DNA from: Octopus bimaculoides
Lineage: Eukaryota
Assembly (NCBI RefSeq): GCF_001194135.2
Contig: NC_068990.1
Coordinates: 48,322,400-48,386,399, forward strand
Direction: 5' to 3'
DNA: 64,000 nucleotides
Shown: positions 1-64,000 of the stretch, one piece after another
Position numbering within the stretch: position 1 is the stretch's first letter
Layout of the letters: each line of letters begins with the position of its first letter
Made by a program: the position numbers and the translations under genes
Notes under the pieces: model-generated
What the model saw: only the letters and a program-made list of their open reading frames with translations
Told to the model about the DNA's origin: nothing
Database searches by the model: none

Positions 1-690
1 CTGACAATTTCTGAAATTTTTCACATTCAGGTAATTTACCCTTTATTTTATTTACACACACACATGCATCCACCCACTCATACACACATCCACATACACA
101 TGTTCACATATACTTGCTCAGTCATACATACATACTCACAGACATCACAAATGACTGAGTAAAGTATTTGTAGACTAGATAGCATTAGACTCCAAAGTGG
201 TGCATTGCAAGAGGTATCTAGAGGTGCCATGGATCTTTAAAAATATAATTTAAGGCTTCAGAAAATTTATATTAATACTGGAGTGTCTTGAAAATTTTGT
301 TATAATTTACACACAAGTATGATTAATAAAACAAAGTAAGCAATAGATTTCTACATTTTTCTAACATTATTTTAAACTTTAAGCAATTCTTTAAAAAAAT
401 TTCATGCAAATGGACCAGTAATTATTTTTATGTGATCTCGAGAACATCACAAATTGAAAAAGACTGAGAACCCAGGAGAAGAATATTAATGCAGAAGTTA
501 AAGTACTTTAATGCATTAATTAATTTTCACAACACTTCAATTATTTATGCAGTGAGTTAATAGCACAGAATTGTATCATGTTATTAGACGCAGTTCAGTT
601 GTGACATTCAATGTGAGTAGGTGATTTAGAAGAAGTGAGTCATGTCAGTTGTACTTAATCATATTATTGTGAAGAATACATTATACTTAC

Positions 691-770
691 AACACTTCAT
701 CAGAAGGTGTAATTGAACTCAACTCATTATATGTGGTAGATGAACTCTCAGTCAGTGCTGATTGAGCAAA
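691..770 (-). CDS. Candidate next exon (FAQSALTESSSTTYNELSSITPSDEV)
   Basis: Perfect donor TT|GTAAGT at 690. Acceptor gtttttgatgatcag| gives phase 0, matching the phase-0 end of exon 2091-1895. Alternative acceptors at 801 and 816 are phase 2. Confidence 0.45.
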
Positions 771-1894
771 CTGATCATCAAAAACTTTCCAGCCATCATG
801 TCTTTTAAAAGTGTGTCTAAGATTACATTATGTTATGTAATCCTAGATATCCCTATCTTTTCTAAAATAGTATTCTTTGAACAAACCGATGTTCAAATAC
901 ATTCTCATTCTGTCTTTTCAGAAGTGTTTAGGATTATATCAGATTAAGCAATCTGAGAGATCTCCATCTTTTCCAAGATAGTAGAGTATGATTTTAGGAA
1001 GATTTCTGACTACTGTTTCTAGCATGTTAAGCAACTACATAGAGACTGGTTCAATAGCTTCCTGTTATGGAATTAAATGCAAGTTCTTTCTAACAAGAAT
1101 GTCAAGAACTCACTCATGTCCAGAAAATTATTGTCGTTGACTCCCAAGTAAGCCTCAATTGAGCTGATCTATTGGTCTAAGACAATCCAGCCATAACGAT
1201 CTTGCCTTATTTTCAATCATAGTATAGCTATTATTATTCCATATCACCTACCTTATTTTAAGACAGAATATGGTCTGAGAGGTTTGATTGCTATTTCTTG
1301 TAGGTTCAGTGACCATATAAGAACCTCATTTTTGGCTTGTGCTATCAGCAATGTTATTGCTTAAGATTGACCTTTTCCAGTTATAAATTTTAATAATATC
1401 AATAATAGCTTTTAAATCAAATGTACCTCAATACACTGAATCAGTAGTGTATTGGAGTAAATGCAATTTTAATGTCCAGTTACAATCACTTTACATTTAA
1501 GTTCAAATCCTAGAGGAATTGCTTTTGCTTTTCATCCCCCAAGCATTGATAATAGAAGTATACTAGTTTTAAATTATTGAAACTCTTCCTTTGGACCAAC
1601 ATAAGAAATCAAAAGCAGCCTTTCTTAAAATACAACCTCAGTTTAAATTCCTTTTAATATCTTCTTTCATTGTCATCCTGTTTCAATGCCTTTGAACATC
1701 ATCATCATTCAGCGTTTTCTAGTATCAAATCCTCTAGTATCAAATCTCTTTCACTGTTCTGATCTATCAGTTCCAATCTATGTCACCTTATACCCCATAT
1801 CCTGTTTTACAGCCAATCCCAATTTTAGTGCCTACAATATCTCTCCCACCCCCAGAGACCTTACAGAAGTAAATCAGTCAAAGCAAAAACTCAC

Positions 1895-2091
1895 TCCTTC
1901 AGCTTCTGATATTGTGATTGATGGTAAAGATGGGTCTATATCTAATCTACGTTTGCTTCCATTGGTTCGGTGGTCTGGTGTAGTGTGAACTGAACTGCTG
2001 TCACTTTGTTGATCATACATATAGCTCTGATTGCTGATTTCAGATCGAGCATCCTCACTGCTTGCTTGAGATGCATGCTTTTGTTTCTTCC
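1895..2091 (-). CDS. Internal coding exon, same strand as the giant exon (KKQKHASQASSEDARSEISNQSYMYDQQSDSSSVHTTPDHRTNGSKRRLDIDPSLPSITISEAEG)
   Basis: Acceptor ctttaatttctttgtatttttag|GG and donor GGA|GTGAGT; 197 nt, open only in the phase-1 frame (65 codons); higher GC than the flanks. Confidence 0.7.
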
Positions 2092-2252
2092 CTAAAAATA
2101 CAAAGAAATTAAAGGTGAAATAAATTCTAAATAACAGAAATCAATATAAGCAGAGTAATGAATTAGTTATGCAATTAGCTTATTCTTTTGTTTTATTAAT
2201 TAAATCATAATTTAATTAATTTACACTGGCTTTTCCATGTTGGAATGGGTTA

Positions 2253-3128
2253 TATGAGGTCTGATCAATATGTATCCAGACTGTTGCCATAGTAACAAAG
2301 CTAAAGCACACAAAGTGAATTCACTTGGCAAAGATTGACATTAAACTCTGCTCTGCATGTGCATTAACTTTTAACATTCTAGCTCATTTCCACTGTTTAC
2401 AGCAGTGATTGGCAGGAAGGTGTGTAATGTGTGATCGTCGCATTAACCATGACACAGAAAGTTGTTATGGTGATATCTACTCAGAGGCCTATGCAAAGTT
2501 GCAGAAAGTGTATAGAGAGGAGTGTATGAGCCACACACAAGTGTACGAGTGGTTCAGACATTTCCAAGATAGCTGAAAAATATTGATGAATGTTCTGGGA
2601 GACGCACAACCAGTAGAACTGAGTAAAATATCGCAGATGTGCATGCAGCTGTGAGGGGAAATCGTCAAATCACCATCCGGGAGTTATCAGAGGATGAGCA
2701 GATTAGTTACGGTTCAGTTCAGTCCATTATCACTGAAGATTTGGGCATGAGATGCATGTCTGCCAAGTTTATGCCAAAACTGCTTTCAGCTGACCAAAAA
2801 GGCACTTGGGTTTCAGCTGCACAAAATCTCTTTGATTGTATCAAGATTGATGAAAACTTTTTGAAAACTTTTGCATAGGCCTCTGAGCAGGTATTGCCAA
2901 GCTTTTGACAAAATTTGGTGCAGATTCTCAGTCATGGTCAATGCAAAGAATACATGCTACACACATTACTTTCGAGCACTGCTGTAAACAGTGGAAGTGA
3001 TCTAGAACATTAAAACTTAGTGTGCATGCATAGCAGAGTTCATAGTCAATCTATGCCAAGCAGCTTCACTCTGTGCCTTAGCTTCATTATTATGGCAACA
3101 GTCCGGATACTTATTGATCAAACTATGT
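2253..3128 (+). mobile_element. Internally deleted mariner (Tc1/mariner) element with long terminal inverted repeats
   Basis: Left end TA-tgaggtctgatcaata...cactgtttacagcagtg mirrors right end cactgctgtaaacagtg...tattgatca (about 150 bp). Decayed transposase N-terminus: MSHTQVYEWFRHFQ, ITIRELSE...ISYGSVQSII, SAKFMPKLL. Confidence 0.85.
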
Positions 3129-3558
3129 GTGGACCATCATGGTTTGAGTCAGTTTTTATTCATCACTTCTAACCCTGAAAGACAGGTTGACAAGCCCTGT
3201 CTCCTCTGTATGATTTCTTTCTGGCTTGGTTTCTTTGGCTTATTGCTCTTTCTACAAACATTCGGTCAACTCCCAATGGCTGTGAACTTAATCAACTGAA
3301 CTACTGTGCAAACAGATAGCTATATTATGTTTGCTTACTTTTAATTACCTGATTGGACATCCAGTTGTTAAAAAGGTTGAAAAAAGCAAAATTCCAACAA
3401 TTCATAAACAAATTCCCAAATTTTCAAAGATTCATGCAAGCATGGAAAACAAAAAAGAAACAAATGCAAAAATAAATGAAGAAAAAAAGCAAATTTGTTG
3501 TGATTCTTCACTTATTTGGTTTACCATGAGATCATAACTTTATGATATACGTACAGAA

Positions 3559-3930
3559 GTGTCAATCTTCATCAGTCCTTTGCAAATGTCAACCTTCACT
3601 TAACTCTTGCATGTCTCAACCTTCACTAACCCCTTATAGGTATCAACTTTCACTATCTTCTTACTAGTGTCAGCACTGTCTCCTTGCATGTATCAACATT
3701 CACAGCATTCACTGTCTCCTTGTGAATATCAACACTTACTTCCCCTTACAAATGTCAACATTTGCTACCCCTTAAGAATGCCAATACTCACTGTCCCTTA
3801 CAAACGTCAAAATTCAATGTCTCCCTACAAATGTCAACCTCCATTGTCCATTTACAGATGTCTATACACACTGTCCTGCTGAGAAATGTTAACATTCATT
3901 GTCCATTTACAAATATTAACCTTCACATTT
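3559..3930. repeat. Degenerate about 27-bp minisatellite (aaatgtcaacattcactgtccccttac-like), roughly 14 units
   Basis: Recurring tgtcaac/tatcaac...cactgtc...ttac with about 27-bp spacing. Confidence 0.75.
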
Positions 3931-4609
3931 TTCTCATATAAATTAATCCTTTATAATGGGGCCATAGCATCTTTTATTGTAGCATTTTCTTCATGTTATA
4001 ATCAATTGACTGAGTCAATTCCTCTTGTGGGATAGATTGAACTCTGAAGGAAACTCAATAGCAAAACACCTAGGTTAATTGCTAAGAAACCTTGTTGTTC
4101 CACAAATATGACTTGATGGTCTTTCCAGAACAATTACTTCCACAAATAATAAATCAGAAACATTGATGAGCATAATAAAAAAAGAAACTCCAAAGCAAAC
4201 TTAAACAATTGTATCATTGCTGAATGAAACTACTTTAAAAATATGACAAGTAGGAAATGATCTATAAAGTGTTATGAGTGAACAAGTGAGTGAGTCAAAT
4301 GGTAATCTATTCGCTAGAAAGTGATACATCTAAACCTTGAAATGAATTGGAATGTATTCTTAGGTCACATGCATCACTCAAGTTGCCTCAGACCAACACG
4401 TTAGTGTTTGATGTTAATGCAAGTGACAAACTATAAGAAAATGTGTTAGATTAATTTATGCAATTATTTTGAACTTGCAAATTTTATAAAGTATGATTAA
4501 AAAAAAACTTTTTATTTTAAATTATAATTAATATTAGCCTAAAATATGGTTATTAATAAAGCTAAAAATAAATACTTATAAAAGTTTATACTTTCCATGA
4601 AATCTCTCT

Positions 4610-4644
<35 letters not shown>

Positions 4645-4789
4645 TTATACTTCTGAATTGAGGTTACCACCTCCTCCAAAACAAATCACCTAAGTATTCT
4701 GTAAATCCCACCAGTTATAGTCATTTTTAAAATTATTAATTTAGAACACACAGATAACTTTAGGGCATACTTAACTTATGTTGCTTGGC

Positions 4790-4960
4790 CAGATTATGCA
4801 GGAGAGACATCTGTACTGGTAAGAACATGTAATGTGAGTAGATGATACATGCTGGGTGGAAAAGAGCCATTTATTGACAGTAGAGTGCACTGTGGTTGAG
4901 AGAGACCAAGAATAACTTGGAAGGAAGAAGTAAGATAGCATCAGAGAACAATGAGCCTCA
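4790..4960 (+). mobile_element. Decayed RTE LINE 3' ORF fragment
   Basis: QERHLYW*EHVM and gagagaccaagaataacttgg resemble the RTE ends at 47170-47310 and 20560-20610. Confidence 0.5.
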
Positions 4961-5268
4961 CATAAGAATTGACACAGAATCAATACAAATGAATTGGTAC
5001 CGTATTACAGATATGTTAAATCCATACTAACGTACAAGAATGGAGGTTAAGAATACAATATCACTACAGTTTCTGATGACAATAATAATTTTATGCAAAA
5101 ATAGTTATTTTTGCATAACTGAAGCAGGAGAGGTCAATTTCCTTGTGAGTGCCTAAACACATTAAAATATAAACAACTAACTCGATAGGATAAACCTAAT
5201 ACAGTCACTGAAATTGATACATGATATTAATAGATAATAAATAAAATTTCAGATGATGAACAGACTAA

Positions 5269-5272
<4 letters not shown>

Positions 5273-5338
<66 letters not shown>
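5273..5338. repeat. (TC)n microsatellite
   Basis: Pure TC run. Confidence 0.98.
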
Positions 5339-5341
<3 letters not shown>

Positions 5342-6214
5342 ATGTCAATTATCTTATTTAACAATGCTTTATTCTTTAAGGGATCTCTACAGAAAACAAT
5401 GTGATCTCCCTGTATCATATATTTGATAACTTCAAGCTAAGTTAGTGAGTCTTTCTGAAAATGTCTTCGATACTATCAGTGGAGAATAAATGAGACTAAA
5501 ATTCCAAATAGCAGCAATGTGTCGACAACTAATTAGTACAGTGTCAGGTTTCTATAGCAGACCATGACAAACAGAAAATGTTTGTGATATAATTTAGGAT
5601 TCAACTGCCATTGGATTAAAAAATGAAAAAAAAGGGTAAATAGCTGATTCTAGAGTATTGGTAATTGAGTCTTTACCAAACACTATTTCTTCTCTGATTT
5701 TTCTAGTGCTTTTACTATATCATCCTCATGTCTTCTGAAAAATGAATACCAAACCCACCCACCAAAGTTGATTTGATCTCGCTTCCCTTTCTTTGTTATC
5801 CCTCCTGTCTCTCACCCACCAAAATTCACATTTGATAGTTTCAAAAGGTACAACTCCTTTGAAATTTTACACTACCAATAATTTTCTTGAGGACATCAAC
5901 TTTCAGGAGGTTTGGTCTTCAGTCTTTAACTAAACAATAATTACTTTTTAAATAATACATTGCTCATGACATAATCCAAATTCTCATGGTCACATTATCA
6001 GTAGACATGATTAGTTTATTTTTTTAAACTTTTATATTTTACTTGTTTCAGTGCTATGCTGTGGCACTGCCTTGAAGGGTTTAGTTGAACAAATTGACCC
6101 TAATATTTATTTCTAACTCTGATATCTATTCTATCAGTTTCTTTTGCCTACTTATTCTATCTCTTTTGGTGGGTACAAGCACAAACACAAAGACACACAC
6201 ACACACATGTATAT

Positions 6215-6380
6215 ATACACACACATGATGGGCTTCCATACAGTTTCTGTCTACCAAATTTCACTCACAAGGCATTGGTCAGTCCAAGCTATAGTAGAAG
6301 ACACTTGCCCAAGGTGTCACTCAGTAGGACTGAACACAAAACCACATGGTTGCAAATGGAGCTTCTTAACATTGCAACTA
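6215..6380 (-). mobile_element. SINE family C copy (others at about 21290-21410, 30680-30955, 33170-33270, 36105-36260, 42040-42110, 63450-63550, 63800-63870)
   Basis: Shared ctaccaaat(c/t)cactcacaaggc...gctatagtagaagacacttgcccaagg...gggactgaac sequence across copies. Confidence 0.75.
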
Positions 6381-6752
6381 TGCCTGCACTTTAAAATGAT
6401 AATACAAATGATTAAAATTGTTAGAAAATATACTTAAAATAATTTGCATCAACATGAGGAAGATGGACAAAAAAAAATTAGTATTCACTAGTTTCAGATG
6501 TATTAATAGAAGTCAGAAAGTTTTACCAGTTTATAGAGATAATTCCATCAAAGCTCTAAAAGCATAACAGAAGGTTTAAAATAAATATCAAAGTAATTTT
6601 ATTTAAAATTGGGGATAATTCTGAGCAATATATAACCAACAGAAATTCAAAATGTTAAAAATAGAGGTGCACAGGTACAAAGTATAAAATATAAAAATAG
6701 AGGTGCACAAGTTATGTTAGCTGAGAAAATTGAATAAATGATATAAATTCAC

Positions 6753-6758
6753 TTTATT
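6753..6758 (-). promoter_or_regulatory. Candidate AATAAA polyadenylation signal for the giant-exon isoform
   Basis: tttatt on + strand about 220 nt downstream of the giant-exon stop. The motif is common in AT-rich DNA. Confidence 0.3.
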
Positions 6759-6979
6759 GTCCAAATAATAGATACTGATACAGTGGTTAGTTGATATAAT
6801 AAAAGAGTTCTTCACTTTACAAGGAAAGTAGGAAAAACAAATTAAAAAGAAGACAGTCAGTATTGTTGATATCAGTTTATGAGAGGATATTAAAGATGTC
6901 TACCTGAGTCCACAACAAAATCAGATGAATCAGTGTTTACATACTGTTGAGGAGAATCTGTTAAATCTGACTGAACAAA

Positions 6980-9900
6980 TTAATGTGATGGTTGAGTGTT
7001 ATATTTTGCTTTGTTCCTGTTGGGTGTAGCAGGATTTGGTAACATTTCAGAAGCAGATGAAGTATATTCAAAAGCATCACTTAATTCTGTGGGTTTAAAG
7101 ATATTGTCATCCTCATACAAAGGATAATTCAGTGCTTTTGCTGAATATTGATTTTCAGGAGATTGTTTTAAGTGTTTGTAGTTTCTAGAAGTATTATTAT
7201 TTAGGAATTGTTGATATGCAATTTTTTCATCATTGAGAACCATATCACGGAGATTTGCAATTGCAGACATTTCTCTAACAGGATGACTTTGAGATGAGCA
7301 TGATTCTAAAAATGATGGGGTGTCTTGATAATTTCTTTCTCTAGGAGAAAAATCTGACGTAATAGATTTTGCTTTGACAGGACTATCAGTATCATTCCAT
7401 TTAGATAGTGTGTCTGTTTCCGAATTATTCTCAAAGTGTGAATCAATTTCAGTTTCATTTACACTTTCAGTGAAATGAGGTGAATAATTTTTCTGAGACT
7501 GTCTCAATTTTATTGCAGGTTTTTGTGGATCATAATGATCAGAACTTGACTGTTTAGAAGGGTCTGATTCTGCATAAGGCTCTGATGACAGGTTTTGATG
7601 CTTGGGATATGATGAATATGATATAATGCCATTATTATATTCAACAGGATAACCAGAGATATTTGATTCTTTATCATCATCAGAATTCATTTCAACAAAA
7701 TATACTCCAGACTCAGATGTTTTGGACAAGTTTTTGTTATTGCTATCTGATTTAGATGGTTTTCCGAACTTTTCTGACTGAGAACTATTAGGTTCAATAG
7801 AAGTATATTCCTTGACAAAAGTAAAAGATTGATCATCAGGTTCCAGAGTATCTGTTCTAGTTACATCCTGATTAAATTCTAATTCAACTTTTAATTTTAT
7901 ACCGTCTTCCTCCAGAGGGTAGATATCCTCATTAGAATTTACACTGTCAAGTCCATATCCAGCTTTTTTATTCAAATATGTGTCTTCAATACTTTTTTGC
8001 TGAAGATTGTTTTCCTTTATAGGAAAATCAGCTGTATTGTGAGTTTCCAGTTTATTCCCATAGCTAGATTCATACTTAACAAATTCATTAGACTTTTCAC
8101 TTCTCCCAGAAGTTTTTATATTATTGTCGTTTTTAGCAAATAACTGTGGTCTTGTGTATGTATATATCCAATGTCCAGAATTTGTTTTGGAATCAGAAAG
8201 AAAAGATTCCTTCCTTTCAACCCAATAATCTAGCAATGGCTCTGAAACATCAGTGGTCATAGATGGTGCAGGAGGTAAGTTTTTATTTACTCCAACCACA
8301 TCATTAAATTGTTTTATGGTATTTTTTGTTTGTGCTAAATCCTTAACATCTAAGTTTTTATCTTCCTTCATTGGCATGGAGTATTGTTTCTGGTTATGCT
8401 TGATGCTAGCACTTCCAACTGATTCAGGGGTAGAATCATTTTTCTTAAAACCAATCCATGAACTGAATCTTGGTATTATTTTACTACTAGAGAGTGTATC
8501 TTCTGACACAGAGTTAAGATTGACTGCTTCAGATTCATTCTTTGATTGAGAAACTTTATTTCCAAACGAAACAGAAGTAGTTGATAAAGGTTTATGTTGT
8601 AATCCAAACCCTGATGATAATTTTTCCTCAAATGACTGAGAAATTACAGGTCTCTTTTTCTTCAATGATGCTTTACAGTTTGGAGAAAATGTGTTTTCTT
8701 TTCTGTCAATCCAGTGAACAGCTTCATCCTCAGGTTTACTAAGGACCAAAGTTGTATCACTGTTCTCCTTTTTATCATCAATACTTAGTTCCAGTTTATT
8801 ACTGGTCATTGTAGAGTGGACATCAAGTGAAGAACTACTTAGTTTATCTAATTCTTTCCCCATTTTTTTTGGCAATATTTTATTATCAGCAGATACGCTT
8901 ACTTCTGAACTAACTGCCTCTTTTGATTTTGGAGAAACCAAATTTGCCACATGTTTGTCAGCTGATATGTTTCCTTCTGAACCAAATGTCGTCTCTTTTG
9001 ATTTTGGAGAAGCCAAACTTGCCACATGTTTGCCAGCTGATATGTTTTCTTCTGAACCAAATGTTGTCTCTCTTCTTTTTGGAGAAGCCAAGTTTACCAT
9101 ATGTTTATCAGCTGATATATTTTCTTCTGAACCAAACGTTGTCTCTCTTCTTTTTGGAGAAGCCAAATTTGCCACATGTTTGTCAGCTGATATGTTCTCT
9201 TCTGAACCAAATGTTGTCTCCTTTGATTTTGGAGAAGCTAAATTTGCCACATGTTTGCCAGCTGATGTGATTTCTTCTGAACCAAATGCTGTCTCCTTTG
9301 ATTTTGGAGAAACCAAATTTGCCACATGTTTGTCAACTGATATGTTCTCTTCTGAACCAAACGTTGTTTCTTTTGATTTTGGAGAAGCCAAATTTGCCAC
9401 ATGTTTGTCAGCTGATATATTTTCTTCTGAACCAAATGTTGTCTCTCTTCTTTTTGGAGAAGCCAAGTTTGCCACATGTTTATCAGCTGATATGTTTTCT
9501 TCTGAACCAAACGTTGTTTCTTTTGATCTTGGAGAAGCTAAATTTGCCACATGTTTATCAGCTGATACGTTTTCGTCTGAACCAAATGTTGTCTCTCTTC
9601 TATTTGGAGAAGCCAAGTTTACGACATGTTTATCAGCTGATATGTTTTCTTCTGAACCAAATGTTGTCTCATTTCTTTTTAGAGAAGCCAACTTTGCCAC
9701 ATGTTTGTCAGCTCGTATATTTTCTTCCGAACCAAATGTTGTCTCATTTGATTTTGGAAAAGCCAAGTTTGCCACATGTTTATCATCTGACATGTTTTCT
9801 TCTGAACCAAATGTTGTCTCCTTTGATTTTGGAGAAACCAAATTTGCCACATGTTTATCAGCAGATATGTTTTTGTCAGGACTAAATGTTGATTCTTTCG

Positions 9901-12900
9901 CTTTGTATATCGTCATTTTTGCTAACTGTTTAACAGCAGATATGTTTTCTTTTGAGCCAAATGCTGTCTTTCTTTCTGGAGTAGCCAAACTCGCTACATG
10001 TTGTTCAGGTGATTTTTTTGTGTGTAGGCTAATGGTTGTCCCTTTTGCCACATGTTTATCCTCTGATATATTTTCTTCAGAACCAAATTCTGTCTCATTT
10101 CTTTTTGGAGCATTCAGTTTTGTTACATGTTTATCAGCTGGTACCTTTTCTTCTGAACCAAATGTAGTTTCTTTTGTTTTTGAAGAGGTCACTTTAGGAC
10201 CAAATGTTGATTCTTTTGTTTTGGGTAACGTCAATTTTGCTAACTGTTTCACAGCAGATATGTTTTCTTCTGAGCCAAATGTTGTCTCTTTTGTTTTTGG
10301 AGAAACCACATGTACCACATGTTTATCATTTTGTGTCTTTTTATCTGGATCAAAGGTTGTCTCTTTTGCCACATATCTATTTTTTGTTATACTTTTATCT
10401 GGCCCAAATGTTGTCACTTTTGTTTCTGGAGAATTCAAATTTGCATCAAGTTTGACAGCAGTTATGTTTTCTTCTGAACCAAATGTTGTCTCTTTTGATT
10501 TTGGAGAAACTAAATTTGCCACATGTTTGTCAGCTGATATGTTTCCTTCTGAACCAAATGTTGTCTCTTTTGATTTTGGAGAAGCCAAATTTACCACATG
10601 TTTGCCAACTGATATGTTTTCTTGTGAACCAAATGTTGTCTCTTTTGATTTTGGAGAAACTAAATTTGCCACATGTTTATCAGCAGACATGTTTTCTTCT
10701 GAACCAAATGTTGTCTCTTTTGATTTTGGAGAAACTAAATTTACCACATGTTTATCAGCAGACATGTTTTCTTCTGAGCCAAATGTTGTCTCTTTTGATT
10801 TTGGAGAAACTAAATTTGCCACATGTTTATCAGCAGACATGTTTTCTTCTGAACTAAATGTCTCTTTTCTTTTTGGAGAAGCCAAATTTTCCACATACTT
10901 ATCAGTTAGCACCTTTTCATCTGGACCAAATGTTGTCTCTTTTGCCACATGTCTATTCTCTGATATATCCTCATCTGGCCCAAACATTGTCTCTTTTGTT
11001 TTTGGAGAAGCCAAATTTGCCACATGTCTATCAGCTGATACCTTTGTGTCTGGACCAAATGTTGTTTCTTTTGTTTTTGGAGAAGTAACTTCTGCCACAT
11101 ATTTATTATCTGGTATCTTTATATCCGGGCCAAAAGTTGTTTCTTTTGATTTTGGAGGAGTCTTGTTTGTTACAAGTTTGTCAGAAGATATATTTTCATC
11201 TGGTCCATCTTTTGTTTTTTGAGAAGCCAAATTTGCCACATGCTTATCAGCAGATATGGTTCCAGATGTTTCATTTTCTAAATTCAGTTTCATATCAGGT
11301 TCACTACTGAACACCCCTACATTTTCATAAGTTGGTATATTCTTCTTATCAATTTGTTTATCAACATGAACATTGGATATGTTAGCAGTTGATTTATCAG
11401 ATTCACAGTGAGGTTTTGATACAACATCTTTGGGACAATCTACAGTTGTTTCACTCTTATAATCAACATTTATTTTTAATGGAGCTTTGCAAGTTATTTC
11501 CTTAACTGGGGTGGTTATCAAACCAGATTTTTGCATAGCTTCACAAGTTCCAAATTTCTTTACTTCAGAATGATTACTACTTGAGAATTTCTTTACTTTA
11601 TTATCTGATTGGGAATGTCTAGGAGGACTTTGATCAACTCTACCTGGTCTATTTTCAGCATACTTCTCTGGAAATGACTTATAATCATTAGATGTAGATT
11701 TTTTCTCGTTTGAGTCATCTTTTTCAGATTTGTGCTTGCTTCTTGTTGCTTTTGTGCGCTCAGCAGAAAAGAATGTCTCTTTTCGATCTATCCAATAGAG
11801 AGATGTCTGCTGAGAGGTTTGGGCTGCAGTAATAGGCTTAGAAAGGGAACTACTAACTGTAGGCTTATCAGTTACTGGTTTTGATGCTAAGTGAGAGCTT
11901 ACATCAGAAGGGACCACATGACCTATAGATAAAATATCTCCAGAATTATTAGAAGTTTTAGGTTTACTTCTTTTGATGGTTTCTCTAGAACTAAGTGGTA
12001 ATTTAGTTTCTGTATGATCTATCCAATCATTTGTAGATGACAAAAGACTTGATTTAGTTGATATTAATTCAGGATGGATGGGTACCTTTCTACTATCACT
12101 GGCTGCAGGTAATAACCTAAGTTTATCATTGTTATATTTTTCAGGATCAGATACATCCTTCTGTTCAGATCTTATTCTTGAGACTTGGTTAGTGTTATTT
12201 GAAGGTGAAGGCAAGGATAGTGATATTTCATCTTTATGTGAAAAAGAATCCAACTGGGATTCCTTAACAGAGGAGATTATTTCTTTTTTGTCTTGAATAG
12301 GGCTTTTAGAATTATTAACTGAGTGAACACTTTTTGGTTTCGTGGCAAGAAACGTAGGTTCCTTTTGAGAATTAGGGTACTGGATACCAGAATCTGAGTG
12401 GAAGTCTTGAATATTAGTTTTGTAAAAATCTGTTTGTGGTTTATGTTGAATGGTATGATCTTTATCAGAAACTTGTCTACTTCCATTGTTTTCTGTTTCC
12501 TGAGACTCTGAAATTTGCTTATACTTAGCGTCCTTCACATCAGCCACTTGATTCTCTGGAGTATCTTTACTTGAATGATGAAGTGGCACTTCTCCTCTAA
12601 ATGAAAATCTAGATTTTCCTGCAACTGTAACTGTTTCTATTTGTGAATTTTTCTTCTTTTTAACATTCTTTACTTGCTCTGAAGAGCTCTTAGCTGGTGT
12701 ACATTTAGAATTTCTCTCACCTGAGGAGTCTTTAATACTTCTTTCAAGTAAATTCCTTGATACACTGTCACTGGGTTTCTTTCTTGAGAATACAATTCTT
12801 TGTTTTTCTTGGATTTGAATTTTTAACTCAGATCTGTCAATAAAATATGTATAATCTGGTGTGTCACTTGTTTTTACAGGAGTTGTTGCTTTTATATTTT

Positions 12901-15900
12901 CCCCAATTTGTTCATTTGCTTTCTTTACAGAAGACCAATTAGGGGAGGAAATTCCTGATGGAAATTTAGGTTTTATGGTAGTCCCAATTTCATCCTTTAG
13001 TACTTTCTTATTATCTGTCTGTTTAGGGGTTTGCTTCATCATTTTCCTAGCTTTATCATCATCTTCAGTAAGTGAAGATTTTTCAAACATTTTTCTTCTG
13101 GAACTGACAAATGAAGAAGCATTTTGGAAAGGAAGCCTTGGCTTGTCTGTTGCCTCAAGTTTTTCTTCAGGCATTTCATCATCTCTAGACTTTTCTACAT
13201 TTACTGTTGAAACTTTTTCAGAGCCATCTGTATTACTGGGAGATACTTTTATGTCCTTTTTAATTCTGTAGTATTTATCAAAGGGATTAAATGAATCATC
13301 TTCCCTTGGAGGCTGTTTGTTGGTAATTTTCCCACCAATTTTCTGAGAGGAACTTTTATCACTATGTTGACTATCACTTGATTGAACAGATGGGGATAGA
13401 AACTGTTGTTTCTCAGCAGACCCTATTTTTTCTTCTCTAGTATCTTTCACTGGTTTTTTAAGAAATTTGTCTTTACTGTCAGTATCATGTAGGACTGGGT
13501 CTTTTGTGAGAGAGTATGATTTTTTATCTCTCAGTTCATCTTTTGGTTTATCAACTTTTGAAATTTGAGGGACAGCTTTCTTGTCTTGAGCATCATCCTT
13601 ACTCTCCCTATCAGTTGAAAGTTGATTTGATTTCTTGATAGATGGAAATCTAGATTTTTGGATAAATGCAACTTTTTCCTCTTCTATTTCGTTATTCTGT
13701 TTAGGGAGTTGCTTGACCATTTTTCTAGCTTTATCATCATCTTCAGTAAATGGAGATTGCTCAAAGATTTTTCTTCTGTTGTTGTGAACGGAAGGAATAG
13801 CTTGGAAAGGAAGCCTTGGTTTATCTGTTGCCTCAAGTTTTTCTTCAGGCATGCCATCAACTCTTGACTTTCCTAAATTTACTGTTGAAACTTTTTCAGA
13901 GCCATCTGTAATACTGGGAGATACTTTGATGTCCTTTTTAATTCTGTAGTATTTATCAAAGGGATTAAATGAATCATCTTCCCTTGGAGGCTGTTTGTTG
14001 GTAATTTTCCCACCAATTTTCTGAGAGGAGCTTTTATCACTATGTTCACTACTACTTGATTGAACAGATGGGGATAGAAACTGTTGTTTCTCAGCAACCC
14101 CATTTTTTTCTTCGCTAGTTTCTTTCACTGGTTTTTTAAGAAATTTGTCTTTACTATCAGTATCATGTAGGATTTTTGTTGACAATTTGGTTGATGGATC
14201 TTTTGAATCAGAACGTGCTTGGTCATCTGTCTGTTGGGATTTCTTTACAACTTTTCGTTCAGTTTCATGTGTTGATGTTATTTTGGGGGCAACAAGCTCC
14301 TCTATGTTGTCTTTATCTTCTTTATCATAGAAAACTTTTGTTGGAAGTTGACTTGGTATATTGACATCAGATGGAAATCTAGATTTTTGGACAAATGCAA
14401 CTTTTTCTNNNNNNNNNNNNNNNNNNNNNNNNNNNNNNNNNNNNNNNNNNNNNNNNNNNNNNNNNNNNNNNNNNNNNNNNNNNNNNNNNNNNNNNNNNNN
14501 NNNNNNNNNNNNNNNNNNNNNNNNNNNNNNNNNNNNNNNNNNNNNNNNNNNNNNNNNNNNNNNNNNNNNNNNNNNNNNNNNNNNNNNNNNNNNNNNNNNN
14601 NNNNNNNNNNNNNNNNNNNNNNNNNNNNNNNNNNNNNNNNNNNNNNNNNNNNNNNNNNNNNNNNNNNNNNNNNNNNNNNNNNNNNNNNNNNNNNNNNNNN
14701 NNNNNNNNNNNNNNNNNNNNNNNNNNNNNNNNNNNNNNNNNNNNNNNNNNNNNNNNNNNNNNNNNNNNNNNNNNNNNNNNNNNNNNNNNNNNNNNNNNNN
14801 NNNNNNNNNNNNNNNNNNNNNNNNNNNNNNNNNNNNNNNNNNNNNNNNNNNNNNNNNNNNNNNNNNNNNNNNNNNNNNNNNNNNNNNNNNNNNNNNNNNN
14901 NNNNNNNNNNNNNNNNNNNNNNNNNNNNNNNNNNNNNNNNNNNNNNNNNNNNNNNNNNNNNNNNNNNNNNNNNNNNNNNNNNNNNNNNNNNNNNNNNNNN
15001 NNNNNNNNNNNNNNNNNNNNNNNNNNNNNNNNNNNNNNNNNNNNNNNNNNNNNNNNNNNNNNNNNNNNNNNNNNNNNNNNNNNNNNNNNNNNNNNNNNNN
15101 NNNNNNNNNNNNNNNNNNNNNNNNNNNNNNNNNNNNNNNNNNNNNNNNNNNNNNNNNNNNNNNNNNNNNNNNNNNNNNNNNNNNNNNNNNNNNNNNNNNN
15201 NNNNNNNNNNNNNNNNNNNNNNNNNNNNNNNNNNNNNNNNNNNNNNNNNNNNNNNNNNNNNNNNNNNNNNNNNNNNNNNNNNNNNNNNNNNNNNNNNNNN
15301 NNNNNNNNNNNNNNNNNNNNNNNNNNNNNNNNNNNNNNNNNNNNNNNNNNNNNNNNNNNNNNNNNNNNTTTTTTAAGAAATTTGTCTTTACTATCAGTAT
15401 CATGTAGGATTTTTGTTGACAATTTGGTTGATGGATCTTTTGAATCAGAACGTGCTTGGTCATCTGTCTGTTGGGATTTCTTTACAACTTTTCGTTCAGT
15501 TTCATGTGTTGATGTTATTTTGGGGGCAACAAGCTCCTCTATGTTGTCTTTATCTTCTTTATCATAGAAAACTTTTGTTGGAAGTTGACTTGGTATATTG
15601 ACATCAGATGGAAATCTAGATTTTTGGACAAATGCAACTTTTTCTTCTTGAACTTCGTTATTACGAAGGTCAACTGTCCGTTTACTGGGCTGTTTGATTA
15701 TTTTTGTTGCTTTATCATCTTCAGTAAATGGGGATTGCTCAAACATCTTCTTTCTGGAACTGTCAGCTGACAGAGTACTTTGGAAAGGAACCCTTGGCTT
15801 CTGTATTGATTGAAGCTTTTCTTCACTGAATCCATTTATGTAAGACTCTTCAGTTTTTTTCATTGTAATGTCTAAAGTTTTGCCAGGAGAAAATTTAACA

Positions 15901-16078
15901 TCTCTCCTGTTTGCAGAAAAGAGACTGTCAGATTCTTTTTGCACAGACATTGTAGAATGTTTAGACTTATCAGATTCACCAAATTGGTCAGAATGAACTT
16001 GCTGCTTCTCTCCAGTAAAGGTAAGTACATCACCATCCTCCTTACCTACCAGGCCTAAAGGTTTGACAGATTCACTTT
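6980..16078 (-). CDS. Giant coding exon (probably terminal) of an unidentified gene; intrinsically disordered S/K/E/T-rich protein with tandem repeats
   Basis: Acceptor ctttttactccttgcag|AA AGT GAA at 16079/16078 (phase 1). The frame is open through 15950 (MSVQKES...) to the gap at 15369 and again from 14408 to TAA at 6982-6980. The two ORF-track entries (14379..15950, 6980..15463) join via the identical 277-bp gap flanks. A stop-free run of about 2,600 codons in AT-rich DNA is not expected by chance. Confidence 0.88.
8905..11265 (-). repeat. Coding minisatellite: about 33 units of 75 bp (25 aa, consensus ADKHVANLASPKSKETTFGSEENIS)
   Basis: Directly visible in DNA (recurring tctgaaccaaatgttgtctc...gccacatgttt) and in translation; a few units are shortened in frame. 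Confidence 0.97.
13040..14165 (-). repeat. In-frame tandem duplication inside the giant exon, period 678 bp (226 aa)
   Basis: LHDTDSKDKFLKKPVK...DDSFNPFDKYYRIKK...KPRLPFQ...TEDDDKARKM occurs twice (tatcatgtagg at 13483 and 14161). A third, more diverged partial copy lies at about 15650-15830. Confidence 0.93.
14132..15645. other. Assembly gap (14409-15368) flanked by an identical 277-bp direct duplication
   Basis: 14132-14408 reads identical to 15369-15645. The offset of 1237 is not a multiple of 3, so the gap length is an estimate. Confidence 0.92.
16046..16078 (-). CDS. Candidate 33-nt mini-exon (xK/E-SESVKPLGLV-G) formed by an internal donor at the start of the giant exon
   Basis: Minus strand ...GGC CTG GTA G|GTAAGGAG. 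Phase 1 in, phase 1 out, matching the phase-1 acceptor of exon 2091-1895. Confidence 0.55.
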
Positions 16079-16680
16079 CTGCAAGGAGTAAAAAGTTAAA
16101 ACTAACGATGGTTCAGAACTGGAAATTGTAATGTTTTAATAGTAGTTGCTAAGGTAAACCTATTTCTATAATTTGAGACACTGTCATGATAAGTATAACC
16201 TTATAAAGTCTCAGATACATTAATTAAAAAAAATCTAAATGATTATTAAGTTTCATTTAAAATATGAGCATGTTCATGTAGATTTGGACTGATCTATATT
16301 ATTTTCCATTATACAGAAAAAGCATTACCATAATCATCAATATATTGAGGAAAGTATCATGGTAACTGTTAACCTTAAAGTATTTCTTTTAAAGCAATAC
16401 TCTGCTCCAAGATATCATCACATATTCTCAAAGAATTAAAATCTAATCATTAAGAAGGAATAGGAATGATTACAGTTAGATAATAAGCTACAATTTCATC
16501 TTGGAGTGGAGTAATATGTTAATAGAAGTAGCATTTTCTTTATTCCAAAGATTGGCCAAGAAGTGGACAAAGGTGAACAAAGGAACCTTCAGCAAACTAC
16601 ATGTGAATTCATGGAAAAGCAAAAAAATCTGATGATAGTCCCAAAAATCAGAGTCTATAAAACAGTCATATCGATGACTA

Positions 16681-16730
16681 TCAAGTTGACTCATTTTCTA
16701 CATTTCCTTGAACTCTTCCATCAGTATTAT
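16681..16730 (-). CDS. Possible short alternative terminal exon (xD/N-NTDGRVQGNVENEST*)
   Basis: Acceptor aattttattgattgtttatag|AT AAT; phase-1 frame of 15 codons then TGA; AATAAA at 16554-16549 downstream. Confidence 0.25.
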
Positions 16731-19661
16731 CTATAAACAATCAATAAAATTCAATAAGAGACATGGTCACAAATGCTAAATTATTCCATGTGACAAGAAC
16801 TTCCAGTAATATGGCCAGGCTTCTCAAGATACATATAAGATGAGTACAACACGTCCAAGATGGAAAGTATTACCTCTCAAAATGTATACTGCATGAAAAG
16901 TTATCCACTAATAGATACAACAAATGGGTATCACTATAGAAACTTAGAGACTGTAAAGAAGTCCTTCCATACAAGCTAACTACAATTAGAAGGTAAAGAC
17001 AAACAACCAAAATGAACACACTGGTGGTACACTGTGAATGAAGCCACCTTCCTCTTTAATAACAATCAAAAGGGAGTATAGAGAACAACAGCTGATATAT
17101 AAAAAATTATGACTCAAATAATACATAGAATGAGACTCTCATCCATAGCTTCACTGACAAAACCTAGTATAACATAAATCATCTCAAGAAACATCAATAT
17201 GTTTGCAGAAATTAAGGACCCTCACTCACTGAACTTTCATTTGCCAAACTGAAAACTACACCATTTCCATATCATATAATTATAGTTTTGTTTACTTTGC
17301 TTGGTTATAATGTAAAACAGATGACTGTGTGAATGTTCCAAGTATATGATCAACAATAATCTGAAACCTCATTTGTTTTGTAACTCTACAAATTTAAATT
17401 TTCTTTCTTGTTTGCTATACACACAAATCACAAAAAAAAAAATCACAGAACATTCTACATGGTTAATGTGAATGGAATCTAATTTTATCTTTTTTCTCAT
17501 AAATATTTCTTGCTAATTTCTTTTTATCTCTTTCAGTTTGCAATGAGTAGGATGTGTGTTTAAGAACAACTTTGGAATGAGATATTTTATCACTTGATCT
17601 CTTTTAGAACCTACTCTGCAACCAAAAACATAGGATCAAAAACAAAAGGATATTTTACATAGATGTGTCAGGAAGAACAACTGAAATCATTTCAAATCCA
17701 GTTTCATATTTGCAAACAAGTAAATCAGGATGATCTTTAATCAGTTCAGTGCTTAAGTTAATTATGAAACATTATATTATTATTTATAATTGTTTCTAAT
17801 CTAGGTACAAGGCCAGAAATTTTAGTGAGAGGCATTAGTCGATCATATTGTCCCCTGAACTGGGATAAAAAGTAAAGTTCACCTCAATAAGATTGGAAAT
17901 CAGAACATGAAGAGTCAGAACACTAATTATTCTTCCAATTCACCACTTTTATTATTATTTTTCATAATCAATAAGCACAATACAGTTTTGTAGTACACAA
18001 GATCAATGGCTTGTTCTTGATTCCTCACAAACACCACTAATAATCTAATATCTTTGGAAAAGTGTATAATGCTCCCTACTCTTATCAGAGAAAAATCTCA
18101 AGTTCCTTGCCTGTGTAAGAAACAATTACACATAAGCTGTTGTACTGAGACATTAGATATTAGTTGCTTTAGTTTTTTGTAGGATTACTGAACTAATACA
18201 TATTCAAAAAGACTTTCAAAAGTTTAAATGTTAAGAATTTGTGCAATGAAAAATATAGAAATTCAGTTGTTTTCCACACTGGCAATGTCATGTTGTTTAA
18301 CAGACATAGAATTACCTAAGTTAACTACTGGAGACACTGTTTGTAGTGTAATGAATATTATTAATGCTAAGTGTCATGTGAACTCAAGAATTCATATAAC
18401 TGGTCAGATATTTAGATCCATATTGTCTAAGACAACATGAAAGCAAAATATTTAACTTAATATTCAGCTTAAGATGAAAACTGAATTACAATTGAATAAC
18501 AAAACAATCCACCATCAACAAAATTTAGAGATGTTACAATATCCTAACATTCCTTTTAAAAGTTCTCCAAATTTTCCATAGAGCTTAATATTAAAAGCAC
18601 ATTAGTTATACTGGCTGTTTTAATAAACAAGTCAACATTTTGAAAATATTGGGCAGCACAATAGTTAGATGATGGTGATGATAAAAATAATAAAGATCAT
18701 GATAAAAATTAAATAGTAAGTAAAGATTTTGTTAAAAATCAAACTATGTGTAGAGTTATTTAATAAGAATAAATAATGTGCAAAAATAGTAGTGAAAATA
18801 ATGTAAACAGATTATAGTGAAAAATAAATTATGCATAGAATTTATAGTGGATAATAAATAATATATAGCAATTAATGCTTTGAGATTGTAGTAACATTAA
18901 ATAATTTGTAGAGATCTGAACACAAGATATAAAGAGGTATAACTAAATACCACAACACTACCAATTCTACTACTCACCACCCTTTTTAGGGTAAATAAAT
19001 TAATTTTAGTGAACAACAAAAATATCAATATTTGTCAATGGAACATCTTGAAAACATCACTTTAGTGAGTTAATGGAAAGGAAAGGAATTGTGTGTGTGT
19101 GTGTGTGTGTGCATGCACGCGCACACACATAAATGCATCTGTGTGTGTGTTGGTTCTGTTTATTTCAGAAGGGACAATGTTACAGTGTACAAAAACATTA
19201 TTAATTTTATAGGATAAGTATCAGGTTAACCCATAAGAAATGTCAGTTTTCAGGATGGAAAAAGTATAAAATGCATTCATTCCAATTTAATCTTAAATTA
19301 TCTGCAGGTTAAATCAACACTCTATTGACTAAATACATTACAAACATTGACAACACCACTAAACATATTAGTTTTCTTTGAAGCATCTTAATGAGGTAGT
19401 TTAACAACACAACAATGTGATACTTTAAATGCTTTCTTTTTTTTTTTAACTAGGAGTATAGAGCAACAGAATGTCTGTAAAACAGTCAAGTAATTTACTT
19501 TTATTTGGCATAAATTGTTGAAGATAATTCATGTAGCATAGACACAGGAATTGCTATTTGATAAATGAAGCATGCTTTGGGTCAGTGCTTCTAAAAATGT
19601 GGTGAGGTGGAAATATTTTTCTGGAGCGTAGGTTACTTCAGAATGGGAAACATATATATAT

Positions 19662-19978
19662 ATCAAAATAAGCAACAGGTTATCAATAAGTGATGCAGTA
19701 CGACCGTTTCAAGCAGCTCCATTTAATTGAACAATGCAATCATTAGATCAATTTAAATGCAGTGCCAGCTGATGATGGCACTGCATTTAAACTGATCTAA
19801 TGATTGCATTGTTCAATTAAATGGAGCTGCTTGAAACGGTCGTACTGCATCACTTCATGATATCCTGTTGCTTATTTTGATTTTGTTCACCTTACTTCGA
19901 GCTGCGCAGATAATACCAGACTGACTTGGTGCTTCAACTTAAGTACCTAATTCAACTGAATTGCAACTATTTCTTTTT
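19662..19978 (+). mobile_element. Fold-back element in (TA)n: 106-bp inverted arms with 4 mismatches and an 8-nt loop, plus a 3' unique tail; probably Penelope pLTR-derived
   Basis: 19662-19767 is the reverse complement of 19776-19881. The loop gCTGATGA contains the hammerhead core; (TA)n lies on both sides. Confidence 0.8.
19766..19847 (+). ncRNA. Penelope-type hammerhead ribozyme motif (type I, minimal helix III)
   Basis: CAG-CTGATGA-T-[GGCACTGCATTTAA...TTAAATGGAGCTGCT]-T-GAA-ACGGTCGT-A-CTG. Only 3 bp of stem I remain. Confidence 0.5.
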
Positions 19979-20439
19979 TATATATATATACTTTTCCCAT
20001 TTATGAGAGAGGGTTTTTTTCTTTTTTTAATTGAAGTGGGGGATGGGACAAAATAAAGTGAGAAACATTACTCTAGATGCTCTGTTGAGGTCCATTATTA
20101 ACTACCTTCTCTTACCTACATTTTCAAATTCTCCAATTCAAAAATTTATTACAAAAAGAAAAAAAATACAAGGTAAAATTAATTCTATATCAATAGACAA
20201 TTGATATTATCTATAAATTTGTTTGGTCAGAGTAAGAAGAGCAGAGCAGTTGGAAGAAGGTAAAAAGTAATCTTAAGATTGAAGATGTGGCAGAAATGCT
20301 TTCAATGTTTGAACTCTGCTAAAGCTGCCCCAGGGCCAGATGGTAAGACTTTAAGACTATTGACAGATAAAGTCAACAACATAAATAACAGTTCTTCCAA
20401 CAAGTTTTTATTACGAGGGAGTGAGAACTGTGCACCTTG

Positions 20440-20960
20440 GCAATATGCACATGACAGCATTGGTGGAAAGCATATGTCCCCTTAACATTTTGAAGAATCA
20501 GCATAACACTGTGACAAGAGCAGCTCATTGAATTATAGACACAATCTAACTGTGGAGGGAACCTGTGGAAGAGGTAGGCCCAGGAAGACATGGGACAAGG
20601 TGGTGAAGTATGAACTTTGAACGTTGGGCCTCACAGAGGTGATGACAAGTGACTGAGACCTTTGGTGACATGTTGTGCTTGTGAAGACTTGTCAAGACAA
20701 GTGAAATCATAGTCATGGCCGATGCCAGTGTCACGTAACTGGTATCCGTGCCAGTGGCACATAAAACACCCATGCCAATGGCACATAAAAAGCACCCATT
20801 ACACCCTTGAAGGGGTTGGCATTAGGAAGGGCATCCAGCCATTGCAATCATGCCAAATCAGACTAGCACATGGTGCAGCTCTTCAGCTTACCAGTTCCAT
20901 TTAACCCATGCCAGCATGGAAAGCAGACACTAAAGAATGATGTTAATGATGATGATGATG
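20440..20960 (+). mobile_element. 5'-truncated RTE LINE: end of ORF, 3' UTR and (GAT)n tail
   Basis: tgtggagggaacctgtggaagaggtaggcccaggaagacatgg..., then aagggcatccagcc...ccatgccagcatggaaagcagac and gatgatgat. Confidence 0.75.
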
Positions 20961-22254
20961 ATAAATCAAGTTCAAGGGCTTCAGCACAATTTATGTCAAA
21001 GAAATTGGAGAGACTTTCAGCCAAATGAATTTAGAACTATGCACCTTGGCAATATACATATTACAACACTGGTGAAAGAATACAGACTAACTAGCTGGTT
21101 ATATTACAATAACACGAGGGAGTCAATATGTTAAGAGGATATATGTTTTCTACCAGTATTGTCATGTGTGTACTGCCAAGATGCACAGTTCTCACTCCCT
21201 TGTAATGAAAGCTATAGGAAAACTAAGTTTGTGCTAGAATGATACTTCCTTGGAATGGATGCAGCATAGCCAAATACAGGAAGTTCACTTCACAATCATG
21301 AAGGCCCAGGTTCAATTTCAACTACATGGCATTGTGTGTGTCTACCATAGCCTCACTTTAACCCAAGTATTGTGAATAAAATTGGGAAGACAGAAACTGC
21401 AGAATCTCTTGAGATGAACTGTACCTATAATTCAAGGAACTAATCTTGTCATATGCTGATTCTTCTCAATAATTATGTTAAGGACATGCATGTCTGAGGG
21501 ATACTCAACCACTTTGAATGACTAAATATTCATTGCAAGAAAAAATAGCAAAAATCCTATTTTTATCAATAGAAAATGTTTCTCAAGTCTATAGGTCATT
21601 GGGTTAGTGTCTATTTCTATCTGCCATAATAATATTATGGAAGACAGAAATAAACTTGAGGTGATGATGATGACAATGACAATGGAGATGGTGATGATGA
21701 TGATGATTGTTTCAAATTGTTGCACAGGGCCAGAAATCCATCTCAGTACTAGACAAATGCTTTATTTTAACAACCCCAGAGGGATTTGAACTCAGAATGT
21801 AGAGAGTCAGAACAAATACCACAAGGCATGTTTTCCAATGCTCAAACAATTCTGTCAATCCAAGTTAATTTCAAGGTTTATTATGGAGTTATTAGACAAA
21901 GTGAAAATTACTCAGAGATAAAACAAACTGACTCTTATTAACCAGAAGTGAGCTGTATCTACCATGATAAAACAACTTTCACATCACTATAAACTAGTTA
22001 TGTGCAAACTAGTCTGCAGGACTTTATAAATGGCATGCATAACAAAACATTGCCTTGAAATTTTTTAATAGTGCACCCCATATGATGATCCATGTTTCAT
22101 GGAGCCTGCTTCTCAAAAAAAGTTACCTATTCTTGCTATAAACCCTTTGGCAAGGTAGAGAAAGTTGCTGAGCAAAAACTTCTATTTAACCATTCAATTT
22201 ATCATCTGTTCAGAAACCTACAGAATTATCTTAATGAAAATAATTATACAAATA

Positions 22255-22365
22255 TGATGGTGGCTCTCTAATGTTTGATGATAAGGATCCACCTGTTCAA
22301 TCAACTGAATTACCTGCTTTTGAATTAACATGTAAGTGGTTGAGCATTCCACAGATATGCATACC
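22255..22365 (-). mobile_element. SINE family D fragment (others at about 21400-21540 and 26570-26760, both +)
   Basis: Shared gttaagggtatgcat(g/a)tctgtgga(g/a)t(a/g)ctca(g/a)ccactt...gttaatt core. Confidence 0.6.
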
Positions 22366-25365
22366 CTTAACTTAAAAGTGGGAAATATATGTGAAATCAT
22401 TCTTTAAATCAATGATGAAGCATATTATTATCAACAATAATAGATAGTAGATTAAGTGAGGAGATAAAGAACTAGAAGAAGACTTAATAAAGTATGTAAA
22501 TGTGGGAGATGATATAATGAGAAGAAAAAATGATCAGAGAATTGATATCTTCTGATATATTTTAGGTTTTACCTATTTTTTAACCTGATTTTGTTTATTG
22601 TTGGCCCTTAATCCCTTTCTATTTTCTAGGATCTAAATCTGCCCTAATATTAGTTCCACATTATTCCCTAACAAACATCTTCGCCCTACAGCAAAAATAT
22701 CATGCATCAATTTTTGCTGAATGACTGAATTTACTCAGAAATTTTTATGTATTTATTTTACACTAATTTATACTTATCATTTGGGTAGACATACTGGGTT
22801 CTATGATTTCCATCAAACCCCTTTTGTAGAATATCATTAAGCAGATCATTTTAACATTTTCTTAAGCAAGTAATGATGGAGACCAATGTAAATAGCTTAT
22901 TCTTGACTTGCTGATTTTGGAATATATACTGTAATTATATATCTTTCATCACGTCTAATGAGAAAAGCAATTGCTATAACCCAAGGAGCAGAACTTTCTA
23001 AACATAATAATAAGAGAGAATGAAAGAGAATGATATGATTTATGCTATCTTAGTATATACTATGAGATATTCATATCATACTATTTGGCATGAATATATA
23101 AGAGGAAATAGAGTTATACAGAATAGCTGCGCAACACCCTTTCTTCTTCAGAAAGAACAACATGTAATGTTTGGCTAGACACACAACTAGAAATGAATAG
23201 GTGATTATATCTGATAGTTTAGGGTGTGAGTGAGGAAAGGTAAGTAATTTTTAAAAATAAGCAAAGTCTATTGTAATAATGGTAGCAGTATGGCTATGAA
23301 TAACACTACTTCACAGTAAACTGTAATCTAGATAATAAGAATGAGGGAAAGTTAAGCAAGTCCATTAAATGGCTTTCTTCTTGATGAGGTCTAGAATGCC
23401 ATTGATCAAGGAAGAGTACCTTTTAGTAATAAAAAGAATACTCTGTTGCAATTTGCACTTCAGCTATTTTAAAGTAACAACAGACATTCAGTGTTAAAAC
23501 AGCCAAGTATATAACTTGCTCTGAAGAGACCAGAAATATACAAGCAAAAAAAAAACAGATTGAAAGTGAGATGCTTTTCAAAGAAATGCCAGTTATTTTG
23601 ACCAGAGCTTATGGAAGCTTATTCAAAATAACTGTAGCTTATTATTATGTATCTTAGCAATTATTTGGTCATTTCTCTATGAAATCTCACAACTATAAGC
23701 TCTCAAATTTCTAGTCATTTTTCAGTTAGCTTTGTATTTCATCACTGAAGTAGTTTCTTTCTTTCTCTCCCCCAACTTCCATATGAAAAAAAAAAGTTAT
23801 TTGATGAAGTACAAATGATTTGATAGCTATGGCTTTTTATAGGCCCACTAGACCCTCATAAATTATTATAGTAACAGAAGTATAAGTAGGGAGGATACTA
23901 AATTTAACAATTAATCATTCATTAATGAGGAAATAACTACACTGGTAGCAAGTAGTTTTCTCTGAGTTATGCAGTAGGATAATAGTAAATAAATAAAAAT
24001 GGATGAATACTTTCAACAAATTAAAACAACAAAACAAGCATATAGCAAAGCAAAGTTTATATGAACACAACATGTCAAGAATTTAAATCATACAATATCA
24101 TGCACATGCTTTTGGGATACAGACAGAGCATATTAAATTATAATCCAAAATTTTAAAATATGTGAAAATCAGTCAAATCCACATGAACAAAACTTATAAG
24201 GATTTCAAACATTTGTCCTTTAATCCATTAGTAAATTGTAAATCTTAAACTCAAAATAGTAACAAATTTCAAATGACAACAGTTATATAAGGAAAATTGT
24301 TTAGACATTCTAAATAATTTTTCTTATATATTGGCTTTTATCCCTGCTGAATGCAAAATTTATAAAAGCAAAAACTTAACACATGAAGCTTTTATAAAGT
24401 GAACACAGTTTAATGCTATCAATATTTTACTTATTCATTTACATTTAATTTTAAAATTTTTTTAATAAATATTCTCTCAAATAGACGGATAAAATATTTA
24501 ATTATAAAATATTTTGATATTCTGACTTAAAACAGTATGATATTCTATATATATTAGGTTTAAGACAATATAATTTTTAGAGATATTATGCATGTGTAAA
24601 CACAACAATATCAAAAAAAGAAAGGGAAATGAATTCGTATTTAGCTGTATCCATTTTTCAATGGCTATCTAGCTTCATTGGTTTTACTTAACATTAACAG
24701 TTAATTTTAAAGATATTAAACAAACTTAGTATGTACTGTAGTGGTTCTCAAGTGAAACACAGTAGTGCACTGCAAGAGGTATCTAATTATACAGCAGGTT
24801 TTTTAAATTGTAAGCTTTAGAAAATCATACTAATGTTATTATTCATAATTTTGTTATCTACAAATATGATTAATACAACAAGCTAAGCAAGCAACTTTCA
24901 ATTTGTTTTTGTTTTTTTTATTTTTATTTTTTAACATGAAAAAATACTTTTTTTAAACAAAATTTTTAATGTGATGTGTAGTATTAGTTTATTTCTTTTT
25001 ATTTATTTGATTTCCAGAGTGCCATGAAATCAGAAAAACTGAGAACTCTAGGTGTACAGTTTGTATATCATGTGAAGCATTTTTGCAAAGAAGCCACAGA
25101 AATAGGCTTTCAACATAAATCATTGAGAAAGATTTCATATTTATAAGCAACAAAGCAGTAATAGTAAGCTGCATATTGAAGGGAAATGTTAAAAGTTTGC
25201 AAGCACTATTAATAGAGAAGCCAAATATAGGGTAGGAACAATATTAGTAAGCACATATCATTTCCTCAAATATCTAAACAATTTCAGTCTTGTTTAATTT
25301 CCCGCCCTGAGCTCGATTTCTTATCCTATCACTCTTGATAGCACCTACAGATTTTACACATTGTC

Positions 25366-25546
25366 TGCTAAGCTTTCAGGTTTAGAACTTCTATCTCCAA
25401 GCACAGATTATAAAAGTAAACTTAAGCAAAGATTGTTGCGTTAGATAATACAAGTGGAATTCTATGCATGTAAGCAATATATGTGCTAAGCTTTCAGGTT
25501 TAGAACCCCTATCTACAAGCATTGATTGTAAAAGTAAACTTAAGCA
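25366..25546 (-). repeat. Two direct copies (118 bp apart) of an about 63-bp unit resembling a degenerate Penelope-type hammerhead
   Basis: Minus strand TGC-TTG(T/G)AGA-TAG...CCT-GAAAGCTT-AGCA in both copies; core mutated relative to CTGANGA. Confidence 0.45.
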
Positions 25547-25710
25547 ACTATAACAATGATTATTACATTAGAGAATACAAATAGGATTCAGTGTATGTAT
25601 GTATGTTTGATATATATATATATATATATATATGATGTACATTGCTTAATGTTAGGTGAATGAGTAAAGAGAGTTCAATACATGTTGTAGAGGATATAGT
25701 ATTTAATAAA

Positions 25711-25751
<41 letters not shown>

Positions 25752-28242
25752 TTATATATATATCTTAATATATAAAGCAGTGTGTATGCATGTTCCTTAT
25801 GCATTCAAAAACTTAGTTGCCAATTTTGACAATGTATGGGGTGTCAAAAGATTCAGTAATCTTTTGGTTACCAAATAAACTTTATTTTCATTTACATATT
25901 TGCATTGCAAAAATTAACATTATAATCTTTCTATAAGTCAAGTATCATAAACAACATTTTATACCACCACCACCATGACATTACATTTTCTATATGAGTG
26001 TGTATGTATCTGTGAGTGTGTGTGTGTTTGCATGTTCATTACGACTTTAGGCCGATGGCTGAGAAGAGTATATGTATGTGACAACATATGCATACATTTT
26101 TGTGACGACTGACACACACATACACGTCTAAAGCAAGAGACACATACACAGGGGGACAGAGATAAGCCTGAGGTATGCATGAATGTGTCTCTCTGTGTCT
26201 GTATTAGTATATGTATGTGACATATGGGGTGTCAAAAGATTCAGTAATTGAGTGCCATTTTTAAAAAAGAGTAAAAGGAAAGGAAATGTTCCATATCATA
26301 AGGCAAAAATGTCATGTGTTTAGTATAAACAGTGAAAACTAAGATGAAATAATTGCTATTCCATCGTGTAATGACTTCGCCCTGAACTCATACTCAATTT
26401 GATAACAGACTGCGCATCAGTATTTATCTGGGGGCTTGGCATCCAGATCTGTGAGACCTACAAATGCCGCTATTAGGACTGGATTAATATCCATATTGAC
26501 CCTAACAACTAAAAAGATTTTCCTGCCCCTATATAGGATCTTTTTTTATCCAACCACTTGAAGGTTTATCTTGCTCCAGTCTACTCAAGCTGGCCAAAAT
26601 GAGTTATAGCTGTAATTGAAAGGGCCAACTTTATCATATTCTGTGTGAGGCTGAATCTCCCTGAGAACTACGTTAATGGTATGCATGTCCGTGGAGTACT
26701 CAGCCACTTGTGAGTTAATTTTATCCTCATGTGGTAATGAAAAGTGAAAGTGACATCCAATATTAGCTGTAGTTATTTGTCTTTGATTTAACAATGTGTC
26801 TATGTATCAACTTTTCTTTTGATCTGTATATCTACTGTCTCTCTCTCATTTACTCTTTCATTTCCTCTGTGTCCCTCTTCTCTCCTGCTTTTAATTTAAC
26901 AATGTATGTATATGTATCTACTTTTCTTTCGACGTATGCATCAGTCTACTCTGAAAATACTGATAAACATTTTACCTCTCCCTTCAGCTGTAGAAAAGTA
27001 ACATTCACAGCTATTTGCTGAGAGAGAGACAGACAGAGGGAGAGAGAGACAGACAGAGGGAGAGAGAGTGTGTGTGTCAGAGAGAGAGGCAGACAGAAAG
27101 AATAACAGTCAGACAAATAAATAGATAGATAGATAGATAGGCAACATTTCTTTTTGGAATTTCCATATTTTCAACGAAAAGTTATCCAGCATTTTCTGTA
27201 TGAGAATGGTTCCATTCTCTTTCACTATTATTCTCTATCTACTCTCTTCTTTCGCTCAGTCTATCTCTCTAAATTTCTCTCTCTTTCCCCCTCCCTCCCC
27301 TATGTCTCTTTGCCTCTAAATGTCTCCCTGCATTTAACACGTTATACTTCTCTTACCTCTCAGCACTATTAATCCCCACCTCTCTCTCTCTTACTTCCTC
27401 CTGTTTGCCACTTTGCCTCTCACTTCAACTATATTTCCTCTGCTTCTGTCCCTCCCTGCTCTCCTGCTTTACCGCTCACTTCAAGTATACCTCCTCTGCT
27501 TAACACCTTTTATTTCTCTTTTTCTTTGCACCTCTCCCTTCAACCTCTTTCTTTGAAGTGTGACATACACGACAAGTACAAACAAAAACAAATAAAAACT
27601 AAGTGTATTAATATTATAGATATATCCATGTAAATAAACTGAACATTTTAAATTTTCACCTACAGTTCAAAACTGGGTAATTCTGTCAGCTGCAAACATT
27701 TGTTTCTTGCTTTGTTTCATTTATTATCTAAAATATATTAAGTTTCAACTACCTTGCTGTTTAATAATAATCTCCTTTAGCTACACACTGTATCAAGATT
27801 CATAAGTTAGAAATATAAATGATCGTTTTTAAAATATTCTAATATTTATTATCTCTAGATTTAATTTGTGATTTTAAATTTATGGAAGTCATCACTAAGA
27901 AAATGGAGAAAAAATAAAAGAAAATGAGTAAATAAATAATCAAGATAGACACATGCACACTCCCTCAACAGAGGAAACTTGCATTCCCCTTTAAAGTTTT
28001 TGAGACACTCCAACATAGTCTTGACATTACCTAGAGAGATTGCAAGGTTATGGTGCTGGAATAGCCAAGCACCTTCCCAAGCATCATCTGACACTTCAGG
28101 GAGATGAAATGCTAACTATGTTAAAAACTTTCTCATCAGCAGTTCAGCACCCTGCAACATCTCAAAAGCCACAGGTAGAAAACTGTATTGACAGATTTTC
28201 AGAGCTTTATTTCAGATACAGATGTAGTTACCTCCATCTTAC

Positions 28243-28355
28243 CCACAGCATCAAAGACATGTGATTAGCAAATGGTAGCATCCTATACATGACGCTTGTC
28301 TCTAATCCAAAAGCAAAGAGTGATTCTATCAGGGCTCTTAACATTCTCACTGACT
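28243..28355 (-). CDS. Possible upstream exon (SVRMLRALIESLFAFGLETSVMYRMLPFANHMSLMLW)
   Basis: Acceptor tactcccttcaattctag| and donor TGG|GTAAGA; open in phase 1 to phase 0. No recognisable homology. Confidence 0.25.
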
Positions 28356-29877
28356 CTAGAATTGAAGGGAGTATTAAGATATTCATTCTATTATTTGCAA
28401 TATCTTACTGATATTACCAATATCTTACTGATATCAACTAAAGAGAAATAAAAAGAAAAGCCAATTTCAGTAGAATTTGGAAACATAAATTACAAGACTC
28501 TTTTGCATCTAGTTCCATGTGCTACAGAAAAGAAATTTGAAATTAACTAATTCTATTCTATATGCTGAATAACCAAATTGATTAGGAACAAAGAAAGACT
28601 ATAGTATCAGTACTTGTTATACTTAAGTTATTAAAACAAGCAACTCTTAAGAATTTGTGATCTATTTAGGATGATTTTTAAAAACAGTTTCATGACAATA
28701 TTAATGAACTGAAATAGAAAGTCAGAAAGGAAAAGTTGTTTGAGCTATAGATGTTTAATATTTCATTTATGATAAATGTCAGAAAAAATATGTACAATGT
28801 ATATCAAAATATGGACACAGGGAACATTTTATTTAGACTTATTTGTAGGCTTAAGACATAGATATAAATGTTTCAGGCTACTGTTGCTTGGCACTACACT
28901 AACTAGCATCTACATCAAAAATTCTTTCAATGATAGAAGAAATATTGTGATGATCTAACACCTATAATATTTTAAAGAAATTTCTAGAGATTACAGGACT
29001 AAATTAACTTTCATAGCACTCGCTATTAAGCATAAGTAATTTTCACATCTCTGATTTAGCATAAAATGATATATGGTTCTAAGAAACTATAAACTCTCTT
29101 AACATGTCAGCTATGCCCAAGTGATGTACGCATTGTTACTGGAGCTGCTAAGTGGTCTAAATATTTTGATCTTCTGTAAACATGATATAATCTAGAAATT
29201 GCACCAAATGCAACCAGCAATGAAGAATAAGGCAATAACATAATAAAGCAAAAAGTTCTTAGCATCAAATGTATTTCTTTTATTACTCAGAGAAAAGCAT
29301 TTCATTATAAAACAATTTTCTGATTTTTTGATTTCTAATTCTGGCACAAGGTCATACATTTGTAGAGAAGTTCTTACTCTTATAATTTCATTCAAATCTG
29401 GTATGCTTCATAAGAACACTAAATCTACCTCACACTGGGATTTGGGTTTTTTTTAGCCTCTAAAGGATGTAAAATGAAGTTGAGATTGGTGGGACATGAT
29501 CTCATGATATAGCCATAGCTAAATACCACAAGCATTTTGTCTGATGTTCTAAAGATTCTATTATCCTACCATTTATAGTTAATTTTATTTATCCAAGAAC
29601 AGTTCTTGGTTTTACTGGTAGAGTCAGTTCCAATGGAATTTGACCTCAGAACATAAAAATTTGTAACTATATACTGCTTTGTATTTAGTTCAGTTCTCTA
29701 CTATTTCTGCTATTCATTAGCTTCTAAAATAAGACAATTAAAAGGATTTAATCTCTGTTCATCATCAGCTACATATATATTATGTAAATGTGCATGGGCT
29801 GGAATTGAACTTACAAACCATTATTTCATGCGACACAAGAGTTCAACAATATATAAATTGGTAACTCTTAAAAAAGG

Positions 29878-29921
<44 letters not shown>

Positions 29922-30087
29922 CATATATGCAACAATTTCAGGTTTGTTATTTGTTACATTTATCTAACGATTTGAGCAATTTAAACAATAACTGAAGTAA
30001 TGTAATGGGAGAGTAACAGGTTAAACAGAATCCTCTATCTGTGTTTCTCGATATGTAGGGTGACATATATATATATATATATATATA

Positions 30088-30568
30088 NNNNNNNNNNNNN
30101 NNNNNNNNNNNNNNNNNNNNNNNNNNNNNNNNNNNNNNNNNNNNNNNNNNNNNNNNNNNNNNNNNNNNNNNNNNNNNNNNNNNNNNNNNNNNNNNNNNNN
30201 NNNNNNNNNNNNNNNNNNNNNNNNNNNNNNNNNNNNNNNNNNNNNNNNNNNNNNNNNNNNNNNNNNNNNNNNNNNNNNNNNNNNNNNNNNNNNNNNNNNN
30301 NNNNNNNNNNNNNNNNNNNNNNNNNNNNNNNNNNNNNNNNNNNNNNNNNNNNNNNNNNNNNNNNNNNNNNNNNNNNNNNNNNNNNNNNNNNNNNNNNNNN
30401 NNNNNNNNNNNACACACATATATATATATATACATATATATACATATATACATATATATACACACACACACACACATATATATATATACATATATATACA
30501 TATATACATATATATACACACACACACATATATATATATATACATATATATATATACATATATATATA

Positions 30569-30634
<66 letters not shown>

Positions 30635-30675
30635 CACACACATATATATATATATACACACACATATATATATAT
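30088..30675. repeat. Assembly gap (30088-30411) inside a compound (TA)n/(CA)n microsatellite
   Basis: N run flanked by TA/CA arrays. Similar TA-flanked gaps at 35968-36019 and 50739-51436. Confidence 0.95.
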
Positions 30676-30977
30676 ACACTATAGCCTCAGGCTGACCAAA
30701 GCCTTGTGTGTGGATTTTGTACATGGAAAATGAAAGAAGAGTGTTGTGTATATGTGTATATATGTCTGTGTGTCTGTATTGGTACCCCCACTATCACTTG
30801 ACAACCAGTGTTGTGTTTAGATCCCTGTAACTTAGGGGTTCGGCAAATGACTCCGATAGAATAAGTACTAGGCTTTTAAAGAATAAATCCTGGTCTCAAT
30901 TTGTTTGACTAAAGGTGGTGCTCTCAGCATGGCTGCAGTAACATGACTAAAACAAAAAAAAACTAGGCAATTTTAAT

Positions 30978-31005
30978 CCCGAGCAATGCTGGGTATCTCT
31001 GCTAG
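30978..31005 (+). mobile_element. Helitron-like 3' terminus remnant
   Basis: ccc gagcaatgct ggg hairpin followed 8 nt later by CTAG-T. Confidence 0.3.
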
Positions 31006-34000
31006 TATATTTATAAAATCAATATTCATTGCTGACAGTTTTGAAAACATGGAAAATGTCATTGAAAAAGACGTGCATAATTGCACACATATATGAACAC
31101 ACCGTTCCCCACCTTTCAGGAGACTTTAATGAACTGAGAGAGAGATAGGGAGAAGAAGAGGGGGAGAGAGAGAAGGAGAGGGGAAGAGAGAGAGTGGTGG
31201 GGGTGAAACAGCTCTCATTTTTAATCAAACTTCTCTTTTATCTCCTCTGCTATAGAAGAAATGACAAAATGACAACAGGCATGAAAGGTTTCAAATGTTT
31301 AGTTAATCTTCTAATAATGATGATGGTGACTTCTTTTATCAATCAATTCAGTCATTGTTGATATTCATTACTAGAATCATTTATACAAAAATGTATGTTA
31401 TCATACCTTTATTGTTTTAGCAAATTTATTGAGAAAAATCTAATTCCTTTCTTAAAATGACTTTTAGACAACTGTTAACATTTAGTGCAATAACGAGCAT
31501 CAATAATGAGAGATGGGTTATGTTCTGCTATTTTGATACAAAAATAACACCTTCACTACAAAAATATCATTCACTGTGCTATGCACAGTATACATTCTCT
31601 CCTCAGATACTGGTCCTCATGCTCCTTGGTGATTAGAAATTCAGTAGCAAGATCATCCAAGCTAAAACTTTCATAAGGAGAATTGGATCCCACTGATCCA
31701 GGCTATTCTAGAACAGTGCACCTCAAAACAAAACAAAAAAAATAAAATAGCTAAAGACTCCAATAGCAGAATAAGTGGATGAAAACCTATGATCTCAATG
31801 GCTAAAGTGGTAAAATAGGACAGCACAAGATAAACTGTCTATGAAGGCACAGCTCAAGCAAAGTCAACTTTGCCTTTCATCCTTTTGAGGTCAATAAAAT
31901 AAGTACCAGTTGAACACTGGGGTCAATGTAATCAACTAGTCCTGCCTCTCAAAAGCTCAGGCTTTGTGCCTATAGAAGAAAGCATATTGTTATTTTTGCA
32001 TTAAACTAGAAAACTGTTAATTAGAGTTAATGGGACAAAACTGGTAGCCTTTTTTGGAATCAGTGCTGCATATATACCCATAAAATAAGACTAATTTCGA
32101 ATGCATCAAAATCTAAGGTGCAACTGAGAATTCTCAAAATATATCCAAGAATAGGTCGAAGATTTGTTTTTGTTGTTTCTGTGTTTTGCATAAGAGAGAT
32201 TTTAAACTCCTATTTTCAGTAAACATCATTGTCACCAGATTATGAGAGCCTGCTTTGGCCATGGTTTTTTTCAATTAACTCTGATTGTGTTTTTTTATTG
32301 CCTTTTTTATTGGTTTGATCTGGATGGATGGGCTATGTCTGTGGCTTTCATGGGCCCTCCAAGACTGAAGCTACATCATTTTTACTAGATTATGAGAACC
32401 TGCTTGATGTTAATGCTTCTCTTGAATAGTATGTACTTGAGAGAGATAGAAAAGAAAGAGAGAGAGTGAGCAGAAGTAGAAAGAAAAAGAAAGTAGAATG
32501 AGCAAGAGAGAGAGAATAGAAAGACCAGAGAGAGGGGTATGAAAGAGGATAAAGTTACAGGTAGGGAGGGAGATAGAGAAACTACCATTAAGAGAAAGGT
32601 TTATATAGTCAAATCTAATGTTTAAAGCTGCTATGGTAATGATATTTTTGAAGCAATTAATCATTTGTTCTATGCCAAACTAGCAATGGTTAAACAGATT
32701 TCATAAAATTGACAAAAAAGAGAAATATTTGTCAGGCCATTATTGATGGATGGTAGTGGGTGGGTTACAGTAACTTTATAATAATAATATGAATAAATGG
32801 CCATAATATTAAAATATCCCCCCCCCCCCCACCTTTTTTTCATTTTTAGAGATGTGGAATTTTTGTTAATCTACATTCTTTTTTAATCTTCTACTACTTA
32901 GCCCAAGAAAGAAGGACAGCACCTATGACCTTTTACAAAATCTCAGAGACTGGCAACTGGAAGTTGTCCTCATTCTAGACACTTGGTCTAGGAATTACAA
33001 GAGAGAGGAGTCCACTAAAATCACTCAAAGGATTAGGTTGTGGTCACCCAAAGGATTAGGTTGTGATCTTCACCTGGTCAATGGATTAAGTCTACTGTCC
33101 AAGATCATGAACAATCCCTTTGACAGATTTAGAGTTTCTCTCTACTAAATATCATTAACAAGGCTTTGATCAACCCAAAGCCAAGATACTAACCCAAGAT
33201 GTCACACAGTAGGATTAAATCTGAAACCATGTGCTGGCAATACAAAATTTTGAACAACACAACTATGCCTGCATTGATGAAATTTGTAAAATAAATTGTA
33301 AATGTGTACCTTGTTTACTACCAAAGCAATGAAATCTCCAAGTCCAATTAAATGACACAACATATACTAGATATAACCACATATAACCATATATACTAGA
33401 CCAAGGACAAGCAACTTTTCATGAGAAGCAGGCTGCATGAGACACGGTTCATCATCAGGCAGGTCACACTATTAGAAAAAAATTCAAGTAACTTTTTCTT
33501 TTAAGTATGCCATTCAGAAAGTCCTGTGGACTGTACATTGCCCAGATTGTATTAGACATTGACAGATATTTTGGTAGCTGACTGTTCCAAACCAAAATTC
33601 TGAATGTCTAGAAATTAAAATTTCATCTCAAACACAAATCTCAAGTTAGCTGAGTAACAAACAGTAATGAAAAAAAATAGAAAATATAAAGTCCAATGAA
33701 TTGTAATGGTGAGGGATCCTTTCTATGGTTATTCAACCTCCTAAAACTAGCTACCAAATTATACTAAATCACATATTTGTAATTTGAACTTCTAAACAAC
33801 AAAACCATGAGATGAAATAAGTAAAAAAACAAATGTGACTATGTATTTCATCACTGCCAAAACAAGGAAATCTCCCCAATTAAGGTTCAGTGATATAGCC
33901 ACGCATAAAGGCAGCAGTACTTTAACTGCTTTAGAGGTGTGTATGACAACATTAGTTCATGTTGTCTTATATACATTTATAAAAACAGGATGATCAGAGT

Positions 34001-34782
34001 TAGGATGCATTTAATTATATGCCTGCTTAAGCAGGGTTGATCTGAAACTAGACAACTAAAACTCAAGGGAACTAATGATTGCTTGCATCCACAAAAAGAT
34101 TATATTAATAAAATTGAGAGAGAGAAACAGAGAAAGTGAGTGAGAGAGATGGAGTGTGTGTGTGTTGTGGGTAGAAGCAAGTTCAAATATTTGAGTTTGT
34201 GGTGGGTCAAGACACACCTTTGAAGAAACATGAAAATCTTCATGAAACATCAGAACTCATCTTTCTCTCTCTTCAGCACACAAACTTATCTGATTTTACC
34301 AATTTTAGTGACTGACAAACACTAGTTGAAATTTAAACCATTCTTTTCGAAAACAGTCAATACTTACTCCATGTCTGTATTCTATATTTTATACATCAAA
34401 AGGAAGCATTCAAATAAACACTGACAATTGAACTTCTCAACTGTTCTGATGTAAGGTTTTAGTGTTTCTTTTAAAAGAAACATCACAACTATCTGGATTT
34501 CAATAAAATTAGATCTCATGCATGACATTAAGTATAAAACAGTGGTAAGTGGTAACTATTTATTGTTGTTATTGTGGTGGTGGTGGTTTCCTTCAAATGT
34601 TAACATTGTAGATTTTTTTTAACTTATACATATATGCATAACTTTGTAGTATTAGTTTGTCCAAATTTGCTATCTATTCAAAAACAGACCATTACTTTAC
34701 TTGAAAGACTGATTCCTTTTGCAATTTCAAGTGGTAAAATATTATCACCATCATCATTATTATTATTATTATTATTATTATT

Positions 34783-35259
34783 GTTCAGTAGTTTTATTTT
34801 TATAACGTGCTTTCACTTCACTACCGAGCGCAGCTCTGTGCGCCTTGGGTATGTGCTGTGGTTTGCTGTGGTGCTTTTATGGTTACTGTATTGAAAGTGT
34901 TTTGCGTAGGATGTGTGCTGTGCCTAGTAGTGCAATTTTCTGTATGTTATATATATTTGTAAGTCCTGGTGTTTTTGTTATGTATTTGTCTGAATATTTT
35001 TTTTATTATACCTAAGGCACCTACTATAATAGGAATTGTTTCTGTTTTTAGATTCCACATTCGAGTTACCTCTATTTCCAGGTCTTTGTATTTTGAAAGT
35101 TTCTCCATTTCTTTTAGAGAGACGTTGTCATCTGCTGGTATTGATACATCAATTAGAAAGCATTTTTTTTCTTCATGATTTTTGACAACTATATCTGGTC
35201 TATTTACCTTAATTTCTCTATCTGTGTGTATTGGCATATCCCAGAGTATGGTTGCTTTC
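34783..35259 (-). mobile_element. 5'-truncated R4/Dong-type non-LTR retrotransposon (restriction-like endonuclease domain) in a (TAA/TGA)n microsatellite
   Basis: ILWDMPIHTDREIKVNRPDIVVK...LIDVSIPADDNV..KEMEKLSKYKDL...IIVGALG = PD-(D/E)xK REL motif; triplet microsatellite on both sides. Confidence 0.85.
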
Positions 35260-35921
35260 TATCATTATTATCATTATCATCATCATTATTATTATTATCA
35301 TCATCATTATTATTATTATTATCATTATATGGTTCAGTACCATCAAAATAAGAAAATAACTTTCGCACACTCTTGTGTAAAGTTTTGTATATATTTTAAC
35401 CATAAAACTTTAAAAACAAAAACTTCACTGGTAATCCTTCTAAGCCCAATAAAGTGATACCACTGCTACTTGTTTCAGTGATTAAACTATGGCTATGCAG
35501 GAGCACCACCACAAAGCGTCTAGTCAAAGAAATCAACCCTAGTACTTAATTTTTTAAAAAGTCTGATATTTATGCAATCAATCTCTTATTGCCAAAGAGC
35601 TAAGTTATAGAGACATTATCAAATAGAGAAAATCTAGAGAAAATTTATTGAGTAAATTTCATTAATATCATCATCAGCACCTTCACCATTTAAATGTTCA
35701 CTTTTCCATGCTCACATGAGTTGAATGGAATTTGTTGAGGTGGATTTTCTATGGTCAGATGCCCTTTCTGTCACGAACCATCACCTATTTCCAAGTTAGG
35801 CAGATATGTTTCAATGGAAAATTGGAAATGAAGGACACCACTTGCATGATGGTTACAACTATCACATGAAGTTAACCAGAGAGACAGTAACACACACACA
35901 CACTCACACATATGTATGTAT

Positions 35922-35967
<46 letters not shown>

Positions 35968-36019
35968 NNNNNNNNNNNNNNNNNNNNNNNNNNNNNNNNN
36001 NNNNNNNNNNNNNNNNNNN

Positions 36020-36062
<43 letters not shown>

Positions 36063-36509
36063 TACTCAGAAGGATAGATATACACAGATACATCAATATA
36101 TACAGCAGGCTTCTTCCAGTTTCTGTCTACCAAATCCACTCATAAGGCTTTGGCTGGCCTAGGGATGTAGTAGAGGATACTTGCCCAAGATACCACACAG
36201 TGGGACTGAACCTGAAACCAATTGGCTGGGAAACAAACCTCTTACTACACAGTTGTGCAATGATCATATAGTATAGCGTACAGATTCCAAGCTAAAAACA
36301 AAATAAAATTCAAAAAATCGTTTACAAGCGTTTTTCTTTAGCTTGGACTCTCAATATATCTGCACATATACTCTGTCTCTCTCCTTCCTTCTCTCTCTTT
36401 CTCCCACCCCAGCACAAAAGACTGTTCAACTGTTGATCTAACTATGTCAAGCACAGACTTGGAACCACACCCACCACTATAGTTAACTACTAAAACCAAC
36501 ACAGGTGTC

Positions 36510-39430
36510 ACACCAATGTTTCTCTTAAACATCAGAGGTCTAGTGCACCTCAAGTACAAAACAAATATCTCTTTCCTGAAAGACCTTGCTGCATAGCACT
36601 TCTGGAAACACATCTTAGACTTGATATAGGGGATGCAGAAGTACACATACCAAAATGTTTTAATACGGACAAACTGAAAAGAAAGAAGCCATGCTAAAGT
36701 TGTAGCATACATCCATGAGGACCTCATGCTCCAGGTCCTGCTGTCATATTCAAATTCAATATGTGACACTCAAATTGTACACATAAGACAACTTAATATC
36801 ATTATATGTACTATATATTGCCCACCAGATGTCCCAAATCGCACAGGTAAGCTGGAAGACTGCCTTGTAATGATAGCACCAGACTGGAGCAACATATCAG
36901 TGTATTCCTTTTAGTTGACTTCCCTCATTAGGGAAGCTGAAGTCTTCTCCTCATGCTCTCAGGAATGATACACTGCCAACAAGTACAGATGAAGTCCCTG
37001 CTTAATGCTTCATTCATGGAGCAAACAGTGCTCCAACCAACCAAGGCAATTAATATACTAGATCTCTGCTTCACAAACAATATGGACATCACCCATAATG
37101 TGAAAATGACACCAACACTAGTCTTGGATCACACTGGAATAGAGCTGTCTATGTACTGATCAAAAGCATCTGCAGACATACAAGTTATATGAAGCACCCA
37201 AAATTGCTCCAGTCTGGACTTTCATAAAGCAAACTGGAAATCAATTCAGAAAGAGATCCTCAAACAGGATTAGCAAATGTCTCTTCATGCCAGACATTGA
37301 CATGAAATTTAATCATTTCATGTCCATAATACAAGCCATATGCAACAAATCACAAGGCTAACACACACAAGAATGAAATCCCAAGGGAGAAGAAAATTCT
37401 TAAAAGATGATGGACAAAGGTGGCAAACAGCATGAACAAATATATCAAAAGTAGTGAAAGTTCCACCTGAAAATAATACTGTTGGAGATTTAGAGAAAAG
37501 TTTGTATCAATCCCATGAAAAAGAGAGGACAGACAAGAAGGTCTGTGTTATAAAAAGTATTAAGTCTAACACTAAAGCTTTCTTTAACTTTGCCAAAGAA
37601 ACATCCTCAGTATTCTCTTCCAAAAGGATGGCTTCCTCACAGGAAACCCAATGAGAATAAGTGAAATACTGAATGAACATTTTAAAGGTGCTTTTACTAT
37701 CCACTTGGACACAGGCAAGTGAACAAACCAGTAGAGTTCTTTAACCGCTTCACTTGTAACTAAGGAGGTGATAATAATTGATTATATTGACATTAAAGAA
37801 GATGTAATACTGGCCATAGATGAGGTAGATGCAAACTCAGCTACTGACCCTGATGGATTCCCAGCTATACTTCTCAAATCATGAAAAAATCTTCCAAATT
37901 CACTGCAGCTTTTTTTTTTTTTTTCAGTGATAAGCTCAAGACAAATTGAAAGAAGAAATAATATGCCCTATCCATAAAGGAGGAAGCAGAGCAGATGCAA
38001 AAAGTTATTGGCCAGTCTCTCTGACTGCAAACAACAACAAAGTTATGAAATGAATAGTTTGAAAGAAACTACTTGCATTCCTTGAAGAGAATGACTTGTT
38101 GACTGACACCCAGCATGGTTTTCAACTAGGGAGAAGCTGCCTGACAAATCTCTTACAGCACTATGACTGGATGTTAAAGCAGTTGCTCAACAACTCAAAT
38201 ATGGACATGATATATTTCGACTTTACAAAAGCCTTTAACAAAGTCAACCATGGTATATATGTCACAAGCTATGTAATCTCAGCATAGTTGGAAAACTTGG
38301 AGAGCAGCTACATGACTTTTCACAAAGACAGAAGTCAGGCAGTAGTGGCTAATGGAGCCACCTCTAAGGAAACACAAAAAGTGAGTGGTGTTCTACAGGG
38401 CACTGTCTTAGTGCTATTGCTATTCATAGTAGCCCTCTCAGACAAGCCCACAACTGCTCAGACAGCCAACTATGCAAACAGTATCAGAGGATACCAAATC
38501 CTGGAAATATTGCACACCTGCAACAAGAGTTAGATGCAGTATACAAGTAGGCTGAGGACAATAATATGCAGTTTAATGCTGGAAAACTCCAAGCCTTGCA
38601 CTACCAGCAAACAAAGCTGAAAGAAATGCAGACAGGATTCAGGGACTGCAATCCCTGAATCAAAATCAGAGTGTGACCTGGGCATTGACATGAGTAATGA
38701 TACATCTTTCCAGGTGCATATTACTAAGTTAGCAATTAAATGCAGACAGCTGGCCAGATGGATCCTTCAGACTTTCAGTACAAGAGGACAGGAAACCACG
38801 ATGGTCCTCTGCAGGATATATGTCTTCGGCTGCTTAGACTATTACTACCCACTATAGTCACCACACAGTATACAATTAACAACAGAACTTGAAGCAATCC
38901 AGCAAAACTACATAAAGGAGATCATCTCAATGCAACTTGTCAGCTACTGAGAAAGACTAAAAAATTAAGACAATACTCCATAGAACAAAAGTGGGAAAGA
39001 TATACAGTGATATACATCTGGAACATCCTGGAAGGATTTGTACCAAACTTGGACATTGAAAGTTATACAAACAGCAGAACACTGCATACTGCCAAAGATC
39101 CCACCATCACCATCAAGATACAGGATCAGATACTGCAACAGCTTGGGTTTAGAGGACCCACAGCTCTTCAATATCCTCCCAAAAAGCCTGAAAGACCTGC
39201 ATGGTGTGAATGTAAGTGTCTTCAAAACAAAACTGGATCTTCTCTTGTCAAGGATTCTAGATGAGCCTATATCATGGCAGGAAATGCAAATGAGGGCAGC
39301 ATCAAAGTCCCTTGTTCACCAAATGTGACATATCAGAGGAGGTTTCAAGTAGTGAAGGTGTAGCCAAATTAACAGTGGTGCTCCAGCATGGCCACAGCTC
39401 TTGAGCTGAAACTAGTTAAAGAGTATAAGA
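36510..39430 (+). mobile_element. Decayed CR1-clade LINE ORF2 (AP endonuclease + RT) with 3' tail
   Basis: LNIRGL / LETHL..DI.DAEV.IP (APE); QHGFQLGRSCLTNLL, DMIYFDFTKAFNKVNH, GVLQGTVL (RT). Many stops and frameshifts. Confidence 0.9.
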
Positions 39431-39796
39431 TAAAATGAAACCTTTGCAATACCCTATAATCTTCAACAAACAAGATTAATCTCCTTCCTAAACATTATGC
39501 TATAAAAATTTGTAATTTCAATTGTTTGATATATATCAGGAACCTTGGTTTATTATGACAATAAAATTAAGTATTCCTACCTGATTTAATGACCCTATAA
39601 ATAAACAACTATGACCTAACCTTACTTTGCTAAGTTATCTCCCAATTAGCTTACTACTGTCATTCAAACTATTCTAAAAGATGGTACCTGTTATTAATCA
39701 ATTTCTTTTGATCATCATATGTGTTTCATAGCATTAAGACAAATGCTTCAAAAGCAAAGAATTTTCTAGGAAATGCCAATATTGGATACTTCAGAT

Positions 39797-40100
39797 CATC
39801 ATCATCATCGTCGTCGTTTAACGTCCGCTTTCCATGCTAGCATGGGTTGGACGATTTGACTGAGGACTGGTGAAACCGGATGGCAACACCAGGCTCCAAT
39901 CTAATTTGGCAGAGTTTCTACAGCTGGATGCCCTTCCTAACGCCAACCACTCAGAGAGTGTAGTGGGTTCTTTTACGTGTCACCCGCACGAAAACGGCCA
40001 CGCTCGAAATGGTGTCTTTTATGTGCCACCTGCACAAGCCAGTCCAGGGGCACTGGCAACGATCTCACTCGAAAATCCTACGGGAGCCAGTCAGGCGGTA
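39797..40100 (-). mobile_element. RTE 3' UTR fragment / RTE-tailed SINE (others at about 49708-50080 -, 47960-48170 +, 62640-63030 +)
   Basis: (CAT)n then gtttaacgtccgctttccatgctagcatgggttggacg...ctggatgcccttcctaacgccaac, matching the 3' UTR at 20700-20960. Confidence 0.8.
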
Positions 40101-40341
40101 CTTGAAAATATTTAAGTTCTATAACTATCTATGCATATGAGATTTACAACATAACAGAAAATGTGTAAGACCTCCCCAAGCAATTTACATCAATAATATA
40201 TTTGTTAAAATTAGACATTATTTTCAGCAACTAATTCAAAGTCTATAATTAGTTCTGTAACACTCTACAAAACATTTGCATACAAGGATATGACTTACTT
40301 ATTTCAAATCATGAAACACAACTCATAATCATTCTTTTCTA

Positions 40342-40528
40342 CTGTAGGCACAAGGCCCGAAATTTTGAGGGAAGGGTCCAGTCAATTAGATCGGCCCCAG
40401 TACGCAACTGGTATTTAATTTATTGACCCCGAAAGGATGAAAGGCAATGTCAACCTTGGTGGAATTTGAACTCAGAACATAAAGACAGACAAAATACCAC
40501 AAAGTATTTTGCCTGGCGTGCTAACGTT

Positions 40529-40563
<35 letters not shown>

Positions 40564-40770
40564 TGCCCACAAGGGGTTAAACATAGAGGGGACAAACAAG
40601 GGATTAAGTCGATTTCATCAACCCCAGTGCATAACTGGTACTTAATTTATCGGCCCTGAAAGGATGAAAGGCAAAGTTGACCTCGGTGGAATTTGAACTC
40701 AGAGCGTAACGGCAGGCGAAATACCACTAAGCAGTTTGCCCGGCATGCTAACTTTTTTGCCAGCTCGCCG
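40342..40770 (-). mobile_element. Two tandem SINE family A copies separated by a poly-T run
   Basis: Both carry gaaaggatgaaaggcaa(a/t)gt(t/c)(g/a)acct(c/t)ggtggaatttgaactcag. Further copies at about 1440-1570, 17800-17930, 21720-21860, 31840-31990, 54930-55050. Confidence 0.8.
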
Positions 40771-40899
40771 CCTTACAACTCATAATCATTATGAAGCTGA
40801 TACACATACCAAATACACCAATTTTGTTTTGTTTTTTAAAAGCTAATTACACAGTTTATTATAACTGAGTATAACCTCATAATTTCATGACCTACAGCG

Positions 40900-41135
40900 G
40901 CAGTTCTCAAACTTATTTTGTCACAGAACCTTTATGTAACTTTTCGAAAAATTCCAAACTCATATCTATATTTTATGGACAGCTTCTACCATGTTAGTTT
41001 TAAATTAGACATTAAATGAATCAAGTACTGTTTTAGATAGAGAATTTACTTACATAAAAAATATAAATTATTGTTTTTGAAAAATTATTTTGGAATCCCA
41101 GGAAAATTTTCCAGGGAACCATTTTTGAGAAGCAT
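40900..41135. mobile_element. hAT-like MITE
   Basis: Ends gcagttctcaaa / tttgagaagca resemble CAGTGGTTCTCAA-type TIRs. Confidence 0.5.
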
Positions 41136-41976
41136 TATCTTATGGTATCATTGTGCAGATTTTGAAGACTTAGCTTTTGAGTTGTATATACGATAAACAA
41201 AGCATGTGTTAATTAAGCATTTTGCTCTTGCTGCATATAACAGCAACTTCTGTAAGTGCTATGGCACCTATTTACAGCTAGGTATACTGATCGCGTATGA
41301 GTTAAGGGTCTTAGGTGTGTAGGCATAAGGAATTGTTTGTGTTGAAAACAGAAACATCAATGTTTTGGAAGAGAATTCATGAAGTTATGACATTGATGTA
41401 TTTTCTAAAACTGGTGTATGCATTTAGCTTGACAAGTATCAAGTGATGCACCATTTATTATTGAGCCTCTAAGAATTAGATATCAGAGATGAGATATCTA
41501 ATACTACTTGCCTTCAGTTTCAAGCTTAATTAAAGAGATCATTATTTATTTATACTAATCATCAATAAATTATCTCAAAGATTGAAACTTCCACATATTT
41601 TTACTAAAAGTACAATACAAATACTGCTTTACCAATTTATTGGTAGTTAATGAGTTTAGAAAATTAATAAATAAATAAATGATGCATTAGTGTTCAATAA
41701 GAAAGCAAAACAAATTTAACAGTAATAGTAACCATAGACATTCAACATAAATTTATCAAAGAGGGAAGGTGTGTGTGTGGGTGCACACGGGTGCATACAT
41801 TCTTTTAGTTGAAGAACTGCAGCCATGGTACATCCTTAAAAAGTTTAGTCAATCAGCTGAACCCCAATATTATTTCAAATCTGGTATATATTCTATCAGT
41901 TTCTTTTGATTGAACCACTAAGTTACAGAAACATACACAAACCAACACTGGTTGTCAAATGGTATGAGACAAACAG

Positions 41977-42008
<32 letters not shown>

Positions 42009-43074
42009 CACACAACACACACGCAACATACCTCTATACAGCTCATCTGCTAACTTCACACACAAGGCTTTATAGTTAGCCCAGAGCTATAGTAGAAGAC
42101 ACTTCTCTAAGGTGGGAGCAGACCACACACACACATACACGCACACACACACACACAAAAGTAAATATTGTACAAATTGAAATATAACAAACTTAAGATT
42201 TCCTCCATATATTCCACATGCTAGCCCACTCAATAAATTCAATATTTCTCTTTGGATTCTATTCAGACAGCTTCATGATAACTGGTCAAACACTGAAACA
42301 GGCCTTCAGGTAATGGAAGGTAAATGATAAATTTCATATGACATATGACAATATAATGGACAGAGCATAGAAAAGAAACTATCAGAAATAAAAGAACAAA
42401 CTGTTAACAGAACTGAGATAGAATAAGATTAGAGTGGATTGAGATTTATTCATGTCCTGAGGAGTTAGCACTAGCTGCTATATCAATGTTAGTAATAAGT
42501 AGCTTAAGAATCAAATGAAGCTGAAAGGCTTATTTGGAAATATAGTGCTATAAGAATATTTCTAAATCTTCAGTTTCAAAAAGGTTGTTGTGCTAGCGGC
42601 AATGAAGGGCTGGTGGTAAAGTAGTAGTGATAATTTCATAGTCATATAGCAACAACAATATTGTTGAATTGTTGTTGATAGTTGTGATGTCAACCAATGC
42701 TGATGGCAGTTGTAGCAAAATGTAATTCTAGGAAAAAATGATTATAGATGTGTTTTCATAATGGCATTGAAAATTACTGCAAACTGCTTCTAAGAACATT
42801 TTACCTAATTTTCTCTTTTGTTAGATAGTAAAAACAGTTAAAAAGAAGAGAAGAAAAATAAACTATAATTTCGCTAGAAAGCTTAAAACATAACTGCTCA
42901 CATGGGAATTTCTAAGAAACCAACTTAAATATCTTTTAATTTTAAATGGTTGTATAATATTTGCTAGTAATTTGACACTAACCAAACCTGGGCTACTAAA
43001 CTACTCCTTCATACTAAAGCTGTCAAACCCTAATCCATGCCAGTGTGGAAGGTGAACATAAAAATGATGATGGT

Positions 43075-43405
43075 GTGAGGTGGCTAGTGAAAGCTGTACA
43101 TTGTACAGTGTACAAACCATGTACAGGGATGCTATTAGTAAGGTGGAAATCAGCAATGAATTTAGTGTACTGGTAGGAGTTCACCAAGGATCAGTTCTCA
43201 GCCTCTTCTTGTTTATCATAGTCCTTCAGGCCATAACAGAGGAATTTTAGTATGGGCTGCCTTTAGGAGCTCCTCTATGTTGGTGACCTTGTTCTTATAG
43301 CTGAATCCCTCCCAGAACTAGGGAAGAAATTTCAGTGAAGACCAAAGTCCTTGTAGGTACGGAAACCAACAAATCATTTATCCCTACAGGGAGATGGCCC
43401 TGCTT
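43075..43405 (+). mobile_element. Host RTE LINE RT fragment (left part, interrupted by the insertion at 43406)
   Basis: GVHQGSVLS..LF, LLYVGDLVLI (YADD-like); the same element resumes at 46784. Confidence 0.8.
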
Positions 43406-46400
43406 CATCATCATCATCCATCAATTTAAATCCGGGTTTTGTCCCCATTAATGGAGGTGGCTGGATCTACCTCAATGTCATAGCAACCACCCTCACACCA
43501 TCTTGCCACCTTACTCAGTTTTGGGCGTCCTCCCTTCTCAAGTCAATCCTCCCAATCTCCTCCTCCACCTGTCCCCTCCACATTTTCCTCAGACTAAGTT
43601 GCTTTCACTGTCCATTTACCTCAAACTCTAGCACCCCCTTTAGAACATGCTTCTCATCCCTCCTCAACACATGCCCATACCACCACACTCCATTCACTCT
43701 TGCTAGCCATTCCACTGATTCCTCCAACCCCAGCATCCCCATCAAGTCCTCAGTCCTCCTCTTTTCAAACAGCCTCACGCCACACATTTCTCTCACTATT
43801 GCTCTCTCAGTCCTTCTCAAAATTGCCATCTCTCTCTTCCTCAAACACCATGTCTAACTCCCATACAGCATTGCAGCTCTCACACAACTCCTACAGACCT
43901 TTCCTTTTGTCTTCAATGAGAACCTTTTCCCATATAACAATGCTCCACATTCCCTGAACTTCACCCTGCCAAGTCTTGCTCTTGCTGTCACAGCTGCTTC
44001 ACATTCACCACTTACATCCACCCTGTCTCCCAAATAACAAAACCCTCTCACCATCTCCACCTCGTCACATAGTGTTTCCACTGACTTCACCAGCCCTCCA
44101 ACTCCTTTCTCACATCTTCCACAAACAAACTCTCTTGCCAGTCTTGGGATTACCTTCTTGATTTTCGTACATCTACTATGAATCCATTTCTCACATCTTA
44201 CACAACACTGCATTTGCCATTACCCTCCTCACACATACACCACATGGACCTACCTTACTCACTAACACTTCTCCTGCCACCCCACTCACTATCACCTTTG
44301 TCTTCCCGAGGTTTACCTTCAAATTCTTGCTTTCAAATGCCTCCTTCCATTTCCAAAACTTCTCCCTCAATCCTTCCATCATCTCACTCATCAGAACAAG
44401 GTCATCTGCATACAGTATCTCCATTAGCAATCCCTGTCTTGCACTCTCCATCACTACGTCAACCACTATTGCAAACAGCAATGGTGACAACACAGATCCC
44501 TGATGCACACCAACTTTCACCACAAACTCCTCCAACAGCTCTGATCCAATTCTCACTCTTGTCTCTACCCCCTCATATAAACTCATCACTGCTCTCATTA
44601 TTACCTCTAGTACACCTGTCTTCCTCAATGCCCACTCAATCACCTTCCTTTGAACCCTATCAAATGCCTTCTCCAGATCAACGAAGCACATGTACAACTC
44701 TTTCCTCTTATCTCGGTATTCCTCCTGCAATTTACTTACAGTGAACCCTGCATCTATTGTCCCCCTTCCTGGCATAAAACCAAATTGCATCTCATCCACA
44801 TCCACCCCTTTCTGAATTCTCCTGTCCAACGCCCTTTCCACTATCTTTATTGCATGCTCCAATAACTTCACTCCTCTATACACTCCACAACTCATCGCAT
44901 TCCCTTTCCCCTTGGAGATTGGTACCACCACACTTAGTGCTCAATCATCTGGCATTCCTCTTCCATCCAGCATACCCTGGCAGAGCTCCATTCATCACAA
45001 CAGTCCCTATCTCTCCACTTGCAGTTATCATTTCCACACTTACTTCTGATGGACCATTTGTCTTTCCTGTTTTCATTTCCTTCATTGCCTCCGCTACTTC
45101 CTCCTGACTAATCCTCTCCACTGGCCCCTTCACTACAGCAGTTTCCACCCTCTGATCCCATTCATTCTCCTCATTCATAATTCCCTCCATGTGCTCTTTC
45201 CAAATTCTTCTCCTGTCCTTCTTACTAAAATTCAACCTTCCATCACTCCTCCTCATGCATCTTCCTCCCTCAACATCTCTGCCATCATTTTTCATTGATT
45301 TAATAAACCTAAACACTATCTGGGTTCTCATCCAGCCTGCTCAACCTCTCCTCAGCCTCCTTCCTCATAGATCTTGCAACCACCCTCTTTGTACGATTCT
45401 TCATGTTATTATAACTGGCTTTCATTTGCTCAGTCCTATTATTACATAAATCTTTGTGTGCCGCCTTCTTCCTCGCTATAGTATCCCTCACCTCCTTATT
45501 CCACCACCACGTATCTCCTTGATCTCTCCTACCTTTTGTCCTTCCACACACTTCATTACAAGCCTTTAGTACCCCTTCTTTAAAAGACTTCCACAAATCC
45601 AGTGCATCAATGCTTACCAACTCCCCAACTCTCTCCTCAAACCATGCTCTTGTTTCTTCTTCCTTCAGTTTCCACACCTTTCTTCTCTCAAGTGTTCCCT
45701 TTCTCACATGCTTTTTAACTTTCCTCTGATCCAAGTCAGCAAACACCAATGTGTGCTGCAACCCTCAGGGTATTGTCTTCACATCTCTCTGATATTTTCT
45801 GTTTTTCCTGCCAACCAATATGAAATCAATCTCTATTTCATTCCCTCCTGCACTGAAAGTAACCTTCCTCTTCTCTGCTTTCCTAAACCACGTATTCACC
45901 ACACACAACTCTTTCGCATCACAAAACTCCAACAGTATCCTTCCTTCCAAATTTCTCTCCCCAATTCCATTTCCCCCATGCACACACCCTCAAGCCCTGG
46001 ATCTATTTCCCAACATGTCCATTAAAATCACCCATGCCCAAAACCAATTCATCTACCTTTTGTAAAGTCCCACTCATTCGCCATATCATCAAAGAACTGC
46101 TCTTTTTCAGCGATCCCTCTTCCACTTTGTGGACCATACCCACAAATCACCCTTACCACTTCTTCCTCAAATGCTAACACTACTGACATCACTCTGTAAC
46201 TCTTTCTCCTGACTGCCACCACCTTCTCAAGATTTCTTCCTTCACTAAAACTCCCACACCTCCAGTCTCCTTGCTATTTTCCAACCATCACAACTTGTAC
46301 CTTTTTCCCTTGACCCCCACAAATCTTGCACCCTAGCTCCTCCATCTAACCTCCTGCACACAGCACACATCCATCCTCCTCTTCCTCAATTCCTCACACA

Positions 46401-46783
46401 CCTCAGTTTCCATTCCATACAGAGTGCCCACATTCCAACTTCCCAACCTCACCCCAAGCTTCTCAGGCCGTTGGCCATCATAAGGCAAGTCATGCTTGTG
46501 CAACCCAGGATGAGGGTTTGCATTTTCCTTTTTCAGGTAGGCAGGTGCAGCCCACCCCAAACTTTGGGCTGGCTAGTGCCCATTCTCCTTTGCTGTTATC
46601 ATAAGGCTTTTTCCGAGCTGGATTTTCTATGGGGAGCATGCCCTTGCTTACCCCCAACCTCAGTTTCTAGACATGAGTGATCCCAAGACCAAGGCCTCTA
46701 CTACAATTTTTAAGAAATGTGGTGGAAAACTAGCCCAAAAGGCAGGGACACTACGCCCAGAGACCCTTTTCAGAGCCCCACTA
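43406..46783 (-). mobile_element. Near full-length RTE-clade LINE (5' UTR, APE, RT, 3' (ATG)n tail) with 6-bp TSD CTGCTT; inactivated by stops and frameshifts
   Basis: RLGSWNVGTL, DVCCVQEVRWR, EIDFILV (APE); QFGFMPGRGT, CFVDLEKAFDRV, GVHQGSVLSPLLF, YADDLVL (RT). CTGCTT at 43400-43405 and 46784-46789. Confidence 0.92.
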
Positions 46784-47410
46784 CTGCTTGATGTATAAAA
46801 ATTATATAGGTACCAACCATATATGGTGTACCCCGTGCTAGCTATGGACATAGGATAGGTGCAGTGGAATCATAGGAAGGTTAACAGAGAAAGTAGTCTT
46901 TGTGTGTACCAAAAGTACAGATACAATAAACACTAAGAATGTACAGAAAATTGACTTCCTCAAATGTCTGGAAGGATTCTTAAAAGTAGCAGTGGAGGAA
47001 GATGCTCTGGAAGCATAGCTGCTAGAATAAGTATGGGATGGGCAAATTTCAAAGAGCTACTAGCTTTGTTGATAACAAAGGGCCTCTCCTTCAGAGTGAA
47101 AGGCAGATTGTATAATGCCCAAGGACAAATAACAATGCTACATGGCAGTGGTACATGGGCTGTAACTAGATGTAGTGTGCAAGAAAGAAGACAACACTGG
47201 TATGGTCACATGATACATATGAATGAGGGCAGTTGCATAAAGAAGTGCTGATCTCTTATTGTGGAGGGAGCCTGTGGAAGGGGTAGACCAAGGAAGATGT
47301 GGAATGAAGTAGTGAGAAATGATCTTCAGATGTTGTGCCTCACAGAGGAGATGATAAGGAACCAAGATCTCTGGCAATTTGTTGTGCTTGAGAAGACATT
47401 TCAAGCTAAA
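46784..47410 (+). mobile_element. Host RTE LINE (right part, to the end of the ORF)
   Basis: SIAARISMGWANFKELL, GLSFRVKGRLYNA, HGSGTWA, QERRQHWYGHMIHM. Confidence 0.82.
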
Positions 47411-48874
47411 TAAAATCGGTCATGCCCCCTCTCACACACACACACACATAATCTGTCCTCTGTCAAAACTTATTTCCCCAACACCTCCTAACATCCCCCA
47501 TCTCATCACCCACTACAGGCCCTTCCACTCTCTCTCACATGCCTAGCCACACACTCTCCATGCCCTCACATACCTACCATATCCCCTACACAGCCACCCC
47601 AATTTCACCATCACTTGCTACAGTCATGTCTTCTCCATCTCTAAGCATCTTCTCTCACACTCTTATGGAATACACCCCTCTATCCCCTCTGAACTACTTA
47701 TACTCCTCATCCCCACCACTGCTGTTCCATGTGGGCAGGCCTCAATACATCTCCATCACCATCTCTTTCTCTCTCATTCTGACTGTATCTCTATCTTTCA
47801 AACCCTCCCCTTCCTCTCTTTCCTTGTCCTACTGAGGCAGCCAAGTATTTTCTCTATAGCAAGACAACTATACCTGTTTCTCTATTGTAACCTAACCTCC
47901 CACCTAGCACACAACTACTTCACTTGGTTCCACTCCATCTCTCATCTGAGAGCTACTTGGTGACCCACTGGAAGTGGTGTCATATAAAAAAATACCCAGT
48001 AACTCGGAAAAGTGGTTAACGTTAGGAAAGCCATCCAGCCATAGAAACCATGCCAAAACAGACAACGGAGTCTGGTGCAGCTCTCTAGTTTGCCATCCAA
48101 CCTATGACAGCATCAAAAATGGATGTTAAATAATGATGATGATCATGATCATCATCATCATGGTTCTTTAATGATACTTGCCTTGTTATAAATAATTGAA
48201 GAATGTAAGCACCAGTGAAAAAACTGAAAGCTGGTGATCTTTGAACAAATTCTTTTGTGGTATTCCTTCTGCACCAGGCTACAGACATTCCCTTATCTCT
48301 CCTGTCATAAGAGATGCAGTAAATGAACCAATAATCACTTCAGTGCAAACTTGTAACCAATACAGCTTTAATATTCACCAATTGCAATAAAATGAAATAT
48401 AAATAACTGAGACCAATATAAAAACAACATAACTTAAATAAGGATTTGTCCAAAAATTATAGATTTAGTGTAAATGTAGAATATGCAAGATACATAATTA
48501 ATGTTCTCTGAGAATATATTCAAGGAATGGTATGAGTAACTGTTCTTTATGGCTACATAAGTTAAAAGCTACATCTATCAATAAGGAATTAGTTATCAAA
48601 TAACAGCATCATGAGTTACAAACACACACACACACACACAAAAGAAAAAAAGAAACTCATTGGCTCAAATTATGTTGTCTTTCTTACTAATAAAGAGAGT
48701 AGCAAGTGCACCAAAAATTGCTCAATTATCTGTTTACTGCTAAAGCTTCTTATAGTAGGGGGTTATATAATGATAAATATAGAATTTTACCCAAACTCAT
48801 TTGTAAAATAAATTACTCCATTTTCGTCATCTTATACCATTATAAATATGCTACATCACAACACAGTGTCTGGA

Positions 48875-49250
48875 CTGTTATCTAGTGGTCATTTACATGG
48901 ATGATTTAAAGCTCTTTACAAAAAATGACCAACAACTCAAGGGCTTACTAGCGATTGTTAAACAATTCATTGATGACATCAGGGTGCAATTTGGCCTCGA
49001 TAAATGTGCAAAAGATACTTTTATCAAAGGAAAAATGACAGAAACATTTAATGTTAACCTAGACCAGCAGAATGTCATAAAAGAGTTAGAACCAGCGGAG
49101 AGCTACAAATATCTAGGGGTACTTGAAGATGGAATTGGGCATTCAGTGATGAGGGAAAGCATCAGAAGAGAACATTATCGCAAGGTGAGAGCAATATTTA
49201 AGAGCTGAATGCAAGAAACAGGATCAAAGCGATCAATGCTTTAGCCTGAA
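48875..49250 (+). mobile_element. R4/Dong-type RT fragment
   Basis: YMDDLKLF...DIRVQFGLDKCAK...ESYKYLGV. Confidence 0.8.
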
Positions 49251-50688
49251 AATTCTATTAAATGACATATTGCAAACCATGAATATATTCATAGAAACAG
49301 AAATAAGTTATGTAGCATCAGTTTAAGTAAATTTATATGGAAGTTAAAGGATAATAATAAATTATATAACCTTCAATGGCAAATACTTAGTCATGCTAGA
49401 TCTTACAACATTCATGATAATAGATGTAACCTACGTGTGAAGGAACTATATCAAATTTTAACATCAGAAAACAAACTTCATAATGACAGACAAGATGGTG
49501 TTTTATCTTGTAAGCACTCTTCAAAATATGTGTTTAGAAACAATAATTAAATTGAATTGATTATTTGGGGGATTATTGAGTATTAAAGTATAATCTATCT
49601 TAGATAATTAAATGATATATGATCTTTAGAATCTTTAGAATTTATGTATGTACATGTATCTATGTGTGTATATGTATATATCTAATTTTAGATTTGTAAT
49701 TTATACATCATCATCATCATCATCATCATCATTTAACGTCCGTTTTCCATGCTGGCATGGGTTGGACGGTTCAACTGGGGTCTGGGAAGCCAGGAGGCTG
49801 CAGCAGGCTCCAATCTGATCTGGCAGTGTTTCTACAGCTGGATGCCCTTGCTAACGCCAACCACCCCGAGAGTGTAGGGGGTGCTTTTTACGTGCCACCA
49901 GCACAGGGGCCAGAGGAGCTGGCATCGACCACGATCAGATGGTGCTTTTTACATGCCACCGCCATGGAAGCCAGTCAAGGCGGCACTGGCATCGGCCACG
50001 TTCGGATGGTGCTTTTTATGTGCCACTGGCATGAGGGTCACAACTACAATTTCCATTTGATTTGATTTGATTTCACACAGCATGTCACCCTACAATCCAA
50101 GGTACTTTAGAGTGGGCTAGTTATGTGATGCTGGTGTAGGTTACATCTGTGAACTCTATTTTCCAGGTCTTCTCAGTCACAGCATACCTCCAGAGGTCTC
50201 AGTCCTTTGCGTTTATGTGTGTGTATATGTGTATTCATTTATAAGTGCATGAATATGAATGTATGCTATTCTTATAATTTAGTAAACAGATTGGAATCAT
50301 TTACATATTATTAATATTTTATAAAGTAATATGATACTAAACATTTATTAATCTAAAAGTACATTGTGGTTAATTATCATATAATATATATTTCAATTCC
50401 ATTATATTTTCTTATAATTCTATATTACCGATACTTATTTCAAATACTGAGCAGCATTAAAATTTGTAAAAATTATAATTATAAGCACGAATATATTTCT
50501 TTTATTTTTAATTATATTTTATTTTTATTTTCTAGATGTATTTATTTTTTAACACATTTATCTGAATATATAGGCAAGAGCCGGCCAGGCAGAAGCTTGC
50601 ACTAGACTTCTGTGACAGTTTTGGCTGCATTTTTATGGTTGGATATTGTTTCTAACAACAACCACTCAGTAGAGTGGTCTTAGTACTC

Positions 50689-50738
<50 letters not shown>

Positions 50739-51651
50739 NNNNNNNNNNNNNNNNNNNNNNNNNNNNNNNNNNNNNNNNNNNNNNNNNNNNNNNNNNNNNN
50801 NNNNNNNNNNNNNNNNNNNNNNNNNNNNNNNNNNNNNNNNNNNNNNNNNNNNNNNNNNNNNNNNNNNNNNNNNNNNNNNNNNNNNNNNNNNNNNNNNNNN
50901 NNNNNNNNNNNNNNNNNNNNNNNNNNNNNNNNNNNNNNNNNNNNNNNNNNNNNNNNNNNNNNNNNNNNNNNNNNNNNNNNNNNNNNNNNNNNNNNNNNNN
51001 NNNNNNNNNNNNNNNNNNNNNNNNNNNNNNNNNNNNNNNNNNNNNNNNNNNNNNNNNNNNNNNNNNNNNNNNNNNNNNNNNNNNNNNNNNNNNNNNNNNN
51101 NNNNNNNNNNNNNNNNNNNNNNNNNNNNNNNNNNNNNNNNNNNNNNNNNNNNNNNNNNNNNNNNNNNNNNNNNNNNNNNNNNNNNNNNNNNNNNNNNNNN
51201 NNNNNNNNNNNNNNNNNNNNNNNNNNNNNNNNNNNNNNNNNNNNNNNNNNNNNNNNNNNNNNNNNNNNNNNNNNNNNNNNNNNNNNNNNNNNNNNNNNNN
51301 NNNNNNNNNNNNNNNNNNNNNNNNNNNNNNNNNNNNNNNNNNNNNNNNNNNNNNNNNNNNNNNNNNNNNNNNNNNNNNNNNNNNNNNNNNNNNNNNNNNN
51401 NNNNNNNNNNNNNNNNNNNNNNNNNNNNNNNNNNNTTGAGATTTTTGAAAAAAAATTTCAGAATCGGAATCTCCATAGCCTAAAACGTGGGATTCCATTA
51501 AAAAAAAAAATAAAACAAGGGGGGAAAGGTTCAGATTACATATAGTCCATCTCTACCTAGAGAAATATATTATTCAAAAGAATTCCAACTCTGTGTGTTT
51601 TTTTATGTTTTATTTATATTCTTATAAAATTAATGTGGGATATAATATATA

Positions 51652-51778
51652 CAGGGTGTCCACAAAGTCTGGGTACATGGAGTAAATAAAATCATAACAT
51701 AAACGATTAAATATAAGAAATAATAATTTCTTAAAGTATGTGTTAATCGTCATGTACCCAGACTTTGTGGACACCCTG
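51652..51778. mobile_element. Tc1/mariner-type MITE, 127 bp
   Basis: Perfect 28-bp TIR cagggtgtccacaaagtctgggtacatg with TA on both sides. Confidence 0.92.
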
Positions 51779-51846
51779 TATAGTAAAATGAAATGGAGTA
51801 TTGAATGTCTTATTGAATAAATGAAATATTGAATATTAAATATATA

Positions 51847-51890
51847 AGGACTAGTATACTTTCCTGCTTTCTAGCAGTCTTCAAGGTCCT
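51847..51890 (-). ncRNA. Penelope-type minimal hammerhead ribozyme motif
   Basis: AGGAC-CTTGAAGA-CTGC-tagaaa-GCAG-GAA-AGTATACT-A-GTCCT: 5-bp stem I, 4-bp stem II, palindromic helix III, CUA triplet. It lies downstream of, and co-oriented with, the GIY-YIG fragment. Confidence 0.62.
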
Positions 51891-52109
51891 GTGTGACAGA
51901 AGTGTTTTAACTGTAGTTGACTGGCTGTCTTCTTGTCCTTTATACACATTCTTTTGGACAGCAGCAGTAGGTGTTTGGCTATTTTTAGAGATGATACCAA
52001 ACCATTTTTCAATGTTTATTTTTAGAAATGATGACATTTGAGAGATTTTTTGTGTTTTAGTTATAAGGAAAGATTTTTAAACCCCAAGTAAGATTAATTT
52101 AATTATTGT

Positions 52110-52440
52110 TTGTTAAGATTGGGTTTGAATTTCTTAATAAAGTCCTTTTCTCTCCGTTATCTCTCAATTTCATTCAGGTTGTAAAGTTTATGAAATGGAA
52201 GTATCATAAAAGTTTTTCGACCACATGTTGCCAGATGGTTACTCAGTGGTATTTGGCGGACCTCTGGGTTTTTAATCTGTTGTCGATGCACATGCAAGCA
52301 TTCTGATAGTGCATTACCTGTCTGGCCAACGTATAGTTCTTCACAATTTGGGCATTTGATGCAGTAGATTAGATTTCTACTTTTGCAGTTCATGTTCACA
52401 TTGATGAATATTTTCCACAAAGTAAGGAATTGAGAAATAT
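52110..52440 (-). mobile_element. Penelope-like element GIY-YIG endonuclease fragment
   Basis: MNCKSRNLIYCIKCPNCEELYVGQTG...VHRQQI...HL...E...IKKFKPNLN (IY...YVG motif, CxxC). Confidence 0.9.
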
Positions 52441-52620
52441 CATTACAGATCAAACTATAACTCTCAGTAAGAAGAGACAACCTAAAAACTTGAAAAAGCT
52501 ATTAACAAAGGCAAGGTTTGACCTCAGCAACAAAAATCAAACATTCACTGTGTCTAAATGCAATGATAGCCGATGCGGTACATGCCAATTAATTCATACC
52601 AGCTCAAAAACAGGGAAAAC
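52430..52620 (+). mobile_element. Inverted upstream part of the same Penelope-like ORF (RT-endonuclease linker)
   Basis: KRQPKNLKKLLTKARF...SKCNDSRCGTCQLI is the region that normally precedes the GIY-YIG domain, here on the opposite strand. Confidence 0.75.
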
Positions 52621-52621
52621 A

Positions 52622-52685
52622 GTGAGAAAATGGTTAAGCAATAGTTATTTTAGATAAAATAACTATTGCTTAACCATTTTCTCAC
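52622..52685. repeat. Perfect 31-bp inverted repeat with a 2-nt spacer
   Basis: gtgagaaaatggttaagcaatagttatttta-ga-taaaataactattgcttaaccattttctcac. Confidence 0.97.
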
Positions 52686-52688
52686 ACC

Positions 52689-52736
52689 GTCTCTGATGGA
52701 GGGAAATATAAAATATCCCGGAAACAGCTGTAAGAC
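52689..52736 (+). ncRNA. Penelope-type minimal hammerhead ribozyme motif
   Basis: GTCT-CTGATGGA-GGGA...TCCC-G-GAA-ACAGCTGT-A-AGAC: 4-bp stem I, stem II, palindromic helix III, GUA triplet. One extra or variant base in the core. Confidence 0.6.
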
Positions 52737-52869
52737 CTATTTATAAAGGTTTTAAAATCTTTCACAGCCTTGGATTTTTATCTCATTCTTGAAAATTTTT
52801 GTTATATACATATATATATATATATTAGTGTGAAAAGGATTAGTATCACTACAATATAATATCTAGCAA

Positions 52870-53330
52870 TAGATTGCCATCTTGTTTCAATTACAGTGCA
52901 TATCCATAGATGTAATATCCTGGTGAAATCTCACTTTGTTTATCAGTAATTGTGCCAAAATTTTCTGGTAAAAAATTTAGATACAAATGTTAGAAACATA
53001 ATTTTGGAGATATCGACAACTCATACCATTTAAAATCTCAATCAGTATCTCAATTCCATAATAAAAAGAAGGAGATCTCTAATTTCCTAAGAAGCTAGCA
53101 TAGACTAATTTGAAGGTATGCCAAGATGAAGCTAGCATATACCAATTTGAAAGTATGCCAAGATTTTAGCTCAGGTGCTGTGAGTGTTTCATCAAAAGTT
53201 TTATCTTTTAATACTTCTTTTTGAGGTTCTATAAAACTGACTCCTTAATTTTTGTCACACCTAATCTTAGAAATATTTCAGTGCAAAATTGAAATTATTT
53301 TGTTTTTTTAGCTTCAGAAAGTATTGGTAA
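52870..53330 (-). mobile_element. DNA transposase C-terminal remnant (GERFHQDI-type; CMC/Chapaev-like assignment tentative)
   Basis: Frameshifted PENFGTITDKQSE.FHQDITSM, LSEAK, DKTFDETLTAPELKSW. Contains an internal 37-bp tandem duplication at about 53091-53164. Confidence 0.55.
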
Positions 53331-53974
53331 AAAACATTTTCTACAGTTCAACTAAAAGTACTGATCGAATATTATTTCTTTCAGGAGTATATGAAGGCTT
53401 AGTTGTATGCTCTGTAATAGCATGACTGTCCCACAGACATAGAAAGCAGCAGTGCTTGGTGAATCCTCCTGTATGCACATTAACACTGCAGTCACTTTAA
53501 GATCTTCTTGGTGATTGTTGTGTAGAGTCATATTATGAAGAATCTCCTTATTAACATAACAGCTTTTAAACTTTGTAAAGATGACTCTATAAAAGATCAC
53601 CACTTGCATGCCTTATAAGAACACCTTCCACTTCCAAATAAAAGTTTAATTAAAATTCCACTTTTCTACATTAACTCAGTTGTTTTCTTCAAGCAACCTC
53701 ATTTCAGGTAAAAGATGAGAAGCTCTACCTTTGATATTTCAAAATCCTTCACATGATAGCTCAAATTTTCTTGTATGTAGAGAATTAGACAATGAAGGAA
53801 AAAAATGACTGTCTCTCAAAATATACATTTCCAAGGGAAAGCCAAAAGCAATTTCAAAATCAGTACAAAAACTACTTCAAATATATCTAAAAAAAAATAA
53901 TCTCTGATAAAAACTATTTGTTGACTTGTGTAATCAAATGCCTCACCATCATAACTGTCTTTTCCTTTTTCTAG

Positions 53975-54082
53975 GTATAATGCATTAAAGACTACATTAG
54001 AAGATTTGGTTACTATTTTTAGTATGCCAAATAACTATGTAGAGGCTCTCACAAAGTTTTACACGAGACTAACTGGTATCAA
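53975..54082 (+). CDS. Possible + strand exon (YNALKTTLEDLVTIFSMPNNYVEALTKFYTRLTGI)
   Basis: Strong acceptor tgtctttttccttttctag| and donor AA|GTAATG; 108 nt open, phase 2-2. No recognisable homology. Confidence 0.3.
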
Positions 54083-55513
54083 GTAATGGTCATTACTTTT
54101 AATGAAATTCTTGTGTGTTCTAATAATGTCATGCTTTTTTTTTTTTCAAATCACATTTTTCAATAAACTTTGCTACTTGAACATCTCGAACTGTTTCCTT
54201 ATCAAGACAGGAAAACTTCCCTATTTAACCATTATATTAAAAATTTGTTTTCAATAGTGTGACCAATGGAAAAAATAAATATGTTAAACTAGAAAAGTAA
54301 ACCTTATCTGCAGCAAATTCATTAGCCTTGTATTAAACACAATCTATTTAGAACTAATATGGCTTACTCTCAAACAACTGTCATATATAACTTTTTGTCT
54401 ACTCTCTTATCAAAACAAAATGGTCAACATTCATGGTAAAACATGATCAACACAGAAAAGTAGCTTGCTTGACATAGACAATAATCATAATATAGTCTGC
54501 CATTGTAACATTAAAATAACTCTGCGGTCAAGTGAATATATATTTTGGTATACTTCAAGCTAAAAGGCTGTGAATGCAAATGCCTATAAAGACTCCTGTG
54601 GCTTTTAGGTTCAGAATTTATTCCTATGACAATAATATACTTGCCTAGACCATGTGACACCAAATATTCCTCTATCAAACACAATGAAAGGCATGCAGGA
54701 GTTTGAAAGTAAACAATTAGGGCCTGATCTCAGTTAAAGGCTGAAAATACAAAACTTCAAGACTATTTTATCTATTAAAAAATTTTTACTTAGTTCAAGT
54801 TTGCCTCAGGCAAATTTTTCTGGCAGCATACCCCTTAATCATTTTTGGCAGTATTGGCATACCCCATGTGAAGAATATAATGTAAAATGGTGGGATTCCA
54901 CATGTATTATTAATTTAATCTAATTTAAAGAGTTCAACTCCCACAGTAGTCAACTTTGCTTTCATCCTTCCAGGGTACCAGTGAAATACTGGAACCAATT
55001 TAATTAAATGTTTCCTCTCCCAAGATGTCAGAATTTGTGCCTATGTAAGAAATCAGTCTTACATTTTGAAAGAGATGAATTAGTTTGGCTCTTTCTAACA
55101 AATAACTTCATTCTCAGCACATTTTCAGAGGGGCCTATCCATATAATATTCTCAATCAACATTCTTACACGAAATTAGTTTTTGGTTATAAACATTGCTG
55201 AAAGCACTTGTTCACAATGCCAAGTGAATGGGAACAGCTAAAGACATGCCATACATTTTCTAGATACAAGTTATGTTTAACTGGTTGTGATTACTTCAAA
55301 ATTCCATTATATTTACAAACCTCTGATATCCTCATAATTTCTTTCACATACCCCCAGAGGTAATCAAACTCCAATTCAGGAACCCCAGGTCAAGGTATTA
55401 TACTCACTAACAACATTATTGTACTGACACTTTATCTTTCTCCATGAATTACACTAACATATTTTTGATCTTTTAAAATATGTTCATTAAATTATGTTAA
55501 CATGTTGCAGAAC

Positions 55514-55739
55514 TTAACCCTTTCATTACCGTATTTATTTTGAGATGCTCTGTGTTTCTTTCAATTATTTTCAATATAACAAAGAATTTAGTAAAATAAC
55601 AGTTATCATTAAGCTAGTGTTAGGAACATAAACTGCAACTAAGGTTTGGTGGAAGATTTTAATTCAAAACTTATGAAAACAAACATTTGTACTACAGAGC
55701 CAGAGCTGGTTTCAGCCGGGTTGGTAACAAAAGGGCTAA
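55514..55739. mobile_element. piggyBac-like MITE
   Basis: TTAA-ccctttcattacc ... ggtaacaaaaggg-ctaa (TIR of about 13 bp with a TTAA-type target). Confidence 0.7.
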
Positions 55740-58700
55740 ACTATATGTTTCTAATTCAGAACATTATTTCAACTTCTATCATCTTATAACCCTTTAAAAA
55801 AATTTTAGATTAGAGCAGTGAGTATTGCTCATGCATCAAAAACCAATATATAAAAATATAATTCTGAGATATTCAAAGATCTAATAGAGATTCAGTGGTA
55901 TATAATCTTTAATTCCTTCTGAACATATTCTTTTGCTTTCCTCATTACTGCTGAAATTGATCCATATTACCCATAAATCATGCCAATGCCTTCAACCTAG
56001 TAGTGGTGGTAGGTGCTAAAATATAGTTAGAAACCCAAACTCCTCTCATTTCCTTCTTTGTTGTTATCCTATGCATACCTGTTACTTCCTACTTCAGCAA
56101 AGCAACACAAAATAAAAGACCAAGTAAAAAGCATGTTAACTCTTGTAGAAATTTAGATTTTCGCATATCTTTGGTGTTTAGTGATGTGGAGTTGTAGTAT
56201 AATAAGAAAAAATATATATCTTTAGATAAATTACTTTCCTTAGCATTTAAAAAGAATCTCCTGCTGTAAAGGCTTTTGCCTTTATCACAAGAGAAAAGTT
56301 GTGATAAACAAAACAGGAATTACATATGACTGAAGACTGACCAATCAATACAACAAAATAATCTTGCACATGGCCTGATTTGCATCAGTGCAAATCTTTC
56401 CTCCAACAAGCAAATCTTTAACAATGAGAACACATCTATGATCGAATTGGTGAATCGGTGATTAAATATATTTCTGTGATGTTTCAACATGATTTTGCTA
56501 GACAGTAGTGCAAAGAAAGGGAAATTTCCAAATACCAGCTGTAATAGAATTTGTTTCTGTAACTGATGCTTCATTAATGAAAACAAACATTTATCAACAC
56601 TAACTAATTCATTCTCTATCTAACCTTAGTCTGTGGCTTTGATAATATTTTAGGAAATCTAATTTCTTCTATTATTTGTGAGGTGTATTTACATGTTAAA
56701 TGTCTATAACATGTGAAAAATCTTTCTTTATTGTTGGAAGCATGTTCAGTTTCTCAAGCAATTTAATAAAGGAAGTTGAATGCTGAATAACTAATCAACT
56801 ACTTATAAAATTGATTGAAGTCATGCACCTCTATGTAGCAATAGTTGTACTATTACTAATTTACTCCAGGCATAAAAGGTTAACAAAGTCAACTGGGAGC
56901 TTGATTAGTCAGTGATTAGACAGGGTGCAGTCAACTAAGAAAAGATACAGAGTCTAAAAGAATCCATTAACCTTTAGGTTAATAGATTCAAAATGTTTTT
57001 TAGTAGCTCCAAGATAATGATAAATGCAATTAAGGTGCAACAGCTTAATTACATGTCTTTATCACAGGAATTAAATTATTTGAGAAATACAAGGTATTTC
57101 ATTTCCTATAATGTAATTAATTTGATAATTAAATTTGTCATTATCTCAACAATGGGCCCTATCCCATCATACAACTGTAATTTTCTTTTCACTTTAAAAA
57201 CCAAGATTGTTTAGTTTGAATTCTATTCTACAATATCGCCAGTAATTTATTCATATTCTTATAAAATTTAAATACAGTTAAACAATAGACAAAAAGACTT
57301 GCTGAAAATTATTAGCTTTAAATATTATTTAGCCAAACAGTAATGCATTTAAAGTAGCTAACAGTAACTAGACTGTTGAACATATCCCATAAGCAGTATT
57401 TAAAAACATTCTTTAATTCTCAATGTTTCATACAACTCTTAAACAAGACATTATACTGTTTCCAATGATGTGGCTCCAGTTAAGGAATTCAAGAGTTTTG
57501 CAGAGTGTGGGTTACTCCTTAGACACACTACTCCCAGGTATGCTCAGGTCTGGAGTGGTAGTACTGTCGAGGATCCCCAATTATAGGTCAAATATAAGAA
57601 GATGGTCCAGTAGGTAATTATAGGATTTGGAGAACTGGCCCATCGGTTAAATAAACCAGTCCTGCTGCCTAAAGTTATATAAGCCTTGTACCTCAAGGAT
57701 AAGAGCAAAAGACTTGCAATGGAAGTGGTAAATAAACCAGCAGAGGGCAATTGGAAACTACTGCTGTTTCTTCCCCAAGAAATACTATGAATCTTCAGAC
57801 TTTGGCATGGAAATTCATGATCATCAACACATCAACACCTACAGGCATGGCACATGAAAAGAAAGTTCCTGACATAAAACCTGAAGCAACTTTTGCAATT
57901 TATTTGAAATATTTCTCAGAATATCATATAAAAATTTACTACAATAGAAATTGGAGAAATGAAACCTGGAAGTAGTTCCAGAGAGAGGAATTCAATATTT
58001 ACTAGAACTCATGACTAAAATATAATAATTATTAGATAATCATAAGAATGCATTGAAGTTATAAATTCTTTTAAAGATACTCATTTATGTTCTTTCTAAA
58101 ATATCAATACAACACTGATGAATCCACTAGTGAAACTGAAGATGGCATGTTCCATCAAACAGTACCAACATGGCCTTCCTTAGCAAATTAACCTGTATGG
58201 AAAAGTTAATTGCAAAAAAGTTAAAATTTTTGTTATACAATATGTTCTACCCAAGTGTAGCAGAAACTTAGAACATATAAATCCAGTTATTACACCATTC
58301 AGAGAATGCTAAAATTTACAGGTATTTCATAATAACCAAAAATTTATGAATATAATTCTATCTATATCAATGAATAGTGAATTAATTTACCTTATTAATC
58401 AACTAGAAACTATTTTTCAAGATGTTTTGTTCACAATTTTTTCTAGACGAGTGAGGTAATAAAATTGCAGGCACAAAAACAGCTTGTGATTTAACAAAAT
58501 ATAAAATGGACAAGTTTTTAAACTGATAATCACAAGAAAAAAATTAAACAGTATATCCTTTTCAATGACCTTACATTTACATCATAACATGTGAACCAAA
58601 CATAACAAAAAAATATCCAGGCCTTATGATCTCTGATAATTTTTTGTGATAACCAAGTATTTTTTACATAACCAAGACATCTTCTAAAAAGGATTAATAA

Positions 58701-60548
58701 TTTTTACCAAGCCAGAAAATATTTCATCCTTAAACAGTTTCAGACCATATACAAAACAGATACATCAAACACTACACAGCTTCTGTATGAAAATGCATAT
58801 AGACTGCATCATAAAGAAAAACTAGCTGCTCTTTGAGAGTTTGAAAGACAGATGTTCACTCACTATCAGTTTATACTATTTGGCTCATCATGTCCTCCTT
58901 CCCCTTACAATAATAATGGTCTTTGTTTCACTCAACTTGCCAATTCTATAATGACTGCTACATAAATCCTTTTGATCCACCCTCTTCCCCATCAACTTCA
59001 TAAGACTGCGTTCTATATCTCTAACCTCCTTTCTGAAAATCACATACTTCTGGAACTTATCTTTGCCAATATTTTTTCTCCAACCACTATCCTAAGAATT
59101 TAGAATAAACATTACCTTCACCAAATCCTCCTTATTCCTTAGTCTAAATAGCCTTGTACAACATATGGCTCTGTAAAGGTTATGGACATTGTCCTCCTTA
59201 AACAAAATGATAATTGTAAAAAGAAGAATTGTGATAAAATGAATTTTTAATGCATTTCTGCCTTGAATATAAATTTCCTGAGTAATATGTCTAGATTAAA
59301 TATTTTAAAATAACTTATTCATAGAAACAAGGTTAAGCAGATATTTGTTATATTCAATAAATGAACATCCTTGTTAGAAACAAGTAAAAAAAATATTATT
59401 CTAGATTTATTATGTAAAATGTTTCCAAACCTAGGCATTTGTCCAAATTTCATTTCTTGTACAAATTCAGGAAATGTTTAACTAAGATAACTAACTTATG
59501 CTCATTCTTATAATGAATGTTATATAAAAGAAAATATTCATATAAGCAGTATGTCAAAATCCATTATCGTCTAGCTTTAGTTTCTATCAAATTGAATCTA
59601 AAAGTCAACTACAATAGTTTGTTATGCTATATAGTAAAGGAAATCTTAGAAACTTTGAATGAAAATTACTATAAGCTGAAGAGAGCAAATCTGATAAGGC
59701 AAATTCTTTAGTGACAATGTTATAAGAAATATTAGACATAAGTAAAAGGGTTTGTTTCCTACACACAAAACTGTCAATGATTTATAGTTATAGCTATTTA
59801 ACCCAAAGTTAGCTTTGATCAGATAGACCACTTATAACAGGTATTCTAAGTTATAACCATTCCATGTTTCTTTTCAGGTATAGTGTATCCACTACTATAT
59901 TTTCTAATGTGTTCTTATTTTGAAATAGTACAAAGTGATTTAAGAAGGAAATGGCCACTACTTTCAGCAGTACAAAAGACTACATGGTATTTCCCCTCAT
60001 CAGTTTGTGTAAAGACTCCTTCATCAGCTTGTTTGATCATCATAATTTTATGTCTACCTTCTATGTTGGTATGGGCTGGATAGGTCACCATGATCTGAGT
60101 CAGTTCTGACTTACAGTTTACTATCCACTAATAAGTCAGAAGACCACATCTTGCTCATACATCCTATTTTTGGTGTAATTTTGTAGTACATTGTCATAAC
60201 TGTTATTTATACTTTTAGAGATCTTCATTGATAGAAGCATACGCTTGTATCATATGGAAATTGATGGTGATTGAAGTGTTTCACATGACATAAATAAATA
60301 CCAATATGAATGCAGGACACCTAAAATAGAAAACACACACATATATGAATACATATTTTTAGTGTTTGTTGTTACTTCTGTCTTACAGGGGTGTGGATAT
60401 TTGGACACAGCAATCTAGATTTTTACAGTAGTTAGGAAGTGAAGTAAACAAAAACTAAATACTTGTAGAACCAAAATTTTCAAGATTTTTATCAAACCAA
60501 AACACACACACACACACACAGAGTTATATTTCATTATATCACACTCTA

Positions 60549-60804
60549 CAGTAAGGATCCTCCAACCACCAGGCTGAACAGAAAGAATGAATTAAAAAAT
60601 TTTCTTTCTATTTTACTGACTAACAGTCTGCAGGGTGTGTTTGCATTATATATGTATAATATAATATACATGTATTATATATGTAATAATTAGATCATAT
60701 GATATGCACTTTGTGTTTTGCTCTGCATGTGATCCTCCAGTTCATGGAAAAATTGTTCTACATGAAACTAGTCCATGACGCAAAAAAATGGTTAGGGACT
60801 GCTG
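60549..60804. mobile_element. hAT-like MITE
   Basis: Ends cagtaaggatcctccaacc / ggttagggactgctg resemble CAG..GTCCCCAACC TIRs; TSD not resolved. Confidence 0.5.
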
Positions 60805-61419
60805 CTCTTACTAGTAAAAATATTATACAAAGGGTAATTATCTGAGTTATCTCCCCTCCTCCATCTTGCTGAATACTCATAGTACACCCAACAGTTCTAA
60901 CTATCCTTTCATAACATAATTAGATTTTTTGCGAAACCTGAAATTATTTTATAAATATAATTTCACAAAATTATGTAGTCACACAACCTGATTGCCTTAC
61001 ATTCTTTTGAAGCTGATAAATAAAGTACCTGTCTTATACTGGTGTCAATTCTCATTCCTTCACTTTTACTTTCTATCTGTCTTTCTCTTTCCAGAAGAAA
61101 TTGGTTGGATCAAACCTGAAGAGTTATGGGTTCTGTTGGGTCTAAAAGTGCTTAAAACATGTCACAATAGCCCCTCTACAATTCCCTGAAGCAGCTGAGG
61201 GCCAAAGGCAAGGCATATATCATTTATCTTTTACTTATTATTGCAGTTATTAATTATATTTTATTTACTAATTATGTTCACCCAGAAATCTGGGCACTCT
61301 CTTTTAGCAAGGTTTTAATTAGCCATCATACTACTATATTTATTAATACTACATAGCTACAATAACAGAAGAAATAAGATATTATTCACCTATTTACTGT
61401 TGCTATTATTTTTGCTATT

Positions 61420-62120
61420 AAGCGGGAAAGCTGGCAGAATCATTAGCATGCCAGACACTGCATTTCGTCCATCTAAGTCCAAATTCCACCAAAGTTGACT
61501 TTACCTTTCATCTTTTCAGTATCAATAAAATAAGTACCAGTTTAGAATAAGTGTCAATGTAACTGAGTAACCCCTTCCCCCAACATTTCAGGCCTTGTGC
61601 CTATAACAAAAAGGAGTTATTATTATGATTGTTGTTATTACTATTATTATTATAGAGTGGCGAGCATGTGAAGTGAAATGCTTAGTAGTATTTTGTCCAT
61701 CTTCACATTCCGAGTTCAACTTTACCTTTCATCATTTCGGGGTCGATACAATAAGTATCAGTTATGCACTGGGATTGATGTAATTGACTAGCCCCCTCCC
61801 CACAAATTTCAGACCTTGTACCTAAAGTAGAAAGAATTCTTCTTCTTATTATTATCATTATTAAGGTGGTGAGCTGGCAGGACCATTAGGACACTGGACA
61901 AAATGCTCACCTGTATTTCTTTTGATTCATTGCTAAACCTGCCTGACAAACTGCTAAGTGGCATTTCATCCATCTTTAGGTTCTGAATTCAAATCTGCCA
62001 AGGTCAACTTTACCTATCATCCTTTCAGGTCAATGAAATAAAGTGCTAAAGTATTGGGGGTCAATGTAACTGATGTGCCTCCTCTCCTCAAACTCAAAGG
62101 CCTTGTGCCAAAATTTGAAA
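61420..62120 (+). mobile_element. Cluster of three head-to-tail SINE family A copies
   Basis: Three successive g(g/a)tg(g/a)gctggcagaa...ctttacctttcatc...aataagta...ggccttgtgcc units, each starting after the (ATT)n tail of the previous one. Confidence 0.8.
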
Positions 62121-63919
62121 TCAACATTGATAACGCTTTGATTACTGTTCAACTAAATGACCTACACCAAGAAGACAACCTCATAACACCACAGGTTACC
62201 CTTCTCGTCCTAATTCAATCCTGGGATAAGAAAAAACCACTATCCTAGTCTAGAGGGCCTGGCACTTGGTAAACATATTTGGTTGTTATCATTGTAGGGT
62301 AATAAACTCACTTGTTAGCTGAACCCAACCTTCTTCAAGCTTACTTCATAAAAATTGTACCTCACAAGCATTCACACAGTAGGTTCCTTCCCTCTATTTA
62401 CATGATATAGATAACCTTTTTACCCCCAGCATCTTGATCATCATGTAGTCTATTTAACCCCTCAAAAAAAAAAAAAAAAACAGTAGCTCATTTCTGAATA
62501 AATAAATTTGGTTGTAAGGCATGAGCAGAGATGTGGTTTACATAAATCTCTGTACAAACTACCTCTCTAGGAAGGTAGTAACTCTGAATAAAAACCGATA
62601 TAGGGTACAGGGAAACCTTTAGTCCTCGCACATGAAACAAACTGTCTAATGCTTGTGACACAAAAATAAAATATGCCCAGTAAAACCTGTAAAGTAGTTG
62701 GTATTAGGAAGGACATTCAGTCATAGAAACTGAGGAAAAAATGGAATATACAAGTGAGATACGAACTCCACAAGCTGTATTACAAGCTACCTATCTACAG
62801 GAACAGTAACTACAAAAAAGAACTAAAAGAGTTGAAGGGAGTCTTTAGTTCAGTCTAGTGCCAGTGGCACAGTAAAGAATGCCAGTCTATGTGAAATATA
62901 CACAACACCAAGGTTAAGTGTTTTTCTCTGTTGCTATGTGTGCTGGATCACTTGGACTATGGTAAGTCATGAGACCATCTAACCCATGCTAGCATGGGAA
63001 AATGGACAGAAACTGATGTTGATGATGATAAATATACATGCAGTTTTTGTATATGTTGTGATACAAAAGTCACAATTGACTCACCATACCAAACCCCAGT
63101 TTGTATGTGTGTGTATGCATTAATTAGAAAGTCAGATAGAGTTGTGAATCCAACATTTATTTAGTAAAAGATTTGCTGATAATTTCCATGAATCATGTCA
63201 ACCATTACAAATGAAACAAAACAAGAAACATACAATGATCCCTTACTCCCTATGAAATTACATCACCACCACCTCCATAATTAGTTACTGAGATATGTCT
63301 GAACTTCTGGTTCAATATTACACCCTTATTAGAATCATAAAACAATAAGGCCGTCGCTAAGCCCCTACAACCCTTGTGGTTGCAAGGGGCCTCTGCAGTT
63401 GAAGAGCCCCATGTTAAGATCATATGTACCCACATTCATACACACACACACACACACATGACTGGCTTTTTTCTGCTTCTGTCAACCAAATCCATTCACA
63501 AGGCAATTTACTTTGGTTAAGATGTTAACTGAAAATTTCAAGCCAGACAAGGAAAAAAATACGAGGGTGTACTGTAAATAAATTTAAAAGAAATGGAAAA
63601 AGTAAATGAAAAAAGTATGTCAACAAATTCCCTAAGGAGACAAAAGAAAAACAAAAGAAATTCAAACAATGAAAATAAGAACAACTTCAACAGAGAAGAC
63701 AAGAAAAAGAAGCAATGGAGATGAAAGGTGGGGATGTATACTTATATGTACATACACCCACTGGTATACATACACAACACACACACACACACACACATAT
63801 ACAACTGACTTTTTTCTGTTTCTCTCTACCAAATCTGTTCACAAAGCTTTGGCCAGCGCTGGTTAATTGATTGATTGATTGACAGACAGAAAGATAAACA
63901 TGTACCAAACACACATACA

Positions 63920-63923
63920 TCTC

Positions 63924-64000
<77 letters not shown>
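63920..64000. repeat. (TCTG)n/(TC)n microsatellite
   Basis: Direct inspection. Confidence 0.97.

Follow-up and report, generated by a model that had tools for sequence, protein, structure and literature searches.

A giant 3′-terminal exon in an octopus gene for a Slp/Slac2-type Rab effector and its possible alternation with downstream C2 exons

An exon of 7,862 coding nucleotides (about 8.1 kb counting the 3′ UTR), located on the minus strand of Octopus bimaculoides chromosome CM046610.1 and encoding a ~2,600-residue Ser/Lys/Glu/Thr-rich tail built from repeats, is already known in NCBI gene models, where it forms the 3′ end of a Slp/Slac2-type gene in two octopus species. Slp4-like C2A/C2B exons lie 4.9-9.5 kb downstream of it on the same strand, and the interpretation favoured here, for which slightly less than even confidence is claimed, is that both belong to a single locus of Slp/Bitesize type, with the giant exon as an alternative last exon chosen in place of the C2 exons. 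Put forward more tentatively is the fuller proposal that the choice between the 7.9-kb last exon and the C2 exons would give rise, from one locus, to two kinds of Rab27-type effector that in vertebrates belong to separate gene families, a classical Slp (a Slp-homology domain, SHD, with C2A-C2B) and a giant Slac2-like protein (an SHD followed by a 2,600-residue, phospho-site-rich disordered tether), with a 5′ splice site that carves out a 33-nt microexon perhaps recently gained in O. bimaculoides.

The window is the whole stretch of 64,000 nt that was analysed, and positions are counted from its first letter; slashes mark splice boundaries. The exon opens at an acceptor of sequence ...tactccttgcag/AAAGTG, the first exon base being 16078 and the two opening bases completing a codon (phase 1). 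This acceptor is used by the NCBI models XP_052826917.1 and XP_014784550.1, residue E310 mapping to the boundary by tblastn. The features that define the exon are the following.

16079-16100, minus strand: 3′ splice site of the giant exon, read directly, with a polypyrimidine tract and AG at 16080-16079, phase 1
15369-16078, minus strand: portion of the giant exon upstream of the gap
14409-15368, no strand: assembly gap of 960 N, most likely spurious and separating contig ends that overlap
6980-14408, minus strand: portion of the giant exon downstream of the gap, ending with the stop codon TAA at 6982-6980; the O. sinensis orthologue is 75-81% identical
15369-15645, minus strand: copy 1 of a 277-nt duplicate, 100% identical to 14132-14408
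14132-14408, minus strand: copy 2 of the duplicate, identical to copy 1

The first-pass annotation had read about 2,600 codons from the acceptor to the stop at 6980. As written this reading is not continuous, since the frame open before the 960-N gap is not the one open after it, even though 960 is divisible by 3, and 16078 to 6980 is not one frame. The break is resolved because the flanks of the gap are identical (15645-15369 and 14408-14132 match at 277/277 positions, both touching the gap) and their collapse gives a single open frame of 7,862 nt, corresponding to 2,619 codons plus the TAA at 6982-6980 and exactly to residues 309-2927 of XP_014784550.1. A flank overlap of this kind is found at one of the nine gaps in the locus, the 960-N gap only, and the neighbouring, truly paralogous 678-nt units are merely 89% alike, as against complete identity at the gap flanks. 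The sequence duplicated across the gap is present once in O. sinensis. Judged from these alignments, the gap is most likely to be false, joining overlapping contig ends, and a 90-residue duplicated stretch in the current NCBI model is its product. An extra 678-nt unit hidden inside the gap would likewise preserve the frame.

Three O. bimaculoides models contain the giant ORF. In O. sinensis the reading frame is likewise maintained, its indels being in frame and the identity 75-81%. This comparative evidence, together with the depletion of donor-like sites described below, shows that the ORF is genuinely coding; the exon is reached by way of acceptor 16078 and ends the gene in the NCBI models. 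A 71-residue segment that follows 'ILPK' and is specific to O. sinensis has no counterpart in the O. bimaculoides genome and therefore reveals no hidden intron in the giant exon. A reading of the 16078 acceptor as a recursive splice site was rejected, as joining the upstream exon to 16078 gives CAG/AAAGTG, in which GT is not regenerated.

The host gene is LOC106879475 in O. bimaculoides, and its orthologue in O. sinensis is LOC115215841. The N-terminus of the latter matches FYVE_2 over residues 9-120 (Pfam, E = 8e-19, 437-residue query), and the best solved relatives of the octopus SHD are the melanophilin SHD (2ZET, 3e-12), the Slp4 zinc finger (2CSZ, 5X6T) and rabphilin. By domain homology, the host is a Rab-effector gene of the Slp/Slac2 family, whose SHD (SHD1, zinc finger and SHD2) corresponds to Pfam FYVE_2, and binding of GTP-bound Rab27 (or Rab3/Rab8), the hallmark of this family, is predicted from its SHD. 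In O. bimaculoides, whose examined DNA yielded no SHD exons, the SHD is assigned through the linker and giant exons that the orthologues have in common. A search for SHD or linker exons inside the window yielded none; the nearest upstream coding exon lies 81 kb away, beyond the window, and ends in phase 1 with the donor ACA G/gttaga. In O. sinensis the LOC115215841 gene spans 261 kb. The isoforms containing the giant exon end without any C2 domain, and an SHD without C2 is the architecture of Slac2 proteins; Rab_eff_C, the myosin- and actin-binding C-terminal region, is absent from the 2,927-aa O. bimaculoides model by Pfam scan. The ankyrin parallel drawn in the first-pass annotation holds as an analogy only: an ankyrin identity was rejected, as Pfam detects no ANK, ZU5/UPA or death domain and only FYVE_2 upstream and C2 downstream. 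A titin identity was likewise rejected (no Ig, Fn3 or kinase match in Pfam), and the NCBI name 'titin' given to XP_052826917.1 (LOC106879475) is wrong, having been assigned automatically to a long protein rich in repeats. A literature search on the locus names and on octopus giant exons returned nothing relevant.

The initial description of the tail as repeat-rich and disordered agrees with the repeats found, with the lack of any Pfam domain and with the lack of a confident fold. The following repeats were recognized.

13018-13995, minus strand: two diverged 678-nt (226-codon) units, PVK..TSEEK...DSKDKFLKK, with the repeats visible in the protein
near 15697-15825, minus strand: a third unit of the 678-nt type, older and partial
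8918-11157, minus strand: about 30 tandem 75-nt units, corresponding to 25-residue repeats (KETTFGSEENISADKHVANLASPKS); period 75, 27.1 + 2.5 copies

O. sinensis has one more 678-nt unit than O. bimaculoides. The 25-residue units (about 30 copies) carry SPK(S/R) sites, and the tail also contains five conserved W-I/V-D/E-R/H-K/S/T-E motifs. Scanned against Pfam, the 2,927-aa model showed no domain in the tail, a sub-threshold MYRF_ICA match alone being recorded, and the last 645 residues gave a mean pLDDT of 37.6 in a single-sequence AlphaFold2 run, which agrees with disorder but constitutes weak evidence. The tail appears to be disordered, and is a candidate regulated spacer or scaffold.

Between the giant exon and the C2 exons, two features bear on the relationship between them.

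3740-3761, minus strand: start of the 413-aa C2 gene model, ATG plus 22 nt followed by GAA/GTAAGT (phase 1), the extent of the exon being inferred
1895-2091, minus strand: candidate linker exon of 197 nt, phase 1 in and phase 0 out, G-KKQKHASQ...ITISEAEG

Exon 2091-1895 had been said to require phase 1, and it is indeed open in that frame only (G-KKQKHASQ...SEAEG); its acceptor (tttgtatttttag/GG) and its donor (GGA/GTGAGT) are both good. It was one of only three candidate exons returned by a naive scan of the 8.5 kb from the stop to the C2A exons, and its frame continues into the exon that follows (L001 114226-114342) and from there into C2A. The Slp-type C2A exons lie just beyond the low end of the window, on the same strand and in compatible frame with 2091-1895, and encode a C2 domain (Pfam, 1e-13) closest to the C2A of Slp4 (3FDW, E = 1e-23). 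The annotated C2 gene model begins 3.2 kb (O. bimaculoides) or 3.5 kb (O. sinensis) past the giant-exon stop, on the same strand. Its start exon in O. bimaculoides lies within a minisatellite of 26-27 nt and has the look of a 5′ end completed ab initio; a 22-nt ATG exon in such a context suggests that the true 5′ partner of the C2 model was missed. Searched against 5.8 billion proteins, the hypothetical junction with exon 2091-1895 had no homologue, and HMMER, run exhaustively on 1.84 billion representatives with the exon as query, returned one spurious repeat protein only; these negatives are weak because a C2A-exon query missed the octopus's own C2 protein. A metagenome scan for the sequence of the exon gave 0 matches. 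The contig of another mollusc that contains the C2A exon has no detectable homologue of the giant or linker exons. Unrelated long Ser/Asp-rich ORFs alone are present on that contig, about 9 kb upstream of its C2A exon.

An SHD gene without C2 domains followed, 3 kb behind and on the same strand in two species, by a C2 tandem without an SHD is most simply read as one Slp locus. The phases agree: the upstream donor and the acceptor at 2091 are both in phase 1, and exon 2091-1895 leaves in phase 0, that of the next exon. In the one-locus model, the giant exon would be located in the present or ancestral linker of a single Slp/Bitesize-type locus. Use of the 16078 acceptor would append ~2,620 Ser/Lys/Glu/Thr-rich residues, with the transcript ending shortly past the stop, so that choice of the giant exon together with cleavage and polyadenylation would produce an SHD with a giant tail and no C2 domains, a Slac2-like protein. 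If the giant exon were bypassed, splicing of the upstream phase-1 donor to the phase-1 acceptor at 2091 would yield a classical SHD-linker-C2A-C2B Slp. The bypass transcripts, the polyadenylation site and any function of the tail are the parts of this model that we infer. The candidate polyadenylation signal is as follows.

6753-6758, minus strand: first AATAAA past the stop, a weak candidate poly(A) signal

It is considered weak because the hexamer is frequent, at 1.2 per kb on the minus strand. The proposed splice choice between a giant tail and a downstream C-terminus is sustained in so far as a distinct in-frame C2A C-terminus exists; the donor at 16045 from which the choice was thought to depend is not required, and its GT is not conserved.

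Against one locus stands the fact that the SHD/giant-exon gene and the C2 gene are separate in two independent NCBI annotation runs, both of which draw on RNA-seq. It is quite possible, although on balance improbable, that the two are independent units, a Slac2-like gene with the giant exon as its constitutive last exon and a C2A-C2B gene with a promoter between 6980 and 2091, with no switch, the donor-like site at 16045 being unused coding sequence. All isoforms examined end in the giant exon, X32 doing so at an earlier stop (ILPKTIQN-stop) that truncates the giant-exon sequence, and bypass of the exon was seen in 0/21 O. sinensis isoforms examined. An in-frame ATG (MYDQQ...) inside exon 2091-1895 could also provide a start for such a unit, and C2-only products from internal promoters are made by fly btsz (BtszF; PMC10153138). 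On the other hand, two separate units leave the complementary domain content of the neighbours, in both species, and the match between the phase of acceptor 2091 and that of the upstream donor without the simple account given above, and would have the O. bimaculoides C2 gene start with an implausible 22-nt exon within a minisatellite.

A further proposal concerns the beginning of the giant exon, where the first-pass annotation placed a switch, and where three features are of interest.

16046-16078, minus strand: first 33 nt of the giant exon, a candidate in-frame mini-exon, phase 1 to phase 1, coding for (E)SESVKPLGLV(G)
16040-16045, minus strand: donor-like GTAAGG (TAG/GTAAGG), 10.1 bits, the second-strongest donor-like site in the giant exon
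12715-12723, minus strand: strongest donor-like site in the giant exon, CAG/GTGAGA, 12.3 bits, phase 1, with GT at 12720-12719; putative

Reading of the minus strand bears out the phase-1 acceptor at 16078, the donor-like TAG/GTAAGG 33 nt further in and the return to phase 1 at the end of these 33 nt; the context CTG GTA G/GTAAGG places the GT at 16045-16044. Use of this 5′ splice site would join a 33-nt microexon to 2091 in the normal isoform, adding 11 residues with the frame unchanged, while ignoring it would give the 7.9-kb terminal exon. By an approximate PWM made for this analysis, from which all donor-site bits derive, the site is strong, it is in the required phase, and the exon around it is poor in donor-like sites of at least 6 bits (8 observed against 17.9 expected, P about 0.004 in codon shuffles); a site of at least 10 bits arises in the first 60 nt in 1.2% of codon shuffles. 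Its role as the switch is nevertheless unlikely. The donor GT falls in the Gly codon GGT, in place of which all 21 O. sinensis isoforms examined have Asp (GAY), with splicing there in 0/21, so that by comparison with this sister species the GT is not conserved. Every gene model treats the 33-nt segment as plain coding sequence, and none, in either species, splices at 16045. Exon definition is inherently difficult at a length of 33 nt. Since skipping the whole giant exon also preserves the frame, the mini-exon is unnecessary for isoform choice and would be at most an optional, O. bimaculoides-specific additional route.

The 3′ end of the giant exon contains the following features.

6890-6979, minus strand: 29 in-frame codons plus TAA past the stop, still coding in O. 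sinensis
6898-6906, minus strand: weak donor-like CAG/GTAGAC, 6.5 bits, phase 1, with GT at 6903-6902

The first-pass annotation saw no convincing donor near the end of the ORF, a judgement that is fair as to strength and incomplete in that this phase-1 donor-like site does exist, 77 nt past the stop and three codons before the O. sinensis-type stop. O. sinensis has Lys where O. bimaculoides has the TAA at 6982-6980, and its ORF ends in ...DSGRHL-stop. It is very unlikely that the giant exon is a present or ancestral internal composite exon, in which the 6903 donor would splice to 2091 (also phase 1) to give a giant Slp with C2 domains, the annotated end being read-through of that donor and the TAA a lineage-specific truncation or base-call error: the O. 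sinensis ORF does pass the 6903 position and stop 3 codons later, the usual look of a composite exon, and the 29 post-stop codons are intact in O. bimaculoides, with 28/29 residues identical, but the site is weak, lacks G at +5, is used by no model and is preceded by the stop in O. bimaculoides, and two species this close would be expected to share such a stretch of 87 nt under neutrality as well.

The one-locus model has a counterpart in Drosophila Bitesize (Btsz), the fly synaptotagmin-like protein, compared here by description, which belongs to the Slp family, as the octopus locus would, and has an N-terminal Rab-type zinc finger in some isoforms and C-terminal C2A-C2B domains. The fly Slp locus produces Rab-type zinc-finger isoforms and C2-only isoforms and has large optional exons coding for long non-domain stretches, and its nine isoforms all share the C2 domains and a single 3′ UTR (PMC10153138). 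The octopus giant exon differs in that it brings a stop of its own, and with it the C2 domains would be lost; the long Btsz isoforms are instead a parallel for a giant Slp that retains them, as expected of a composite exon. The mammalian Slac2 proteins melanophilin/Slac2-a and MyRIP/Slac2-c share the layout of the octopus giant isoform, in which a zinc-finger-bearing SHD stands at the N-terminus and C2 domains are lacking. They are encoded by separate genes and have 600-860 residues with myosin- and actin-binding regions, whereas the octopus tail has about 2,600 residues, is built from repeats and has no match to Rab_eff_C or any other Pfam family. Mammalian Slp4/granuphilin and Slp5 combine an SHD with zinc finger and C2A-C2B, the octopus C2A being closest to that of Slp4; a giant alternative last exon is not known for either. 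The giant ankyrins (vertebrate 480-kDa ankyrin-G and 440-kDa ankyrin-B, Drosophila Ank2-L/XL and C. elegans unc-44) are similar in that one exon of several kilobases supplies an adaptor protein with a long, disordered stretch rich in repeats, with the giant exons of fly Ank2-L/XL lying at the 3′ end and those of vertebrates being internal cassettes that preserve the C-terminus. They belong to an unrelated gene family, and the downstream exons in octopus code for C2 rather than for a death domain.

For the annotation of these genomes, the analysis calls for correction of the product name 'titin' and of the 90-residue duplication arising from the false gap; in both octopus species, annotation may also have divided a single gene into the SHD gene and the C2 gene that follows it. 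If the isoform that bypasses the giant exon exists, a single gene would switch a vesicle-Rab adaptor between a membrane-docking C2 form and a long disordered tether. Such a locus, if confirmed, would represent a plausible evolutionary route from Slp to Slac2, by which 'Slp homologues lacking C2 domains' may arise from an Slp gene.

The giant exon is read on the minus strand, where the acceptor tactccttgcag|AAAGTG places exon base 1 at 16078 and the first two bases finish a codon, in agreement with the phase-1 entry assigned in the first-pass annotation. The reading frame of about 2,600 codons from 16078 to 6980 that had also been described there is not found in the sequence as written, in which the frame open above a run of 960 N differs from that open below it and no single frame spans the interval, but it is restored when the flanks of this gap are collapsed. 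These flanks (15645-15369 and 14408-14132) are 277 nt long and identical at every position, while true paralogous 678-nt units near the gap are only 89% alike, and the unit spanning the overlap is single-copy in O. sinensis. At the eight remaining gaps of the locus, a search for such an overlap found none. Collapsing the overlap yields one open frame of 7,862 nt (2,619 codons and the TAA at 6982-6980), the translation of which is exactly residues 309-2927 of XP_014784550.1. For all of these reasons, the gap would most simply represent two overlapping contig ends. Any extra 678-nt units hidden within it would still keep the frame, since 678 = 3 x 226.

Further assembly gaps in the long intron, none with duplicated flanks
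Window 30088-30411, assembly gap
Window 35968-36019, assembly gap
Window 50739-51435, assembly gap

A protein search with the giant ORF returned, among octopus proteins, the O. sinensis 'uncharacterized protein LOC115215841' (75-81% identity) and the product of the window itself; XP_052826917.1 ('titin', 3,013 aa) and XP_014784550.1 (LOC106879475, 2,927 aa), both modelled in O. bimaculoides, were added by a cluster look-up. The giant exon is already present in public gene models, where it is unnamed or misnamed. The chromosome contig carrying XP_052826917.1 (L001; GCA_001194135.2, CM046610.1) matches the window at 100% identity, including the gaps, with L001 position = 113672 - window position and the L001 plus strand corresponding to the window minus strand. 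Within L001 97594-99540, XP_052826917.1 treats the 960-N gap as an intron and so contains about 90 residues twice (KKVAFVQKSRFPSDV...ILHDTD); both this duplication and the 'titin' name appear to be artefacts.

The host gene is neither ankyrin nor titin. The N-terminus of the O. sinensis orthologue is a FYVE_2 or Slp-homology domain (SHD; E = 8e-19), with the Rab27-binding domain of melanophilin (2ZET), the Slp4 zinc finger and rabphilin as its best solved relatives, and the parallel previously drawn with giant ankyrin exons is an analogy only. The closest family is Slp/Slac2, in which an SHD followed by C2A-C2B defines the synaptotagmin-like proteins (Slp) and an SHD without C2 domains defines the Slac2 proteins (PMC10153138). 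For O. bimaculoides the SHD is assigned by orthology; the 864-nt linker exon that comes next (L001 15825-16688) lies outside the window, 81 kb upstream of 16078, and ends in ACA G|gttaga, in phase 1. The 81-kb intron harbours a degraded non-LTR retrotransposon (window 43600-46600, minus strand) with several ORFs next to one another, one of them for a reverse transcriptase (RVT_1, E = 3e-28), in a GC-rich region with strong GC skew.

No Pfam domain was found in the giant exon, which encodes a tail rich in Ser (14%), Lys (12.6%), Glu (8.3%) and Thr (7.4%). In this tail a unit of about 226 residues occurs two to three times and a 25-residue one (KETTFGSEENISADKHVANLASPKS) about 30 times, and there are five conserved W-I/V-D/E-R/H-K/S/T-E motifs; the last 645 residues of the tail gave no confident fold in a single-sequence run (mean pLDDT 37.6). 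A 755-codon ORF antisense to the 75-nt repeat array (window 8955-11222, plus strand) is almost certainly a by-product of a repeat without stops in that frame, and not a gene. Among the 21 O. sinensis isoforms that were read, the differences are almost all in-register deletions within the repeats, apart from an N-terminus that differs in one case and the early stop of X32; such deletions, which also distinguish the 30-odd isoforms overall, may be products of alignment. Relative to the window, the LOC115215841 proteins (P0018, P0016 and P0007) contain one additional identical 227-residue unit; a 71-residue insertion after 'ILPK', at which X32 terminates (ILPKTIQN*), has no counterpart in the O. 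bimaculoides genome.

Downstream, exon 2091-1895 is as the first-pass annotation had it, with a clean acceptor tttgtatttttag|GG, a phase-1 open frame (G-KKQKH...SEAEG) and the donor GGA|GTGAGT, exiting in phase 0, the phase of the next exon. It is one of only three candidate exons recovered when the 8.5 kb from the stop to C2A were scanned naively. Between it and the giant exon, on the opposite strand, lies part of a mariner/Mos1-type transposase (HTH_48, E = 3e-6; window 2409-2878, plus strand). The C2 region begins just past the low end of the window.

Exons starting the C2 region, on the same strand as the giant exon
L001 114226-114342, C2-start exon
L001 115155-115341, C2-start exon
L001 116346-116450, C2-start exon

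Their translation (...GDIQFGLDYDYKTSCLEIRVKQCRNLAPADVKKNKSDP/YVKSYLLPDKTKTGKRKTKVKK...) matches Pfam C2 (1e-13), with Slp4 C2A as the closest solved relative (3FDW, 1e-23). In another mollusc (L002, ENA contig ctg21943_3x_l, 1-1341 and 10154-10757), Slp-type C2A exons 75% identical to these are preceded, about 9 kb upstream on the same strand, by long Ser/Asp/Thr-rich ORFs in shifting frames. No similarity between these ORFs and the giant exon of octopus was detectable; they may represent a comparable long linker exon in an assembly of low coverage.

The upstream donor, the acceptors at 16078 and 2091 and a donor-like site at 16045 are all in phase 1, and there are therefore two frame-keeping routes to a C2-bearing product: skipping the giant exon or using a 33-nt mini-exon. 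The simplest mechanism, plausible but tentative, is an alternative-last-exon choice at a single Slp-type locus. Splicing into 16078 with cleavage past the stop, where the first AATAAA lies at 6758-6753, would give an SHD with a giant disordered tail, while bypassing the giant exon and splicing to 2091 would give a classical Slp.

It is also possible, if somewhat doubtful, that two independent genes, SHD plus giant exon and C2, lie side by side with no switch. Two NCBI annotation runs separate them, the 413-aa C2 gene having its CDS start 3.2 kb past the giant-exon stop, and the layout recurs in O. sinensis, where a 467-aa C2 gene begins 3.5 kb past the stop on the same strand. A homology search found no protein carrying exon 2091-1895, a weak point, as the same index missed the octopus C2 protein from its own C2A exons. 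Against two genes, the CDS of the C2 model in O. bimaculoides opens with an ATG (window 3761) 22 nt ahead of GAA|GTAAGT (phase 1), apparently an ab initio 5' end made to fit the phase-1 acceptor of exon 2091-1895. This ATG lies in a diverged minisatellite of 26-27-nt units (window 3589-3914).

The first-pass annotation had placed the switch at a single 5' splice site 33 nt into the giant exon. The donor-like sequence is indeed there (CTG GTA G|GTAAGG, again phase 1), and the mini-exon would join 2091 in frame, but skipping the whole exon keeps the frame as well. Donors were scored in the collapsed exon with an approximate, self-made weight matrix, and only three sites reached at least 8 bits.

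Donor-like sites of at least 8 bits in the collapsed exon
GT at 12720 (span 12715-12723), minus strand, CAG|GTGAGA, 12.3 bits, phase 1, strongest in the exon
16045, minus strand, TAG|GTAAGG, 10.1 bits, phase 1
16049, minus strand, at least 8 bits, overlapping the 16045 site

The candidate donor at 12715-12723 would make a 2,121-nt exon joining 2091 in frame. Sites of at least 6 bits number 8, against 17.9 in codon shuffles (P about 0.004), a depletion of cryptic donors such as a genuinely long exon should show. The 16045 site is conspicuous, a site of at least 10 bits falling in the first 60 nt in 1.2% of codon shuffles, though it was picked post hoc. A point against its being the switch is that Asp replaces Gly in each of the 21 O. 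sinensis isoforms that were read (LGLV-D-KEDG versus LGLV-G-KEDG); Asp being encoded by GAY, the GT does not exist there, and in none of the 21 does splicing occur close to the start of the giant exon. Judged from these sequences, the site is not a conserved element; O. bimaculoides may use it, though it is unlikely to be the switch.

The O. sinensis ORF has Lys at the window TAA (6982-6980), continues for 29 codons, which the window preserves in frame (28/29 identical; FVQSDLTDSPQQYVNTDSSDFVVDSGRHL*), and stops three codons beyond a phase-1 donor-like CAG|GTAGAC (window 6903). This resembles a composite exon that could be internal as well and would then yield a giant Slp carrying C2 domains, as the long isoforms of fly Btsz do; the reading is very improbable, since the site is weak and used by no model. 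The earlier statement that no convincing donor lies near the ORF end holds only in part. The window TAA reflects either a truncation of recent date or a problem of base calling or heterozygosity.

The closest analogue of the locus is Drosophila btsz, which has nine isoforms, some with a Rab-type zinc finger and some C2-only, and large optional exons, the C2 domains and a single 3' UTR being common to all isoforms (PMC10153138). The octopus giant isoform lacks the C2 domains that all btsz isoforms keep. It has the SHD-without-C2 architecture of Slac2 proteins, but not their C-terminal homology. Searches of the literature for the locus names and for octopus giant exons found no mention of either.

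Overall, the original observation is partly confirmed and its interpretation partly supported. A giant disordered exon inside an adaptor gene is a known kind of feature. The novelty, as yet unproven, would lie in one locus giving both Slp and Slac2 outputs.

What the first reader, a model, noticed from the sequence alone, without database searches (positions are those of the whole stretch)
8905..11265. Unfamiliar 25-aa tandem repeat (ADKHVANLASPKSKETTFGSEENIS x about 33) carrying about 18 S-P-K sites
Seen: about 780 aa of 25-mer repeats. Each has a basic proline-directed site (SPKSK, or SPKRR in a subset that fits S-P-x-K/R) and an acidic FGSEEN half. Established: SP-rich repeat tails in neurofilaments (KSP) and Futsch/MAP1B are phospho-tuned spacers or microtubule-associated regions. 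Speculation: KSK...GSEENI...KH loosely echoes the tau/MAP2 repeat (KSKIGSTENLKH) but lacks KXGS and PGGG. I do not recognise this repeat as a named family.
Basis: partly seen in the sequence, partly recalled or inferred. Interest (0 to 1): 0.7.

Follow-up and report, generated by a model that had tools for sequence, protein, structure and literature searches.

The report
Octopus Rab-effector 25-residue repeat array
The 25-amino-acid repeat is real and translated: it is the tail of a giant octopus vesicle-adaptor (Rab-effector-like) protein, it occurs only in octopods, and its best-conserved part is ETTFGS rather than the SPK site or anything tau-like; its partner and function are still unknown.

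Summary
Confirmed. On the minus strand, window 11254..8894 encodes 787 aa (31.5 unit-lengths) of a 25-aa repeat with 18 SPK sites. It lies in a giant exon (16078..6980) of Octopus bimaculoides LOC106879475, which one RefSeq model mis-names "titin".

The orthologues in O. sinensis and Argonauta hians begin with a melanophilin/Slp-type Rab-binding FYVE_2 domain and have no C2 domains. The gene is therefore a giant Slac2/exophilin-like Rab effector.

A unit profile searched against 1.84 billion representative proteins found only these octopod orthologues. Pfam and PDB gave nothing, and there is no tau/MAP2 match.

Argonauta carries 114 units. Across the two families the conserved part is the contiguous core PKSKETTF[G/D]S. 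Codons 16-21 (ETTF[GD]S) show pN/pS of 0.15-0.18 in both lineages, against 0.44-0.73 for the unit flanks. Each lineage keeps at least one S-P-basic site per unit.

The AlphaFold2 beta-solenoid is probably the known perfect-repeat artefact.

Best reading: a disordered, multivalent, probably phospho-tunable array of docking motifs on a vesicle adaptor, with the partner unknown. I rate it a new repeat family within a known kind of protein, of moderate interest.

The parts
8894..11254 (-). The 25-aa (75-nt) tandem array, 787 aa. The 5' third (about 11254-9941) holds degenerate and short units. The 3' part (about 9940-8966) and a block at 10837-10463 hold near-identical units. The last unit decays into SPKSKEAVSSEVSV.
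6980..16078 (-). Giant coding exon that contains the array. The acceptor (polypyrimidine tract plus AG at 16080-16079) lies upstream; a TAA stop lies at 6982-6980. An assembly gap interrupts it.
   Evidence: matches RefSeq proteins XP_014784550.1 and XP_052826917.1
14409..15368 (.). Run of 960 N inside the exon, flanked by 277-nt copies that are 100% identical (14132-14408 = 15369-15645). This is most likely a scaffolding artefact. Removing 1,237 nt puts the two ORF pieces in one frame.
12857..14407 (-). Two copies of a large module of about 226 aa (678 nt). Each has an NPF motif (13966-13958, 13288-13280) and RRK[IM]FE..PFTEDDD. A third, partial copy lies at 15369-15950.
   Evidence: 3 copies in O. 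sinensis and 13 in Argonauta
8207..8224 (-). One of five W/F-[IV]-[DE]-R/H-K/T/S-E motifs. The others are at 8696-8713, 11777-11794, 12008-12025 and 12827-12844. Copies lie on both sides of the array, and the motif is conserved in all three species.
6890..6982 (-). TAA stop (6982-6980) where O. sinensis has Lys. It is followed by 29 in-frame codons, 28 of them identical to the O. sinensis C-terminus, and then the orthologous stop (6892-6890).

Best explanation
The array is the C-terminal repeat region of a giant, octopod-specific Rab effector of the Slac2/exophilin type. Such proteins have an N-terminal Rab-binding zinc-finger domain, no C2 domains and a very long low-complexity tail encoded by giant exons.

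Each 25-aa unit carries one conserved short linear motif, P-K-S-K-E-T-T-F-[G/D]-S. The strongest purifying selection falls on E-T-T-F-[G/D]-S. Next to it sits a proline-directed S-P-[K/R] site, with further Ser/Thr at i+3 spacing (S11, S14, T17 and T18, S21).

The most likely mechanism is as follows. The N-terminus is anchored on a Rab-positive vesicle or organelle. The array is an intrinsically disordered, multivalent platform that presents about 30 copies (64 + 47 in Argonauta) of one docking motif to a partner not yet identified. Phosphorylation at or near the motif would tune the avidity.

Shown here: the array, its reading frame, the orthology, the Rab-binding domain in the orthologues, the restriction to octopods, and the position-specific constraint.

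Inferred only: disorder, multivalent binding, phospho-regulation, and which Rab is bound.
For: - Gene identity. The window protein clusters with O. bimaculoides XP_014784550.1 and XP_052826917.1. The O. sinensis orthologue LOC115215841 matches at 72-81% identity by BLASTP over the 55-66% of the query it covers. It has FYVE_2 at residues 9-120, E 5.6e-18. Its best solved relative is the melanophilin Rab27-binding domain 2zet_C, E 3.5e-12, followed by Slp4 and rabphilin. The Argonauta hians orthologue (7,722 aa) has the same domain, E 2.5e-18. No C2, Rab_eff_C or other Pfam domain is found anywhere.
- Restriction. The unit profile against 1.84 bn representatives hits only the O. sinensis and A. 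hians proteins, plus two chance hits in unrelated repeat proteins.
- Conservation. Octopus SADKHVANLASPKSKETTFGSEENI compares with Argonauta terminal SPIRQLATxxSPKSKETTFDSVExx and Argonauta inner SPIKQLARQTAPISKETTSGSVENI. The shared part is a contiguous stretch, as expected of a linear motif, not an alternating in/out pattern.
- Selection. In 64 A. hians terminal units pS is 0.49, and pN/pS is 0.20 for codons 12-21, 0.145 for codons 16-21 and 0.73 for the rest. In 19 O. bimaculoides units pN/pS is 0.18 for codons 16-21 and 0.54 overall.
- Composition. The array is 29% charged and net neutral. Its hydropathy of 0.403 lies just on the disordered side of the Uversky boundary of 0.414.
- S/T-P density. 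There are 0.8 [ST]P per unit in Octopus and 1.7 in Argonauta, but only the chance level in the rest of the exon.
- Family precedent. Slac2 tails act as linkers to motors and cytoskeleton (PMC10511049).
Against: - No partner, phosphorylation or expression data were available. I could not inspect any transcript evidence behind the RefSeq models.
- The Rab-binding exons are not in the window, and the two O. bimaculoides RefSeq models start with other first exons. The link between the array and a Rab-binding domain in this species therefore rests on orthology.
- ETTF[G/D]S matches no linear-motif class that I could recognise from memory.
- Constraint in Octopus outside codons 16-21 is weak. Unit number also varies (31.5, 24.7 and 64+47 units), as it would in a loosely constrained spacer.
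- pN/pS among repeat units is confounded by gene conversion. In Octopus it is also biased by my choice of units close to the consensus.
- AlphaFold2 gives a moderately confident beta-solenoid for the near-perfect units.
- The hydropathy is close to the order/disorder boundary.
Confidence: 0.5

Rival explanations
1. The array is a loosely constrained, expandable low-complexity spacer. It sets the length and charge of the tail, or is nearly neutral. The conserved core then reflects recent amplification and gene conversion rather than a binding function.
For: - Unit number differs between close species: 787 aa in O. bimaculoides against 617 aa in O. sinensis. It differs massively in Argonauta.
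- Overall pN/pS is only 0.5.
- Inner Argonauta units are nearly identical at the DNA level (pS 0.09, pN/pS about 1), which shows recent amplification.
- O. sinensis models differ by multiples of 25 aa.
Against: - In the Argonauta terminal array the units are old (pS about 0.5), yet codons 16-21 keep pN/pS at 0.145.
- The same core is kept in two octopod families.
- The degenerate 5' units are conserved one-to-one between O. bimaculoides and O. sinensis.
Confidence: 0.2
2. The units fold into a regular beta-solenoid or beta-hairpin rod (two strands per unit). The rod would act as a rigid spacer or surface, with SPKSK in an exposed turn.
For: - AlphaFold2 on a single sequence of 8 units gives mean pLDDT 75.3 and pTM 0.68. 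The strands are I-SADKHVANLA and ETTFGS, and the loops are SPKSK and EEN.
- Weak Foldseek resemblance to beta-helix proteins.
Against: - AF2 is documented to give confident but unrealistic beta-solenoids for more than 40% of random perfect repeats (PMC11795689).
- On the heterogeneous part of the array, pLDDT exceeds 70 only over the five near-identical units and falls to about 40-55 on the degenerate and short units. Those units are nevertheless conserved between species.
- No PDB match reaches E<=0.001, and TM-scores are <=0.31.
- There are only about 6 hydrophobic residues per 25, and 29% of residues are charged.
- Short units of 14-18 aa would break the register of a solenoid.
Confidence: 0.12
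3. The array is a MAP-like cytoskeleton-binding region: a tau/MAP2-like microtubule-binding repeat or a neurofilament/Futsch-like KSP phospho-spacer.
For: - 18 SPK sites sit in a basic half-unit next to an acidic half-unit.
- SP[KR] is conserved in the Argonauta terminal array.
- Melanophilin, the closest solved relative of the N-terminal domain, binds F-actin and EB1 through its tail (PMC10511049, PMC2171176).
Against: - No match to the Tubulin-binding family or to any other Pfam family at E<=10.
- No tau or MAP chain in PDB at E<=10.
- 0 KXGS and 0 PGGG in the array.
- The unit is 25 aa, not 31-32 aa.
- The net charge of the array is about 0 rather than strongly basic.
- The most constrained residues are ETTF[GD]S.
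- No SxIP motif in the Octopus array.
Confidence: 0.1
4. The repeat is not protein-coding: a satellite, or an ORF artefact of a repeat.
For: All frames of a stop-free 75-nt repeat stay open. The plus strand also shows a 755-aa ORF.
Against: - The minus-strand frame continues for 1,051 codons upstream and 637 codons downstream of the array.
- It is collinear with the orthologous proteins of O. sinensis and A. hians, and the length differences between the arrays are in whole codons.
- The gapless A. hians assembly has the array inside a 9,747-nt exon.
- Synonymous differences exceed non-synonymous ones.
Confidence: 0.02

Closest known systems
Slac2/exophilin Rab27 effectors without C2 domains: melanophilin (Slac2-a), exophilin-5/EXPH5 (Slac2-b), MyRIP (Slac2-c)
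   Same: [quoted passage not shown] Its best solved match is melanophilin 2zet_C. They have no C2 domains, and a long low-complexity tail forms most of the protein. From my own knowledge, not tested here: EXPH5 is also about 2,000 aa, and one very large exon encodes most of it.
   Different: The protein is 3,000-7,700 aa long. It shows no Rab_eff_C or myosin-binding homology. The 25-aa array, the large NPF-containing modules and the WIDRKE motifs have no counterpart that any search found. Rab specificity is untested. In the word-indexed search with the N-terminal 263 aa, the only named hit outside cephalopods was a sea-urchin 'synaptotagmin-like protein 5'.
Tau/MAP2/MAP4 tubulin-binding repeats (Pfam PF00418)
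   Same: Tandem units of a few tens of residues, rich in K, S, T and G, in a protein that is probably disordered, with nearby proline-directed sites.
   Different: No profile match, no KXGS or PGGG, a 25-aa rather than 31-32-aa period, a net-neutral charge, and a different conserved core.
Neurofilament-M/H KSP tails and MAP1B/Futsch repeat regions
   Same: Many repeated S-P-K type sites in a charged repeat tail, plausibly a multi-site phospho-region.
   Different: No intermediate-filament rod or MAP1 homology. There is only about one S-P per 25 aa. The constrained element is ETTF[GD]S, which those tails lack. The comparison with those tails is from memory; no sequence was compared directly.
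FG-nucleoporin repeats with charged spacers (Nsp1-type FxFG)
   Same: One F-G dipeptide per K/E/S/T-rich unit of about 20-25 aa in Octopus (23 TFG).
   Different: In 55% of Argonauta terminal units G is replaced by D, and in 57% of inner units F is replaced by S. FG itself is therefore not the conserved feature. There is no nucleoporin context.
Multivalent linear-motif arrays in trafficking scaffolds, such as the NPF repeats of Rab11-FIP2 and rabenosyn-5 or the phospho-regulated 20-aa repeats of APC
   Same: The principle is the same: repeated short docking motifs in a disordered region of an adaptor, sometimes switched by hierarchical Ser/Thr phosphorylation. The same octopus protein also has NPF motifs in its large modules.
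   Different: The motif sequence differs and the partner is unknown. The analogy is from memory and is an inference, not a test.

Membership tests
Slac2/exophilin-type Rab effector | N-terminal Rab-binding domain (SHD1, FYVE-type zinc finger, SHD2; Pfam PF02318) | tested here: met
   Met in the orthologues: O. sinensis E 5.6e-18, A. hians E 2.5e-18, melanophilin RBD 2zet_C E 3.5e-12. The corresponding exons lie outside this window. They are also absent from the two O. bimaculoides RefSeq models, so for this species the feature is inferred by orthology.
Slac2/exophilin-type Rab effector | No C-terminal tandem C2 domains (this separates Slac2 from Slp and rabphilin) | tested here: met
   No C2 hit in the window exon or in the O. 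sinensis isoforms. The parts of the A. hians protein that were scanned also show none.
Slac2/exophilin-type Rab effector | Binds a GTP-bound Rab (Rab27, or Rab3/Rab8) | not testable with these tools
   Needs a binding assay.
Melanophilin/MyRIP subfamily | Myosin- and actin-binding C-terminal region (Pfam Rab_eff_C) | tested here: not met
   No Pfam hit in the 624-aa C-terminal region or in the 1,051 aa upstream of the array.
Tau/MAP2/MAP4 tubulin-binding repeat (PF00418) | Match to the family profile | tested here: not met
   hmmscan of the array at E<=10 lists only chance hits below threshold. The unit profile against all PDB chains at E<=10 gives 0 hits.
Tau/MAP2/MAP4 tubulin-binding repeat (PF00418) | KXGS and PGGG motifs in units of 31-32 aa | tested here: not met
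   0 K.GS and 0 PGGG in the array; the period is 25 aa.
Neurofilament / MAP1B / Futsch KSP-type phospho-tails | Dense repeated K-S-P / S-P-K sites | tested here: inconclusive
   18 SPK in 787 aa, or 0.8 [ST]P per 25 aa. These sites are real but much sparser than I recall for KSP tails.
Neurofilament / MAP1B / Futsch KSP-type phospho-tails | Intermediate-filament rod or MAP1 homology elsewhere in the protein | tested here: not met
   FYVE_2 is the only Pfam domain in the orthologues.
FG-nucleoporin repeats | F-G is the conserved element of each unit | tested here: not met
   In the Argonauta terminal array position 20 is D 55% / G 42%. In the inner units position 19 is S 57% / F 32%.
Titin (the RefSeq name of XP_052826917.1) | Ig-like and fibronectin-III domains, and a kinase domain | tested here: not met
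   No such Pfam hit in the 3,013-aa model at E<=10.
Beta-solenoid repeat proteins | A confident fold that holds across natural unit variation, with a solved structural analogue | tested here: inconclusive
   pLDDT is 75 on near-perfect units but below 50 on degenerate ones. No Foldseek hit reaches E<=1e-3. AF2 has a known repeat artefact.

The most novel reading that the evidence does not exclude
The 25-aa unit is a previously undescribed protein repeat family, so far seen only in octopods. Its core, PKSKETTF[G/D]S, would be a new linear docking motif, amplified to 30-110 copies on a giant Rab-anchored adaptor. One vesicle-bound molecule could then recruit dozens of copies of a partner (a motor, a cytoskeletal protein or a coat protein) in a phosphorylation-switchable way. 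This would be an octopod-specific way to build high-avidity vesicle tethers or condensates.
Probability: 0.3. Interest if true: 0.6.

Novelty: new variant of a known kind. Interest (0 to 1): 0.4.

Why it matters
The gene is annotated only as 'uncharacterized', or wrongly as 'titin'. Placing it as a giant Slac2-like Rab effector gives it a testable cell-biological context, namely vesicle or organelle positioning.

The array offers a clean natural experiment. The same 10-residue core is kept under purifying selection in dozens of copies in two octopod families, while the rest of each unit drifts. This makes the core an attractive bait for finding a binding partner.

It is also a cautionary example in two ways. 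AlphaFold2 returned a moderately confident beta-solenoid for what is probably a disordered repeat. And automated annotation produced more than 30 'isoforms' that differ by whole repeat units.

The finding does not bear on any long-standing open question, and its function remains inferred.

Tried and rejected
- Pfam on the exon, the array, the flanks and the RefSeq model found nothing except a sub-threshold MYRF_ICA chance hit.
- PDB sequence searches with the exon and with the unit profile at E<=10 found nothing.
- The search for homologous proteins with the N-terminal 263 aa of the O. sinensis protein returned only an ENA fragment and a sea-urchin Slp5.
- The search for homologous proteins with a three-species alignment of the C-terminal region returned nothing, not even the known orthologues, so that search was uninformative.
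- Exact look-ups of P0001, P0002 and P0018 found no contig. The O. sinensis gene spans 261 kb, so its DNA was not returned. No orthologous dN/dS between O. bimaculoides and O. sinensis could therefore be computed.
- The ENA contig L001 holds only the exon that precedes the giant exon, from a more distant cephalopod. It says nothing about whether that species has the repeat.
- Literature searches for the locus and accession names, and for octopus plus melanophilin, found no paper.
- An MSA of shifted unit blocks for structure prediction collapsed to self-overlap and was not used.
- Per-codon pN/pS using all 25 Octopus units, including out-of-register ones, was too noisy to interpret.
- From memory I considered LC8 TQT, SxIP, FFAT and phospho-FFAT, LIR, the gamma-ear DFGxPhi motif, EH class III (H[ST]F), the FHA pTxxD motif and the kinesin W-acidic motif as identities for the core. 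I rejected all of them. None fits both the Octopus and the Argonauta consensus.
- The divergence date of Argonautidae and Octopodidae was not found in the paper I consulted, so I give no date.

Full report
**1. The observation**

Tandem Repeats Finder reports a 75-nt period with 27.1 copies at 8918-10944 (score 1514) and 2.5 more copies at 10973-11157. On the minus strand one frame is open from 15463 to 6980. It crosses a run of 960 N, and the 2,476 codons after the gap are uninterrupted.

In that frame the array runs from window 11254 to 8894. That is 787 aa, or 31.5 unit-lengths. The consensus is SADKHVANLASPKSKETTFGSEENI. There are exactly 18 SPK sites: 11 SPKSK, 3 SPKTK, 3 SPKRR and 1 SPKRK.

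About 25 units are full length. Several are short forms of 14-24 aa, and most of these lack NLASPKS but keep [KR]HVA and KETTFG. The unit's DNA matches nothing else in the window.

**2. Is it coding?**

Several lines say yes.
- The frame continues for 1,051 codons upstream and 637 codons downstream of the array, in DNA of about 34% G+C. By inference, with roughly 7% stop codons expected per random codon, this cannot be chance.
- The 755-aa plus-strand ORF ends at the array edges, so it is the mirror artefact of a stop-free repeat.
- The exon has a polypyrimidine tract and an AG acceptor at 16080-16079.
- The translation is collinear with the orthologous proteins.
- Synonymous differences among units exceed non-synonymous ones.

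I could not inspect any transcript data.

**3. The gene**

Exact-sequence look-up places the protein with Octopus bimaculoides XP_014784550.1 (LOC106879475, 2,927 aa) and XP_052826917.1 (3,013 aa), which RefSeq names 'titin'. That name is unsupported, because no Ig, FN3 or kinase domain is found.

The O. sinensis orthologue is LOC115215841, with up to 3,205 aa and more than 30 predicted isoforms. It matches the window protein at 72-81% identity by BLASTP, over the 55-66% of the query that each isoform covers. The non-repeat C-terminal region is 91% identical. The protein starts with a FYVE_2 domain at residues 9-120, E 5.6e-18. The best solved relative of that domain is the Rab27-binding domain of melanophilin (2zet_C, E 3.5e-12), followed by Slp4 and rabphilin-3A.

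No C2 domain, Rab_eff_C domain or any other Pfam domain is present. By architecture the gene is therefore a Slac2/exophilin-type Rab effector. [quoted passage not shown]

The exons for that domain are not in the window. This is expected, because the O. sinensis gene spans 261 kb. The two O. bimaculoides models start with other first exons. For this species the link between the array and the Rab-binding domain is therefore by orthology only.

**4. Relatives of the repeat**

I built a profile from nine double units (A1) and searched it against 1.84 billion representative proteins. It found four proteins:
- the O. sinensis orthologue;
- a 7,722-aa protein of Argonauta hians (GAB1603083.1);
- two chance hits, a leucine-rich-repeat protein with TNFGSxEEI and a bacterial propeller protein.

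Pfam and PDB gave nothing, even at E<=10. The repeat is therefore not a described family. In these libraries it is confined to octopods.

Argonauta belongs to a different family of Incirrata. Its protein has the same FYVE_2 N-terminus and 114 units:
- 47 'inner' units, SPIKQLARQTAPISKETTSGSVENI, in runs of 3-7 inside large modules repeated about 13 times;
- a terminal array of about 64 units, SPIRQLATxxSPKSKETTFDSVExx.

The Argonauta locus comes from a gapless assembly. It has three small exons for the Rab-binding domain, an 855-nt exon, and two giant exons of 12,126 and 9,747 nt. The terminal array lies in the last exon. The arrays are therefore not assembly artefacts.

**5. What is conserved in a unit**

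The positions shared by Octopus and the Argonauta terminal array are S1, [KR]4, A7, S11 (53% in Argonauta), P12, K13, S14, K15, E16, T17, T18, F19, [G/D]20, S21 and E23. The shared part is a contiguous core, PKSKETTF[G/D]S.

| Units compared | pS (all) | pN/pS, all codons | pN/pS, codons 12-21 | pN/pS, codons 16-21 | pN/pS, flanks (1-10, 22-25) |
|---|---|---|---|---|---|
| 64 Argonauta terminal units, unfiltered | 0.49 | 0.49 | 0.20 | 0.145 | 0.73 |
| 19 well-aligned O. bimaculoides units | 0.22 | 0.54 | 0.63 | 0.18 | 0.44 |

In O. bimaculoides, codons 14-15 alternate between two old states, SK and RR, which both Octopus species share (pN/pS 1.9). Codons 11-13 (SPK) show no synonymous variation, so their ratio cannot be judged.

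Two caveats apply. Gene conversion confounds comparisons between repeat units. The Octopus units were chosen for closeness to the consensus.

The SPK site is real and is conserved in the terminal arrays. It is absent from the Argonauta inner units, which have A-P-I, and from the Octopus short units. Argonauta has a second site, S-P-I-[KR], at the start of each unit. [ST]P density is 0.8 per unit in Octopus and 1.7 per unit in Argonauta, but it sits at the chance level elsewhere in the exon. That shuffle test is inflated by the repetition itself.

**6. Structure**

AlphaFold2 on eight near-perfect units, given as a single sequence, produced a beta-solenoid-like model with pLDDT 75.3 and pTM 0.68. 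Foldseek found no PDB analogue: no hit at E<=0.001, and TM-scores <=0.31.

On 285 aa of the heterogeneous part, pLDDT exceeded 70 only over the five near-identical units. It fell to about 40-55 on the degenerate and short units. Those units are nevertheless conserved one-to-one between the two Octopus species.

AF2 is documented to give confident but unrealistic beta-solenoids for more than 40% of random perfect repeats (PMC11795689). The array is 29% charged, net neutral, and just on the disordered side of the Uversky boundary, at 0.403 against 0.414. I read the model as a probable artefact, but I cannot exclude a fold.

**7. Mechanism**

The best-supported reading is a disordered, multivalent array of one docking motif, ETTF[G/D]S with its basic PKSK flank, hung from a Rab-anchored adaptor. 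Proline-directed sites and Ser/Thr at i+3 spacing would plausibly tune it by phosphorylation. The partner is unknown, and no linear-motif class that I recalled fits both lineages.

The rivals are a loosely constrained spacer, a folded beta rod, and a MAP-like cytoskeleton-binding region. The tau/MAP2 resemblance fails every membership test. A cytoskeletal role remains conceivable, because melanophilin tails bind F-actin and EB1 (PMC10511049, PMC2171176).

**8. Verdict**

This is a real, translated, previously undescribed repeat family, restricted to octopods in these searches. It sits in a giant Slac2-like Rab effector. I rate it a new variant of a known kind, with moderate interest (0.4).

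Noticed in passing
window 14132-14408, 14409-15368 (N), 15369-15645: The 960-N gap inside the giant exon is flanked by 277-nt copies that are 100% identical. Removing one copy plus the gap (1,237 nt) brings the two ORF pieces into one frame. This looks like a scaffolding artefact. XP_052826917.1 carries the duplicated ~84-aa segment on both sides of the gap, while XP_014784550.1 does not.
   Followed up: partly
window 6890-6982 (-): A TAA stop follows ...YNTQPSH where O. sinensis has Lys. The next 29 codons stay in frame, 28 of them identical to the O. sinensis C-terminus, and end at the orthologous stop. This is either a very recent 29-aa truncation in O. bimaculoides or a base error. A-to-I editing could not rescue a TAA to Lys.
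   Followed up: partly
window about 8855-8875 (-), just after the array: O. bimaculoides reads ILPKKMGKELDK. O. sinensis has about 70 extra residues there (...SRTLPTITRYVSSLQSERTPPSIKSP), and their ITRYVSSL core is also present in Argonauta. That segment is nowhere in the window (tblastn). It is either a lineage-specific deletion or an assembly collapse. O. sinensis isoform X32 ends right after the array, which suggests a splice junction there in that species.
   Followed up: partly
window 12857-14407 and 15369-15950 (-): Large modules of about 226 aa (678 nt), each with an NPF motif (SFNPFDKYY) and RRK[IM]FEQSPFTEDDD. There are 3 copies in Octopus and about 13 in Argonauta, where each module also holds 3-7 of the 25-aa units. 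NPF is the classical EH-domain ligand, which hints at a link to endocytic or recycling machinery. I did not test this.
   Followed up: partly
window 8207-8224, 8696-8713, 11777-11794, 12008-12025, 12827-12844 (-): A recurring motif, [WF]-[IV]-[DE]-[RH]-[KTS]-E (for example YWIDRKETFFS, HWIDRKENTFS, YWVERKESFLS), lies on both sides of the array. It is conserved in O. sinensis and in Argonauta. I do not recognise it as a known motif.
   Followed up: partly
O. sinensis LOC115215841 isoforms (P0001, P0008-P0022): The predicted isoforms have lengths of 3205, 3180, 3155, 3130 and 3080 aa and so on, which are steps of 25 aa. The isoforms I inspected differ by whole units inside the array. These are more likely read-alignment or allelic unit-number effects than regulated splicing.
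   Followed up: partly
P0031 / L002 (Argonauta hians): Twenty-eight units contain L-A-T-Q-T-A-P, which carries a TQT like the dynein-light-chain LC8 anchor. The large modules carry K-S-S-I-P, which is SxIP-like, 14 times. Neither motif is present in the Octopus array or modules, so I did not build on them.
   Followed up: no
window 8955-11222 (+): A 755-aa ORF, and several shorter ones, lie on the opposite strand and are confined to the array. They are a by-product of a stop-free 75-nt repeat, not a gene.
   Followed up: yes
window 43854-45761 (-), 48885-49208 (+), 52157-52480 (-): Retroelement debris lies in what should be the long intron upstream of the giant exon. There is a reverse transcriptase (RVT_1, E 3e-28) followed by a weak, sub-threshold PHD-like match, a second RT fragment, and a weak GIY-YIG hit that may be Penelope-like. 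The other N runs (30088-30411, 35968-36019, 50739-51435) are bordered by TA/CA-type microsatellites.
   Followed up: partly
L001 (ENA metagenome contig ERZ21867824:ctg94213l), 9983-10783: A contig filed under a metagenome assembly carries the exon that precedes the giant exon. It comes from a more distant cephalopod: 56% identity to O. bimaculoides and 49% to A. hians. The gene therefore exists beyond these three species, but the contig ends before any repeat.
   Followed up: partly
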